DNA of 64,000 nt from an uncultured delta proteobacterium (GCA_963715335.1 CAVQRZ010000033.1:1-64000), one strand, 5' to 3'. Positions 1 to 64,000 are shown, counted from the first letter of the stretch. Made by a program: numbers and translations. Notes: generated from the sequence alone by a model not told the origin.

Positions 1-1767
1 GCCGCCGTGCTCGACCACCACCGCGACGGCGATCTGCGGATTTTTCAGCGGGAGCATAGGAGACGAACAAGGCATGGTCCCGGTACTGGTAAGGGACTTC
101 TTCCTCCTTGACCTCCTCTTCATCATCAGCTTTTTTTCGGACCACCTGGGCCGTGCCGGTTTTGCCGGGCAAACCTGACCTTGTTCAGGCGGCTCCTCCA
201 GGCCGTGCCGCCGACATCATTGACCACCGATTCCATGGCTTTCCTGACGGGGGTCAAATACTTCGATGGCCAGGCGGTCTCACTCAGCTTTTCCGGTTTG
301 AACAGCCATTCCGTATTGCCCTCAAGGTCGATGATCTTTTGCACGACCTGCGGCCGCCAGACCGTGCCGCCGTTGGCCACGGCGGCGGCCATCGTCGCCA
401 GCTGCATCGGGGTCGTCAGGACGAAGCCCTGGCCAATCGCTGAAATCACGGTCTCCCCATCGTACCAGCTGGTACCGAAACGTCTTTTTTTCCATTCCCT
501 GGTCGGGATCGACCCTGAGCGCTCAGAGCCGAAGGAAAGCCGGTCGGCTCCCCCAAACCGAGTCGCTTCGCGGCGCTGGCGATGCGGTCGATGCCGGTTT
601 CAAGGCCGATCTTGTAGAACCAGACGTCGCAACTTTCCATGATCGCCTTATGCAGATCGACCGAGCCATGGCCTTCTTTCTTCCAGCATCGGAATTCGTG
701 GCTCCGGCTCAACTTTATGCTGCCGGATACACTGCTACCCTGGTCGACGGGGCCGCCGTCCCTGCCTCCAGAGCCGCAAGCGCCACGGCCATCTTGAACG
801 TCGATCCGGGTGGATACAGGCCGCGCAGGGCTTTGTTGGTCATCGGATGTTGCGGGTTGTCGGTCAGCGCCCGCCACTCCTCACTGGTGATCCCGCGCGC
901 AAACCAGGCCGGGTCAAAGTTCGGTCGACTGACCAGGGCAAGGACTTCACCGCTGTTGACATCTAAGGCAACGACCGATCCGGCGCCATCGGCGAGGGCA
1001 TCTTCCGCGGCCTTTTGCAAAGCGCTGTCAATCGTCAGGTAGATCTGGTGACCCGGCAACGGATCGCGCGTCGTCACCTGGCGCAATTCACGACCACGCA
1101 CATTCACTTCAACGCGTTTCTGTCCCGCCGCACCCTGCAGCCGGCCCTCGTAAGCTCTTTCAAGCGCGGTCTTGCCGATCATCGCATCGGAGCGGTAGTC
1201 GGAAAATTCAGGCTGGTTCAGATCGTCTTCGGTGACTTCGCCGAGATAACCAAAGAGGTGGGCGGCCATGTCGCCGAAGGGGTATGAGCGAAGCGGTTTG
1301 ACCTCGACCAGGATGCCGGGCAGATCTATGGCATTCTCCTGCACCACCTCCATGGCCTGGCGCTCAACGTCTTCGAGCAGGGGCAGCGGCCGGTAGCGAG
1401 GCAGTTCCTGGCCTTTCCGCCAACGTTCCTCAAGCATGTCCTCTTCGACACCCAGCAACTTCGCGAGGGTGAAGAAAAGCTGCCGGGGATCATCAATCTC
1501 CTGGCGCAAGGCGGAAACGGTAAACGCCGGTCGATTATCAACCAGCAGGGTGCCGTTGCGATCGAAGACTGCCCCACGCGGCGCCTGGATCGCGACATAG
1601 CGAATCCGGTTGCGCTCGGACAAGTCACGATAGTGATCGGCACCGAGGATTTGCAGAAACCACAGGCGCAGGGCCAAAACACAGAAGACCCCGGCAACGA
1701 ACACAGAAGAGATGATGAAACGGCGTCGCAGGCCGGGCGTTTCTTCCGGGGACGGGTTAATACTCAT
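1..1767 (-). CDS. mrdA: Penicillin-binding protein 2; three apparent frameshifts; runs off the window start
   Basis: N-terminal TM plus 'PGSTFK' SxxK in ORF 715..1767; 'ESCDVWFY' in 446..877; 'SAIGQG..TPMQLA' in 126..449; 'GKTGTAQV' and 'DHALFV' in an adjacent frame; follows mreD. Confidence 0.93.
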
Positions 1768-2293
1768 AGCGGCTATCGAGTTTGCGCAGGCCGGGGAGGC
1801 TGCGGCGCGGCAAGAACGTTCGCTGCAGCCAGACGGTCAATTTCAGGAGGATAAACGCCGCGAAAAAGTTCAGCATCAACTGTACCGGGAGCTGCCAGGC
1901 AATCTGCGCCCAGACCCCTATGTCCCGTCTGAAAAAATCCAGAGCGAAGGCAACCAGGGCCCCCTGCAAAAGGGTGCCGGCCATGACCATCAGCAGAAGC
2001 AGCGCCGAGCTTTCGGTGTTCACCCGCGTCACAATGCCGCGGACCGCCAGGAAAATCGCGAGCAGGACGAATCCGTAGAGGCCGGGGAACGCACCGCCGA
2101 CGCCATCGAAAAACCAACCCATCAGGTACACGATCAGTCCGCCGCGCCACTGGCCTTCATGCAGGCCGAGATAAACGACCAGCAGCAGGATCAAGTCCGG
2201 CTTGTAGTCGCCCCGCAGCAGTAATGGCAAAAGGACCGTTTGCATGACGACTGCGACCCCGGCCAGGGTAAAGTAGATCAGGGTCCGGTTCAT
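1757..2293 (-). CDS. mreD: Rod shape-determining protein MreD
   Basis: Hydrophobic 178 aa with 'PDLILLLVVY'; lies between mreC and mrdA. Confidence 0.9.
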   Translation of the reverse strand: MNRTLIYFTLAGVAVVMQTVLLPLLLRGDYKPDLILLLVVYLGLHEGQWRGGLIVYLMGWFFDGVGGAFPGLYGFVLLAIFLAVRGIVTRVNTESSALLLLMVMAGTLLQGALVAFALDFFRRDIGVWAQIAWQLPVQLMLNFFAAFILLKLTVWLQRTFLPRRSLPGLRKLDSRYEY

Positions 2294-3108
2294 TGCGGCC
2301 TCCGCAACAGGACCAGGACCTCTTCGAGGTGGGAAAAATCGACCGCGGGCATGATTTCGATCGCCTGGAAGAGACCGAACTCCCGCCTGTCGACACTCGT
2401 CACGTCGCCAACCACCAGCCCTTTGGGAAAAACCCCGCCCATGCCGCTGGTCACGACGCGATCACCGACCTTGACCTCTTCCTGGCGCAGGACGAAATCG
2501 AACACCAGGCGTTCCCCCTTGCCGCGACAAATGCCGCGGGCGCGGTTGTCCTGCAGGAGGCTGGCCACAGCAGAGGACGCATCGGTAATCAGGAGGACCC
2601 TGGCAAAACGGGGGCTGCTGCGGATAACCCGACCGACCACGCCTTCGGCGACAACCACCGGCATCCCCTCGACCACGCCCTGCTCGCCCCCCTTGTCGAT
2701 GGTGACGGTCCTAAACCAGCTGGTGGCATCCTCGGCGATCACCCTGGCCGGCAGCGTCGCTATTTCCTGGGCTTCCTTGAAATCCAGCAGGCGCCGCAGG
2801 CGCTCGTTTTCAAGACGGACCTCGTTGTTCTCTGCCAACCTCGCACTCAGGTTGCGGTTGTCTTCCAGGAGCGTACGGTTTTCCTCTTCGGTGTCGACCA
2901 GGTAGAGATAATGCCCCCAGACGTCGGCGGCCCCCTGGACCACCCGGTCCAGACCGGCCTGCACCGGGCCGGTCAACCTCAGGACCAACCCTTCGAGGAA
3001 ATTCGTCTCGTCCTGTTGGCGCAGGTTGACCGAATACCAGAGCAGCGCCGCAAGGAGCAGCACCGCACTGAACAGCAACGGTCGATTTTTTTGCCACCAT
3101 TCCCACAT
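2290..3108 (-). CDS. mreC: Rod shape-determining protein MreC
   Basis: TM, coiled coil 'ENERLRRLL', 'VTSGMGGVFPKGLVVG'. Confidence 0.95.
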   Translation of the reverse strand: MWEWWQKNRPLLFSAVLLLAALLWYSVNLRQQDETNFLEGLVLRLTGPVQAGLDRVVQGAADVWGHYLYLVDTEEENRTLLEDNRNLSARLAENNEVRLENERLRRLLDFKEAQEIATLPARVIAEDATSWFRTVTIDKGGEQGVVEGMPVVVAEGVVGRVIRSSPRFARVLLITDASSAVASLLQDNRARGICRGKGERLVFDFVLRQEEVKVGDRVVTSGMGGVFPKGLVVGDVTSVDRREFGLFQAIEIMPAVDFSHLEEVLVLLRRPQ

Positions 3109-3260
3109 ATTCGAACACCCGGGACACAGAACTCAGGGGCCACAACTCAGGCAACGGCAAACTGTACGTCGAATCCTGGCTTCACCGAAAACAATAAAAG
3201 AGGGCGCAGAGGCCCTCTTGAATAGTTCGCGAAGATGCTGCTGCAACAGTCAGGGCCGGC

Positions 3261-4343
<1,083 letters not shown>

Positions 4344-4514
4344 TCAGACGGAAAATGGCCTGACCCAGGCCGGAAAATGTTGTTAACACTAGCAAAAGGA
4401 CCCCAGCTTTTCAAGGGATAAAAGGAAAAACTGTTGCATTTCGCAAGGTGATTGACTAACATTCGTCCCTATTCTTCAAAGACGAAAATACCCCTCGAGG
4501 AGAAACTCTGACTC

Positions 4515-6464
4515 ATGCTCGACTTTGTCCGCAACAAACAGAAATCCATCATCATCAAACTGGCCTTCGCCATCATCATCCTGAGCTTCGTCATCGGTTA
4601 CGCGATGCTCAGCGCACCGGGCGGCCCGGGCGGTGACACCCCGGCAGCGGAAGCCGCAGCCGTCAACGGCAGGTCGATTGCCTATGACGAGTTCCAGAGC
4701 GCCTACAGCACTCTTTACCAGCTCTACCAGAACATCTACCAGGACCAGTTCACGCCGGCTCTCGAGAAGCAGCTGAAACTGGCTGAGAAATCGATCAACA
4801 GCCTGATCGATCAGGCGTTGATGCAGGAGGAGGCGGAGCGCCTCCAGCTGGCGGTGAGCCAACAGGAACTGGTCGACGCGATCGCCAGCATCGAGACCTT
4901 CCAGGAGAACGGCGTCTTCAACAAGGCGCGCTATCTCCAGGTCCTCGCCTACCAGCGCATGAACAGCGATGAGTACGAGGCCCTCAAGCGCAACGAGCTG
5001 CTGCTCGACAAGGTGCAGGAACATTTCAAGGCGAAGGTGCAGGTCAGCGATGCGGACGTTGCAGAAGAGTTCCGCAACATCAATGAAAAGCTCAACCTGA
5101 GCTTCGTCAGTCTCACCCCGGCGCAATTCGAAAAGCAGGTCAAGGTCACGGACCAGGCGCTGGAGGCTTACTTTGCCGAGAACCAGGAAACCTTCCGGGT
5201 CCCCGAAATGGTCTCACTGCGCTACCTGCAGTTCGAACCGGAGCGTTATCTCGGCGAGGTGACCTTTGCAGAAGACGAGCTGGAAAAATATTACCGCCGC
5301 CATCTCGACCAATTTGAAATCCTTGAGAAGGTCAAGGCCTCGCATATTCTCGTCATGGTCGATGCGGATGCCGACGAGAAGACCCGCGCTGAGCGTCGCG
5401 CCTACGCCGGCACCCTGCTTGAACAAGTCAGGGCCGGCAAGGATTTTGCCGAACTGGCACGGGCCAAGTCGGATGACAAGGCCAGCGCTGTCAAAGGCGG
5501 CAGCCTCGGTTATTTCACCCGCGGCTCGATGGTCAAGCCTTTTGAAGATGCGGCCTTCAGCATGCACCCGGGCGAAACCAGCGACCTCGTGGAAACCACC
5601 TTCGGCTACCATATCATCCGGGTCGAGGAATACACCGAGCCGGGGCTGCGCAGCCTGGCCGACGCCAGCGACGAGGTCAAGGAAGGGCTGCGCGCCGAAA
5701 AGGCCAAGCAGCTGGCTTTCGAAAAGGCCATGGACGCCTACAACATCAACCGCAAGACCGGCGACCTCGATGCAGCAGCCAAGGCCAACGACCTCGGCGT
5801 CAAGGAGACCGGGCCGTTCGCCCGCGACGGCTATATCGACGGGATCGGCCGCAACGAGGAGATCATCAACGCCGCCCACCTGCTCGAAGACAAGGCCCTC
5901 GCCAAACCGGTCCTTACCGTGAACGGCGTGATCCTGTTCGGTGTCAAGGAACGGGTCGCCAGCCATATCCCGGAGCTTGCCGAGGTCAAGGACCTGGTCA
6001 CGGCCGCTTACCGGGCGGTAGAATCAGCCAAGCTCGCAGAAGCAGCCGCTGAGCAGCTTGTCGCAGACCTCAAGGTTGGCGCGAGCCTGGCCAAACTGGC
6101 CCAAAAGCACGGTTACAAGATGGAGGAGACCGGCGAGTTCACCCGGACCTACGGCCCCTTCGTGCCGCGTCTCGGCACCTCCAAGGAGCTGTTTGATGCC
6201 GCCTTTGCCCTGCCGGCAGACCAGACTGTCATCGGCAGCGTCTTCGCAATCCAGAACCGGTTCGTGGTTGCCGATGTCAAGCAGCGCGTTGCTGCCGATA
6301 TGACGGCACTGGATGAGGCCAAGCAGCAGGAGCTTTACAAATCCTTATTCGCCCGCAAACAGAACGAAGCGATTGAGCAGCGCCTGGCCGAGCTGCGCAG
6401 CGCCGCGGCGATTGCCATCTCCCCCCGCGTCCAGGACCTGATCAACAAGGAGAAACAACTGTGA
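4515..6464 (+). CDS. ppiD: PpiD-type membrane-anchored periplasmic chaperone (SurA N-domain plus parvulin PPIase)
   Basis: N-terminal TM; 'ASHILV', 'GGSLGYF', 'FGYHII' parvulin motifs; 649 aa. Confidence 0.85.
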
Positions 6465-7354
6465 GTGCTACCGTTCTCAAAACCAACATGCCCACACTGA
6501 ACCTGGTCAATCGCGGCAAGGTCCGCGACATCTACGACCTGGGCGAGCACCTGTTGCTCGTAACCTCCGACCGCCTGTCCGCTTTCGACGTGATCATGAA
6601 CGAGGGGATCCCCAAGAAAGGCCAGGTCCTCAACCAGATCTCGATCTTCTGGTTCAACCGGATGGCCGATATCATCCCGAACCATATCGTCGCGACCGAG
6701 GTCAGCGACTTCCCGGCCGCGACCCACGCCTACCGCGAGCAGCTGGAAGGGCGCAGCATGCTGGTCAAAAAAGCCAAACCGCTGCCGATCGAGTGTATCG
6801 TGCGCGGCTACGTGTCCGGTTCCGGCTGGAAGGAGTACCAGCAGAAAGGGAGCATCTGCGGCATTCCCCTGCCGAAGAACCTGCTCGAGAGCGACCGCCT
6901 GGAAAAGCCTATTTTCACCCCGTCGACCAAGGCCGAACTCGGTGCGCACGACGAGAACATCTCCTTTGCCGAGGCTATCAAGCTATGCGGCAAGGAGATC
7001 GCCGAACAGGTCAGCGCAAAATCGATCGAAATCTACAGCCGCGCCCGTGAATTTGCCTGGGACAAGGGGATCATCATCGCCGATACCAAGTTCGAATTCG
7101 GCATTATGGATGACGGCAGCCTGATCTGGATCGACGAGGCCCTGTCCCCCGATTCATCGCGGTTCTGGCCGAAAGCGTCTTACAAGCCCGGCGGCCCCCA
7201 GCCAAGCTACGACAAGCAGTTTGTCCGCGACTATCTCGAGACTCTCGACTGGGGCAAGCAGGCGCCGCCGCCGCCCCTGCCGGCCGAGATCGTCGCCAAG
7301 ACCTCGGAGAAGTACCAGGAAGCCCTGTTCCAGCTGACCGGCATTAAGCTTTAG
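6461..7354 (+). CDS. purC: SAICAR synthetase
   Basis: 'RGKVRDIY', 'SDRLSAFD', 'IADTKFEFG', 'DSSRFW', 'DKQFVRDYL'. Confidence 0.97.
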
Positions 7355-7378
7355 GCGGTACGGAAATTCCTTTAATTC

Positions 7379-7420
7379 TTGACGTCGATCAATGCCGGCC
7401 CGGACAACGGGTGATAAGCT
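7379..7420 (+). promoter_or_regulatory. Crp/Fnr-family box with extended -10 upstream of the cupin gene
   Basis: TTGAC-GTCG-ATCAA (7379-7392) versus TTGAT-N4-ATCAA; TG-A-TAAGCT at 7412-7420 puts the box centre at about -41.5. Confidence 0.6.
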
Positions 7421-7457
7421 CTACTCCAAACTCACTTAAGATGATTGGAGGATAGCT

Positions 7458-7832
7458 ATGTCAGACCAACCTGCCAAGATCCATGTCGACCCCGCCAGGG
7501 CCTATGCCCTGGCCGAGATGACCCCTTACCAGGACGGCGCCGTTGTCAGCCGCACCCTGCTGCAGCATGATACCGGGACCCTGACCGTGTTCAGCTTTGA
7601 CGCCGGGCAGGCCCTCTCGGAACACACCGTGCCCTTCCACGCCTTTGTCCAGGTGCTGGACGGCGAAGCGCAGATCATCATTGGCGGCAAGCCGCACAGT
7701 GTCTCAGCGGGCGAGATCATCCTCATGCCCGGCGGCATTTCCCACGAAGTCAAGGCCGTTAAACGCTTCAAGATGCTGCTCACCCTGTTCCGCAGCACCT
7801 CGGGAAGCAACAGCGAATTCAAGGACAGCTGA
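7458..7832 (+). CDS. Cupin domain protein
   Basis: 'FDAGQALSEHTVP..VQVLDGE..MPGGISHEV'; GGAGG RBS. Confidence 0.85.
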   Translation: MSDQPAKIHVDPARAYALAEMTPYQDGAVVSRTLLQHDTGTLTVFSFDAGQALSEHTVPFHAFVQVLDGEAQIIIGGKPHSVSAGEIILMPGGISHEVKAVKRFKMLLTLFRSTSGSNSEFKDS

Positions 7833-7858
7833 GCCACGGCCAAGCGCCAAAAAAGCTG

Positions 7859-7887
7859 TTGACACCCCGCTGGTGCTCTGTTATAAA
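7859..7887 (+). promoter_or_regulatory. Sigma70 promoter of tRNA-Ala
   Basis: TTGACA-17 bp-TATAAA. Confidence 0.7.
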
Positions 7888-7900
7888 TCTGCACCTGTTC

Positions 7901-7976
<76 letters not shown>

Positions 7977-7981
7977 AGATC

Positions 7982-8013
7982 AAAGGGTTACGCAAGCTTG
8001 CGTAACCCTTTTT
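7982..8013 (+). terminator. Intrinsic terminator after tRNA-Ala
   Basis: Perfect palindrome AAAGGGTTACGCAAGCTTGCGTAACCCTTT followed by T run. Confidence 0.8.
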
Positions 8014-8027
8014 CGTTCTGTTAACTC

Positions 8028-8056
8028 TTGACCGCATCACGGTCAATCCATATAAT
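8028..8056 (+). promoter_or_regulatory. Sigma70 promoter of tRNA-Leu
   Basis: TTGACC-17 bp-TATAAT. Confidence 0.75.
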
Positions 8057-8067
8057 GCACACCTCTT

Positions 8068-8153
8068 GCCGAAGTGGTGGAATTGGTAGACACGTCGGTC
8101 TCAAAAACCGATGGCTTCTAGCCGTGCCGGTTCGATTCCGGCCTTCGGTACCA
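8068..8153 (+). tRNA. tRNA-Leu(CAA)
   Basis: GCCGAAG/CTTCGGT acceptor stem, anticodon arm TCGGT-CTCAAAA-ACCGA, long variable arm, CCA end. Confidence 0.95.
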
Positions 8154-8160
8154 GGTTCAG

Positions 8161-8189
8161 AAAGGCCCGCACACCTGTGCGGGCCTTTT
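8161..8189 (+). terminator. Intrinsic terminator after tRNA-Leu
   Basis: AAAGGCCCGCAC-ACCT-GTGCGGGCCTTTT. Confidence 0.8.
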
Positions 8190-8366
8190 CTCGTTTTATA
8201 CCAATATCTTAAACGGAGACATTTGAAAACAAGTGTCCCTTTCAAGTGTCCCCGATCCCAAGAACCCGTAGGCATCTCAAATCCCCCTTCAGTGTTGACA
8301 TAGGATAAGTCTCAGTTATATTCGATGTTAACAGCCTTTAATTTAGTTCTGACCGAAGGAGAAGGT

Positions 8367-9746
8367 ATGAAACATTTCGCCCTTTTTGTCCTGTCGACTT
8401 TACTCTGCGTTTCTTTCACGGGGTGTGGGCCTTTTGACGCCTCGAGTGTGCCTGCTCCGGTTGAGGAGACCAGCGCTGTTGCCAGCGTTGAGGCCACTGT
8501 CGAAACCGTCGTCGAAACCACTGTCGCAACAAAACCCGAGCAGCCAGTCTTGTTCGAACCTGGCGCTTTTGAAGACCCCGAGGTTTGCTCTACCTGCCAT
8601 CGTGATATCTATAAAGAATGGTCGAAGTCCATGCATGCCAGCGCCTGGGATGACAAATGGTACCAACCCGACTATCTTTTGGCCCACCAGCAAACCGATG
8701 GAGCCACTGACCTGCTGTGTGGTGCCTGTCATGCGCCGATCGCGGCTCGGACCGGGCTGCTGCCGCCCGCCGATGGCAGCAAGTTCGATGCAGCCTCGCG
8801 CCGGGGGATCTCCTGCGACTTCTGCCACACGGTGTCGGGTGTGGACCAGATGTTCAACATGGGCCATGTTTCAGAGCCGGGCAATGTCAAACGCGGCCCC
8901 CGCGGCGACGGCAGATCTCTCTATCACGAAGTCAAATATACAGAGATTCACACCAAGGCTGACTTCTGCGGCTCTTGCCACATGGTCATCCACCCTGCAA
9001 CGGGTGTGCACATCATTGATACCTGGGATGATTGGCAGAACAATGAGTATGGCAAGCAGGGCATCCGTTGCCAGGATTGTCATATGACGCCCACTCCCGG
9101 TATCAGCAAAACTCCCGGTCGTGCCGCATTGATGGGCAAGATGCGTGACAACCTCCCCTTCCACGGCTTTATCGGCGGCAGTTCCTACGTCCAGGACGCA
9201 ATGGGAAACAAGGAACAGGCAGAAATGTCGCGTGAATTCCTGCGCGCTGCCGCCGAGGTCAAACTCGCGGGGCAGGTTAAGGACAACGGAACTCTCGAGT
9301 TGACCGTCGATGTACACAATGTCGGCGCCGGGCACAAGATCCCCACCGGCACCACCTATATCCGCATAATGTGGCTCCAGGTTGAAGTCGTCGACAGCTC
9401 TGGCAAAGTGGTCTACAGTTCCGGGCACATCGATGACAAGAACCACGTCGATCCGGACGCAGTCTTCTTCCGGGTGCTCTTTCGCAATGCCGAGGGGAAG
9501 TTGACCGACAAGAGCTGGCATGCCCAGGGGATCGGTTACGACCGGCGCATTCCTGCCAAAGGCAAGGACAGCGAAACCTATCGCATCCCCCTGCCCGGCA
9601 AAGGCGATTACCAGGTCACCACGCGGCTTATGTACCGCTCCATGACACAGGCTTCTCTGGATGCGATTTTAAAGCGAACCGGTCAGGCGCTGCCGCCGGT
9701 GGTCAGCGTCGAAATGGCGGCAGCAGAAACCAAAGTCAGTTTCTAG
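8367..9746 (+). CDS. Lipoprotein multiheme cytochrome c with 5 CxxCH motifs and a C-terminal beta-rich domain
   Basis: CSTCH, CGACH, CDFCH, CGSCH, CQDCH; lipobox-like 'FTGC'; 'GAGHKIPTG'. Confidence 0.88.
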   Translation: MKHFALFVLSTLLCVSFTGCGPFDASSVPAPVEETSAVASVEATVETVVETTVATKPEQPVLFEPGAFEDPEVCSTCHRDIYKEWSKSMHASAWDDKWYQPDYLLAHQQTDGATDLLCGACHAPIAARTGLLPPADGSKFDAASRRGISCDFCHTVSGVDQMFNMGHVSEPGNVKRGPRGDGRSLYHEVKYTEIHTKADFCGSCHMVIHPATGVHIIDTWDDWQNNEYGKQGIRCQDCHMTPTPGISKTPGRAALMGKMRDNLPFHGFIGGSSYVQDAMGNKEQAEMSREFLRAAAEVKLAGQVKDNGTLELTVDVHNVGAGHKIPTGTTYIRIMWLQVEVVDSSGKVVYSSGHIDDKNHVDPDAVFFRVLFRNAEGKLTDKSWHAQGIGYDRRIPAKGKDSETYRIPLPGKGDYQVTTRLMYRSMTQASLDAILKRTGQALPPVVSVEMAAAETKVSF

Positions 9747-9915
9747 GCGAAGGTTTTCGCGCAAGCATTTAAGGGGAGGCCCAAGTGGAGTTCTCCCCTT
9801 TTGTTTGTCAAGACTGGGGATCCTTGAATTTAGGGCTGGTCTTGATTGCATTGTAGAGGGTATTAGTAAACGATGTGCCTGACAATTACCTTTGTAATGC
9901 CTGGAGAGTGCTGTA

Positions 9916-10509
9916 ATGCTGACCCTGTTCGTTAACGTCTTTCTCAAGATTTTCATGATCTTCACGCCGTTTTTCGTCATCTCGGCCTTCCTCTCCCTCA
10001 CCAGGGACGGCTCGCGGGCCGAGCGGCAGAGGATCGCCATAAAGGTAACGCTGGCGGTCGGTCTGACCTGCTTTGCCCTGTTCCTGTTCGGCTCTTATAT
10101 CTTTGACCTGTTCGGCATCACTCTCGACGCATTCCGCATCGGTGCCGGAGCGGTCCTGTTCCTCTCGGCAGTTTCAATGATCCAGGGCAAGGCGATCGTC
10201 TCTCCTCAAGAATCCAGCGAAGATGTGGCCGTCGTCCCCCTGGCGATCCCCATCACCGTCGGCCCGGGAACCATTGGTGCGCTGCTGGTCATGGGCGCCG
10301 GGCTCAAGACCGCCCCCGAGAAGATTACCGCCAGCCTGGCGCTTCTATTTGCCGTTCTGGTGCTCGGCGGCTTGCTGTTCACCGCCGGACGACTTGAAAA
10401 ATTCCTTGGTCAACAGAGTCTGACTATCCTTACCAAACTGACCGGACTGTTCGTGTCGGCCATTGCCGCCCAGATTTTTTTCACCGGACTCAAGAACTTT
10501 CTGAGCTGA
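9916..10509 (+). CDS. MarC family membrane protein
   Basis: 'AFRIGAG', 'VPLAIPITVGPGTI'. Confidence 0.9.
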   Translation: MLTLFVNVFLKIFMIFTPFFVISAFLSLTRDGSRAERQRIAIKVTLAVGLTCFALFLFGSYIFDLFGITLDAFRIGAGAVLFLSAVSMIQGKAIVSPQESSEDVAVVPLAIPITVGPGTIGALLVMGAGLKTAPEKITASLALLFAVLVLGGLLFTAGRLEKFLGQQSLTILTKLTGLFVSAIAAQIFFTGLKNFLS

Positions 10510-10675
10510 AGAAGATACGGGCGCAAGTCCCCGTCAATTCGACACGAGACAAAACCACGACGAAACCTGGAAACACATCTCTTGGCCCTCGGCTCCGGCC
10601 TGGGGTAGATTATGGACGTCTGGTTTGTGACAAAATATAGAAAATGATTGTGAGGACTCATCGAGGGGTGGGCTA

Positions 10676-11497
10676 TTGTCTCGATTTAACTATTTCACCA
10701 GCCTTTCTTTCCGGCCGCGCGTGGCAATCCTGCTGGGGATACTGTTTGCCGCTGTGGTCGGGGTTCTGTTCCTGGCCCCTATCCCGCAAGATCCTGATTA
10801 CCACCTGTTTGCCGACACACGACGATGGTTCGGCATCCCGAATTTCAACGACGTGATGTCAAACTGCGGCTTTGCCTTAATCGGGAGTCTCGGTACGGCC
10901 GCGGTTGTCGGGACGAAGCGGCAACTGATCTTCAAACAGCCTGTCGATGCAAGGCCTTACGTTATTTTCTTTGTCGGCGTGGCCCTGGTCAGCCTGGGGT
11001 CAGGCTATTACCATTGGCAACCTTCCAACGAGCGTCTGCTGTGGGACCGGCTGCCCATGTCGATCGCGTTCATGGCGATTACGTCTGCGGTTATTGCCGA
11101 CCGCGTCCATGCCAACAGCGGCAATGGCTGGCTGCTGCTGGTCCTGGTCATCCTTGGTCTGACCAGCCTGACCTACTGGCACTACACCGAGCAATTACAT
11201 CGTGGCGATCTCAGGTTCTATGCTTTGGTGCAATTCTTTCCGGCGGTTCTGCTCCCCTTCATCTTCTGGTTGTTTCCCAAGCACCGTTACGTGCCGGGAC
11301 GCTACATTTTCTGGGTTATTTTCTGGTATGGCCTGTCGAAGCTCCTGGAGTTTTTCGATGTGGAAGTCTTCGCTATTGGTGGCCAGATGATCAGCGGTCA
11401 CACACTGAAACACCTGGCTGCGGCAGTTGCCCCCTGGGTTGTGCTCCGCATGCTGGTCTCCTGCATAGACGACACTGACCACGGGATGACCCACTGA
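10676..11497 (+). CDS. Ceramidase-like (CREST superfamily) membrane hydrolase
   Basis: 'YHLFADTR..IPNF.DVMSN', 'GSGYYH', 'WDRLPM', 'SGHTLKH'. Confidence 0.75.
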   Translation: MSRFNYFTSLSFRPRVAILLGILFAAVVGVLFLAPIPQDPDYHLFADTRRWFGIPNFNDVMSNCGFALIGSLGTAAVVGTKRQLIFKQPVDARPYVIFFVGVALVSLGSGYYHWQPSNERLLWDRLPMSIAFMAITSAVIADRVHANSGNGWLLLVLVILGLTSLTYWHYTEQLHRGDLRFYALVQFFPAVLLPFIFWLFPKHRYVPGRYIFWVIFWYGLSKLLEFFDVEVFAIGGQMISGHTLKHLAAAVAPWVVLRMLVSCIDDTDHGMTH

Positions 11498-11668
11498 TCC
11501 AGTTAACAGTTGTGAATTACAGTAGTGACGAAACGAACAGATGGCCGTTCTTATTTGTCAGGGGCAGCAGTAATTTCTGGACCCTGCCAAGCTGGGCAAT
11601 TCAAAACGCTGGCCGCGGATCGTCCCGGTGCTCGGTACAAATAGGACCACGAGAGGGAGAAGGCTTCC

Positions 11669-12412
11669 ATGATCATTCGTGAGATTCAGGCCAAGAGCAT
11701 CCTCTCCGCCTCGAAAATCTACCCCTACGTCATCAATCCATATGTCGGCTGTCAACATGCCTGCTCATACTGCTATGCCCGGTACATGAAGAAGTTCACC
11801 GGCCACAAGGAACCATGGGGCACGTTCGTTGATGTGAAAATCAATGCTGCCGAGCTGCTGCGGAAAGAGGTCTGCAAGAAAAAGAAAGCGCCGGTCTGGA
11901 TCAGCGGGGTATGTGATCCATACCAGCCCCTGGAGAGGCAATATAAGCTGACCAGACAATGTCTGCAGATATTGGTTGGCGACGACTGGCCGGTGGTGAT
12001 ACAGACCCGCTCAGCATTGGTACTCAGGGATGTCGATATAATAAAAGAAGCAAAAAACCTGGAAGTCGGGTTCTCCGTAACCACCGCAGATGATGGTATC
12101 AGAAAATTGTTCGAGCCCGGTGCGCCGCCAATACCGGAGCGACTCAATGCCCTTGCCGAATTACATCGGATGGGAGTCAGAACCTATGCGATGATTGCCC
12201 CGATTCTACCCGGTGCGGAAACCCTTGTTCCTCTGCTGGCGGGGGCTGTTGATTACATTCTGGTTGATCGCATGAATTATCACTATGCCGATTTCATCTA
12301 CAGAAACCACGGGTTGGAAGAGGAGATGACAGAGGAATATTTCACCCGGGTGAGCAAGCGAATCACATCCGATTGTTGCCGATTGGGGATTGAGTGCACG
12401 ACAGTATTCTAA
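11669..12412 (+). CDS. Radical SAM protein, SplB-like family
   Basis: 'NPYVGCQHACSYCYA', 'DPYQPLE'. Confidence 0.85.
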   Translation: MIIREIQAKSILSASKIYPYVINPYVGCQHACSYCYARYMKKFTGHKEPWGTFVDVKINAAELLRKEVCKKKKAPVWISGVCDPYQPLERQYKLTRQCLQILVGDDWPVVIQTRSALVLRDVDIIKEAKNLEVGFSVTTADDGIRKLFEPGAPPIPERLNALAELHRMGVRTYAMIAPILPGAETLVPLLAGAVDYILVDRMNYHYADFIYRNHGLEEEMTEEYFTRVSKRITSDCCRLGIECTTVF

Positions 12413-12433
12413 ACATTGAGGTTTCCTGCGAAC

Positions 12434-12470
12434 AAAAAAGACCGGGGACACTCAAAATTGAGTGTCCCCG
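12434..12470 (-). terminator. Hairpin terminator between convergent genes
   Basis: CGGGGACACTCAA-AA-TTGAGTGTCCCCG with an A run on the left side. Confidence 0.6.
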
Positions 12471-12499
12471 TGCCGGAGACTCAGGCCCTTACCGTAAAA

Positions 12500-13081
12500 T
12501 CAGAGTTCGATCTTCGTACCCAGGACCTTTAAGAACTTGGCGAGCCAATCCGGATGGGCCGGCCAGGCTGGAGCAGTGACCATGTTCCGATCAACGTGGG
12601 CCTGGTCGACAGGAATATCCATGAATTTTCCGCCGGCAAGCGTGACGTCCGGCCCGACCGCAGGATAACAGGAGCAGGACCGGCCCTTAAGAACTCCCGC
12701 CGCCGCCAACACCTGGGCGCCATGACAAACAGCCGCGATCGGTTTGTTGCTCGATGCAAAATGCTGCACGATCTTTAATACGGTTTCGTTGAGGCGAATG
12801 TACTCTGGCGCGCGGCCGCCGGGGATAACCAGAGCGTCGTAATCTTCCGCCCTGGTCTCGTCAAAAGTGGCATTCAGGGTAAAATTGTGGCCGGGTTTTT
12901 CACTGTAAGTCTGATCACCCTCAAAATCGTGTATCGCCGTGCGGACCGATTCGCCTGATTTCTTGCCGGGGCAGACAGCGTGAACCTTATGGCCGACCAT
13001 TTGAAGCGCTTGAAAGGGCACCATCACCTCATAGTCTTCGACGAAATCGCCTACCAGCATCAGGATTTTTTTGGCTGCCAT
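12500..13081 (-). CDS. DJ-1/PfpI family protein
   Basis: 'EDYEV', 'PGGRAPEY', 'AVCHG'. Confidence 0.92.
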
Positions 13082-13342
13082 CACGGACTCCTTTGAGTTT
13101 GGTTTTTGTAAAAAATCAAGTACTGCGCCAGTGGTATTGCAAGAGCACTTTCATGTTATCAGAGTTTCTTGCTAAGGCAATTTCAGCAACCTTGATCAAA
13201 AGAACTGGCCGCAGACCTAAAGGTTGTGGGCATCTTGAATATCGCGCAATTTTGCGTGACCCCGCCCCCCTAAGGAATTACGTGGCTTGTCCGGTTTGAA
13301 CTTTCCATTTCGGGCAGATTATGAAATAAATCGAAGTCATTT

Positions 13343-13819
13343 TCATCTGCCCAAGCTATACACTTGCATTTTTAGTGTCGCGAGGAGAGCGCTGGTCGCT
13401 GCCCTTGGTATTGAGCCAAAAGGTTGATGGCGCCGCCCAAGGAGAACACCGGAAGTCGCGGCCAGAGTCACGCCGATAACGCCCGCCAAGGCCCCTTGTC
13501 CTCCGAGGTAAAGCCGGAAAGCACCGGCGAACGCAGCACTTAAGTATGCAGCGAGGGGCCCCCCAAAGAAACCGCTCAGCGCTATGATTGCATTTCTCTG
13601 ATCAACGATGACCCCTGTGAAAACGGGGATTTTTGCATACATGCAGCCGACAGCAAACAAGCCGAAAACCAATCCAACGAGCAATTGCCGGGTGTACCAT
13701 GGCGACGGCTTGAGTCGAGTTATGAGATAACCATAGACGCCCACAAGAGCAATAAAGATTGCCAGGTTGTTAAAAAGTGCAAAGAAGAGATCAACTCCGA
13801 GAACCATAGGTTCTTTCAC
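13343..13819 (-). pseudogene. Truncated 5TM LytS/YhcK-type receptor domain with no output domain
   Basis: 'VIVDQRNAIIALSGFFGGP..AFRLYLGGQGALAG'; ends abruptly after about 150 aa. Confidence 0.6.
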
Positions 13820-13978
13820 CTAAAAGCCAAAGAAACCGCCAAAAATGTGAATTATAACCCCGTCCGATACGATCTCAATTCACGTAGCGACTCAGGTATT
13901 GATCTGGTACGACCGAGATTGCCAGTCAGTAATGCTTTTGTCGCGCTTGAAAAAACAATTCGCCAACGCGCCCTTGCA

Positions 13979-15050
13979 TCAGGACATGGAAATATAATTT
14001 ACCGATCGTTCGACCAGTTCACGCCCCTGGGTAACGACCCGTCGTTGCCAGGTCTTCGATGCTGGACAAAAAGCTTCTTTCAGGCTTCTGCTTTGACCAA
14101 TGGTCCAGGTTCCTGTCGCCATAGTGGTGATGCTGATTTTCGGCACGCAAGGCGTGCAGCATCCTCGGTCCTGGGTAGGTACCGTATTCAACCGTCAAAC
14201 AGGTCAGTTCCCCGCCGCTGAACAGCCGCCGATACACGCCGCTGCTGCCGCCACCATGATGGTAGCCCATGGTTTTCGATTCGGTCTTGCTCGGTGTGAC
14301 GGCAACCCCCAGTTTAGCTGAGAGCTCCTGCCGCTGGTCGGAGCCGGAGCGCATGAACAGCGACTGTTGTCCAAATCGTCCAAGGCCGGTATGAAAATCT
14401 ACCACCATCAGCTTACTTATATTCAGCAGGGGCGAATCTTTCAGCCAGTCGATGTACCCGGCAGACTCCGGCTCCAGCCCCTTGCCGCCGAAATAGAGCC
14501 CCGTCGGGTAGTGGTACTGCCCTCCCGTCACGGCCTGCCTCACGCATGCATTGCCAAAACGGAGCCAGGCCCAAAAGAGCCTGAAATAAAAGAAATCAAA
14601 AGCCGGCGGCCGGGTCGGGTTGAAGAATCTATCGAGTGCCGCGTATCCTTCGGGTTCGCCCTGCCAGCCATTCTCGGAAAAGTGGAAGTTCCGGTTCAAA
14701 TCGACATTGTTGCGGTTAAACCGGCGCAGGTTGGCCATACCGTAGGGATTGAGCGCGTGGACCACCACCAGCGCCGTATCGTCCGGCAACGCCGGCAGGC
14801 TGCTCAGGGCCGCCAGCTGAACGGCCGACCCGGCGAAGCCTTCCACGCCGTGCACCCCGGAGACCAACAACAAGGCCTTGCGGGGATTTTTATGTCCGAA
14901 CCAGGCAATATCGGTAAACAGTTCGCGATCTGCTTCATCGGTTTGCGCTGCCAGGTGAGACAAGTGTCCCCCGCCCGGTTCGACCGCGGCGACAAAACGG
15001 CTGCGCGCCTGCTGGTATTCGCTGGAGAAATATTCTTCCGGATTCATCAC
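13979..15050 (-). CDS. DUF2817 / M14-like zinc hydrolase; frameshift near 14085
   Basis: 'SGVHGVEG', 'NPYG..RRFNRNNVDLNRN', 'DFHTGLG'; C-terminus continues in ORF 13979..14191. Confidence 0.8.
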
Positions 15051-16417
15051 CGGCGTGACCCTTTCTCTCTGATCCTGCCAATCCCCAGGGCCTGAAGATG
15101 TTCACGATTGCGAATCTGCGCGTTCATGTGGATCTGCACCAGGATGTCGCGCATCGCCTTGCCGCGATCAACCCGCAACTTTGCCAGGCTGCCGAAGCTG
15201 CGACCGAGAATGGCGCCGAAGGAATACAGGCGCCCATAGACCTGCCAGTACGTGCTCTCCAGCGCCTCGGGGGTGAAATTGACCGGCTGATGCACAACGT
15301 GGCTCAAATCGTACTTTGACCAGTCCCGCTCAATAATGCGTCCGTTCCGTTCCATCTCGGCATAGATGTCTGTGCCCGGCAGAGGGGTATAGATCGACAG
15401 ATAGACGTTCTGGACCTTTTGCGCGATCAGGAAATCCAGGGTCCGCTCGATATCTTCAGGGGTGTCCTGGTCAAGGCCGATAATCATGCTGACCAGGGGC
15501 CGGATACCGCAACGATGCAAAAGCTCAAAAAACTCCGGGTAAGCATCAGGGTTGTTAAAAGCTTTCTTCATCCCTTTGAGCGTTTCCGGGGTAATCGATT
15601 CGATCCCCAGGAAAAGGCTCTTGCACCCCGATTCCGCGGCAAGGGAGACCAGGTCGGGCCGTTTGAACAGTTGCATGCTCGCCTGCGACAGCCAGCGCAC
15701 ATTTCTACCGCACAAGCCCTTGAAGAGTTCCTCGGCATAGTCGAAGTTGCACGTGATGTTATCGTCGACAAAGAAATAGGTGTCGGCGCGCGACGCGTCG
15801 ACTTCAGCGAGAACGTTGGCGATAGGTTTGTGCCGATGGGTGCGGCCATAGGCCTTGCTGACCGAACAGAAGCTGCAGCCGTAGAGGCAGCCCCGGGTTG
15901 TGTAGATCGGGATGCGCGGCATGCGGCTGCCCGCGGAATTCCGGTAGACTTCCATATTGAAGTGATGCCATCCGGGGATCACCAGGCGGTCCAGCGAAGG
16001 ATGTCCCTGCGGTGCATAGCGGTCTTCGAGCCGACCGGCCTCAAACTCTTCCAGCAGCGTCTCCCAGACCGTTTCCGCTTCCCCGACAACCACGGCGTCA
16101 GCGTGCAAAGCGGCCTCATCCGCCATAAATGTCGGGTGGATGCCGCCGAGGACAACTTTCGTCCCTCCGGCACGAAACCGGTCTGCAATCTGGTAGGCAC
16201 GGGGAGCCTGCACGGTCATGACCGTTATGCAGACCAGGTCGAATTTGGCGTCGAAAGGGATCTCTTCCACCAGGTCGTTGACGACCGTGATCCGGTGTCG
16301 GTCCGGGGTCAAGCCGATCAGGATGGCAAGAGCCAGCGAAGGCATGTAGCCTTCGCGGTACTTCACCACACGACCTTGCTCGTCTAGTTGGGAGGGCTGG
16401 ATAAAAAGGAGATTCAT
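15047..16417 (-). CDS. B12-binding-domain radical SAM protein
   Basis: 'VVLGGIHPT', 'VGEAE', 'TRGCLYGCSFC', 'FVDDN', 'TPLPGT'. Confidence 0.9.
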   Translation of the reverse strand: MNLLFIQPSQLDEQGRVVKYREGYMPSLALAILIGLTPDRHRITVVNDLVEEIPFDAKFDLVCITVMTVQAPRAYQIADRFRAGGTKVVLGGIHPTFMADEAALHADAVVVGEAETVWETLLEEFEAGRLEDRYAPQGHPSLDRLVIPGWHHFNMEVYRNSAGSRMPRIPIYTTRGCLYGCSFCSVSKAYGRTHRHKPIANVLAEVDASRADTYFFVDDNITCNFDYAEELFKGLCGRNVRWLSQASMQLFKRPDLVSLAAESGCKSLFLGIESITPETLKGMKKAFNNPDAYPEFFELLHRCGIRPLVSMIIGLDQDTPEDIERTLDFLIAQKVQNVYLSIYTPLPGTDIYAEMERNGRIIERDWSKYDLSHVVHQPVNFTPEALESTYWQVYGRLYSFGAILGRSFGSLAKLRVDRGKAMRDILVQIHMNAQIRNREHLQALGIGRIREKGSRR

Positions 16418-16819
16418 AGCTGTCAGTTCGATCCTGTCCCATTGCCCAAGAATAGGCAAGGATTGCCTTACAGGAAGCTGTCTTGCCGGTGACTCGCCCT
16501 GCTTTAAAAACTTGTTGAAACTACCAGAATATCTTGTGTCGCACAACACCATTCCTGTCCAGACCTTGCGATCTAGGTCAAGATAAGGCCGACATCTCCG
16601 CAGACCTTTATTCAGGCCGCAAATGGTATCACATTAGCAAAAGCGGGTGCATGTTAAGCGCCCTTCTCGGCGAAACCCGGCCCGACATTCCGAGCCATCG
16701 AACCGGCACAATTTCTCTAGCTCTCGGAGAACTTCTCGGCATTTTAACATTTATCACAAACATCTATTCTGCTAGTGTATGGTGCGCGTGCAAGGGAGGG
16801 GGGATTACCGGAGTCATTT

Positions 16820-17629
16820 ATGATCGACAAACGTTACTTCCCCGAAGGGGACAAAGAAACCGAGCGCCTGGAAGTCAAGACCGACAAGCAAGCCGTCGTC
16901 GACCAATCGCTTTGGGCGGGTTTACAGCCCGGCATGCGGATTCTCGATGTTGGCTGTGGCCCCGGCATTACGACGGCTACGCTCGCCTTGGCGGCACAAC
17001 CGGGCGGCAAGGCGGTCGGGATCGATGGCTCGAAAGAACGGATTGAGTACGCGAAACAGAAATACGGCAACGATTGTGTTGAATTTGAACACCGTGACTT
17101 TTTTAGCGACTTATCCGATCTCGGAGATTTTGATTTTATCTGGGTACGGTTCGTTCTCGAATTCTATTTACAAGAAGGGGCTCAGCTCGTCAAGCACCTG
17201 ACCAAGTCGCTCAAAAAAGGCGGGATTCTGTGCCTGGCCGACCTGGACCACAACTGTTTGAACCATTACGGCCTCTCCGAACGCCTGGAAAAAACCATCC
17301 AGAAGATCATGGAGTGCCAGATGAAAAACAACAACTTCGACCCTTATGCCGGGCGCAAGCTCCATCACTTCCTGTGTGACGCCGGGATGGTCGAAATCGA
17401 ATCGGACATGCGTCCTCATCACCTGATTTACGGAGAGCTCTCTGATTTAGACCGTTGGCACTGGTGGCAAAAGATCGAGCTGGCAGGCAAGCGCTCCGGC
17501 TGGACTTTCGACGACTACGCCGGGGGGTACGAGGAGTTTGTCGAGGAGTTCAAGGCCTTCTTTTCCAGCCCGCAGCGTTTTACCTACACGCCGATCATCA
17601 TCAGCCGCGGCGTGAACCCGGGGGATTAG
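16820..17629 (+). CDS. Class I SAM-dependent methyltransferase
   Basis: 'ILDVGCGPG', 'DFIWVRFVLE'. Confidence 0.85.
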   Translation: MIDKRYFPEGDKETERLEVKTDKQAVVDQSLWAGLQPGMRILDVGCGPGITTATLALAAQPGGKAVGIDGSKERIEYAKQKYGNDCVEFEHRDFFSDLSDLGDFDFIWVRFVLEFYLQEGAQLVKHLTKSLKKGGILCLADLDHNCLNHYGLSERLEKTIQKIMECQMKNNNFDPYAGRKLHHFLCDAGMVEIESDMRPHHLIYGELSDLDRWHWWQKIELAGKRSGWTFDDYAGGYEEFVEEFKAFFSSPQRFTYTPIIISRGVNPGD

Positions 17630-17689
17630 GACCGACGCCGCGCAAATGCTGGTGGAAGATCGGTAAGAAGAAAGGTACCAGGCGTCGCT

Positions 17690-18097
17690 CTAATGGAGCG
17701 ATCCCTGGTATTTATGCTCAGGGTGGTACTGCTGGACATAGTCCTGCAGGGAGTCCGCACAATCCTCGTCAAAATCGGTAAACTCGACACCGACCCCTTC
17801 AGGGAAATGCGGCTTGGGACGACGATCCCCGTTGTTGACCCATGCAATCCGCCCGGCAGCCTCCAGGGGGCGGTCATACCCCGGGAGATGGAGCGTGACC
17901 CGAATCATCAACCCTTCGGCCATGTTCTCCGGAACCGACAGATACGCCCCGGACACACTGACATCATGAACCTGCCCCTTGATCGAACCCTTTTGCGTTT
18001 TTATTTCAGCAGGGGCCTTGACCGGCACGCGGTTCTTGCGCAGGACACAGACTTTCTCTCCCCCACCGTCACCACCCTCCTCTGTTCTGCGGCCCAC
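17690..18097 (-). CDS. Single PilZ-domain protein
   Basis: 'RKNRVP', 'DVSVSGAYL', 'GRIAWV', 'GVGVEF'. Confidence 0.8.
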   Translation of the reverse strand: MGRRTEEGGDGGGEKVCVLRKNRVPVKAPAEIKTQKGSIKGQVHDVSVSGAYLSVPENMAEGLMIRVTLHLPGYDRPLEAAGRIAWVNNGDRRPKPHFPEGVGVEFTDFDEDCADSLQDYVQQYHPEHKYQGSLH

Positions 18098-20011
18098 TAT
18101 TCTCGAGTCTTATCAAGATAGCGGAGAAAGGCATCAACGACGACGGGATCGAAGGCGGTACCGCTCTGCTCCAGAATCAGTTTGACTGCAACTTCGACCG
18201 GCATAGGCTCACGGTAGTGCCGTTTTGAGGTAACCGCCTCGTAGAAATCTGCCACGGCGACAATCCGCGCGCCCAGGTGGATATCCTCACCGACCAGGCC
18301 GTCAGGGTAGCCTTGCCCGTCCCACTTCTCGTGATGAGAGCCGGCAATCTCGGGAACATCCTTATACTTCCCTTCGAAATTGATCTGGGACAGGATATCG
18401 CGCGTCTTGTTCGAGTGGGTCTTGATGATCTCGTACTCTTCTTCGTTGAGCCGGCCGTCTTTTTTAAGAATCGCGTCCGGAACACCGATTTTGCCATAAT
18501 CGTGAAGCAGCGAGGCAACCCGGACGCACTCGCGAAACGCCACATCGAGCTCCATTGCGTCGCAGATGCCGACCGAGAATTCAGTGACCTTTTCCGAATG
18601 GCCGGCGGTCAATGGATCACGGGCGTCGATACTGGCGGCGAGGACCTGCAGGGTGGATCTGAATTCGCGGTCCTTGGCCAACAAATGCTCAGCGTTTCTA
18701 ATCGCAACTCCAATCACTGGCGCAATCCCCATAAGTAGTGACTTGTCCCGCTGCATGAGCGAGCGACTTGTTTTCAGGTTATCGACTGCCAGGACCCCGA
18801 CTGTTTCACCTTCACAGACAATCGGGCAGCAGACGAACGATTTGACTCCAAGGGCCTTGGCGACATTGACACTGTGCGCAGTGTGCCGCCGTTCAAACGC
18901 TTCGAAATCATTCACCAGGAAAGGCCTCTGCTGCTTAAAGGCTTCGACAAAGATTCCCCGGGAGTCGGGGTTGTCGAGGCGGAAGCTGGCACGCTCAAGG
19001 ATGAAGCGATGCTCGTCAATATGGCCGAACCCGGCGCGGTAAGTCAGGCGGGTCCGATCTTCATTGGCGAGCATGATCATGCCGCGGTCAAAATCGAGGC
19101 GCTTGCCGAGCACCTCGACCACCGATTTCAAGCACCCGGTCAATGGAATCGAGGGAGCTGATCGCATGGCCAATTTCACTGGTCAGCATCGCATTGTTGT
19201 AGTTTGCGTCGAGCTGTTCCATGAGTTGGTCACGCGATTCTGACAATTGCTCCATACTATTACTGATTTCAGCCAGCTCCGCCCTGGTTGTCGCTTTATC
19301 GAGGATCGTATAGGCCGCGACGCTAAGCGGCACAGTCGCCAGCAGCGCAAGAGGGTCGAAGGCAAAAACCGGGATATTCAGGAGTGGTAAAACCGCCATC
19401 GACACGTTGCGGCTACGCCTGATTTGGGCGGCCCTGGTAACCCCCCACCGCACCACATAGCGGCAGACCTTGCCCCCTTTGAACATGCACTCCGGGTGCT
19501 CGATCGCCTCAAGCTTGTAATTGAAGTTCTCGATCCCGGCTTCAAAGACCCCCATGCGGTTTTCACACTGGAAAGGCTCTTCCTGAATCCCTGGCAAGGG
19601 TTTGACCAAAATCTCGACCCCGGTCTCGCTGATTTTGCGAGAAGAGTACGCCGAGGAACGGACCAGCTGGTGGACCACGTCGCCAACCTTTTCAAACATG
19701 GTGTGGGGGTTGATGAAACTCAACGCATAGGTGCGAACGAAACCGAAGGTCTCCGGCGACACGCCGAATCTGCCAGCCTCATAGGCCAAAGCCTCGTTCC
19801 CTGTCAACTCCACGGCACGCCGGTAAAACCTGTTGATTTGCTCCTGGGTAAGCCAGTGCGACTGGTCCGCAGCCTCCCACGGATCGATATCCGCGTAGCG
19901 CAGGATCTCGTCGATGTCGACGACCTGATAGCGCGCCTTGATCAGCTTGATATACGGATCAATCGTACGCGAGCTGTAAATCTGTTTTTCGTTAGCCTTG
20001 CTGGAGTCCAT
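18097..20011 (-). CDS. Sensor-TM-GAF-HD-GYP cyclic dinucleotide phosphodiesterase; one frameshift near 19130
   Basis: 'LLHDYGKIG', 'HHEKWDGQGYPDGL', GAF 'CPIVCEGETVGVLAVDN'; N-terminal part in ORF 19088..20011. Confidence 0.85.
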
Positions 20012-22049
20012 TTAATTTAACTTTGCTCTTTTGAGAAAATCCGTGGTGTAGCGCATGTAGTCGTCCCAATGGGCCAGGTTCACCGTCATCAGGGTGTAGG
20101 TCTTGTCTGCAGCCATGCCGACTTTATCCAGGAACTCTCCCGGGTAGAGCAATGCGGGATACCTCTCCAGGTTAAACTTGACGGCCAGCAGTGACATCAT
20201 AAGGCGCAAATCCTGCTTGGTAAAACCGGTGCCATCGACAATGTAGATATGCACGGCATTACTCAGCTCGGACAGGTTGAGGCCCAGGTCCGTGATGTTA
20301 ACGGCGGTAACCGCTTTGAGTTCGCCGTTTTTACGCACTGACATCCGGTGGATTTCACGTCTGAACCCCATTTTCTCATATTCTGCCGACAGAGTGCCAG
20401 CCTGCAGGCTGGACGGCAGCATGTCGGTTGCGGCCAGGGACATCCCGCCGCCGGAGGTCTGGTTATAGAACCCGTTCAACTCTTCCAGGTCCGCCGCCGT
20501 AGTCTTGGCTATCTCCCATCGGCCATCGGCTTGCCAGTCCGGATCAACAGGATTCGCTTCATAACTGATGAACGCGTAAGGATCAATACTGCATATTTTC
20601 GGATTGTTCATCTTGCTGGCAAAACCGCCGAAGAAACGCACCGGGAACTTGTTATCGGTACGGTAATAACCGGAGCTGTAGAGGAAGTTGCTGGCACGCA
20701 GGGAATAGACCTCGTTGATAAATTCGGTCATCCGGCCCATGACGATCAGGCCGGCTTTGTTGCTGTTCGAGAGTGCGGCATGATGATGGTTGATCCAGGT
20801 TTTTTCGTAGAGCCTGAGCATGGCAAAATGGCCCTGAATCTGGCCATGGTCCATGTGGGTAAAATGTCTCGAAATGGTCGGATTGCCTTCATAAAGCTTT
20901 TGATAGGTTTCCTTGAACAGATTCTTGTTTTCAGAGACGCGCTGGTACTTGCTCGGATAAATGAAACCCGTCTCAAAGAAGAAGTCCCACAGCGCATCGA
21001 GATCGAGGCGATTGGCCACCATCGTGTCAGGGTCCTTGGCCTGGTACAGGATGCCGACCAGGTCGAGGTGGTCCTGGATATCGATATCCAGAATCCCCAG
21101 GCCGGAATAAACCAACCCCCCCTCGGATTTACGATGAATCACTTGCGCTCTGCACATCAGGCAAATGCGGCTGGTGAAGTGAATGCCGACCTCGGGCAGG
21201 ATCATGCCAGGGAAGTAAAATCGCCTCTGTCCGCTGTTCGACGACACCAAACCCGGTTCCGGACAAATCGTTGACTTTGAGCGTTACGGTCTTGCCGGTA
21301 AGCGGGTGTTTGAACACGAGGCTCGGGTTGGGGATAAGTTCGCGACGCTCCGGTCTGAACTCCTTGGCCTTGAAACGCTGGACCATCTCTCGAGTCGGCT
21401 GCAGGACAAAATCGCGCTCGTCGTGCCCTTCGCCGTGACGAAGAACCTTGCAATCGCCGTTATAGACCGGCTCCCCGCCGCGCAGCAAAGTGACGTTGAC
21501 AGGCACGGTCCGGTTGATCCATTCAAATGAGCTTGGGGCCTCTGCGCGGAGGGTGATCCTGAAGAAAAATCCATTGTAATCGACAAGGACCCCGGGGAAA
21601 GTTGCGCCGCCCGACGTCAACTGGACCTGGATATCCTTGACCCGATAACGGCGAATTGCCCGCGTAGCAGACTCTTTGGACTCTTCGGGGAGGCGGCAGG
21701 TCACCTGACGGGCATCCATATTCACGACGTTCGGCACAATTTGCACCGAACGACGGCCATCGGTCATCACCAGGTTAACCAGGTCGTAATTTTTAAACCG
21801 CAGGTCGTCATCCTCCTGGGTCAGCCACCGGCATTCCAACAGTTCGTCAACACAGGGCTGCGGAGTCGCATATAAGGCCAGAGAATGACCGTAAACTCTA
21901 TGTTTCAGGTTGACCAAAACCGGCTCTCCCTGAAAGTTAGAATGGTTCAACTTGTTGATCAGTTGGGAAAGGGGGACCTTCTTCTGGGCAGAAGGATTGG
22001 GGAGAGAAATGACTTTTTGTGGCTCTGTGCTCAAAGCACCCCTAAACAC
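20012..22049 (-). CDS. Large tandem-PilZ protein with uncharacterised C-terminal domain; one frameshift near 21210
   Basis: RxxxR motifs 'RAIRR' and 'RPERR', 'NDLSGTG'; ORFs 21129..22049 and 20012..21250 join. Confidence 0.7.
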
Positions 22050-22254
22050 CTGGCCCGATACCAGGTAAAGGTAGATTTCCTCTAATTGAGGTTAATTAAA
22101 TAAAATTATGTGAAATTATGTGTATTTTAAATGCAATTGTCAAGCAATTATATACATTAGGAAACCATAAAGTGTTAATTTTTTGGCTGCAAAGCATATT
22201 AAGGCGCAACAAATACCGATAAAAATGAGGAGAGGCCATAAAAGCCTCTCCTTT

Positions 22255-22475
22255 TCTGGAAGATTGCATCGGTGGTTATGCTTTCAGGCTTTTCTCTTGT
22301 AGATCACACGGCAAGGTCAGGCCCTTTGACACAGGGCCGGATCCCCATCACAGCAGGTTCTTGACGTCACAGACATCCGGCAGAAGAGATGCCCTCCGCA
22401 AGGAGAAGGCACTTTTGCATACTTTTGTTGCCGGACAAAAGTATGGCGTCGGGCGGGACGCGACCCGCCGGTTTT
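22255..22475. repeat. Dispersed structured repeat, copy 1 (~220 bp)
   Basis: Colinear similarity to 60045..60272, e.g. GAGATGCCCTCCGCAAGGAGAA, TTTTGCATACTTTT, CAAAAGTATGGCGTC, GGCGGGACGCGACCCGCCGGTTTT. Confidence 0.9.
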
Positions 22476-22619
22476 ATCTTTTCTAGAAAAACGCAAGGGC
22501 AACAGATGAACCATCTGTTGCCCTCTCTACCATAAAATCTGCTAAACTTTATCAGCACCCCGAAAAGAGGCCATAAAAGCCTCCCCTCATAGGCGCCGGG
22601 TTTTTCGAAAACCGGCTAA

Positions 22620-23933
22620 TTAAAAGGCATAGCCCACGCTTAACGCGAACAGGTAAATATCGGTATTGTAATCTCCGTTGGCTGTGCCGACAGGGAATCC
22701 GGCCGCCATGGAGCCGAGAGGATCACCGACCCCATTATTCTTTGTGCGTTCTTCGTGGTACTCGTAACCGAAGGCGGCGGAGAGCGTCCAGGCGGCTTTT
22801 TTCAAGTCCGCACCGACGGTAAACAGGTGCGCATCGCTATCCGGGATAATCGGCTCGAAGGTTTCATTGGGGACCGCATTCTCACCATAGAGGTAGCCGC
22901 AGTTCAGGGCGAGATTGTCATTGAGTTTGTAGTTCGCACCGATATTGTAGCTCCAGGTCGAATGCCAGTTGCGATCCTGAACGATGCTGTTTTCCATCGC
23001 AAAGATAGGCAGGATGGGGTTTTGCAGATCGAGAGTCTGCTTGTCGTTAACATCCCAGTCTTCCCAACGGGCACCGACTTCGATCAACAAAGCATCGGTG
23101 ACCTGAGTCGCAACACCAATCGTAAACTGGGCAGGGAGTTCAATGTCCGACTCGGCGTTGCCTTCCTGAAACAGGAATTGTAGAGTTGGATCAGCACCGA
23201 CACCGTCAAGGGACATGTCGCCTTCGACATCGATCTTGACCTTGCTGCGATAGGCGGCGCCTATCGAGATACGATCCGTGGCTTTGAACAGTACGCCAAG
23301 GTTGTAACCGCTCCCCCAGCCATCGCCGGAAAATTTCTGCCTTATATCCACAAGACCATCGGAAGGGCCAGGAATGAAACCATCAATCACAAAGCCCTGG
23401 TTAATGTTGGCTTTTATTTCGGTGTCGAGGTAAACAAAGTCGAGGCCAACGGCGACCGACAGGCGATCTGTCAGGCGGTAGGAGACCGCCGGGTTGATGT
23501 TCATGGTCAACATTTCCCCCGAGGTGCCGATGTAACGACCGGCGTAACCATCGTCCCATTCGTTGGAGAGCCCAAACGGGAAAAAGATCCCAAGCCCCGA
23601 GGTGAATTTATCGTTGGCCTGGTGCGTGTAGTAAAAGGTTGAGGGGAAATTCCAGGCGCTGTCGCCGTTTTCGCTGCCGCCCCCGGTGTAGTCGATGTCC
23701 CGGTCTGAATAGATGGCGGTTGTCCCGACTTCGATCTGACGCCCGGGCACATCGTTGATCAGCGCCGGGTTGAAATAGAGCGACGAGGGCCCGGTCGTAT
23801 GGGCGACGACGGCATTGGCCTGGCCCAACCCGGAAGCCCCCTGGGTGAAGACCCCGTAACCTGATGCTGAGGCCAGGATCGGAACAATAAGTCCCACAAA
23901 AATCAAAACAGCTATCTTGATACAAACTTTCAT
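22620..23933 (-). CDS. OmpP1/FadL family outer-membrane channel for hydrophobic compounds
   Basis: Signal peptide; 'YFNPA' hatch motif; 'PFGL'; 'PDSD'; C-terminal Phe. Confidence 0.9.
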   Translation of the reverse strand: MKVCIKIAVLIFVGLIVPILASASGYGVFTQGASGLGQANAVVAHTTGPSSLYFNPALINDVPGRQIEVGTTAIYSDRDIDYTGGGSENGDSAWNFPSTFYYTHQANDKFTSGLGIFFPFGLSNEWDDGYAGRYIGTSGEMLTMNINPAVSYRLTDRLSVAVGLDFVYLDTEIKANINQGFVIDGFIPGPSDGLVDIRQKFSGDGWGSGYNLGVLFKATDRISIGAAYRSKVKIDVEGDMSLDGVGADPTLQFLFQEGNAESDIELPAQFTIGVATQVTDALLIEVGARWEDWDVNDKQTLDLQNPILPIFAMENSIVQDRNWHSTWSYNIGANYKLNDNLALNCGYLYGENAVPNETFEPIIPDSDAHLFTVGADLKKAAWTLSAAFGYEYHEERTKNNGVGDPLGSMAAGFPVGTANGDYNTDIYLFALSVGYAF

Positions 23934-23960
23934 TATTAATCCTCCTATAACATTAATGAC

Positions 23961-24488
23961 TTAACTTGCTTTTTTCAGGATCTGATGCATTGCTGCATGA
24001 GCCGTTGCTCCGATGCTCGTGAGACAGGGCAACAGTTCTTCGTATCGTTTGTATTCCACATCCAGGCTTTGTTTGCTTGTCAAGCTCAACAAGCCAGTCG
24101 GCGCGCCCTCCGGCTTCAGCGGCAAGGCAACACCGCTGCCAAAACCATGTTTATTGACATCCAGCATGAATTTTTGCACTTCGGGACCAGCGGCTTCCCA
24201 GCCGGCGCTGGAATCCCATAAAAAGGGTTCATTTTCGTTGCGGCAGTGAAGCACGATCGGATCAATTGCCTGATAGCCTTTCACCAGGTATGTCATCAGC
24301 CAGCGAGTCGTTTGTCCGCTGGCGAGGGTTGCCGGCATAGCCATAGGCGAGTAAGGGTTCTCGGAGGCATATAGCCACATTTCAAAACCCAGGGACTGCA
24401 ACGTCTGAATCATAACCCGCCGCAGGCCACTGCTGGTCGTCGCAGTCTGGATCGATTTTATATGCCTCTCCAGGGCTTGCACGTCCAT
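23961..24488 (-). CDS. Stand-alone LuxR autoinducer-binding domain with no HTH
   Basis: 'WLMTY..Y.AIDPIV..PFLW..GFGSGVALP' matches the AHL-pocket pattern; 175 aa; next gene starts 27 bp after the stop. Confidence 0.8.
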   Translation of the reverse strand: MDVQALERHIKSIQTATTSSGLRRVMIQTLQSLGFEMWLYASENPYSPMAMPATLASGQTTRWLMTYLVKGYQAIDPIVLHCRNENEPFLWDSSAGWEAAGPEVQKFMLDVNKHGFGSGVALPLKPEGAPTGLLSLTSKQSLDVEYKRYEELLPCLTSIGATAHAAMHQILKKAS

Positions 24489-24500
24489 ATAATCCTGTAA

Positions 24501-26100
24501 TCAATCAGGCGCAAAAACCGCGGCAAACCTGTCGAAAGCGGTTTGGTTGTCGAGCCGGTTGGTCATTTGCAACTTCTCCAGGTCATGCCGCGTCCTTAAA
24601 AATAACCGGCCCTGTTGCTTTGACAGGGCGCTGAGTTGGTCGAGGTTGTCGCCACGGTAGATCGGGCTGGAATTATCCAGGGCCATGAACGCCGCAAAGA
24701 TATGCTGTTTGGCCATAGCGGAGTCCATCGTCTGGTGTCTCCACTCCTGGAGGTATCCGCTCAAGTCATACTCATCGCGATGATCGAAGATGGGGCTGAA
24801 TGGCCACACCAAAAACGGGTAGAGAGACCAGTTAAAGTGGCCAGGGCCGACATGATCTTCGAGTCGCTTAATGAATGCCACGGTTGTTTCTATGCTTTTC
24901 TCAGTCTCGCCGGGGTAGCCGAAAATAAAGTAGCACGAGCAATTTATCCCGGCTGAGATCAGCTCCTTGATGACCCTCTCATTCAGCAAGGGGCTTGACT
25001 GTTTGTTCATGTTGGAGAGAATCCCGGGGTCGGCGGATTCCAGCACCAATCTGCACCTCCCTGCACCCCGCCTGTTTTAACAGCTGCAAGTCAACACCCT
25101 TGAGGCTCTCCGGGCGAATCATGCTCATCCACTCCAGAGAGATACCCTCATCGATAAATCGACGACATACCGTCTCTATGTCATTTTTTCCCAGCCTGAA
25201 ATTATCGTCAACAAACCAGACGTACCTGATGCCACGCTTCTGGGTGGCTTTGAGTTCGTCAACGAGCAGGTCCATGGGCTTAATGTGGTTCAGCCTGTGA
25301 TCTTTATTAAAGCTGCAGAAATGACACCGATGAGGGCACCCCGTGCTTGCCCGTACCGGAACGACCTTATGCACAAAAATCTCGTCCGGCAACCCCAGCC
25401 AGTCGATGGGGGCCTCCTTGTAGCCGGTCACATCATCAACCCGGGGGGAAAACTGATATTGGCCCTCCACCACCTGTGCAGTGTTCGGCTGGTTTCTCCA
25501 GAGCTCATTGCCGGCCAGCACATTTTGAATGACCTCATAAAGGGTGTCTTCACCGAGCGTGCTGATGACATAGAGATCCGCAGGATCGCTGTTCGCGCTA
25601 AAAAACAGGAACTGCTGCCTGATTTCCTCTGTATCATAGAGAGGGTCATTGCCTGACCTTGCAAAAATCCGCCAGGAAAGTTCCACGAAAGGTCCACCGA
25701 TAACAATGATTGCGCCCGGACAGCTTTGCCTGACTTCCGTTACGAGCTGAAAGATCGCCTTGCGTTGAATCAGGTAGGTTGTTGAAATTGCAACGACCTT
25801 GGGATTTCTTTCGGCCAGACGTTTGAACCTCTGTTGTTCTTTTTGAAAGTTGTTGATCAGGGTGGTCCTGACTCCACGTTTGGTCAAATAATTGTAGAGG
25901 TAGATCCCGTTCAACTTCGGTGCAGACTCCCAGCTACACTCGCTATTTCCCGCAATCGGCGGGACAACCTTGCCGCCGTGCTCGACAAAGTTGCGCACCA
26001 CCTGGATATTTGCCGGATAGCCATCCAGGACCAGGCGCAGCGGGTTCGAGGCACTGAGCGAATCGACACCATTGTCCGCTATAAGAATCACATCACTCAT
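24501..26100 (-). CDS. B12-binding-like radical SAM protein; one frameshift near 25045
   Basis: 'IVIGGP', 'STGCPHRCHFC', 'FVDDNF'; continues 'ESADPGIL..FIFGYPGET' in ORF 24501..25049. Confidence 0.85.
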
Positions 26101-26198
26101 TCAGACCGTTCCAGAAACTTCATGATATGGCATAAAGGGCCATCATGGCCGTTTGCGACACCGGCAAAACCTCGCCGGGGCTACTGGCCTCGACAAGA

Positions 26199-26998
26199 TC
26201 AGCAACCAATTCCGTAGTCCTCCGGCAGAATCCATCGAATGCGGCCTAGGGCTTTGCTGTAATCCTGGCCAGGATAGATGAGGCCCAGGTTCGTTGCCAT
26301 GCAAATCAGCTGCTGGCGGTTATCGCAGCCCAGCTTGAATTGGGCCGAGGCAATATGAGCATCGATGGTCCGCTTTGAAATCCCCAGTTTTTGCGCCGTT
26401 TGCCGTGAGGTCAGCCCGTCGGCGATGTACCGTATGACGTCTGATTCCCGCAGTGTGAGTCTGGCATTCAGTGGTGACTTCTGGTCATCCCGTTCGAGCC
26501 ATATCCGCAAGGTTGCCTCGTGGAAATATTTTATCAGCAGCGAGCCCATGGCCACGTTGACCAGTCCCAATTCCGAATGACTCATTGACACTCAGGTTAA
26601 CAAAGCCGCGGGTGCATTCCCGTGAAAAGACCGGGATACACACCCCTGCGAAATAGCCCGCACCTCTAACCGCCGCCATAAACTCGACCGCATTCTCGCC
26701 GTACGGATGTTTTGACCAGTCGTCATCGACATGCCAGAATAAAGGGGTCGTATGATGCGTGTAATGATACATGATGGGGTCGTTCAATGAGTAGTTGTTG
26801 GCCATGTATTCCGCAATCCATTCTTCTTTCATAGGTTGAATAGACAACCATCGGAGGGGTTTTGAAAGACTCCAAGATCTGGAACCCGTAACCAAAACAA
26901 TCGAACCCGATTGCGCTGAATTCACGCCTCATCACGACGAAAACGGCTTGATAACTTTTACAGCCAGCGAGTTCTGTTTGTAATTGTTTAAGATCCAT
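26199..26998 (-). CDS. LuxR-family regulator with autoinducer-binding domain and HTH; two frameshifts
   Basis: 'WIAEY..Y..NDPIM..PLFW..G' in 26485..26925; 'LTLRESDVIRYIADGLTSRQTAQKLGISKRTI' in 26199..26591. Confidence 0.85.
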
Positions 26999-27204
26999 TC
27001 AGGTCGGTCCATATCGTCGAGCAGGTGTGACAAACGTATTAAAATCACCCAGCGGTTAATAATGACGAAAAGCTGGTTGTTTTTCAAGGTTTCCTTTTAC
27101 CGCAGGAGCCTTTGGTCGACACACTTGTGCCGTTGAATATCTCCTCATACCTGCTAGGATAGTCTGCAGTTGTTGAATATTTATCCCTGCTGAGGAGGCT
27201 CATC

Positions 27205-27621
27205 ATGGCCAGACCCGCCTGTTACATGATTATCTGCGTACTCCTGACAACTCTGCCGGGCCTCGCCTTCGCCGCGCCCGACCTGCAGCCCGGCCGTTGG
27301 GAAATCACCTCGACCCTGGAAATGCCCGGCATGGCTTTCACCATGCCGGCGACCAAGCACACCCAATGCATCACCGCCGAAGAGCTTGTTCCGCAGGCCC
27401 AGCAGGAGAACAGTAAATGTCAGGTCGTGGACCAATCGATTGACGGCAACGTCGTCACCTGGCAGGTCCGATGCGAGTCCGGTGGCGGGACGATGGACAG
27501 CCAGGGTAAAATCACCTATCACGGCGACAGCTTCGAGGGCACGGTGGTCACAAATGGCAGTCAGATGCCCTCTGCAATGACCCAGAAAATGACCGGCAAG
27601 CGCATCGGTCAATGCAATTGA
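27205..27621 (+). CDS. DUF3617-like secreted protein
   Basis: Signal peptide; 'PGRWEIT', 'QCIT', C-terminal 'GKRIGQC'. Confidence 0.75.
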   Translation: MARPACYMIICVLLTTLPGLAFAAPDLQPGRWEITSTLEMPGMAFTMPATKHTQCITAEELVPQAQQENSKCQVVDQSIDGNVVTWQVRCESGGGTMDSQGKITYHGDSFEGTVVTNGSQMPSAMTQKMTGKRIGQCN

Positions 27622-27652
27622 TGCCAGCCTGGCGCAAGGAAAGGAAGACGTA

Positions 27653-27835
27653 ATGGGAAAGAAAGACCATGACTGCTGGAAACCTGAGAAACATCCCAAG
27701 CACATGTGCAAACTATATAAGAACGGTATGATGATGGAGTACGATCAACAGGCCAAAAACCCGACCGTCTCCTGCGCCAAATGCGGAGCAAAAGCGGACC
27801 TGCCGGAGGCGGTCTGCCAGCCGACCCCCCTCTAA
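27653..27835 (+). CDS. Small Cys/His-rich hypothetical protein
   Basis: 60 aa; 'HMC', 'CAKCG', 'VCQP'; AAGGA RBS. Confidence 0.6.
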   Translation: MGKKDHDCWKPEKHPKHMCKLYKNGMMMEYDQQAKNPTVSCAKCGAKADLPEAVCQPTPL

Positions 27836-27922
27836 CACTTTATATCACGGGTGCAATCAGATCCGATTTATGCCACAATTTCGAGTGACGGCCCATATTC
27901 AGAACAGGTTACGAGGACAGCC

Positions 27923-29008
27923 ATGAATGAATCACAGGAAAAAGACCTGGTCAGGAACATCCTGGTCATTGCCCTCATCGGTGCCCTGTTGACGGCCAGC
28001 TTCTGGGTCCTGAGGCCATTCCTGCCGGCGCTGATCTGGGCCAGCATGATCGTTATTGCGACCTGGCCGCTGTTGCTGATGGTCCAGGAGAAAGTTCGCA
28101 GCCGACGCGCCGCAGTGATCGTAATTATTGGCCTCCTGGTCCTGGTCTTCGTGATCCCCTTCTCCCTCGCCGTCGGCACCATTGTTGACAATGCGCCCCA
28201 GATTGGCTCGCTCGGCAAGCAGCTCGCGACATTCACGGTTCCGGCACCCCCGGATTGGGTCGAAAGGATACCGCTGGTTGGTAACCCGGCCGCTGAAGCA
28301 TGGCAAAAGGCCGCCGACGCCGAACCGGGGGAATTCGCCACACGCCTTTCTCCCTACATCAAAAATGTTGCCGGATGGCTGGTCGCCCAGGCCGGCAGCT
28401 TCGGTATGATGCTGATTCATTTTGTCCTGACCTTGATCTTCTCGGCGCTACTTTATATGAACGGAGAGATGGCTGCTGAGGCGGCCTGTAGAATGGCCCG
28501 TCGGATTGCCGATGAGCGTGGCGAGAATTCCGCAATCCTGGCGGCCAAGTCGGTCCGCGCCGTCGCCCAGGGCGTGGTGGTCACTGCCCTGGCCCAGTCG
28601 ATCCTGGCCGGGCTTGGTCTTGCCGTTGTCGGGGTCCCCTATGCATCGCTTCTGACGGCAGTGATCTTTATGCTGACCATTGCTCAGATTGGTGCCGGAC
28701 CGATTCTGATTCCCGCAGCCATCTGGTTGTTCTTGAAAGGCAGCACAGGCTGGGGAATCGCCTTCTCTGTCTGGGCGGTTTTCGTCATGAGCATGGATGG
28801 TTTCATGCGCCCGATCCTGATCCGCCGCAACGCCAACCTGCCCCTCCTGCTGATCTTTGCCGGGGTTATCGGCGGCCTGATCGCCTTCGGCATAATCGGG
28901 CTGTTCATCGGTCCGGTGCTGCTGGCAGTCTCTTATACACTGATGAAAGTCTGGGTGGACGAGGACGGTGCGGGGGAGGATGCCGTCCCGGCAGCATCCG
29001 AAGAGTAG
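27923..29008 (+). CDS. AI-2E family transporter (YdiK-like)
   Basis: Multi-TM; 'RPFLPALIWA', 'GVIGGLIAFGIIGLFIGPV'. Confidence 0.88.
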   Translation: MNESQEKDLVRNILVIALIGALLTASFWVLRPFLPALIWASMIVIATWPLLLMVQEKVRSRRAAVIVIIGLLVLVFVIPFSLAVGTIVDNAPQIGSLGKQLATFTVPAPPDWVERIPLVGNPAAEAWQKAADAEPGEFATRLSPYIKNVAGWLVAQAGSFGMMLIHFVLTLIFSALLYMNGEMAAEAACRMARRIADERGENSAILAAKSVRAVAQGVVVTALAQSILAGLGLAVVGVPYASLLTAVIFMLTIAQIGAGPILIPAAIWLFLKGSTGWGIAFSVWAVFVMSMDGFMRPILIRRNANLPLLLIFAGVIGGLIAFGIIGLFIGPVLLAVSYTLMKVWVDEDGAGEDAVPAASEE

Positions 29009-29116
29009 ACGATGTCCTGTTGATTGCTACGAGTTTCTGTCGACAACCCGTCTTGCTCTCGCGTGCATCACGTGCTATATCTGCCTGCCCAAATACTTTA
29101 CAAAGGAGACGCATAA

Positions 29117-29635
29117 ATGTCCGAAACAACCAACCCGATCGCCCGCATCGAAACCAGCAAGGGAGATATCGTTCTCGAACTTGATGCGGTCAATGCGCCG
29201 GTCACCGTAGCCAACTTTATCGCTTATGCCAACGACGGCTTTTATGAAGGGACCGTCTTTCACCGGGTTATCGATGGCTTCATGATCCAGGGCGGAGGTC
29301 TCACGGCAGACATGCGCGACAAGGTCAACAAGAAGGCCCCGATCAAGAACGAAGCCGGCAACGGCCTGAAAAATGCCCACGGCACCGTCGCTATGGCCCG
29401 CACCCAGGTCGTCGACAGCGCTACCAGCCAGTTCTTTATCAATGTCGGCGACAACGACTTCCTCAACCATACCGCACCGACGGCGCAGGGTTTCGGTTAT
29501 GCTGTATTCGGCAAGGTAACCGACGGCATGGAGACGGTCGATGCGATCCGTAAGGTCAGGACCGGCAGCAGCGGCATGCACCAGGATGTCCCTGTCGAAG
29601 CGATCACCATTCGGAAAGTCACCGTCGAGGGATAG
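29117..29635 (+). CDS. Cyclophilin-type peptidyl-prolyl isomerase
   Basis: 'FHRVIDGFMIQGGG', 'AMART', 'SATSQFFIN', 'GYAVFGKV'. Confidence 0.95.
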   Translation: MSETTNPIARIETSKGDIVLELDAVNAPVTVANFIAYANDGFYEGTVFHRVIDGFMIQGGGLTADMRDKVNKKAPIKNEAGNGLKNAHGTVAMARTQVVDSATSQFFINVGDNDFLNHTAPTAQGFGYAVFGKVTDGMETVDAIRKVRTGSSGMHQDVPVEAITIRKVTVEG

Positions 29636-29679
29636 AACCCGAGGCGCGAGGTGCGAAGCACGAACAAGCTCAAAAAGAG

Positions 29680-29714
29680 GCCAGGACACTCATAAAGGGT
29701 GTCCTGGCTTTTTT
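29680..29714 (+). terminator. Intrinsic terminator
   Basis: GCCAGGACAC-N11-GTGTCCTGGC followed by T6. Confidence 0.7.
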
Positions 29715-29777
29715 CAATCCTTCCAGCTCCCAGCCTCCGCCCTTTAAATTATTAATCTTTTTAATTCATCTGCTATA

Positions 29778-31583
29778 ATGGGCGCCGTGGAGATTCAGCC
29801 CATGGCCCCTCGCTCTCTAACCAGATGGTTATCAGGCTTTTATTACGGTCTCAAGCTGTTCCCGTTCCGCAAGGAGCGCCGGAAGCGTCTCGCGCACGGC
29901 CGGATAAAAGGTTTTGTCGGCATCCAGATCGACGGCCTGGCTTTCCCGTATCTGCAACAGGCCCTGGACCGCGGCTACCTCCCGCACCTGGAGCGTTATC
30001 TGCGCCGCGGCCACAAGCTGGTCGAGTACCGGGCCGGCCTGCCCAGCACGACCCCCGCAGCACAAGCGGTCTTTTTTTACGGCAGCGATCACGCTATCCC
30101 GGCCTTTCGCTGGTTTAACAAGGAGACCGGGCAGGTCATCTCGTGCAACGACCCCGACCATGTTCAGATCTTCCGGGAAAAGCTTTTCGGCGACAAGCGG
30201 GGGTTACTGTTCGGCGGGGCATCCTACTCTAACATTCTCGACGGCGATGCCGAACGCAGCATCTTCACCGTCTCATCACCACACCCCCAGACACTCTTCG
30301 GGCGCCTGGGCGGCCTTCGCATCCTGCTGCTGCTGTTGGTCAACCCTCTGCGCACGTGTCGCATGTTTTTCGCCACGTTTCTTGAATATTCGGCCAATCG
30401 CAAAGACGAATGGCATCACCGGCGCAAGGGACGCTGGCACACCCGTGAAGGGCTTTTCCCCCTGATACGTATTTTCTGCAATGTCATCCTGCGCGAAATG
30501 CAGACCTTTGGCGTGATTTCCGAGGTCTATGCCGGAACGCCGCGCATCTACACCACCTACAGCGGCTACGATGAAATCGCTCACCATTTCGGCCCGGAAT
30601 CCTGGCCGGCCCTGAAGAACCTGGTTTATATCGACCGGCGTATCGGTGAGATCGTCCGTGCTGTCGACCATATCCCCGGGGCCGACTACCTGCTGGTCAT
30701 CCTCTCCGACCACGGCCAGACTCCTGGCTATCCGTTCCAGAACCGTTTCGGTGCTACGCTCGGCGATGCGGTCAGCGCCTTTCTGCGGGAGAACCAGACC
30801 GCTGCGGTGTCAGGCGGTCCACTCGAATTTGCCCGCGCACAGATCGGTTACCTGCAGGATGAACTGGGAGCCCGCGAGAAAAGTTTGCGCTACCGCGTCT
30901 ATCGGCGGACAAAGAATCTTTTCCAACGGAAAATTCAAGACCTGGTGCCGGAAACCTTGAGGATTGATCCTGAGGGCGGCGTGGTCATCACCTATTCAAG
31001 CAGCCTGGCCCATCTTTACATTACCGGTTCAAGCGAACCACTCAGCTACCAGGAAGTTGAACAGGCACAACCGATGCTGCTGCGTTTTTTGCAGAGACAC
31101 AAAGGAATCGGCTTCGTTCTGGCGCGAGGGACGAACGCCGGCGAACTAATGATCTTTCATCGTGACGGTCAGATCTGTGTGACGGAAAATCCCCGTTTCA
31201 AGCAGTACGAATTGGCCTTTCTGAGGCCTTACGGGGCGCCTTACGACACGCTCGAGGCCCTGTATCGTTTTGGCCTTGGCCGCCGCTGTGGCGACCTGGT
31301 CCTGTTCGGAGCAATCGACGAAGAGGGGATCGCCTGCTTCGACGACCAGGTTGGTGGGCATGGCTCGGTCGGTGGCGAACAATCGCGACCCTTTTTGATT
31401 CTGCCGCTCGGCCATCCGGTCCTGGCAAAAGAACGCCTGCAAGGCTACGAATTCCTCTATCACGACGTCTTCCGGGCCCAGGTAGGTGAAGATCCTCCAA
31501 AGAAAAAAGGGCCTCCGCCCAATAACCCCAGTCACACTTTCAACCAGCCCCTGGCAGGTTCAAAGTTTTTCCTGCACGACTGA
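29778..31583 (+). CDS. Alkaline phosphatase superfamily (NPP/phosphodiesterase-like) protein
   Basis: 'QIDGL', 'PSTTPA', 'YDEIAHHFGP', 'LSDHGQ', 'GGHG'. Confidence 0.8.
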   Translation: MGAVEIQPMAPRSLTRWLSGFYYGLKLFPFRKERRKRLAHGRIKGFVGIQIDGLAFPYLQQALDRGYLPHLERYLRRGHKLVEYRAGLPSTTPAAQAVFFYGSDHAIPAFRWFNKETGQVISCNDPDHVQIFREKLFGDKRGLLFGGASYSNILDGDAERSIFTVSSPHPQTLFGRLGGLRILLLLLVNPLRTCRMFFATFLEYSANRKDEWHHRRKGRWHTREGLFPLIRIFCNVILREMQTFGVISEVYAGTPRIYTTYSGYDEIAHHFGPESWPALKNLVYIDRRIGEIVRAVDHIPGADYLLVILSDHGQTPGYPFQNRFGATLGDAVSAFLRENQTAAVSGGPLEFARAQIGYLQDELGAREKSLRYRVYRRTKNLFQRKIQDLVPETLRIDPEGGVVITYSSSLAHLYITGSSEPLSYQEVEQAQPMLLRFLQRHKGIGFVLARGTNAGELMIFHRDGQICVTENPRFKQYELAFLRPYGAPYDTLEALYRFGLGRRCGDLVLFGAIDEEGIACFDDQVGGHGSVGGEQSRPFLILPLGHPVLAKERLQGYEFLYHDVFRAQVGEDPPKKKGPPPNNPSHTFNQPLAGSKFFLHD

Positions 31584-32777
31584 TACCACGTACTTGAGAT
31601 AGTGCCCTTCCGGAAAACCTGTCATAAAAGGGAAATCTTCCGCCTGCCCGGCCACCTTGATGACCTGGAGCTGACGTCCGGACGCCAGGCTGCCGTTGCG
31701 CAATTCTTTCAGGTAAGATTCCAGGGGCATTTTCTGTAAATTTGACGAGGTCACCAGCAAGCCCCCCGCAGCGAGTACCCCGAGAGTTTTCTGCACCAGT
31801 TCCGCCGTTCCGCCGCTGGTCGCAAAACGGCTTTTGCGGGTTGTCGAGAAACTAGGGGGGTCCATGAGCACAAGGTCGAAACAGCGCCCGGCCTTGAGCA
31901 GTCGGTCGAGTTCCGCAAAACAGTCCCCGCTCATAAATTCATGGTCTTCTGCGGCAATCTGATTGAGGCGAAAGTTCCTGCGCGCCCAATCGAGATAGCG
32001 CCCCGAAACGTCAACACTGGTGACTCGAATCGCGCCGCCAGCGGCAGCGGCGACAGAAAAAGCGCCGGTATAGGCAAACAGGTTCAGCACACGGCAGCCC
32101 GCAGCGAGCCTACGGAATTCCAGTCTGTTTCGCCGCTGGTCATGGAACAACCCCGTATTCAGGTCCCTGACCAGGTCGACGTGGTAGAGGAGCCCGTGTT
32201 CACGAACAGCAAGATCGTCCGGAGCAGCAGCTCCTGCCAGCAGGCGGCCCTGCTGCATCTGTTGTTTGTCGGCTGCCAGCTTGCGGGTCTCCTGCGTCCG
32301 GAACTTGGCATAAATGCCCAGGGGTGCATAGACCTCCTGCAGGGCGGATATGATCGTCGGCAGGTATCTTTCCCAGGCCGGGGTATAGTATTGCACCATC
32401 AGGTAATCAGCATATCGATCTACGGTCAGACCGGGCAGGCCATCACCTTCCGCGTTGACCAGGCGAACAACGTTGGTATCCCCGAAATCGATCAGGCTTC
32501 GGCTCCTTCCGGCTCTCTCCAGGCAGGCCACAAACCATCCCTGATCGATTGCGATAACCGCTGGGGACAGGCGCCGCGCAACGATACGAGCACCCGGCTC
32601 ATAAAGGGCGGTCCCGAGGCTGTGGCCCTTTTCCGTCACCAATTCAACGAGGCTGCCGCATCCCGCTTGCGGCCATTGGCGGGTGTAACGGTCGGCGATC
32701 ACCCAGGGATGACCAAGGTTGAGCATGCGTGCGGTTTCAGGGCCAATGGTGCAGCGCAGTTGCTTGGTTCTGTTCAA
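31560..32777 (-). CDS. RlmI/RlmK-like class I SAM-dependent rRNA methyltransferase
   Basis: 'GHPWV', 'EGDGLPGL.VDRY', 'TGLFHDQR', 'VLNLFAYTG', 'DPPSF'; TTG start after GAGG. Confidence 0.88.
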   Translation of the reverse strand: MNRTKQLRCTIGPETARMLNLGHPWVIADRYTRQWPQAGCGSLVELVTEKGHSLGTALYEPGARIVARRLSPAVIAIDQGWFVACLERAGRSRSLIDFGDTNVVRLVNAEGDGLPGLTVDRYADYLMVQYYTPAWERYLPTIISALQEVYAPLGIYAKFRTQETRKLAADKQQMQQGRLLAGAAAPDDLAVREHGLLYHVDLVRDLNTGLFHDQRRNRLEFRRLAAGCRVLNLFAYTGAFSVAAAAGGAIRVTSVDVSGRYLDWARRNFRLNQIAAEDHEFMSGDCFAELDRLLKAGRCFDLVLMDPPSFSTTRKSRFATSGGTAELVQKTLGVLAAGGLLVTSSNLQKMPLESYLKELRNGSLASGRQLQVIKVAGQAEDFPFMTGFPEGHYLKYVVSVVQEKL

Positions 32778-32828
32778 GAGAATACCTCGCGAGAAGCGGT
32801 GTGGTTCTATCCGGGAATACAGCATCGG

Positions 32829-32922
32829 GAATACAGAATACAGAATCCAGAATCCAGGAGAAAGGCAAAAGACAAAATGTGGGCCCCATTCTGGATTCTG
32901 GATTCTGGATTCTGGATTCTGA
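32829..32922. repeat. Inverted heptanucleotide tandem repeat (CAGAAT[A/C])n ... (ATTCTGG)n
   Basis: About 4 copies facing about 5 complementary copies in a divergent intergenic region. Confidence 0.85.
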
Positions 32923-32988
32923 TACTTAATACCCGGCCGCAGATCACATGTGCTATGATGCCACCCCATTCCTAGTCAGGAGGCGACC

Positions 32989-33630
32989 ATGGCAGAAACA
33001 GCCCAAACCAAGGGTGGTCAACATATCGAACAGCTCATGCGGCAACTGCCGCCGGACTCTGAGCGTTACAAGGTGCTCGCATCGGCCAGACAATTCAAAT
33101 CATCCTGGGTTGAATTGGGAGAGTGGCTGGCTCGGGTCAGCAACAACAACCAGTTTGCCGATTGGGGTTATACGACATTCGAGGACTACTGCACCAGGGA
33201 GGTCCGCATCCGCCGAAAGACGGCAGAGAAGCTGCTGCTTGCTTATCGTTTTCTCGAACGAAAGGAACCGGGGCTTCTCGAGCGCAGGGAAGGCCGCCCT
33301 TTGCCTGACTACCGCTCGGTTGACCTGCTGCGCCAGGCTGACGAGGAAAAGCCTTTCAGCATGGCAGAATACGGCGAACTGCGTCAGGCCATCATCGAAG
33401 AAGAGCGCGGTCATCCGTCAGTCGCCAGACAGTTTCGCGACATGGACCACGGCCACCGACCGGAGCAGAGGACCTCTCACCAATACCGTAACGCGCTGAT
33501 CTCGGCAAAACGCCTGTCGACCAGCCTGCAGGAACTCCCCGATGTCCCGGATGACTTATCCCGAGCCCTGGGACAACTGGTCGATTTCCTTGAGGCAGCT
33601 TGTGTCACGGGACAGGAACCCCTTGAGTAG
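32989..33630 (+). CDS. Hypothetical protein
   Basis: 213-aa ORF with AGGAGG RBS; 'FKSSWVELGE..WGY..FEDYC'. Confidence 0.7.
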   Translation: MAETAQTKGGQHIEQLMRQLPPDSERYKVLASARQFKSSWVELGEWLARVSNNNQFADWGYTTFEDYCTREVRIRRKTAEKLLLAYRFLERKEPGLLERREGRPLPDYRSVDLLRQADEEKPFSMAEYGELRQAIIEEERGHPSVARQFRDMDHGHRPEQRTSHQYRNALISAKRLSTSLQELPDVPDDLSRALGQLVDFLEAACVTGQEPLE

Positions 33631-33818
33631 AAAAAGTTCTGAACGCTGCGTCAAAGTGATGGTTCGCGGTCCATCCAGCAGTTTCACCTTGCCAAGTCGG
33701 TTTCAATGCATTAAAAAGCCTCATTGCAAGTCGCCTTTATTACCGAATGGCACTTTTCCTGGCGAGCATTTTCCAAGACTGGTGTTATAATCGGTTGTCT
33801 GGCAAGGAGGAAATTCGA

Positions 33819-34607
33819 ATGTCACGTGAATTCAAAAATAGAGTCAGGGAACAATTCGGTCGCGCGGCGGACGGCTATATCCATGACAAGGGCTTTGCCA
33901 CCGGCGATGACCTTGAGATGATGGTTCAGCTGCTGAAGCCAATGCCTGACGACAATATGCTTGACGTCGCCTGCGGCGGCGGGCATACGGCTTTGCGTTT
34001 TGCTCCTCTGGTGCGCAGCGTGGTTGCCTCTGACCTGACCATGGTCATGCTGAAGAAGGCCCAGGAATTCATCAGCGAGGAAGGTGGAGTTGACAATGTC
34101 ACTTTTCGCGAAGCTGACGCCGAGGACCTGCCCTTCCCCGCCGGAGCGTTTACCCTCCTGACCTGCCGCATCGCGCCACACCACTTCCCCGATGTCAGCC
34201 GGGCCTTGAGTGAGTTTCACCGCGTTCTCCGTCGCGGCGGACGCATAGCCATAGTCGACACGGTGCTGCCGGACGACCCTGAAATTGCGGCCTGGTACCA
34301 GGAAATGGAGAAAATGCGCGACCCGACCCATATCCAGGCCTATACTGAAGAAGATTGGAAAGAAAGGATCCAGAACGCCGGCTTCATCCTGCACCAGACG
34401 GCGACCATCCCGAAAACCCACGATTTTCCAGTCTGGGCCAAACGGGCCGGACTGAACCGCAAGGGGATTGCGGAGCTCAACAAGTTCTTTGTCGAGGCTC
34501 CGGACAAGGTTCAGGATTACTATCACATCGAAACTTTTGCCGGTGAAGTCGAAGCTTACACTGACCGCAAAGTTCTCGTTTATGCGAGCCGGCCGCCCAA
34601 GAAATAG
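33819..34607 (+). CDS. Class I SAM-dependent methyltransferase (type 11)
   Basis: 'LDVACGGGH', 'DAEDLPF', 'RIAPHHF'. Confidence 0.9.
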   Translation: MSREFKNRVREQFGRAADGYIHDKGFATGDDLEMMVQLLKPMPDDNMLDVACGGGHTALRFAPLVRSVVASDLTMVMLKKAQEFISEEGGVDNVTFREADAEDLPFPAGAFTLLTCRIAPHHFPDVSRALSEFHRVLRRGGRIAIVDTVLPDDPEIAAWYQEMEKMRDPTHIQAYTEEDWKERIQNAGFILHQTATIPKTHDFPVWAKRAGLNRKGIAELNKFFVEAPDKVQDYYHIETFAGEVEAYTDRKVLVYASRPPKK

Positions 34608-34762
34608 TCAACGAAAAGAATTCTTTAAAAAACCGAAGCGCCCCCTGATTTGGGGCGCTTTTGTTTTTTAAACAGCTTTACAGCTTTAAGGCCTTACAGC
34701 CTCCTCTGTTGATTTGTGCTATTCTTCAAACAGTCTGTATCATTTCAAAACCGGAAGAGGTC

Positions 34763-35518
34763 ATGAGCACTGAACGCGCAGCAAGGCTTTTCTCCATACT
34801 GTTTTTACCAATCGTCCTGCAACTGTTGACCAGTCCTGCCTTCGCCCTCGATGTTGAGGCACTGGTCCGCAACGTCGAGCAGCAATACATGGGCGCATCG
34901 TCAAGGGCGCTGACGACCATGCAGGTCAAAACCAGCCACTGGGAACGGTCCCTGGAGATGGAAGCATGGTCGCTGGGCCGCGACTATTTCCTGGTGCGCA
35001 TCATCGAACCGGCCAAGGAACGCGATGTCGCCACCCTGAAGAGGGCTCGGGAAGTCTGGAATTATCTGCCCAAAGTCGACCGGGTCATCAAGATCCCGCC
35101 ATCAATGATGGGCGGCAGCTGGATGGGCAGTCATATAACCAATGACGATCTGGTCAAAGCCAACCATATCGAGAAGGATTACGACCTGCGCCTGATCGAG
35201 GAAACCGAAACCCATTTCCTTGTCGAATGCCTGCCGAAAACCGATTCGGCAGTCGTCTGGGGGAAAATTGTCTACAAGATCAACAGGACTCCCCAGGTCC
35301 CCGAACAAATCGATTATTATGACGAGGAGATGGTTCGCGTCCGTGAAATCCATTTTGACGATGTCCAGCAGATCGGCGAGCGTACCGTGCCGTTGCGCCT
35401 GACCGTTCTGCCCCTGGAGAAACCTGACGAACAGACGATCCTGCATTATCGGCAACTGGTCTTCGACCTGCCCCTCGACGAGACCTACTTTTCCCTGCGC
35501 AATCTCAAAAAACCCTGA
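34763..35518 (+). CDS. Outer-membrane lipoprotein-sorting (LolA-like) periplasmic protein
   Basis: Signal peptide; 'WNYLPKVDRVIKIP', 'WMGSHITNDD'. Confidence 0.8.
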   Translation: MSTERAARLFSILFLPIVLQLLTSPAFALDVEALVRNVEQQYMGASSRALTTMQVKTSHWERSLEMEAWSLGRDYFLVRIIEPAKERDVATLKRAREVWNYLPKVDRVIKIPPSMMGGSWMGSHITNDDLVKANHIEKDYDLRLIEETETHFLVECLPKTDSAVVWGKIVYKINRTPQVPEQIDYYDEEMVRVREIHFDDVQQIGERTVPLRLTVLPLEKPDEQTILHYRQLVFDLPLDETYFSLRNLKKP

Positions 35519-35520
35519 CC

Positions 35521-36744
35521 ATGCTGCTGACCCTGGCTTTTCGCAACCTCTGGCGCAACCGACGCCGCACCCTGCTGACTCTCTCGGCAATGGTGGTCTC
35601 AGCCGCATTGCTGATCCTCGCCCTCGGCGTCTTTTCCGGCATGTTCCGGGATATGCTGGCTTCCGCTACCGAGCAATATTACGGGCACCTGGTCCTGGCG
35701 CATGCCGACTATCATGAACGACGCGACCTGTTTGCCAATCTCGACGAAGAGATCGCATCCCGGTATATCTCCAGAGAAGACCCCGAAATCATCGGCATGT
35801 CGCCGCGGCTGCGCAGCTTCGGCCTGATCTCGCTTCTGGAGACCAGTCAACCGGTGGAAATACTCGGCATCATCCCCGATAAGGAGAAGCAGGTCACGTC
35901 ACTACAAACCAAGCTAATTGCCGGCGTTTACCCCTCTGATGCGGTAAGCAACGGTGCACTGATCGGCCAGGGGCTTGCCCGCAAACTGAGAGTGAAGACC
36001 GGCGACGAGATGGTCTTCGTCACCCAGGCGGCTGACGGCTCAATCGGCAACGACCTGTTGATTATCACCGGCATATTCGCAACGGGCGACAGCCGTAACG
36101 ACAACAACCTGGTCCTGGCCCCCTTGCAGTGGGTCCAGAAGATCATGGTTCTGCCGGGGCGCATTCACGAAGTTGCCATAACCCTGGCCGATCCGATGCT
36201 GGCGGCCCGGGCTGCAGACCGGCTCAACCCACACTTGCCGGACAATGTGGAGATCCTCGACTGGGGCGACCTGCTGCCGGAAATGCGCGAAGTCATTGCG
36301 GCTTACGATGTCAGCCGCATGATCATTGTCACCATCCTTTACCTGGCCACCGGTCTTGGCATTCTCAATACCTTTTTCATGTCGGTCATGGAACGGACCC
36401 GCGAGTTTGGCATCCTCATGGCACAGGGGATGCGTCCCTGGACAATCCGCGGCCTGGTCCTGCTTGAGACCTGCTTACTGGGCTGCATCGCTCTGGCGAT
36501 CGGCTTGACATGCGGCGCGCTTATGACCCTTTACATGCAGCAAATCGGAATCGACCTGGCTGAATACATCACTCCGGTTACTTATGCAGGCGGTACGATC
36601 CTGCCGCGCCTGCATGCCGTGTTTGAGGCGGGCAACTTCTACGTTCCTGCCGGCATGTTGCTGCTCGTCAGCCTGATCGCCGGTTTCCTGCCAGCCAACC
36701 GGGCGGCACGCCTCGATCCGGTCCAGGCAATCAGGGAGGTGTGA
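35521..36744 (+). CDS. ABC transporter permease (LolC/E, FtsX-like)
   Basis: 'RNLWRNRRRT', 'ERTREFG', 'PANRAARLDP'. Confidence 0.9.
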   Translation: MLLTLAFRNLWRNRRRTLLTLSAMVVSAALLILALGVFSGMFRDMLASATEQYYGHLVLAHADYHERRDLFANLDEEIASRYISREDPEIIGMSPRLRSFGLISLLETSQPVEILGIIPDKEKQVTSLQTKLIAGVYPSDAVSNGALIGQGLARKLRVKTGDEMVFVTQAADGSIGNDLLIITGIFATGDSRNDNNLVLAPLQWVQKIMVLPGRIHEVAITLADPMLAARAADRLNPHLPDNVEILDWGDLLPEMREVIAAYDVSRMIIVTILYLATGLGILNTFFMSVMERTREFGILMAQGMRPWTIRGLVLLETCLLGCIALAIGLTCGALMTLYMQQIGIDLAEYITPVTYAGGTILPRLHAVFEAGNFYVPAGMLLLVSLIAGFLPANRAARLDPVQAIREV

Positions 36745-36747
36745 CGC

Positions 36748-37980
36748 ATGGATCTCGTCAGACTGGCCTGGAAGAATATCTGGCGCAACCGGCGCCGCAC
36801 GCTTATCACCCTGACCGCCATCGCCTTCAGCATCATGCTGGTGCAGGCGTTGCACAACCTGTCTTACGGTGTCTACGCGGGGATGGTCGACAGCGGTGTG
36901 CGCGCCGGCTCGGGGCATATTGCCATCTACCGCAACAACTATCTTGAGAGCCGCGACGAAACCCTGCATTTCAGGGATGGCTCCCTGATTGACGACATCT
37001 CGCAGATCGACGGCGTCGAACAGGTCCTGCCTCGCCTGTATATCCCCGCGCTCGCTCAATCAAGCCGGGAAAGCCGGGGAGTAATGCTGATCGGGGTTGA
37101 TCCGGAGCGGGAACGCCGGATCAACCCTTTTCTTAAAACAATCCCTGCCGACAGCATGATTCGTGCTGTGGATTCCCGCGACGCAGTGATCGGGGCCAGG
37201 CTGCTCGACGAACTGCAGATCCTGCCTGGCCAGAAATTCGTTGTCACGGCACGGCATGAGGACGGGACCCTGCACAGCGAACTGCTGCGCGTGCGCGGTG
37301 TCGTCAACTCCGGCATGAAGGATATCGACAGTTCACTGATCCTGGTCGGCCGTGGACGTGCGGCCCTGTTGACCGGCAACTCCGGTTCGGTCCATGAACT
37401 GGCTGTGATTCTCACGGAGGCAGGGCTGGAGGCGGCGGTCCATCGACAGGTTGCGGCAATGCTGTCGGCGGAACAGGATATCCTGGCGGTCAGCTGGGAA
37501 GAGGCGATGCCGAATCTTGCAAACGCCATCAAGCTGGACTATGCAAGCCAGAAGTTCATCTTTATGATTATCCTGCTGATCGTCGCGATTGGTGTCATCA
37601 ACACCCTGCTGATGTCCGTCATGGAGCGCATGCGTGAGTTTGGCGTTATCCTTGCCCTGGGCTCGAAGCCGATGACCCTGCGCTGCATGATCATGCTGGA
37701 AGCCATGATCCTGGGGTTGCTCGCCGCGGCCGTTGGCACGGTACTCGGGTGCCTGGCAACCTGGTACCTGGTTGCGGTGGGTATTGACCTGGCTGACCTG
37801 GTCCCGGAAACCCTTGAATTCGGCGGGGTTGTTTTCGATCCGATCATGCGGGCCAGCTGGGACCCGACATGGATGTTCCGCATAGCCGTTTATGTGGTCG
37901 GCCTGACTCTGCTTGCGGCAGCCTATCCTGCCATCAAGGCCGGGCGCACCACGCCATTGGAAGGGATGCGCCATCATTAA
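36748..37980 (+). CDS. ABC transporter permease (LolC/E, FtsX-like)
   Basis: 'KNIWRNRRRT', 'ERMREFG', 'YPAIKA'. Confidence 0.9.
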   Translation: MDLVRLAWKNIWRNRRRTLITLTAIAFSIMLVQALHNLSYGVYAGMVDSGVRAGSGHIAIYRNNYLESRDETLHFRDGSLIDDISQIDGVEQVLPRLYIPALAQSSRESRGVMLIGVDPERERRINPFLKTIPADSMIRAVDSRDAVIGARLLDELQILPGQKFVVTARHEDGTLHSELLRVRGVVNSGMKDIDSSLILVGRGRAALLTGNSGSVHELAVILTEAGLEAAVHRQVAAMLSAEQDILAVSWEEAMPNLANAIKLDYASQKFIFMIILLIVAIGVINTLLMSVMERMREFGVILALGSKPMTLRCMIMLEAMILGLLAAAVGTVLGCLATWYLVAVGIDLADLVPETLEFGGVVFDPIMRASWDPTWMFRIAVYVVGLTLLAAAYPAIKAGRTTPLEGMRHH

Positions 37981-37988
37981 ACAAGGAA

Positions 37989-38050
37989 GCGCGTGGCGCG
38001 TAGCGAGTAGTGCGATTTTTCTCGCCACTCGCCACTCGCCATTCGCCACG
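37989..38050. repeat. Inverted heptanucleotide repeat (TGGCGAG-like / CTCGCCA)
   Basis: Degenerate GTGGCGC/GTAGCGA units facing CTCGCCA x3 plus TTCGCCA. Confidence 0.7.
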
Positions 38051-38055
38051 AGAAA

Positions 38056-38745
38056 ATGTCTCTGATTGAACTGCAGAATGTTTCAAGAATATACCGCCTT
38101 GGCAACCAGGAGATCCGGGCCCTCACGGACGTGTCCCTGACTTTCGAGGCCGGAGAGTTCGCCGTATTCGCCGGACCATCCGGCAGCGGCAAGACAACGG
38201 CTTTGAACCTGATCGGCTGCCTTGATCACCCGACCTCCGGGCACGTCATCGTCAATGGGCTCGACCTCGGTACGGCCAGCAAGAGAGCGTTGGCAGATTT
38301 TCGTCTGCAGAACATCGGCTTTATCTTCCAGTCGTACAACCTGATTCCGGTTCTGACCGCCGCCGAGAATGCCGAATTCACCCTGATGTTGCAGAAAGTC
38401 CCGAAACCGGCGCGTCGGCAGAAAGTGCTCAGGTTGTTTGCCGAACTCGGCATCGATGGGCTGGAAAACCGTCGCCCCGTTGATCTGTCGGGTGGCCAAC
38501 AACAGCGGGTGGCGATTGCCAGGGCCATGGCGGCAGACCCGCACGTCATTCTGGCGGACGAGCCAACAGCCAACCTCGATTCCCGCACGGCCGAGGAACT
38601 TCTGGAGCTGATGCGACGACTCAACCGGGAGCAGGGCACCACCTTCATCTTCAGTTCCCACGATGACAGGGTCATCGCACAGGCGCGCAGGGTCATCCAC
38701 TTGCAGGACGGCGGCCTGACCGATGACGTAACGACCAGCACATGA
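38056..38745 (+). CDS. ABC transporter ATP-binding protein (LolD-like)
   Basis: 'GPSGSGKT', 'LSGGQQQRV', 'ADEPT'. Confidence 0.95.
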   Translation: MSLIELQNVSRIYRLGNQEIRALTDVSLTFEAGEFAVFAGPSGSGKTTALNLIGCLDHPTSGHVIVNGLDLGTASKRALADFRLQNIGFIFQSYNLIPVLTAAENAEFTLMLQKVPKPARRQKVLRLFAELGIDGLENRRPVDLSGGQQQRVAIARAMAADPHVILADEPTANLDSRTAEELLELMRRLNREQGTTFIFSSHDDRVIAQARRVIHLQDGGLTDDVTTST

Positions 38746-39968
38746 ATTTCATCAAGCTGAAGATCGCACGCTGTCTGTACAGTATAATCTTCTGCCATGC
38801 GGTGGTCTTGCTACCCGTGCCTGCTCTGGCTGAGGGGCTGCAATGGAGCGGCTTCGTCAAGTCGCTCAACGTGTATATCGAGGAGGCGCCTGCCGGCCTG
38901 GCACCCGAATACTGGATCAGCAGCAATAATGCCCGGCTGGATGTCACATGGCAGTTATCTGATACCTGGCAGCTTGAGACGGCGCTTGACTACCAGTACC
39001 TCTGGAGCGATCCTGCCGGGTTTCACGGGCTTGAAACCATTGATTATAATCGCAGGCTTGACCTGGAGAAGAGCTGGCAACACGACGAACATGGCGCCAG
39101 CCGCTTGCAGGTCGATCGTATCAACCTGCAGCGGCAGAACGGAGCTGTCGATACGACTATTGGTCGGCAGGCAATCGGCTTCGGTCGCATCCTCGTCTTC
39201 TCACCACTCGATGTTATTGCCCCTTTCGCTCCTGATGCAATTGACACGGACGTGCGCAGCGGCGTCGATGCCCTGCATACGATCTTCAATTACGGCATTG
39301 ATGGACAGGTCGGTGCCATCGCGGTGTGGGGGGAGGAGGCTGAGTTCAACTCCTATCTCGGCACCTGGTCGGATAACCGGGCCGGGCTCGACCTCCTGAT
39401 GATCGGTGGCAAACTGCGCGGCCGCAACATGATTGGCACCGGGCTTGCCGGCAGCCTCGGGACACTTGGCCTGAAGGGTGAAATCAGCGTCTATGACGGC
39501 AAAGACACCGGCGAAATCGACGGCGACCTGCATGATTCTTTCACGGTTGCAGCAGTTGAGGCGTGGTACCGCTTTGCAAATGGCCTTTCACTGGTCACCC
39601 AGTATCTTTATAACGGCCCCGGAGTCAATGACCCCGAAGATTATCCTGCAGCTCTCGCATCGGCCCCCTTGCAGGAAGGGTTGACCTACCTGCTCGGTCG
39701 GCATTACCTGATTATTGCGCCCGCCTACGAGATCCACCCCCTGGCAACATTACAGGGGCTGATTATTTACAATATCGACGATGAATCAGCGTTGCTGCGT
39801 CCCACCCTCGACCTCAGCCTGGCTGACAATCTTTCCCTGCAGGCGTTCTGGACCTGGCATTCCGGAGAATCCCCGGAAGCTGTCTCGTCGTTGCTGCCGG
39901 CGCTGCCACGCAGTGAATTCGGTACGTTCGGTGACAGTGGCGGGGTCTTTATCAAGTGGTTTTTTTAA
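38742..39968 (+). CDS. Putative outer-membrane beta-barrel protein
   Basis: Signal peptide; 'IGRQAIGFG'; amphipathic strands; C-terminal 'KWFF'. Confidence 0.7.
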   Translation: MNFIKLKIARCLYSIIFCHAVVLLPVPALAEGLQWSGFVKSLNVYIEEAPAGLAPEYWISSNNARLDVTWQLSDTWQLETALDYQYLWSDPAGFHGLETIDYNRRLDLEKSWQHDEHGASRLQVDRINLQRQNGAVDTTIGRQAIGFGRILVFSPLDVIAPFAPDAIDTDVRSGVDALHTIFNYGIDGQVGAIAVWGEEAEFNSYLGTWSDNRAGLDLLMIGGKLRGRNMIGTGLAGSLGTLGLKGEISVYDGKDTGEIDGDLHDSFTVAAVEAWYRFANGLSLVTQYLYNGPGVNDPEDYPAALASAPLQEGLTYLLGRHYLIIAPAYEIHPLATLQGLIIYNIDDESALLRPTLDLSLADNLSLQAFWTWHSGESPEAVSSLLPALPRSEFGTFGDSGGVFIKWFF

Positions 39969-40052
39969 GTCCCATCCCCCCCCAACAAAAAAAACGCGTC
40001 GAGCTGTTGCAGGCACGTAAATATCTGTTAGTATTAGTTAATATTGCTCTAA

Positions 40053-40355
40053 GTTGCAGTTCTGAAATTCACCATCCAGATCGAGTTCGATTTCGACCGA
40101 GCCGGGGTATGCCCCGCATATCGAGACGTCCTCCGTAAAGCAGCTGCGTTCATCAACAAGTACCCGGACACCCAGTTCCTGATTGCCGGGCACACTGACA
40201 GCAGGGGGGTCGAAGAATTCGGCATTGCGGCCCATTTGATGACACCGCGCGGCTATGGCGAGAGTCAACCGGTTGCAAGCAATGACACCGACGAAGGTCG
40301 TCAGGCTAACCGCCGCGTCGAAGTGATCTGCTGTGTGATCCTTCCACCAGCATAA
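40053..40355 (+). pseudogene. OmpA-family C-terminal domain remnant
   Basis: Open frame with no start codon ahead of the domain: 'IEFDFD..IAGHTDSRG..GYGESQPVASNDT.EGRQANRRVEV'; the N..LS..RA helix is missing. Confidence 0.75.
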
Positions 40356-40501
40356 AAATTTATTGCAGGCAACAGAGGGACAAAGGGCCGACAATGGGGT
40401 GTCGGCCCTTTTATTTTATCGATGCCAGTCGAGCTTCTGCAGCGCTCACCGCGAGGCAGAATGGCATTGCAGTGAACGGGTCGCGATCGGGGATTAAATC
40501 A

Positions 40502-41149
40502 TCAGCGGAGACGCTCGGCTACCATCAGGTAAGGGGCCTGGTCGCGATTGGCAACGCGCAACAGGAGAACTTGCCATATGTCGCGCGGCAGGGTGGTGAA
40601 CAAGTTGTCGACCCTCTGCGCCTCTTCCATCCCCCCGCAGTGGCCAGGGTAAACCGTAACCGCAAGGCGACCACCAACCGACAACAGGTCAAGCGACTGC
40701 GTAATGGCCGAAAGAGTCGACTCGGGACGGGTAATCAGCGTGCGGTCGCCTCCGGGGAGATACCCGAGGTTTGCCGTAATTGCCATGGCACGGCGCGACA
40801 GCAGTCTCTTCAGGGAACTGTGACAGGCATGCACCAGGACGATCTCATGTCCTGTCGGGATCTCCCGGTCCTCTGTCCAGCTCTCTACAGCATAGCCATG
40901 GCCCTGCAGCAATTCACCAGTCTGTTGCAGTGCTCCGGCCTGCGTATCGAATGACACCACCTGCCCTGCATGCCCAACCGCTTCTGCAAGGGCAAGGGTA
41001 TCACGACCTTTACCCGCAGTCAGGTCAATGGCCAAGTCGCCAGGGTTGAGAACCTCGCAGACCAGCTTCTGGCTCCAGGTGACAATGCGGATCAGGGAAG
41101 AACGGTTTATTGGTAGAGCGCGTCCCTCACTTCGCGCTTCGCACTTCAT
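40502..41149 (-). CDS. MnmM/YtqB-like SAM-dependent methyltransferase (start uncertain)
   Basis: 'DLTAGKGRDT', 'NLGYLPGGD', 'YPGH.GG.EE'. Confidence 0.8.
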   Translation of the reverse strand: MKCEARSEGRALPINRSSLIRIVTWSQKLVCEVLNPGDLAIDLTAGKGRDTLALAEAVGHAGQVVSFDTQAGALQQTGELLQGHGYAVESWTEDREIPTGHEIVLVHACHSSLKRLLSRRAMAITANLGYLPGGDRTLITRPESTLSAITQSLDLLSVGGRLAVTVYPGHCGGMEEAQRVDNLFTTLPRDIWQVLLLRVANRDQAPYLMVAERLR

Positions 41150-41585
41150 CCAGTACCTTCAGCTTGCGATCAATCACATCCTTGTGATCAAGACGCAGCA
41201 GGGCTGCCAGTTGTCGGGCCAGTGCATCCTCGAATTTATCGAGCGTGCCGTCTGCATAAATCACTCGCCAGATCCCTTCCATGACATCCGCTTTTTCCTC
41301 GCGGCTGAAATGGGCATTGATCTCCCGGGCAAATTGAAAAAGGTCTGCACTCTCTTCACGATGCTGGTGAGAATAATCGATCAACTCGGCAACCGCTGCT
41401 GGCGAAAGGTTGAATGTGTTGGCAAGCAGTTCGTGGACAATTTTTGCCTCGACGGACTGGTAGTGCCCATCACTGTGGGCAACCTCCATAAGCAAAGCGC
41501 AGGTGGCCACCTGGACCCTCTCAAAGCGGCCTTCCTCGGCAGACACAGCGTCAGCCTGCAATAATGACATGATCCGGTCGAACAT
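41127..41585 (-). CDS. TerB-family protein
   Basis: 'ALLMEVAHSDG', 'WRVIYADG.LD..E'. Confidence 0.8.
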   Translation of the reverse strand: MFDRIMSLLQADAVSAEEGRFERVQVATCALLMEVAHSDGHYQSVEAKIVHELLANTFNLSPAAVAELIDYSHQHREESADLFQFAREINAHFSREEKADVMEGIWRVIYADGTLDKFEDALARQLAALLRLDHKDVIDRKLKVLDEVRSAK

Positions 41586-41590
41586 CTGCT

Positions 41591-41926
41591 TTACGCATCC
41601 TTGTGAAAGTTGATAATCCGGGCCTTTTCCAGGGTAACCAAGCCGCCCTGGAGCATATCTTCGATAAGTGGTAGCACGTCATCAATCTTGTCCTGGCGAT
41701 CAACGACTTCAATGACCACCGGCAGATCGCTGCTTAAACGCAAGAAGCGGTCGGAATGCACCTTACTCCGGCCACCGTAGCCCATGGCACCCTTTATGAC
41801 CGTGGCTCCGGCCACCCCCTGATCACGAAACAGCTCAATCAGGGCTTCGTAGAGAGGCTGCTTCTGGAAGCGATCGCTCTCGCCGACAAAGATTCGCAAC
41901 AGCACCATCTCTTCCTGTTTTAACAT
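41591..41926 (-). CDS. DUF190 (PII-like) protein
   Basis: 'LRIFVGESD', 'GATV..G.MGYG', 'DLPVVIEVVD'; directly after crcB. Confidence 0.88.
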   Translation of the reverse strand: MLKQEEMVLLRIFVGESDRFQKQPLYEALIELFRDQGVAGATVIKGAMGYGGRSKVHSDRFLRLSSDLPVVIEVVDRQDKIDDVLPLIEDMLQGGLVTLEKARIINFHKDA

Positions 41927-41939
41927 CATCTCCTCGCTT

Positions 41940-42314
41940 TCATATCTGGCGCGCCAGATAGATGCCGACAACAGCGGCCGCGACACAAACTATCACATTG
42001 AGCAGGATATTTGCCCCGGCAGCAACCAGGCTCCCCTCTTCCAGCAGCCGAACGGTTTCGTAGGAAAAGGTTGAAAAGGTTGTGAACCCACCCAAGAAGC
42101 CAACTGTCAGGCCGATGCGCAGATCCGGGCTCAGGAGCGTACTGCGCAGGCTGCCTTCCATGATCAGGCCGAGCAGCAGAGAGCCGATCACGTTGACGGC
42201 CAGGGTACCATAAGGGAAGGTTCTTCCCGCGAGGTTATACATCCAGCCAGAGATCAGGTAGCGGGTGACGCAGCCAAGTCCACCGAATATGCCAAGATAG
42301 AAAATTTTCACCAA
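41940..42314 (-). CDS. crcB: Fluoride channel Fluc
   Basis: 'FPYGTLAVN', 'GFLGGFTTFSTF'. Confidence 0.95.
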   Translation of the reverse strand: MVKIFYLGIFGGLGCVTRYLISGWMYNLAGRTFPYGTLAVNVIGSLLLGLIMEGSLRSTLLSPDLRIGLTVGFLGGFTTFSTFSYETVRLLEEGSLVAAGANILLNVIVCVAAAVVGIYLARQI

Positions 42315-42610
42315 AACCGTGCTTTCTAGAAATGTTTTTGAAAAAGTGCGTCGAATTCAGAGCCGCAAGCCGGGCAAAGAACTCTCCCCCTCTCCCTGTC
42401 CGGATTGGTAGCGCACGCAGATGCCAAAGCTATCAAGGCAAGACCCACAATCAACCAGCGAAAGATGTGCATGGCTTTCCTCCTGATCCCGTTTCGACCA
42501 CAAAGCAGATTTCGCAGACATTATGCGGGGGGGCCTGCAAAGTGTCAACTGATCCGGCAGGATTTTCATTGATTGCCCTTGCGCAATGACATTCAATTTG
42601 GTATATATAT

Positions 42611-42637
42611 TTGGCACTCTCCATACATGAGTGCCAA
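42611..42637. promoter_or_regulatory. CIRCE (HrcA operator) upstream of rpoH
   Basis: TTGGCACTC-N9-GAGTGCCAA versus consensus TTAGCACTC-N9-GAGTGCTAA. Confidence 0.9.
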
Positions 42638-42664
42638 CACATCGATCTTAAAAGGTAAAAACGC

Positions 42665-43510
42665 ATGAATACACTAAACTTACCCGTCACATCCGATACT
42701 TTCGAGCACTACATGGTGCAGGTAAACAGGTTTGATCTGTTAAGCGCCGAAGAAGAGTACGATCTGGCAGTCAGGCATATGCGCGATGGTGACATGGCCT
42801 CCGCCCATCGCCTGATCTGTGCCAACCTGCGTTTTGTCGTCAAGGTTGCCAACGAATACCGTGGTTATGGTCTGCGCCTGCTCGATCTCGTTCAGGAGGG
42901 CAATGTCGGACTGATGATGGCCGTCAAGAAATTCGACCCGGCCCGTGGCACGCGCCTGATCACCTATGCCGTCTGGTGGATTCGCGCCTACATACAGAGC
43001 TACATCATGCGCAACTGGTCGCTGGTCAAAATCGGCACGACCCAGATGCAGAAGAAACTTTTCTTCAAGCTTGCCCAGACCCGTAATGCCCTGCTCAACC
43101 ATACCGGGACTGAGGATCTTGGGGAGATCGCCCGGGAGCTTGATGTTAATGAAGAGGTCGTTAGCGAGATGAGCCAGCGCATGGGCCGCCGGGACGCCTC
43201 GCTCGATGTCGAACTAACCGAAGGCGAAGGCTATACATTGCTCCACACTCTGCCTGACAGAGCCGACAATCAGGAGACTCTTCTGCTTGCAAACGAGGAA
43301 CACCGGCTGAACAAGGAGAGGACGCAGACGGCCCTGTCAATTCTGAACGTGCGTGAACGCCATATTATCAGGCAACGGATTCTCGCTGATTCCCCGTCCA
43401 CCCTGCAGGACATTGCCGATGAATACGGCATCAGTCGTGAGCGTGTCCGCCAAATAGAACAGAACGCCCTGCAGAAACTGCGCAAGGCAATGACAGACGA
43501 ACCCGGCTGA
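42665..43510 (+). CDS. rpoH: RNA polymerase sigma-32 factor
   Basis: 'DLVQEGNVGLM', RpoH box 'QKKLFFKL', 'SRERVRQIE'. Confidence 0.93.
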   Translation: MNTLNLPVTSDTFEHYMVQVNRFDLLSAEEEYDLAVRHMRDGDMASAHRLICANLRFVVKVANEYRGYGLRLLDLVQEGNVGLMMAVKKFDPARGTRLITYAVWWIRAYIQSYIMRNWSLVKIGTTQMQKKLFFKLAQTRNALLNHTGTEDLGEIARELDVNEEVVSEMSQRMGRRDASLDVELTEGEGYTLLHTLPDRADNQETLLLANEEHRLNKERTQTALSILNVRERHIIRQRILADSPSTLQDIADEYGISRERVRQIEQNALQKLRKAMTDEPG

Positions 43511-43625
43511 AAACCGCTTCCGCCATTGAAGAAACCATTGACAAACTGCTTGTGATACCGTTATTTAGTGGCTTCACCTTCAAGCAGCCTGCGTATTACC
43601 AATCTCATCGTCGGGGTAAGTCAGA

Positions 43626-44372
43626 ATGTACAAAACCATAATCGCTCTTTTTGTCCTGGCGCTTGCTCTGCTCCCTGCATGCTCGTCGAAAACGGCTGTT
43701 CCTGTGGAGAAAAATGCCGGTTATTACTTTCAGGAAGGGGAAGAGTTTTTTGAAAAAGGGCTCTACAAGGATGCGATTGCCTCATGGGAGAAGGTCCGGG
43801 ACAGCTACTATTCCCCCGAGTTGAACACGCTCGCGGAACTGAAAATTGCCGAAGCCCATTTCCTTTCCGAGGAGTATATCGAAGCGGCTGTCGCCTACGA
43901 GGCGTTCCTGCAGAATCATCCTGACAACCCCCGCATTCCGGACGTTCTTTATCAGGTCGGGCTCGCTTACACGTACCAGATGTTGGTCCCTGACCGGGAT
44001 CAGAGTACGACCACTTATGCACTGAACGCTTTTCAGACCCTCAAAGAACGCTATCCGAAGGATCGCCGCATCGAAGAAGTCCAGCTGTATATCGATCGCT
44101 GCCGCAACATGCTTGCAGCAAGTGATCTCAACGTAGCGAACTATTACCTGCGCACAGGGCACTATTATGCATCGATCAGTCGGGTCGAAGGCCTGCTGGC
44201 GAAATACCCCAATTACTACCAGCGCGACAAGGCCTATTACATTCTGGGCCAGGCCTATCTGCTCATCGGCGAAAACGAAAAGTCCGCCACCGCATTCAAT
44301 ACCCTTTTCGATGAGTATGTAGGCAGTGAATACGCTGCGGACGCCCAGAAATTCATCGAAGAGAACAACTGA
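43626..44372 (+). CDS. bamD: Outer-membrane assembly lipoprotein BamD
   Basis: Lipobox 'LPAC', TPR repeats, 'DRDQ', 'VANYY'. Confidence 0.88.
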   Translation: MYKTIIALFVLALALLPACSSKTAVPVEKNAGYYFQEGEEFFEKGLYKDAIASWEKVRDSYYSPELNTLAELKIAEAHFLSEEYIEAAVAYEAFLQNHPDNPRIPDVLYQVGLAYTYQMLVPDRDQSTTTYALNAFQTLKERYPKDRRIEEVQLYIDRCRNMLAASDLNVANYYLRTGHYYASISRVEGLLAKYPNYYQRDKAYYILGQAYLLIGENEKSATAFNTLFDEYVGSEYAADAQKFIEENN

Positions 44373-44396
44373 TTTTTGCTGTCATGACAAGATTAA

Positions 44397-44426
44397 AAAG
44401 CCCGTCTGTGAAGACGGGCTTTTTTG
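44397..44426 (+). terminator. Intrinsic terminator after bamD
   Basis: AAAGCCCGTCT-GTGA-AGACGGGCTTTTTT. Confidence 0.85.
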
Positions 44427-44460
44427 GTTTGCAGATTATCCGGTTACTGACCAGGGGCAC

Positions 44461-44513
44461 ATACAGTATACAGTATATTTTCCCTTGACTTGCCGGTATC
44501 CCCATACTATAAA
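44461..44513 (+). promoter_or_regulatory. Sigma70 promoter of the CoA-transferase gene with an upstream GTATACAGTATA operator-like site
   Basis: TTGACT(44485)-17 bp-TATAAA(44508); GTATACAGTATA at 44466-44477. Confidence 0.55.
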
Positions 44514-44747
44514 AATGTTCTATTTTCTATGAGTGGATAGCTGAAAACACAGGGTGAGATCACTGGGCTTCTGCTGAATCGGCCATCTCGCATCAACCCG
44601 ATACATTGAGGCTCCCTGCAGGCTTACGCTTTAACTGGCACAGTCATCGTCGGGATCAAGGACACTGTTTTAACAGCACCCCCTGGCCCGGCAAACGATT
44701 CAAAATTCGGAAACATTCCGAATAAATTCCATCATTGGAGGAGAGAG

Positions 44748-46334
44748 ATGTCCGATTACGGCACACTGGAAAGTCGCGTTCGTCGCAAGTCGCTGCTCAA
44801 AAAAGTTATGAAGCCTGAAGATACTGTTCAGTTCTTCAAGAATGGGCAGAACCTGGTCTGGTCCGGTTTCACTCCGGCCGGTTATCCCAAAGCGGTACCC
44901 ATTGCGTTGGCCGACCACGTCGAAGCCAACAAGCTGCAGGGGAAGCTGAAGTTCAACCTCTTCATCGGAGCCTCCGTCGGTGCCGAGACTGAAGACCGTT
45001 GGGCAACCCTCGACATGATCGACCGTCGCTGGCCTTACCAGACCGGCAAGAATATCGCAGCCGGCATCAACGCCGGTCGCATCCGTATGGGTGACAAGCA
45101 CCTCGGTCACTTTGCCCAGGATATCAGCTACGGCTTCTACACCGAAAATGGCCGTTACGATATCGGCATTTTCGAAGTTTCCGCTATCACCGAAGACGGT
45201 GGTCTGGCCCTGACCTCCTCCTGCGGGATCGTCGCCGAAGCTATCGGCCTCTGCGACAAGATCATCCTTGAGGTCAACACCGGTCAGCCTTCCTTCGAAG
45301 GGATGCACGACATTCACATGCAGCAGAAGCCGCCGCACCGCGCGCCCTTCCTGATCACCGCAGCCGACACCCGCATCGGTACTCCGTACGTTCCTTGTGA
45401 CACGGAAAAGGTTATTGCCGTGGTCGAGTCCAAGAACCGTGACAAAGGCCGCGCCTTTGCCGACATGGACGATACGTCGGAAGCGATCGCCGGTCACATT
45501 ATGGAGTTCTTCGCTCACGAAGTGAAGCGCGGCCGTCTGCCCGAGAACCTGCTGCCCCTGCAGTCCGGCGTCGGCTCCATCGCCAACGCCGTCGTTGGCG
45601 GTCTCGCCAAAGGCCCCTTCCGCAACCTGTCAGTCTACACCGAGGTCCTCCAGGACACCATGCTCGACTTCATTGATGGCGGCAACCTGAACTTTGCTTC
45701 GGCCTGCTCACTCTCACTATCTGAAAAGCCGGGCTTCCCGCGCTTCTTCGAAAACTGGGACAAGTATGCTGACAAGGTCATCATGCGCCCCCTGTCGATC
45801 GCCAACGCTCCCGAGCCGATCCGTCGTCTCGGTTGTATCGCCATGAACACCCCGGTTGAATTCGACATTTACGCCCACGCCAACTCGACCCTGGTCGGCG
45901 GTACCCGGATGATCAACGGCCTCGGCGGCTCCGGTGACTACCTGCGTAACGGTTACCTGAAGATCATGCACTCACCTTCGACCCGTCCGAGCAAGACCGA
46001 CCCGCTCGGCATCACCTGCGTCGTACCGAAGTCTCCGCACATCGACCACACCGAGCACGACCTCGACGTGCTGGTCACCGAGCAGGGTCTGGCTGACCTC
46101 CGCGGCGTGGCACCGAAGGACCGCGCCAAACTGATCATCGCGAAGTGCGCCCATCCCGAGTACAGGCCTATCCTTACGGACTACCTGGAGATGGCGACCA
46201 AGGATTGTATCGCACGTGGCGTCGGTCACGAACCTCAGCTCTTCGACCGCGCCTTCAAGATGCAGTTGAACATGGTGCAGAACGGCACCATGCGCATCAA
46301 GAACTGGGACTTCAAATTCGATCTCTGCGAATAA
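44748..46334 (+). CDS. Succinyl-CoA:acetate CoA-transferase (acetyl-CoA hydrolase family)
   Basis: 'SGFTPAGYPK', 'LQSGVGSIAN', 'YTEVLQD', 'NGLGGSGDY', 'VTEQG'. Confidence 0.93.
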   Translation: MSDYGTLESRVRRKSLLKKVMKPEDTVQFFKNGQNLVWSGFTPAGYPKAVPIALADHVEANKLQGKLKFNLFIGASVGAETEDRWATLDMIDRRWPYQTGKNIAAGINAGRIRMGDKHLGHFAQDISYGFYTENGRYDIGIFEVSAITEDGGLALTSSCGIVAEAIGLCDKIILEVNTGQPSFEGMHDIHMQQKPPHRAPFLITAADTRIGTPYVPCDTEKVIAVVESKNRDKGRAFADMDDTSEAIAGHIMEFFAHEVKRGRLPENLLPLQSGVGSIANAVVGGLAKGPFRNLSVYTEVLQDTMLDFIDGGNLNFASACSLSLSEKPGFPRFFENWDKYADKVIMRPLSIANAPEPIRRLGCIAMNTPVEFDIYAHANSTLVGGTRMINGLGGSGDYLRNGYLKIMHSPSTRPSKTDPLGITCVVPKSPHIDHTEHDLDVLVTEQGLADLRGVAPKDRAKLIIAKCAHPEYRPILTDYLEMATKDCIARGVGHEPQLFDRAFKMQLNMVQNGTMRIKNWDFKFDLCE

Positions 46335-46360
46335 TTTCGACTGTTATATCTGCTGCAATC

Positions 46361-46392
46361 AAAGCCCCGCCGTAAATGGCGGGGCTTTTTTT
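46361..46392 (+). terminator. Intrinsic terminator
   Basis: AAAGCCCCGCC-GTAAAT-GGCGGGGCTTTTTTT. Confidence 0.88.
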
Positions 46393-46481
46393 CATTTTGA
46401 AGGATAGAACAGGCCTGCGTCATCTCTCATTAAAGTAACCATCGGAGCACCCTTTAAAACCTGACGGCAATAATCCTCATT

Positions 46482-46498
46482 TCGGCATAGACCTTGCT
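46482..46498 (+). promoter_or_regulatory. Candidate sigma-54 (-24/-12) promoter
   Basis: TCGGCATAGACCTTGCT = GG-N10-GC with TTGCT at -12. Confidence 0.45.
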
Positions 46499-46608
46499 AA
46501 ATCATTACTTTAGAAGCTTTCGAAGTATCGCGCACACCCTTGAATCGATGAGGAAAGCCACGCCTTTTCTCATTAGGTTAACAGCCCTGAGTTGCAGGGC
46601 CTTATAAC

Positions 46609-46703
46609 TTCTCCGATAAGAGCAAAACCGGGGCAACTCGGTGACGCAAAGCTAAGAGTCCGGAAACACACAGGGTTTTCCGGTCAGTCTGGCTGCCGAA
46701 GAG
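46609..46703 (+). ncRNA. GEMM-I (c-di-GMP-I class) riboswitch; A at the position-20 equivalent, predicted 3',3'-cGAMP variant
   Basis: GCAAAACCGGG-GCAA-CTCGGTGACGC-AAAGC core; P3 ending TGGCTGCCG; P1 TTCTCCG/CGAAGAG. Confidence 0.85.
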
Positions 46704-46744
46704 ATGGTGTCACACGTAGTGTGGTCAACCGACAATGTTCGGAC

Positions 46745-46777
46745 ACCCGGTTTCGGCTCATCGAAACCGGGTTTTTT
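46745..46777 (+). terminator. Riboswitch expression-platform terminator
   Basis: ACCCGGTTTCG-GCTCAT-CGAAACCGGGT followed by T run, between the aptamer and the first gene. Confidence 0.8.
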
Positions 46778-46893
46778 CGTATCCGATTCGGATGACCAAA
46801 TTTGGCACTCAACTGGTGCGCTTGGTCACTTTGCGGCTTTTTAACTCATCTTAAAAAGGCTCGTGAAACGGGACAACAGGGAAAGATTTATTC

Positions 46894-49800
46894 ATGGCCA
46901 CTTTATTTTCCGTCGTCAGCCCAGGCAAATCGTCTTTCATGGCATTAGCGCATATGGCAACAAGTCTTTCCCTGTCAGTGTTGCTGCTATTCGTTACGAC
47001 CCCTGTATTCGCCTACGGTATAAACGAATGCGCCGCTTCTCGTTACGGCGCTGACCTTAATTGCACCGCCGGCGACGTCGCCATCACCGGTATTGCAATT
47101 GCACCGGGCAGCCCGACCAAATGCGTCGGCGGTGAGACCTTCACCGTTGATCTCGACATCACAGTCAACTTTGCCACACCCGACCGCTGGGACATCGGAA
47201 TTTTTCTTTCTGAAGACGGCAATGACCCTCAAAACCTCATCGGCAACGGCGGCGCTTCAAGCTGTTCGGTCGGCATCCTGCCGAACTCAAGCCCCTTTCT
47301 CGATCTCGACTCAAACGTCGGCACTGACACCTGCGGTGACGGCAACGGCGCGATCAACGGAGGCACCGGTTCCGGTGTCGTCCGGATGAATGCAGTGCCA
47401 TTGGCCTGTCAGTCCACCGACATGAGCAATGGCAACCTCTTTATCCCCTTCGTCGTCACCTGGGACAATCAGAAGAGCCCTACGGGTGCTACCTGCACCT
47501 CGATCGCTGACCCGTTCCCGAACACCAAATCCAAGTGCAATGCTCCAGACGGAACGGTCGCCGCGGAAGTGCAGTACGGTACGATTCAAACCATTGTCCT
47601 GCCGGACATTACCAAGAACGACGGCATCTCCGCCATCACTGCGGGAGGCAGCAGCACATATAACGTGGTCATTACCAACACCACGGGCTCAACCCTCGTC
47701 AATGCCATCTTCAGAGACCCTGCGGTACCCAACCTGACAGTCAACAGTCTTAGTTGCTCCGCATCCAGCGGTACAATCTGTCCGGCAAGCTATCCGATAG
47801 CGGTCATGCATGGCGGCGGTATCCTTCTGGAGCCGATGGCCCCGGGCAGCAGCGTGACTTTCTCCGTCGGAGCAACCGTTGACGCCGCCACCCCGGCCGG
47901 CACCATCACCAACACTGCCTCGGTGATTGTCCGCGGCGAAAGCAACTCGGCCAGTGATACCAACGATGTGACCACCAAGTTCAACGTCGCCAAGGAATTT
48001 GCCCCGTCCGCCATCAACGCCGGTGAGACCACGGTCGTGAGTATCACGCTGGCAAACACCAACCTGAGTGTTGCAACCAACGTCGCCTTTAACGACAACT
48101 ATCCGGCCGGCCTTGTCAACACCGCGACTCCAGCTGTGACCAACAGCTGCGGCGGAACGGCAACGGCAGCCGCGGGAGGGAACTCCCTGGTCTTGAGTGG
48201 CGGGACGCTTGCCGCCGGGGCAACCTGCACCGTCACTGCCAACGTGACCAGCGCAGTCGCCGGTGCCTACAGCAACAACACGGGGGCGATTTCCAGCGAT
48301 CAATACGCCGGCGCGGCAGCCACTGCAAACCTCGCAGTCGGGGTCTCGAGTCTGCAGACTGCGACCAAGACCTGGCAGAATCTTAACAGCGGCGAAGCGG
48401 ATCCCGGCGACACCGTCCGCTACTCTATTATCATCCCGGAGACTGCCGGTTCGGCTGCCAGCGGCGTATCGTTTTCGGACACACTGCCTGCAACCCTGAG
48501 CGGGGCAACCGTTGTGTCCTGCCCCATAGGTGCAACCTGCAATGTCAGCAGGGCAAACCGTTACAGCGACGAATATCACGATTCCCCCGAACGGTTCAGT
48601 GGCCATTGTTTTTGATGCGACCATTCAGCCAGCGACACCGCCGGCAACCGCCATCAACAATTGCGCCAGCATCAGCAATCCCACTGGTATAGGCGCCTCA
48701 CCCTGTGCGTCCACGATCACGGTTTCACCTTCAGCTGTCGCCCAAACCGGCAACAAGCCGCTCTATCTCGACAGCAGCACCACCATGTCCCGAACCATGC
48801 CGTCGGCAACGCCGGCCCCGGTAACCATAACCAGCGGCGCTTCGCAAACCTGGTCGCTTAACCCGACCCTGGCCATGCCGGTCACCATCAGCCCGACCAT
48901 CACCCCGCTGGCCATTCTCCCAGTCAACCTCTACCTGGCCAGCGACGTGGCGAACGCGAAGCGGACCGCGCAGGTCACCTTGTCCTGCTCCGGCGGCGGC
49001 ACCAGTTATGCCCAGACGATGATCTTCGACGGCACCGCTCTCAACAACCCTTACCTGCCAACTACGCCGACCCAGGTGCTGTTCAACAACCTGCCCTTCT
49101 CTGCCAACCAGACCTGCGCTGCCGGTCAGACCTGGAATTTGTCCGTCAGCAATGCCTCCGGGTCCGGGAACGTCATAGTCTATCCGGTGAGCGGAGGAAA
49201 CAACTCTTACATCTCGCTGCCATCGTTGAGTGTCATCAACGTCGACAGCATCACCTTCCACACCGATTCCTACGCCAACGGCGGCGGCAGCACCGTCACC
49301 TCGCTCGTCGCAGGGAGCCCGGTCTGGGTCCAGAGCACAGTGAGCGACCCCTTCGGCAGCTACGACATTACAGGTGCCAGTCTGCTTCTGACTGATTCCA
49401 ACGGCACCGTGCAACTCGGCACCGCACCCGCCACTCCCGTCGCCATGTCTCAGAGATTCGATTCGAATGGCGCAACCAAGATCTATGAGTACGGCCCCTA
49501 CAGCATCCCGTCCGCAGGCCCCGGCGGGGCATGGACAGCACGCGTTGATGCGGCCGAAGGAACCGAGGGAACGGTCAGTGACTATGGACTGGGATCCTTG
49601 ACCGTCACCTTGCCGATGCCGGCCCTGACGTTCCTCAAGTCCTCCCTGGTCGAACGCGACCCGGTGAACGGCACCACGACCCCCAAGGCGATCCCGGGCG
49701 CCGACGTGCTGTACACCCTGCAGGCTGTCAATTTCGGCACCGGTGCCGTGGATAGCAACAGTCTGCGGCTTGTCGATCCGATCCCGACCAACAGCCGCCT

Positions 49801-50062
49801 GTTCGTCAACGATCTCGGCCAGGGGTCACCGGTGCTGTTCGCCGACGACGATAACGACAGCGGCTTCGCACCGCCGCAACCCTTCACTCTCGACTACTTC
49901 AGCGATGCGTCTTGTGCAACCGTCACGACGCTGACCCCGGACGCCGATGGCTTCGACGCCAACGTCCGCTGCCTGCGCATCAACATGACCGGCAGCTTCA
50001 GCGCCGCGGCCGGTGCCGTGACCCCGGATTTCGACCTGACCTTCCGGGTGCGCATCGAATGA
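46894..50062 (+). CDS. Secreted multi-DUF11 protein, putative tip adhesin; one frameshift near 48550
   Basis: Signal peptide, Cys-rich N-terminal domain, DUF11 repeats (TK..Y...N..D..PG..F...NTA), C-terminal DUF11 lacking its last strand. Confidence 0.8.
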
Positions 50063-50116
50063 TGATTAACAATGATTAATAGAGCGCAAACCCTGCGTAC
50101 GAAAGGAGTATCACCC

Positions 50117-50602
50117 ATGAAGAAGATTTTGTTACTTACCATCAGCCTGCTGCTACTGCTGGCACCACTCACCGCCTTCGCGGCGGAGGATTTGCGCTTC
50201 AGTTCGACCGCCGAGGTCGAAAGACCGCGGGTCAACGCCAAGGGGGAGAAGGTCATGGTACGTGAACCGGCCACCCTGTTGCAGCCCGGCGAGATCGCGA
50301 TCTACACCAACATCGTCACCAATATCGGCCAACAGCCGGCAGAGGAGATCGTGATCGATAATCCGTTGCCTGAGAACACCGAGTACCTCGGCGGCAGTGC
50401 AACGGAAAACGGTTATGTCGTGCTCTTTTCGGTCGATAAAGGCAAGAGTTTCGGCGGTCAGGATGAGTTAACCGTACCGGACGGCCAAGGTGTTCAGCGA
50501 CCGGCCGAGCCCAAAGATTACACCAATATCCGCTGGACCATGCAGTCCCGGCTCCAACCGGGAGCAACCGGCATCGTCGAATTCCGCGTCCGCGTCAGGT
50601 GA
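50117..50602 (+). CDS. Small secreted incomplete-DUF11 protein
   Basis: Signal peptide; 'PGEIAIYT..TNIG..A..IVIDNPLP..LQPGATGIVEFRVRVR'; AAGGAG RBS. Confidence 0.8.
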   Translation: MKKILLLTISLLLLLAPLTAFAAEDLRFSSTAEVERPRVNAKGEKVMVREPATLLQPGEIAIYTNIVTNIGQQPAEEIVIDNPLPENTEYLGGSATENGYVVLFSVDKGKSFGGQDELTVPDGQGVQRPAEPKDYTNIRWTMQSRLQPGATGIVEFRVRVR

Positions 50603-50659
50603 TGACGGACCGCAACCAATCAACCGAACCAGGATTTTGACCAGATAAGGAGTGACACC

Positions 50660-50761
50660 ATGATCATGCAACAAACGCGCGGCCTGCCGCCGCCCAGACA
50701 ACCAACCAGCAATTGCGCACCAGGTCAGGAGGCTGCCTATGGCAATCAGCGACCGCCGTAA
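50660..50761 (+). CDS. Candidate 33-aa Pro-rich peptide MIMQQTRGLPPPRQPTSNCAPGQEAAYGNQRPP
   Basis: AAGGAG 7 nt before ATG; below the ORF-track length cutoff. Confidence 0.35.
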   Translation: MIMQQTRGLPPPRQPTSNCAPGQEAAYGNQRPP

Positions 50762-50834
50762 TTACGACGTACCCATAACAACATTGGCAACATTACTTGA
50801 AACAGATGCAGTAACGACTAAAGGAGATAGAAAG

Positions 50835-52166
50835 ATGAAGAACTTTCAAAACATCGGCATCGGGCTGCTCACTGCAGTCCTCATGCTGGCCAGCTTTACC
50901 AGCAACGCACTGGCTTTAACCGAAGCCTGCACCCCGATCAACAACCAGGCCACCTTGAGTTACAAGGTCGGCACCGTCGATCAGACCCCCATCGCCTCCG
51001 ACGGTGACAGCGGCACCGCTGGCGCCCAGGCAACCACATTCAGCGTCGCCACCAAAGTCGACCTGACTGTGGCCGGCGGCACAGTACTCTCTGTGGTCCC
51101 CAACGCTGTGGACCAGGTCCTCACCTACAGCATCACCAATACCGGTAACGACCAGCAGCGCTACAACCTGCGCGTCTGGGCCGCTGACGGCACTGAAGTG
51201 GTCTCAGGCCACACCGACAACTTCAATATGAGCAACGTCGATGTCTACACCGACGACGACAACGACTATACCACCGGCACACCAACCCTGATTGCTTCCA
51301 ACGTTGCAACCGACGGTAGTAACTTCTCCGGCTACACAGCCGTGGTCGAGCCCGGCGCGACTATCTACGTCCACCTGGTCGCTGATGTCCCTGGGGCTCA
51401 ACCCAACGGTGACGCCGCCGTCTACGCCCTGCAGGCAATCACCCATCAGCCCACCGGCCTCGACGGTATAGACATTGGCGATGGCACCGATGGCGGCGAG
51501 ACCGACGAGTCAGCCTCCACCACAAACGGTTGTGGCGATGTCGTGGTCCTGGCGGATGGCGATGTTGACGGCGCTAGTGTTTTTGAAGCCGGAACAACCG
51601 ATCTCTCCGACGCCGCCAAGAACGGCTACGGCTATGCCGTCGGCGTCTACCACGTCACAAGCGCAGCCATCTCAGTGACCAAATCCCAAGTAACCCTCTG
51701 GGATCCGATCAACTTTGGCACCAGCCCGCAACCGATCCCCGGCGCTTATGTGACCTACACCTTAACGATTGCAAACAATGGCGCCTCCTCGGCAACCTTG
51801 AGCCAGATCGTCGACGATCTACAAGACACCGTGCTGGCCCTCGACGTCGACTTCTACACCGGCGGAGATACCGATCCAGCTGGTGGTCCCTACACAAATG
51901 GCGCCGCAGGCAGATCAGTTGAGATCGATTATGGTGGCACCAGCACGCGCGTTGACACCTACGGAACGGCAGCTGATTCCGGCTCGGACACGGATGGGGT
52001 CGAATTCTCTGGCGGCCTGGGCGGAGTCCTGACGGTGTACTTCACCGATCCAGGTTCGGAAGGCACCGTGCTGCCTGCCGGAACCTACGGTGGAACCCTC
52101 TATACGCAAGGGGAGTTGAAGACCGGTGAATCAGTGGCCATCAGCTTCAACGTAATCATTCAGTAA
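50835..52166 (+). CDS. Secreted DUF11-type protein, putative major filament subunit
   Basis: AAGGAG RBS; signal peptide; mature N-terminus 'LTEACTPINNQATLSY'; C-terminal 'VTKS..PIPGAYVTYTL..IVDDL..GESVAISFNVIIQ'. Confidence 0.8.
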   Translation: MKNFQNIGIGLLTAVLMLASFTSNALALTEACTPINNQATLSYKVGTVDQTPIASDGDSGTAGAQATTFSVATKVDLTVAGGTVLSVVPNAVDQVLTYSITNTGNDQQRYNLRVWAADGTEVVSGHTDNFNMSNVDVYTDDDNDYTTGTPTLIASNVATDGSNFSGYTAVVEPGATIYVHLVADVPGAQPNGDAAVYALQAITHQPTGLDGIDIGDGTDGGETDESASTTNGCGDVVVLADGDVDGASVFEAGTTDLSDAAKNGYGYAVGVYHVTSAAISVTKSQVTLWDPINFGTSPQPIPGAYVTYTLTIANNGASSATLSQIVDDLQDTVLALDVDFYTGGDTDPAGGPYTNGAAGRSVEIDYGGTSTRVDTYGTAADSGSDTDGVEFSGGLGGVLTVYFTDPGSEGTVLPAGTYGGTLYTQGELKTGESVAISFNVIIQ

Positions 52167-52182
52167 ACGACATCACTCACTA

Positions 52183-55100
52183 ATGCTCAGAACGTTCCGC
52201 CATATTTCGCGCTTCGCGCGGCTCGGGACCGACCTTCGGGTCGGCACCCTGGCCGTGCTCTGCGCGCTGGCGGCCAACAGTATGTTCATCTTCAAACTCC
52301 AACCCGGTCGGTCGGTCGGTCGCGCAAGCGGCCGGCCGGCCCGTCGGCCCGAAGGGATGGCATTCTGCCGTAGCTTCGGGCGGGCGTTCGGTCTTTTAAC
52401 GACCATTTTGGCCCTGATAGCAAGCCTGAATACAACCGCCCATGCGGCAACGCCGCCCGGCACACCGATCAACAATCAGGCCGTGCTTGACTACGCAATC
52501 GGCGGCGCGACACAACCAGCGGCACATTCGAACCTGGTCAGTTTCACCGTGCGTAGCCCGGCGCTGATTGAATTCCTGGCTTATGCGCCGACACTTCCTG
52601 CTGCCGAAGCGGTGCCTGTGCCTGACACCGACTACCGGAACGGTGGCAGCTTCGTGTCGATTCCGGCGCCACCGGAGACAGCCATCCAGCCGATGCCGTT
52701 GACCCCGGCCGAGCTTTACCACGGCGGCAACCCCTTCTACCTGCGCCTGACTGACCTCGACCAGAACAGCGACCCGGCCACGGTCCAGACGGTATTAATC
52801 ACCGTCACCTGCATTGAGACCGGCGATACAGAAGTTCTGCGGCTCACTGAGAGCGGTCCGGATACCGGTGTATTTACCGGCTACCTCCCCTCCATCAGCA
52901 GCGGTAACGCGGCGGCGGACGGGATGCTGTTCGTGATTCCGCAAGGCCGTGTCAGAGCGACCTATACCGACGTCTTCGACGGCACCGATTCAACGATCGC
53001 TGCAGCGCTGGTCGATCCCTACGGTTACGTCTTCGACAGCGCCACCGGCGACGCAGTAGATGGCGTCACCGTCACCCTGATCGACCTGGCCACCGGCCAG
53101 CCCGCCGCCACCATCGTCGGAGACAACGGTGCCCCCGGCTTCCCGGCTAGCATTGTCACCGGCAGCAGCTTCGATTTCGGCGGGCTCACCTATAGCAACC
53201 CGCCAGGTGGTTACCGCTTCCCCTTCGTCCCGTCTGGCAGTTACCGTATGGTGGTCACCAATGCAGATAACTACACCGTGCCCTCGAGTCTTAGCGACAG
53301 TGAGTTGCAGAGTCGTTCCTGGTGGGCCAGCTCAGGCTATGTCGTCGGCGACGGCTGGCAGAGTGGCCAGTGGACAGGTGTGTTCAACGTCAACCCCGGC
53401 CCGGCGATTCGCCTCGATATCCCGGTTGATCCGCTGGTCACCTATCTCTGGCTGCAGAAAGATGTCAACCGCGACTACGCCTCGACCGGTGATTTCCTGC
53501 AATACACGCTGACCCTGGAAAACAATAACAAGCTCTCTGCGGCACCGGGAGTAATAATCTCCGACCAGCTGCCGCTCGGCTTCCGCTACCAGAAGGGTTC
53601 GACCCATATTGCCGGTCGCAAACGGACCGATCCAACGGTCAGCCCTGACGGCCGGACTTTGACCTTCACACTCGCCGACATGCCTTCAGACAGCAGCATT
53701 GAAATCAGCTACGTGGTCGAGGTTGCAGCAGGCACGAAACTGGGCGAGGCCGTCAACCGCGCTCAGGCCAGCGACGGCAACGGTATCTACTCGAATATCG
53801 CCAGGGAGACGGTTGAGGTCCAAGACGCCTTCTTCCGCAACACGGTGATCCTCGTCGGGCGGGTCCTCGAAGGAGCCTGCGCCGAGGCGGACACAGTGCA
53901 AAGGGGCGTCCCCGGCGTCCGCGTCTACCTCGATGACGGCAGCTACGTGGTCACGGATAAGGATGGCAAATACCATTTCGAAGGGGTCACACCAGGGCTG
54001 CATGTCGTTCAGGTCGATACGCTCACTCTGCCGGACGGCTATGAGATGACCTCCTGCGAGCAGAGCAGCCAGTTTGCCGGGAGGACCTTCTCCCAATTCG
54101 TCGACCTCCAGGGCGGAACCCTGTGGCGGGTCAACTTCTACACTGCGCGAAAAGCACCGCCAACCGGCGCGGCCGGGCTTGTACTCGAGGCCAGCATCGA
54201 CAGACATCAGGCCAGCTTCAGCGTTGACTTGTCGGCAAAGACTATACCGCTCAGCAACCTCCGTACGACTATCATGCTCCCCACCGGGGCCCGTTATCTC
54301 GCCGGCACAGCAGCCCGCGACGGTCAGCCCATCGACGATCCGCAGATCTTCAATGAGACTGTAACCTTTCGTTTCCCGGCACTGCTGGTCGATCAGCATA
54401 GCGTCATCACCTTCAATGCTGACATGACCGGGACGACCACAGGAGAGCTGCCGGCCAGGGCGCTACTGACCTTTGATACCTTGTCTGAGAAGAACCAGCG
54501 CACACCGTTGGCCGAGGTGCGCTTCCAGCGAACCAATGAAGAGCTGGTGATGACACATCCCTCCAGCCCAGAACAGTCGATCGCTACGACTGGTCTGATG
54601 GTGGAAGGTGTCCCCGCACCGGTACAAAAGACTTTACCGCCGGCCGCTACTACGCCGCCCAAACTTGACCAGAAGCTGCTGACAACGACCCCGCACGAGC
54701 GCAGTATCGTCTGGCCGGCAGAGGGTTTTGTGCCGGAGATTCCGAACATCGAGGTGATGGTCCAGTTCCAGCGTGGCGAACAGGTTGCACTGTTTCTCAA
54801 TGACGAACCGGTCCCGGCGCTCAACTTCGACGAAAGCAAACAGGTTCCAAACAGCACCATGATGATCTCCAGCTGGGCCGGGGTTGACCTGCGCGACGGG
54901 CTCAACAGGCTCGAAGCGGTGCTGACAGACGCCGGCGGCAAAGAGGTGACCCGACTGCGCCGCGACATCTGGTTCGTCACCATGGCGGAAAACCTGGAGT
55001 ATTTTCCCGAGCAGTCGACGCTGGTCGCCGATGGCCTGAAACCGCCAACCTTTGCGATTCGTCTGACAGACCGTGACGGCCATCCACTGCGCCCGAAGCA

Positions 55101-57781
55101 ACAAGTGCAGTTCCGGGTCTCGGCACCCTACCTTGCTCTGCACAACAATGGTGAGCGGACGCTCAATCCAGCGGAAGCACAGGGAAGCTTTGCAAGCGGT
55201 GCCGATGGCCTGGCTTACCTGCAGCTACAGCCAACTACCCAGGCTGGCGAAGTGACAGTGGCGATCATGATGCCGGATGGACCACAAGAGATCACCGCCT
55301 GGCTTAACCCGGCCCCTCGCGACTGGATCCTGGTCGGCTTCGCCGAAGGCACCGTCGGCCACAACACCATCAACGACAACCAGGTCAGTGCCGAAGAAGC
55401 CGGAATCGACGAGGACAGCTATAGCGATGGGCAGGTCAAGTTCTTCGCCAAGGGCGCGATCAAGGGGGATTGGCTGCTGACCCTGGCCTACGACTCCGAC
55501 AAACCGGACCTCGATGGCGACAGCCTGTATCAGATTATCGACCCCGACACCTACTACCCGCTCTACGGGGACGAAACCCAGCAGGGGTACGAAGCCTCCA
55601 GCGCCGAAAAACTCTACGTCAAGCTGGAGCGCGACCAGTTCTACGCGCTGTTCGGCGACATGGACACCGGCCTGAACCAGACCGTGCTGTCGCAGTACAG
55701 CCGCAGCATGACCGGCTTCAAGTCGGAGACTGCAGAACGAGCGCTTCACCTACACGGTTTTTGCCGCCGAAACCAAGCAGGCCTTCAGGAAGGACGAGAT
55801 TCGCGGCGACGGTACGGCTGGCCGCTACTCCCTGTCGCAGTCGGAACTGGTGATCAACTCGGAAGAAGTGGTCATCGAAACCCGCGACCGCTTCCACAAT
55901 GAACTGATCGTCAAGGAAGAACGACTGTCACGCCACGTCGATTACGACATCGACTACGATGCCGGCACTCTGTACTTCAAACGCCCGGTGCCGAGCAAAG
56001 ATCAGGATTTCAACCCGGTCTTCATCGTGGTCCGCTACGAAACCAAGGCTTCATCCAATACCAACCTGAATTATGGTGGCCGTGCCGCGCTCAGGGTACT
56101 CAACCAGCAGGTCGAGGTCGGCGGCAGTATGGTCCACGAAGAGAACGGCGACGAGAAAGGCGATCTATACGGTGTCGGACGTCACCGTCAGGCTGACTCC
56201 GCAGACCACTCTGCGCGCCGAGGTCGCCACCTCCGACATTGACTCCATTGATGATGGGAGACCTCAGTGGCAACGCATACCTGGCCGAGCTCGAGCATCT
56301 CGGCGAGAGCTATGACCTCGTCGCCTGGTTCCGGCAACAGGATGCGGAGTTCGGTCTCGGGCAGCAGAATAGTGGCACTGAGGGGATGCGCACCTACGGC
56401 ACACATGGCAGCTATCGCTTCAATCCGAGGTGGAGTCTGAGTCGGTGAGGCCTACCACGAGGACAACCTCGATACCGATGCCACCCGCGACGTCGAGACC
56501 GTACAGGCACTGTACCAGACGGAACGCTACGGTCTGAACGCCGGTGTACGCGAGGCCCGTGACAAATTTGACGATGGCGAGACACAGACCAGCCGGCAGA
56601 TGCTTGCCGGCGCCAATTGGAGCACACCGGACCGCAAGCTGACCCTGCGCGCCACCCACGAGCAATCGCTGGAGGGGCAGGAACGAGAACAGTCGACTAC
56701 CCGACCCGGACGATGCTCGGCGCCGATTACCAGCTGACCCGTAAGATCAGCCTCTTTGCCGAGCAGGAATTCACCTGGGGCGAGCAGGAGGATACCGAAG
56801 GGACGCGAGTCGGACTCAATGCCACGCCCTGGAAGGGTGGCGAAGTGCGCACCTCAGTGGAGCGCTACAACGTGGAGAACGCGGAACGGGTCTTCGCCCT
56901 GTTCGGGGTCGGCCAGGTCTGGCAGGTGACCCAGAAATGGAGCGTCGATCTGTCCATCGATCGCAGCTACACGGTTAAAAATGAGCCGGCCGGAGAGCGG
57001 GTCAACGGCAACGTGCCGACCGGCCAGCGGCGGCGACGACGATTTCACAGCCGTATCGGTCAGGCGCCGCCTATCGCACTGAAAGATGGTCGTGGTGGAA
57101 CCGCCTGGAAACGCGCCAGGGGGACAGTGAGGACAAGGTTGGAATCAGCTCCGGCGTGGTTGGCTGATCTCCAGGAAGGGGTAGCGGTTCTCCGCCCGTT
57201 TGATGGCCTTCATCAACAATTCGCAAGACGGCAGCGACAGTGACGAGGAAGAACATCACGCTGGCCCTGGCCTACCGCCCCGACCGGAGCCGCTGGATCC
57301 TCCTCGAACGTCTTGACCTGTCCCTCTACAACGAGAAACGGCGAGAGTGTGGACAACGACAGCATGCGCATCGTCAATCATCTGCACGCCAACTTCCGTA
57401 CCGCCGATCGCAAAGTGGCAGACGTCCTTTTACTACGGCCTCAAATATGTGCGTGAGAGTTACAACGGCGACCACTACGATGGTTACACCGATATGATCT
57501 CAGTCGAAACCCGCTACAACATCAACCGCAAGTGGGACATCGGCGTACACGGTGCACTCCTGCACTCATGGAACAGCAACCAGCTTGACCATAGTCTCGG
57601 CGCCGACATCGGCTATCTGGTCATGACCAACGCCTGGGTCAGTCTCGGTTATAACGTGGTCGGCTTCGAAGACAAGGACTTCTCGGATGCCAACTACACC
57701 GCCGCAGGTCCCTACCTGCGATTCCGAGTCAAGTTCGATCAGCAATCGGTGCGTGAAGCGGCTGCATGGCTGGGTCGATAG
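52183..57781 (+). CDS. Very large outer-membrane protein with DUF11 and SdrD/CnaB-like domains and a C-terminal beta-barrel; several frameshifts after ~55730; start 52183 or 52357
   Basis: 'AHA|ATPPGTPINNQAVLDY', 'GVPGVRVYL..VVTD.DGKYHF', 'YYPLYGD', 'DYDIDYDAGTLYF', C-terminal 'GYNVVGFEDKDF..GPYLRFRVKFD'. Confidence 0.8.
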
Positions 57782-57946
57782 ATCATGATACAATTAATGA
57801 CCCCACCATCCCGGTGGTTTTTTATCCTGACTTCTTGACAGCCATCGTTTTCCGGATAGATTAGAAGATATTACTTTACATGCAGGGGACTGGTGGCCGT
57901 TACCTGACGAGCATCGCCTTCTGCTCTGTCGACAAAGGAGAATGCA

Positions 57947-58270
57947 ATGGATGGTAAAGAGCTGAAGAAGGTTCTCGCCAGCCTCGGCATCGCGACGCTG
58001 GTGACTGCCGTCGGGGCAATGGTTCCAGGCCACCTGCAGGCCGCAAGCGGCTGAGGTGGCAAAACAGACGGCACAGTTGGTGCCGGCAAAGCAGCCAGTT
58101 CAGGAGCCAGCGGCTGCAGCGGGAAAGATGCTGCGGCGACGAAGGAAGAGGTCTGTACTGAGAAGATGACCGAAGAAGAGTGTGCCAAGGCGATGGCGGA
58201 GAAGGCCAAGGCTGCTGCAGAGGCAGAAAAAAAACCGAGCGGAGGCAGTGGCTGAGGTGGTAAAAAATAA
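57947..58270 (+). CDS. sbtA: SbtA-type thio(seleno)oxazole RiPP precursor, 107 aa with two selenocysteines (U36, U103)
   Basis: AAGGAG RBS; leader 'MDGKELKKVLASLGIATLV'; in-frame TGA at 58052 and 58253, both in SG-U-GG; SG-C-SG between them; hairpin after each TGA; adjacent rSAM maturase. Confidence 0.88.
58069..58085 (+). promoter_or_regulatory. SECIS-like hairpin for UGA 58052
   Basis: CGGCAC-AGTTG-GTGCCG; loop starts 20 nt after UGA; G at loop position 2. Confidence 0.7.
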
Positions 58271-58289
58271 GTGGTGCCGTGAGCACCAC
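58271..58289 (+). promoter_or_regulatory. SECIS-like hairpin for UGA 58253, located after the TAA stop
   Basis: GTGGTGC-CGTGA-GCACCAC; loop starts 22 nt after UGA; G at loop position 2. Confidence 0.65.
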
Positions 58290-58381
58290 AAAACTTCCTG
58301 ACTGAAAAACTTTAAGGAATCACTTATGATCGGATTGGCCTTGCGCATTGCCAGGGCCAATCCGTTTTTCATGGTGGACCG

Positions 58382-59959
58382 ATGAGGCAAAAGATCAAGA
58401 AAATATTTCCGATGACATGCGGACACCTCCCGGAAGAAATCGGCAGAGACGGGTCCACCGCACTGATCTGGTCAGATGCCGACAGCTTCGTCGAGCAACT
58501 CATGCTGCTTGCGGAATCAGCTGATCTCCCTGCATACCTGCCCGACCTGGCGCGGGCGGAACGGGCTCGATATGAGCTGAACAACGGCAGCCGACAGATC
58601 CCTCTGGAACGGCCTGATGATTCGATTGAAATAAACCCTACACTGCTGCTGATAGAAGTCGGCTGGCAGCCGCTGCTGGCCATGCTCGACGGCGCGGACC
58701 TCAAACCGGAGCCTGCCGCACAGATTCTGTTGTTCTGGCGGCACCCTGTAAACGGCACAGCCGAGATGACCACGGCTGCACCAGCAGAGCTGCTGGCCCT
58801 GAAAATAGTGGCTGAACAACTTGAGCCGATTGATGTCGCGGCTAGCCACAACCAGCCCGTCGGTGTCATCGACGGAGCAATCGACAGCGCGATTCGCAAA
58901 GGCCTGCTGCTTTCGCCGACAACAAAGCTGCGCCGTGGGCTTTCAGCGGGCCAGATCACGGAGGTCTCAGCCGGAGCGCTTATCGAAGCCGAGGTATTCA
59001 CTCTACAGTGGCATATCACTCATAGCTGTGACCTGCATTGCCGGCACTGTTACGACCGCAGCGACCGCAGCGATGTCGACGTTGCGCAAGGGCTAAAAAT
59101 CCTCGACCAGATGCGCCAGTTCTGCCGTGATCACCAGGTCGCCGGCCAGGTCTCATTTTCCGGCGGCAACCCATTCCTGCATCCAGGATTTCTGCAACTT
59201 TACCGGGCTGCTTTTGATCGAAACCTGAACCCGGCGATCCTAGGCAACCCGGTCAGCGAGGCGCAAATCGACGCTGTCATGGAGATTACCAAACCGGCTT
59301 TTTTCCAGGTCAGCCTCGAGGGGCTCGAGGAACACAATGACCACATCCGTGGTAAAGGCAGCTACCGGGCTGTTCTGGAATTTCTGGAAGTTCTGAAGCA
59401 GAAGCAGATCTACTCCATGGTCATGTTGACCCTGACCCGGGCCAATCTTGACCAGGTATTGCCCCTGGCAGAGAGGCTGCGAAACCGGGTTGACCTGTTC
59501 ACCTATAACCGCCTGGCCATGGTCGGTGAAGGAGCCAACCTGGAGTCACCTCAGCCAGAGGAATATCACAGGTTCGTCATCGACTACCTCGAAGCCCGTC
59601 GCACCAATCCGATCCTGGCCCTCAAGGACAGCCTGATCAACATCGAGCTTGAGCGGCGACAGCAAGACCTCTTTGGCGGCTGCACCGGCTACGGCTGTGG
59701 TGCTGCCTTCAACTTTGTTTCTCTGCTCCCGGATGGGCAGGTGCACGCTTGCCGAAAATTCCCTTCGCCGATCGGCGACCTCAACAGGCAGACCCTTCAC
59801 GAGATTTACCACTCACGGGATTCGCAAAAATATCGTGACGGATGCCATGAGTGCTCTTCCTGTCATCTGCGTCTTGCGTGCGGCGGCTGCCTGGCTGTGA
59901 CTCACGGCTGGGGACGCGACCCCTTGCAAGAGAGAGATCCCGATTGCTTCATAACATAA
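58382..59959 (+). CDS. sbtM: Radical SAM/SPASM RiPP maturase (SbtM type)
   Basis: 'LQWHITHSCDLHCRHCYD'; SPASM 'GCTGYGCGAA..HACRKF..CHECSSC....CGGC'; follows the Sec precursor. Confidence 0.9.
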   Translation: MRQKIKKIFPMTCGHLPEEIGRDGSTALIWSDADSFVEQLMLLAESADLPAYLPDLARAERARYELNNGSRQIPLERPDDSIEINPTLLLIEVGWQPLLAMLDGADLKPEPAAQILLFWRHPVNGTAEMTTAAPAELLALKIVAEQLEPIDVAASHNQPVGVIDGAIDSAIRKGLLLSPTTKLRRGLSAGQITEVSAGALIEAEVFTLQWHITHSCDLHCRHCYDRSDRSDVDVAQGLKILDQMRQFCRDHQVAGQVSFSGGNPFLHPGFLQLYRAAFDRNLNPAILGNPVSEAQIDAVMEITKPAFFQVSLEGLEEHNDHIRGKGSYRAVLEFLEVLKQKQIYSMVMLTLTRANLDQVLPLAERLRNRVDLFTYNRLAMVGEGANLESPQPEEYHRFVIDYLEARRTNPILALKDSLINIELERRQQDLFGGCTGYGCGAAFNFVSLLPDGQVHACRKFPSPIGDLNRQTLHEIYHSRDSQKYRDGCHECSSCHLRLACGGCLAVTHGWGRDPLQERDPDCFIT

Positions 59960-60044
59960 CAAAAACTCCGCAAAAGGCTGTCCCTTTCAGACTGTTGTCA
60001 AGTTCGGGTTGTGTTTAGAGTCAGCAACAAAGCGTGAGAGCTGC

Positions 60045-60272
60045 TCTGGAAGACTGCATTGATAGTCATGCTTTTCAGGCTTTTCCCTCGTAAGTCTCCT
60101 GCGAGGAAGGCCCCCTGTAACGGGCCGGCTTCTTGAGCAGTATCGTTTGTTGATGCCACAGAAATCTGGCAAAGGAGATGCCCTCCGCAAGGAGAAAGGC
60201 GTTTTTTGCATACTTTTTGTCGCCGTTTGGACAAAAAGTATGGCGTCTGGCGGGACGCGACCCGCCGGTTTT
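60045..60272. repeat. Dispersed structured repeat, copy 2
   Basis: Colinear similarity to 22255..22475. Confidence 0.9.
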
Positions 60273-60337
60273 GAACTTGCCAATCGTCATCGCAACTTTT
60301 ACAAACCCGCATCAATCCTGGTGAAGGGCTTATCACG

Positions 60338-60380
60338 AAGCAGAAGCGGGCCGGAAATTTTTCCGGCCCGCTTCTGCTTT
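60338..60380. terminator. Strong hairpin terminator downstream of the peroxiredoxin gene
   Basis: AAGCAGAAGCGGGCCGGAAA..TTTCCGGCCCGCTTCTGCTT. Confidence 0.75.
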
Positions 60381-60407
60381 TGTTTGTTTGAACTACGCCC
60401 TAGTGCG

Positions 60408-61010
60408 TCACAGTGAATCGGCCTTGTTTTTCAGATAAGAGGCAACGCCGGCTGCATCAGGCTTCATCCCCTCTTCTCCCTTGCTCCACCCCGCCGGGCA
60501 AACCTCACCATACTTCTCGGTAAACTGGAGCGCGTCGATCATACGCAGCATTTCGTCAACGTTGCGGCCAAGCGGCAGGTCATTGACGACCTGGTGGTGA
60601 ACCTTGCCGTCTTTGCCGATCAGAAAAGAGCCGCGGAAGGCAACCCCGGCCGCTTCGAATTCGACATCATAAGCGCGGCAGATCTCGTGCTTGACATCCG
60701 CCACCAGGGGATAGGCAACCGCACCGATACCCCCTTCGTCAACCGGGGTGTTGCGCCACGCAACATGGGTAAACTGTGAGTCGATGGAGCAGCCGATCAC
60801 CTGTACATCACGGCTTTCAAATTCCTTGATCCGCTTGGAAAATGCGATCAATTCGGTCGGGCAGACGAACGTGAAATCAAGGGGGTAGAAAAACAGCACA
60901 ACATACTTGCCCCGGTAGTCTGCGAGGCTGAACTTGGGATTAATGCTACCGTCAGCCATAACGGCTGCCGCGGTAAAATCAGGGGCCTGCTTGCCAACCA
61001 AAACACTCAT
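60408..61010 (-). CDS. Typical 2-Cys peroxiredoxin (AhpC/TSA)
   Basis: 'FYPLDFTFVCPTE', 'GEVCPAGW'. Confidence 0.95.
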   Translation of the reverse strand: MSVLVGKQAPDFTAAAVMADGSINPKFSLADYRGKYVVLFFYPLDFTFVCPTELIAFSKRIKEFESRDVQVIGCSIDSQFTHVAWRNTPVDEGGIGAVAYPLVADVKHEICRAYDVEFEAAGVAFRGSFLIGKDGKVHHQVVNDLPLGRNVDEMLRMIDALQFTEKYGEVCPAGWSKGEEGMKPDAAGVASYLKNKADSL

Positions 61011-61207
61011 CTAAAAACTCCTTTCAAAGAAAACCGGTTAGTTACATCAAATTGCGCCCTAGTTTACCGACTCGAACCTGACTGTCAAGACATTTATAAC
61101 CATTTCAGTCATTTATCTGCACAAGACCTGCAAGGAACCGGAAGACCAGGACAATGGATTAGAGTTGTGGCGGGCTTGATCGCTTGCGTTTCGCACCGCG
61201 CGATTGG

Positions 61208-62098
61208 TTATTTCTTCTTGCTCCGCGGATGGGCCTTGTCGTAGACGGACAACAGTTGGTCGACGCTGACCTGAGTGTATTTCTGTGTTGTTGACAGAGA
61301 AGCGTGACCAAGCAGTTCCTGGATGGCACGCAAGTCGGCGCCACCGTCGAGAAGGTGAGTGGCGAAGGAATGGCGCAGGGCGTGGGGGCTGATATCCTTG
61401 ACTATCCCGGCCTTGATCAGGCGGGTCTTCAGATTGCGTTGCACGCTGCGGGGAGTAAGGCGTCCGCCCTGGGCATTCAGGAACAGGGGGACATCGTCTC
61501 CAGGCGTTCCCCTGGCCTCAAGATACAAGCCAAGGGCTTCATGGGACTTGCGTCCGATCGGCAGGATCCGTTCCTTGCGACCTTTACCGACCACCCTCAC
61601 CAATCTTTCGCGCAGGTCTAGCGAACCAACGTTAAGCTCGGTGAGTTCGCTGACACGCAGGCCACTGGCATAGAAGAGTTCAACAATAGCACGATCGCGA
61701 AGATCGAGAAGACTGTTGCTGTAGCCCCGCTCCATTAGCGCCGTTGCTTCATCAACAGAAAGCGTCTTCGGCAAATACCGGTTCAGCTTGGGAGTCGATA
61801 AACCTTCAGCCGGGTTACCGGGCAACTGACCTTCACGAACCAGGTAACGGAAGAAGGTTCTCAATGCGGAAAGCTTGCGGGCAATCGATGTTCTCTGGTT
61901 GCGTTTGTGGAGTTCTGCCAGGTAGCGTCGCAGGAGGAAACTGTCGATTTTCAATAGCGCGGTCCGATCGGAGCCACCGTTCTGGTCGAGGAACGCGCGG
62001 AACTCATGCAGGTCACGCAGGTAGGCCGCCCTGGTGTGTGGTGACAGGTTGCGCTCATCGGCAAGATATCCGGCAAAATGATCAATCCATTTCTGCAT
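61208..62098 (-). CDS. xerC: Tyrosine recombinase XerC
   Basis: 'SGLRVSEL', 'GKGRKER', 'PHALRHSFATHLL.GGADLR', 'GHASLSTTQKYT', 'YDKAHPR'. Confidence 0.9.
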   Translation of the reverse strand: MQKWIDHFAGYLADERNLSPHTRAAYLRDLHEFRAFLDQNGGSDRTALLKIDSFLLRRYLAELHKRNQRTSIARKLSALRTFFRYLVREGQLPGNPAEGLSTPKLNRYLPKTLSVDEATALMERGYSNSLLDLRDRAIVELFYASGLRVSELTELNVGSLDLRERLVRVVGKGRKERILPIGRKSHEALGLYLEARGTPGDDVPLFLNAQGGRLTPRSVQRNLKTRLIKAGIVKDISPHALRHSFATHLLDGGADLRAIQELLGHASLSTTQKYTQVSVDQLLSVYDKAHPRSKKK

Positions 62099-62275
62099 GA
62101 TCCACCTCCGTGCAAATCTACCATAGACAGCCCTGATTCATAAACGTTTTCTGGCTAACCAGTTAGCGAACTAAAGGGTGGAACAGTGCACAAGACGGGA
62201 AAAATTGCGCCGACTTCAGGCCGGGGAGTACGTCTCCTGTTGACGCTCTCAAACGCATGGGATAATCTTCTTTAC

Positions 62276-63121
62276 ATGGCAACGATCCTCTCCTTATTGT
62301 TAATTCTGATAAAATTGACTGTCTGCCTGGCCGCCCTCTCAGTCCTGCTGAGCTATACCGTCGCGTGGTACGAACGAGCCAATGCCCAGCCCGATCTCAT
62401 TGAGCGCCGCTTCACCACCCGCGGCTTCGGTATCGCGATCTGGCTTTTAATCCAGGAGACAGCCTGTCTCCTGCTGACCATTGTCATGCGTCCGTTTGGC
62501 TGGGCTGCAACCAGGGTGCCCGAAGCCGGGCAGTCAGATCGTCCTCCGGTCATTCTTCTGCACGGCCTGTTCCAGAACCGCGGCTGTCTTTTCTGGTTGC
62601 AGTTCCGCCTACGTTCTGCAGGTTATCTGCAGACCATGAGCATCAGCACTCCTCCATGGCGAGACATAGAGACCCTGACCGAGATCCTGGCAAAAAAGGT
62701 CGATGAATTGCGCATCAGGCTGAAAGTTGACAAGGTTGTCCTGGTTGGGCACTCCATGGGCGGAATGATCGCCCGTAATTACATCCAGAATCGAGGCGGG
62801 GCGGCAAATGTCTACGGCGTGGTCACTCTCGGCTCTCCGCACCATGGTTCCAAGCTTGCGCCTTTTGCCATTTCGCCGATCGGCAAGACCCTGCTTCCCG
62901 GCTGTGATTTTTTGGCAAAATTCAACAGCATGCCCTGGCCTGAACAGGCCCGAGCCATCTCAATCTACACCCGCTATGACAATATCGTGCTGCCCGCCGA
63001 CTCGGCAAAGATGACCGGTGCACAGGTTGTTGAGCTGGATGGCATGGGACATACCTCACTGCTTTTCCATCCACGCTCCCTGCAGGCGGTGATTGAGGCC
63101 GTAAATCAGATCACGACATGA
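62276..63121 (+). CDS. Membrane-anchored alpha/beta hydrolase (lipase/esterase)
   Basis: 'LLHGL', 'GHSMGG', 'LGSPHHG', 'GHTSL'. Confidence 0.85.
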   Translation: MATILSLLLILIKLTVCLAALSVLLSYTVAWYERANAQPDLIERRFTTRGFGIAIWLLIQETACLLLTIVMRPFGWAATRVPEAGQSDRPPVILLHGLFQNRGCLFWLQFRLRSAGYLQTMSISTPPWRDIETLTEILAKKVDELRIRLKVDKVVLVGHSMGGMIARNYIQNRGGAANVYGVVTLGSPHHGSKLAPFAISPIGKTLLPGCDFLAKFNSMPWPEQARAISIYTRYDNIVLPADSAKMTGAQVVELDGMGHTSLLFHPRSLQAVIEAVNQITT

Positions 63122-63513
63122 AAACCCTGCCAGTTAAAAGTCATAAACAGGTTGAGCTGATCGACATCACTGACGCTGTCCTCAACGCCATTCTGGAAGA
63201 TGACATTGTCGAAGGACTGGCCGTCATTTACACGCCCCATACCACTGCAGCGATCACAATCAACGAGAATGCCGACCCGGATGTCGGCCGCGATATCATC
63301 ATGGGGGTCAACAAGCTGGTCCCTATGCACGATGATTACCATCACCTCGAGGGCAATAGCGCAGCTCATATCAAAAGCAGCCTGTTCGGTGCCAGCGAAA
63401 CATTGATTATCAATAACGGCAAAGCTGTGCTCGGAACCTGGCAGGGGATCTATTTCTGCGAGTTCGATGGCCCCCGCCAGCGCTGCGTCCACATCCAGAC
63501 TGTCGGCACATGA
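63118..63513 (+). CDS. YjbQ (UPF0047) family protein
   Basis: 'PHTTAAITINEN', 'EGNSAAHIK', 'LGTWQGIYFCEFDGPR'. Confidence 0.92.
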   Translation: MKTLPVKSHKQVELIDITDAVLNAILEDDIVEGLAVIYTPHTTAAITINENADPDVGRDIIMGVNKLVPMHDDYHHLEGNSAAHIKSSLFGASETLIINNGKAVLGTWQGIYFCEFDGPRQRCVHIQTVGT

Positions 63514-64000
63514 ACCTGCCCGTCTCCCTCCAGTCGCTGCCGGATTACGATCCGGGACGCGTGAATGAAGCCCTGCATCTTCTCCTGGAACCACTTGGGG
63601 GAATCGAAAATTTCGTCAAGCCTGGTCAGAAAGTCTTGATCAAGCCCAACCTGCTGGCCGGCAAGAGCCCGGAAAAGGCCGTTACGACTCACCCGGAAAT
63701 TGTCCGGCAGGTCATCCTGCTGGTCCAGAGCGCCGGCGCTGTAGTGACAGTCGGTGATTCTCCGGGGCTTGGCAAGCCGGAGAATGTGGCTCGCAAGTGC
63801 GGTATTTACGATGTTGTCGAAGCAACCGGGGCGCGTTTTGCAGCCTTTGAGGAATCCGTACCGGTTAAATTCGGTTCCGGGACCTTTCATCAACTTGAAG
63901 TAGCCAGGGAAGCACTCGATACGGACATCATTATCAACCTGCCGAAACTCAAGACCCACCAGATGATAGGCTATACCGGTGCGGTCAAGAACCTTTTCGG
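63510..64000 (+). CDS. DUF362 domain protein, truncated by the window end
   Basis: 'VLIKPNLL..AVTTHPE', 'VGDSPG', 'INLPKLKTH....TGAVKN'; absent from the ORF track because it has no stop in the window. Confidence 0.8.
   Translation, partial: MNLPVSLQSLPDYDPGRVNEALHLLLEPLGGIENFVKPGQKVLIKPNLLAGKSPEKAVTTHPEIVRQVILLVQSAGAVVTVGDSPGLGKPENVARKCGIYDVVEATGARFAAFEESVPVKFGSGTFHQLEVAREALDTDIIINLPKLKTHQMIGYTGAVKNLF

Follow-up and report, generated by a model that had tools for sequence, protein, structure and literature searches.

A self-crosslinking adhesin domain divided between neighbouring secreted proteins: a probable donor-strand fibre on a giant outer-membrane barrel

Four neighbouring genes for secreted proteins, here called A to D, lie in the window (the whole stretch of 64,000 nucleotides that was analysed) of an uncultured two-membrane bacterium. 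They raise the question of why three of their products stop before the last strand of a domain, while the missing strand opens the mature form of two of them. Observed at this locus (Table 1) and among its relatives are the split, its conservation, an invariant triad, a gene order, a natural fused dimer and a barrel model. As judged from sequence, one self-crosslinking adhesin domain has been divided between neighbouring proteins, which would probably plug into one another head to tail, and probably bond covalently, to form a surface fibre. This fibre is probably rooted on the giant outer-membrane barrel of D, and would represent a kind of pilus for which we found no printed description.

Table 1. 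Features of the locus, with positions in the window
Feature	Position	Strand	Basis
Gene A, candidate tip adhesin	46894..50062	+	ORFs, Pfam, tblastn with intact L002 homologue
Split acceptor domain, C-terminal in A	49625..50059	+	alignment, translation
Gene B, small secreted protein, 161 aa	50117..50602	+	Pfam, TIGRFAM, alignment of 15 B proteins
Gene C, candidate shaft subunit, 443 aa	50835..52166	+	translation, alignment, AF2 model, profile search
Donor segment of C (residues 28-66), 'LTEACTPINNQATLSY...'	50916..51032	+	N37 kept in 109/109
Acceptor domain 2 of C	51630..52163	+	K283, D327 kept in 109/109
Gene D, giant donor-only outer-membrane protein	52357..57781	+	translation, Pfam, tblastn, homologues
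Donor strand of D, mature N-terminus, 'ATPPGTPINNQAVLDY'	52447..52494	+	translation, homologue termini, motif count
Conserved C-terminal region of D	55441..57781	+	AF2 model of intact L002 homologue
D stretch with four frame changes	55728..57412	.	tblastn frames, short-read contigs

In translation, A, B and C stop five residues past an 'F.V.I' strand, their final residues being LTFRVRIE (50062), EFRVRVR (50602) and SFNVIIQ (52166), respectively. Complete DUF11 domains of A end '...TFSVGATVDAATPAGTITNTASV' (ITNTASV, 47905-47925) and '...VFDATIQPATPPATAINNCASI' (48650-48673). The missing 'I.N.A.L.Y' strand constitutes the mature N-terminus of C and D, directly after the signal peptide (mature C begins 'LTEACTPINNQATLSY' at 50916), and no donor strand is present in the translation of A. 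These termini had been reported in a preliminary description of the locus, and its assignment of A as acceptor-only, of C as carrying both ends and of D as donor-only holds in silico and is conserved across phyla. Homologues of A, B, C and D from 23 related loci have termini of the same pattern. Within the C family, the donor motif occurs in the first 150 residues of 171 of 182 proteins and the strand pattern at the C-terminal end of 180 of 182, while a loose donor motif is present in the first 220 residues of 105 of the 107 full-length D relatives, versus 14 of 107 in a control window. Such an arrangement of termini lies far beyond chance.

The CLIPPER/DUF11 domain (PF01345, TIGR01451) is described in the available part of PMC12617251 as an intramolecular isopeptide domain of fibrillar adhesins, whose crystal structure (9IFR) contains the triad Lys715-Asp748-Asn806; that part of the text makes no mention of a donor, permutation, strand complementation or a beta-barrel. 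The proteins studied here belong to the same domain family by Pfam matches in A (58.5 bits, cut-off 24.6; DUF7933 scores 93.3 bits) and in D (35.9 bits for its only recognised DUF11 domain, which is complete: 'EAVNRAQAS'), and by TIGR01451 in B (30.8 bits, above the cut-off of 24), where PF01345 is marginal (24.5 bits, just below 24.6). C falls under both cut-offs (PF01345, 20.5 versus 24.6 bits; TIGR01451, 22.5 versus 24 bits), and precomputed PF01345 assignments exist for six of its relatives. Judged by the same available text, the likeness extends to the triad of Lys (first strand), Asp and Asn and to use as a stalk module of diderm surface proteins; the difference is that the bond is formed there within one chain, whereas here the Asn strand begins other proteins.

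The DUF11 domains that lie inside A and D hold the complete triad in one chain, and the Lys-to-Asp spacing of an intact domain of A is 34, against 33 in 9IFR (counted on the translation). The last domains of A and C contain Lys and Asp, but their chains stop short of the Asn strand, so that the one-chain triad is not found there. The acceptor of A has its Lys within 'LTFLK' (49625-49645) and its Asp within 'LVDPIP' (49769-49789), and terminates 'TFRVRIE' without the Asn strand. C consists of a signal peptide (residues 1-27), the donor segment, domain 1 and the split acceptor domain 2; its Asn37 (50943-50945), Lys283 (51681-51683) and Asp327 (51813-51815) are invariant in the alignment of 109 relatives, in every one of which the chain ends exactly five residues past the F438 column. 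Lys and Asp are likewise retained in all 12 A-type and all 15 C acceptor domains aligned. We assign N37 of the donor, with K283 and D327 of the acceptor, as the Lys-Asp-Asn isopeptide triad of DUF11/CLIPPER divided between the two ends of C (N-D-K on a DUF11 scaffold in the alignment); since PDB profile and sequence searches did not reach 9IFR, this assignment rests on motif position and spacing. Because the split separates Lys and Asp from Asn, the junctions between subunits are probably covalent. The earlier split-domain reading stands as regards the donor/acceptor pattern, but it had missed this separation.

A, of about 1050 aa when read through, has a signal peptide (..TPVFA, followed by YGINE) and DUF11 and DUF7933 stalk domains. 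A-type proteins share the same acceptor behind varied N-terminal modules, namely Laminin_G_3 with DUF2341, Reelin-B-like, SpaA_3/4 or DUF7933. As regards the CnaA-like Ig fold expected of a CLIPPER domain, fold searches with the C model returned only generic tandem Ig matches (integrin legs; antigen I/II C-terminal domains, Z 8.0-8.5).

B comprises a signal peptide (..TAFA, followed by AEDL) and one DUF11-like acceptor domain without the Asn strand. In the window it has Asn where the catalytic Asp would stand ('IDNPLPE', 50354-50374) and Ser at the Lys position; in the alignment, Asn stands at the Asp position in 15 of 15 B proteins and Lys is kept in only 6 of the 15. The replacement of the catalytic Asp and the poor conservation of the Lys make B a non-locking acceptor. 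B had previously been taken for a cap, which these residues speak against; more likely it would be a reversible holder of donor strands rather than a structural cap, and on a fibre of linear build B and A would be rivals for a single distal position.

D, of about 1800 aa when read through, contains a signal peptide (..TTAHA, followed by ATPPG), SpaA/CarboxypepD_reg-like domains, the complete DUF11, an SdrD_B-like domain, a weak Big_1 match and a C-terminal barrel. The C-terminal region is made up of about 95 highly conserved, poorly modelled residues and then the beta-barrel, which ends 'YLRFRVKFDQ..' and has, as modelled by AF2 on the intact L002 homologue (pLDDT 75.4), at least 30 long strands over about 660 residues. 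The matches listed in a fold search with this barrel were large outer-membrane barrels only (LptD, SlpA, SprA, TonB-dependent transporters, porins), with no usher among them. In many D relatives an OmpA peptidoglycan-binding domain precedes the barrel (residues 795-892 of the L002 protein, 38.4 bits). This suggests that part of the N-terminal region of D is periplasmic, and makes it harder to see how a fibre on the N-terminus of D would reach the surface.

The order B-C-D is kept in about 18 of the 23 related loci, which belong to several diderm phyla (hosts include Desulfuromonadales, Desulfobacterales, Burkholderiales, Gammaproteobacteria, Lentisphaeria and Nitrospiraceae), with an A-type gene upstream or downstream. 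Pfam searches of the window's ORFs of at least 150 aa gave no match to PapD, PapC/usher, sortase or type IV pilus families, nor did TasA or SipW families match A-D or the window ORFs scanned. The preliminary description is supported in silico in what it said of the surroundings: gene order and termini across genomes agree with it, the pilus genes it reported as lacking were not matched in the ORFs scanned, its giant beta-barrel protein has a large C-terminal barrel in the model of the L002 homologue, and its failure to recognise a characterised pilus class accords with our literature search.

The best reading of the locus, which we consider moderately probable, is a donor-strand fibre, A<-C(n)<-D, with covalent junctions and independent of chaperone and usher. 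A, C and D would leave by Sec signal peptides. The last, Ig-like DUF11/CLIPPER domain of A and C keeps the reactive Lys and the catalytic Asp and stops in the loop ahead of the Asn strand. Into this open domain the following subunit would insert its own strand (the mature N-terminus of C or D) by donor-strand complementation; a Lys-Asn isopeptide bond would then probably form spontaneously and lock the junction. The chain would run from A, the variable adhesin tip, through one to many copies of C to the donor-only D, whose barrel of at least 30 predicted strands would be the sole candidate in the operon for a conduit and anchor in the outer membrane. B, a free acceptor domain without the bonding residues, would most likely bind donor strands in a reversible manner until assembly. 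That C polymerises, that the bond is covalent and that complementation occurs in trans (as opposed to self) is what we infer, as are the number of C copies, a passage through D and the part played by B.

The same donor and acceptor evidence applies equally to a short defined heteromer of one A, one C and one D (A<-C<-D), a three-piece modular adhesin whose stalk would be put together after export, without open-ended self-polymerisation of C. No sequence feature fixes the copy number, the donor of D, adjacent to the barrel from the outset, could catch the first C, and the second, shorter C-like gene present in several related loci could add just one module. We nevertheless regard this heteromer as rather unlikely. 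C carries a donor (toward A) and an acceptor (for D) of the same kind, so that addition of C to C would be chemically equivalent, and the C family has the most relatives (1347 clusters at E<=1e-30 in the profile search). Moreover, the unit-to-unit junction exists in P0046 (696 aa), a natural fusion of two C units, in which the donor of unit 2 ('IANTGSVAY') starts 8 residues past the 'FSVTVN' of unit 1, with an F-to-N spacing of 16 versus 16-17 in intact domains, and whose N-terminal donor is still free and C-terminal acceptor still open. Given this 8-residue distance, the donor of unit 2 completes the previous unit and not its own.

P0046 thus also weighs against self-complementation, in which C would be a circularly permuted monomer of two domains that completes, and bonds to, its last domain with its own N-terminal strand, and in which only the strand of D, or none, would act in trans on A or B. 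This is an improbable alternative, even if an intramolecular bond would explain the invariant triad equally well and the 32 residues that separate Asn37 from domain 1 in the window's C leave some slack. The single-chain AF2 model of C places the N-terminal strand (residues 31-50) with pLDDT 82-91, which in a monomer can only reflect intramolecular docking and so speaks for this alternative, although AF2 monomers are known to self-dock the donor strands of chaperone-usher pilins as well. In 37 of the 109 C relatives the first strand of domain 1 follows only 22-23 residues after the donor Asn, a link as short as in a rod; consecutive DUF11 domains of A show the corresponding distance of 23, so that the donor lies at the position of a preceding domain in a tandem rod. 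Under self-complementation, moreover, C would have no link to the other members of the B-C-D operon, which is strictly conserved, and the acceptors of A and B, both open and conserved, would face the one donor of D; with no insertion in trans at all, the last domains of A and B and the strand of D would be orphans. Far less probable still, and already close to refuted, is the view that these are unrelated DUF11 surface proteins, partly pseudogenes, whose ends fall near domain borders by accident. DUF11 proteins are indeed common (PMC12617251, in the part available), and A and D are frameshifted in the window, but the ends lie inside a domain rather than at its border, at an identical column in 109 of 109 relatives, and gene order holds across phyla. 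As to the frameshifts, A occupies two frames (46894..48615 and 48530..50062) because the frame shifts by one base within a DUF11 domain, near 48526-48575, and D spans five, with changes near 55730, 56260, 56990-57018 and 57320-57404. Homologues are single ORFs of 1650-2020 aa, and short-read contigs, which bear on D alone, have a depth below 5 and may derive from other strains, lack single bases at 55728, 56254, 57060, 57165, 57190, 57255 and 57412. Elsewhere in the window, frame breaks also divide a PBP2 and a radical-SAM gene. On these grounds the five breaks in A and D look like assembly indels; the earlier treatment of A and D as single proteins had read through them without mention.

The proposed fibre, A<-C(n)<-D, shares with chaperone-usher pili, exemplified by type 1 and P pili (FimH/PapG tip, FimA/PapA rod, FimI/PapH terminator, FimC/PapD chaperone, FimD/PapC usher), Ig-like subunits that lack the last strand and bear an N-terminal donor, an acceptor-only tip, ordered subunits, basal growth and an outer-membrane barrel gene in the operon. 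The incomplete Ig fold, N-terminal donor strand and acceptor-only tip are found here as a sequence pattern, in a family other than that of chaperone-usher subunits. It differs in that no PapD-like or usher family was matched in the window ORFs scanned, the junction is probably covalent, the modelled barrel has at least 30 strands rather than 24 and is fused to the donor-only terminal subunit, and the small helper B presents a groove instead of a strand. Closer in chemistry is BsaA of Clostridium perfringens (TasA family), for which the available part of the report (bioRxiv 10.1101/2024.11.04.621531) describes 'donor-strand exchange and lock': an N-terminal strand enters the next subunit, and an Asn-Lys isopeptide forms without sortase, catalysed by an acidic residue. 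BsaA, however, has a TasA-like fold, the triad N-E-K and a monoderm host without an outer-membrane barrel, and relies on SipW signal peptidase and type IV pilus-linked secretion. The thread filament of Sulfolobus acidocaldarius (Saci_0406; PMC9715654, available part) likewise joins its subunits head to tail by donor strands, with isopeptide bonds proposed between subunits and a putative cap gene adjoining the subunit gene; it is archaeal, has no Pfam domain and no outer membrane, and its bond joins Asn57 to the N-terminal amine of subunit n+2.

Gram-positive sortase pili (SpaA, RrgB, Spy0128) resemble the predicted fibre as covalent CnaA/CnaB-type Ig fibres with Lys-Asn isopeptides and tip, shaft and base pilins. 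There, sortase joins the LPXTG threonine to a pilin-motif lysine, whereas here no sortase family was matched in the window ORFs scanned, LPXTG is absent from A, B and C, whose C-termini are the F.V.I strand, and the inter-subunit bond would be the domain's autocatalytic one. Type V pili (FimA/Mfa1) are built from lipoprotein precursors with a proteolysed N-terminal strand and a C-terminal donor strand; the signal peptides of the present proteins end AXA without a lipobox cysteine (read by eye), and the donor is N-terminal. Classical autotransporters (type Va secretion) have barrels of 12 strands, unlike the barrel of D with its at least 30 predicted strands and approximately 700 residues, and the Autotransporter Pfam family found no match in D or its intact homologues. 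D shares with them a beta-rich N-terminal passenger and a C-terminal outer-membrane barrel in one chain. Its homologues also have, as do classical autotransporters, a long extension ahead of the signal peptide, and in the window an alternative ATG at 52183 would give D a conserved N-terminal extension.

Four neighbouring genes, referred to here as A (candidate tip adhesin), B (small secreted protein), C (candidate shaft subunit) and D (giant outer-membrane protein), encode proteins with Pfam and NCBIfam matches to DUF11/TIGR01451, which are strong for A and D, borderline for B and sub-threshold for C. A also carries DUF7933, and D contains CarboxypepD_reg/SdrD_B-like domains. Complete DUF11 domains within A run on beyond the 'F.V' strand into '..ATPAGTITNTASV' and '..ATPPATAINNCASI'. 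A, B and C end directly after this strand ('TFRVRIE', 'EFRVRVR' and 'FNVIIQ', each followed by a stop codon), and mature C and mature D both start with 'TPINNQA.L.Y'. The translations thus contain, in place, all the terminus strings from which the preliminary description had proposed a pilus built of split DUF11 domains.

Features of the A-D locus and of related loci (L-numbers; G-numbers are sampled genomes). Signal peptide cleavage sites were read by eye
Feature	Position	Strand	Remarks
Gene A	46894-50062	+	cleavage ..PVFA / YGINE
Gene B	50117-50602	+	cleavage ..TAFA / AEDL
Gene C	50835-52166	+	cleavage ..NALA / LTEA
Gene D	52357 (or 52183) to 57781	+	cleavage ..TAHA / ATPPG
Conserved, poorly modelled stretch of D	about 55441-55730		L002 D residues 1190-1285
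OmpA domain of a D homologue	L002:13520-13813		D residues 795-892; 38.4 bits
Shorter C-like genes	L006:2751-3452, L015:7549-8328, L017:8181-9194, L018:303-1451, L019:3189-3509		also in genomes G040, G049, G086, G192

The structure of the DUF11 domain has been solved, and the family renamed CLIPPER, in a 2025 survey, the available part of which describes an intramolecular isopeptide in 9IFR with the triad Lys715-Asp748-Asn806 (PMC12617251). By manual count, Lys ('DITK') and Asp ('FRDP') are 34 residues apart in the intact DUF11 of A, as against 33 in 9IFR, and the Asn is that of the 'ITN' in the motif noted in the preliminary description. This agreement in spacing and in Asn position identifies Lys283 and Asp327 of C, together with their equivalents in A, as the Lys and Asp of the triad. 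As far as can be read from sequence, the invariant Asn of the triad is carried by the strand at the N-terminus of C and D (the donor; Asn37 in C), leaving the last domain of the acceptor open. The cut falls in the loop preceding the Asn strand: five residues past F438 and a further ten up to N37, counted from the mature N-terminus, add up to 15, compared with 16-17 for the same F-to-Asn span in uncut domains. The words 'donor', 'permut', 'strand complementation' and 'beta-barrel' do not occur in the available text of PMC12617251.

In an alignment of 109 diverse full-length relatives of C (31-57% identical to it), the only invariant columns, the start Met aside, are N37, N105, K283 and D327, and every one of the 109 proteins stops exactly five residues past the F438 column. 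The donor motif is present in the first 150 residues of 171 of 182 C-family proteins, 180 of which end in the strand pattern. A loose form of the motif was found in the first 220 residues of 105 of the 107 D relatives of at least 1600 aa (among 120 listed), and in 14 of the 107 in a control window (residues 600-820).

C had 44 word-indexed relatives, and a profile built from 22 of these matched 5769 clusters in public metagenomes at E ≤ 0.001 and 1347 at E ≤ 1e-30 (clusters at 50% identity). In the ESM Atlas, the clusters nearest to B and to C go under the name 'hypothetical protein', and fewer than half of their members have DUF11. When one genome per species was scanned with a degenerate pattern based on a 10-row alignment, 23 loci emerged, in MAGs of Desulfuromonadales, Desulfobacterales, Burkholderiales, Gallionella, Gammaproteobacteria, Acidiferrobacterales, Lentisphaeria, Nitrospiraceae and Troglogloeales. 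The order B-C-D was retained wherever the contig allows (about 18 loci), and the termini of all gene classes obey the same donor/acceptor rules; the pattern given in the preliminary description is conserved across genomes. Upstream or downstream of B-C-D lies an A-type gene whose C-terminal domain is the same. On this common acceptor the N-terminal modules differ (Laminin_G_3 with DUF2341, Reelin-B-like, SpaA_3/SpaA_4, and DUF11 or DUF7933 stalks), as is the case in tip adhesins. Several loci and genomes, the window not being one of them, contain a second C-like gene, which is shorter, starts with a donor of its own, has an open end and may encode a minor subunit; in several loci it lies upstream of B. 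Among 301 sampled genomes of the same phylum, nine encode C at E ≤ 1e-20; five of these belong to one family, in which 5/5 genomes have it, and none to the listed relatives of the same order or class. The system is therefore a patchy accessory trait, spread across many phyla. The genome studied here (3.3 Mb, 43 contigs) has one such locus.

The strings reported for A and D in the preliminary description are present as given, although the frame changes in both genes had gone unmentioned. A occupies two overlapping frames, with a change near 48526-48575, and D five, with changes near 55730, 56260, 56990-57018 and 57320-57404. In 13 loci the homologues are single ORFs of 1650-2020 aa. Short-read metagenome contigs, which cover D at a depth below 5 and may stem from other strains, have one base missing at 55728 (two runs), 56254, 57060, 57165, 57190, 57255 and 57412; none spans 48300-48616, the region of the frame change in A. 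The break in A falls within a DUF11 domain, both halves of which are intact. The essential PBP2 gene adjoining mreB is split over three frames (129-1836, - strand) and a B12-binding radical-SAM gene over two (24504-26100, - strand). Since frameshifts occur across the assembly, even in PBP2, indel errors are suggested, and the breaks in A and D are probably of this origin. At 22620-24488 (- strand), a FadL/TodX-type outer-membrane transporter adjoins a 175-aa protein whose sole match is the autoinducer-binding domain of LuxR-type regulators; the same frame contains no DNA-binding part, possibly owing to another frameshift.

Whether the donor strand would enter the open domain of another subunit (in trans) or that of its own chain (in cis) is the weak point of the whole reading; four lines of sequence and model evidence favour insertion in trans. 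Two or three open acceptors in the operon lack a donor of their own, and one donor lacks an open acceptor. P0046, a metagenome protein of 696 aa, is a naturally occurring fusion with two C-type units in tandem, and the donor of unit 2 lies eight residues after the last strand of unit 1; this spacing implies that it completes the preceding unit. The internal junction is thus an intact domain, and the fusion retains a free donor at one end and an open acceptor at the other. In 37 of the 109 C relatives, 22-23 residues separate the donor Asn from the first strand of domain 1, and by the same measure consecutive DUF11 domains in A are 23 residues apart, which argues that the donor is part of the domain ahead of domain 1 in a rod. 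Finally, the two domains of the C model superpose on the elongated tandem domains of antigen I/II (4.7-5.9 Å over 218-237 residues, Z 8.0-8.5). Fold searches with this model gave only generic tandem Ig matches, and PDB searches did not reach 9IFR, either with the C profile (no match at E ≤ 1) or with the DUF11 region of A (matches at chance level only).

Against trans insertion counts the AF2 single-chain model of C, whose high pLDDT for residues 31-50 (82-91) signifies, for a single chain, intramolecular docking. A self-complemented C, as such docking would produce, nevertheless seems to us quite unlikely, given the four points above. A somewhat better chance, though still a low one, belongs to a fixed three-piece adhesin, in which the same complementary ends would serve without a repeating C. 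Complex prediction for a pair of mature C chains (residues 28-443; alignment of 109 rows) scored 0.41, below the mark of 0.42 (runs 0.50, 0.41 and 0.38; controls 0.00), and speaks neither for nor against C-C pairing. C and D donors share on average 7.8 of 21 residues within a locus and 7.2 between loci (permutation p = 0.07), in a comparison where the regex misplaced several D donors. A homologue search restricted to longer proteins gave no longer C-like fusion at E ≤ 0.001, which is weak evidence. P0235 and P0244 (2772 and 2809 aa), considered as C-D fusions, were ruled out: they are variants of D in which an N-terminal module of about 300 residues ('..IEFLHYAPPG..DQN..') is present three times and the donor, 'EIVNFVELI', is degenerate. 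That the split ends are 'nothing special' is highly improbable. The reading that we consider the most likely, and rather probable, is a donor-strand fibre, A<-C(n)<-D, that locks itself covalently and in which the donor of each subunit would fill the open domain of the preceding one. The original interpretation was largely right, yet incomplete.

Its assignment of B as a 'cap' fits poorly. In an alignment of the acceptor domains, Lys and Asp are present in 12/12 A-type and 15/15 C-type acceptor domains; in the B proteins the Asp position is occupied by Asn ('NP.P') in 15/15, and Lys is kept in 6/15 (Ser in the B studied here). B is therefore an open acceptor unable to form the bond. As a cap, it would moreover share with A the one distal place on a linear chain, which makes this role uncomfortable. 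We tentatively suggest that B is a reversible holder of donor strands, which would stop them from locking prematurely or onto their own chain ahead of assembly; bonding in a true acceptor, being irreversible, would then drive their hand-over from B. The other option is that B forms an alternative, non-adhesive distal end.

A region search with the intact D of L002, a related locus, gave 1287 relatives, most of them with DUF11 and CarboxypepD_reg; a D homologue of the isolate 'Deltaproteobacteria bacterium IMCC39524' is named among them. Between the Ig-like region and the barrel, many have a peptidoglycan-binding domain of the OmpA family, which is absent from the D studied here and from an 1865-aa class (P0186). 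An AF2 model of the last 796 residues of L002 D (61 rows, pLDDT 75.4) has at least 30 long strands within its residues 215-779. The matches listed for it by Foldseek and VIA-align are all large outer-membrane barrels (LptD, Deinococcus SlpA, SprA, TonB-dependent transporters and porins; TM at most 0.29, Z up to 13.5), with no usher among them. Because D is the sole outer-membrane component of the operon, it is the likely conduit and anchor of the fibre. The OmpA domain of its relatives suggests that part of D stays periplasmic, in which case the fibre would need to pass through the barrel lumen. The approximately 95 residues that immediately precede the barrel strands belong to the best-conserved ones in D, with many invariant columns, yet are modelled with pLDDT below 50; they may form a plug, or an element for docking that requires a partner. 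D homologues also share a conserved extension of about 50-60 residues ahead of a classical signal peptide (52183-52356 in the window; also L002, L003, L014 and L016), resembling the extended signal peptide regions seen in very large autotransporters.

It is conceivable, although we would not yet call it probable, that these proteins represent a further class of diderm pilus, one requiring no homologue of a chaperone, usher, sortase or ATPase. Its subunits, CLIPPER domains cut in the last loop, would polymerise head to tail and ligate themselves by the Lys-Asn chemistry of the domain, like a natural tag-and-catcher pair. They would be secreted via, and rooted on, a single-chain barrel of at least 30 strands that doubles as the last subunit, and the bond-dead B, holding donor strands reversibly, would act as a new kind of assembly chaperone. 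Such a system follows the donor-strand logic of chaperone-usher pili and shares with them the acceptor-only tip, growth from the base and a barrel encoded in the operon, but by the defining genes of that family A-D fall outside it; ORFs of at least 150 aa in the window gave no match to PapD, usher, sortase or type IV pilus families. Judging from the available parts of the respective papers, BsaA of C. perfringens (bioRxiv 10.1101/2024.11.04.621531) and archaeal threads (PMC9715654) have 'exchange and lock' in common with it, but differ in fold, envelope and machinery. Gram-positive-style isopeptide adhesins share the domain, but A-D need no sortase. Two further candidates were set aside on the available portions of their texts: the haloarchaeal tafi paper concerns DUF1102, not DUF11, and in the F-ENA paper DUF11 occurs only as spacer domains of the anchor protein. 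No printed description of such a system was found in a literature search that was weak on subscription journals. In its available part, a 2026 review attributes chaperone-usher pili, type IV pili and curli to diderms, and sortase-dependent, isopeptide-linked pili to monoderms only (PMC13721041). If confirmed, a widespread surface-fibre pathway would join the short list known for diderm bacteria. Autocatalytic isopeptide chemistry, hitherto described within single chains in diderm adhesins, would then serve to join proteins into polymers outside the cell, with neither enzymes nor energy, and would be a source of natural, orthogonal peptide/protein ligation pairs. A function would also be provided for a very large family of outer-membrane barrels and for thousands of 'hypothetical' DUF11 proteins.

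The genes flanking A-D are housekeeping genes unrelated to the locus: a sigma-70 factor, BamD/YfiO and acetyl-CoA hydrolase upstream, and a radical-SAM/SPASM protein, a peroxiredoxin, a XerC-like recombinase and a hydrolase downstream. Elsewhere in the window, and likewise unrelated to A-D, a gene at 8325-9746 (+ strand) encodes a 473-aa protein with cytochrome c554/c7 and MtrC/MtrF-like multihaem matches.
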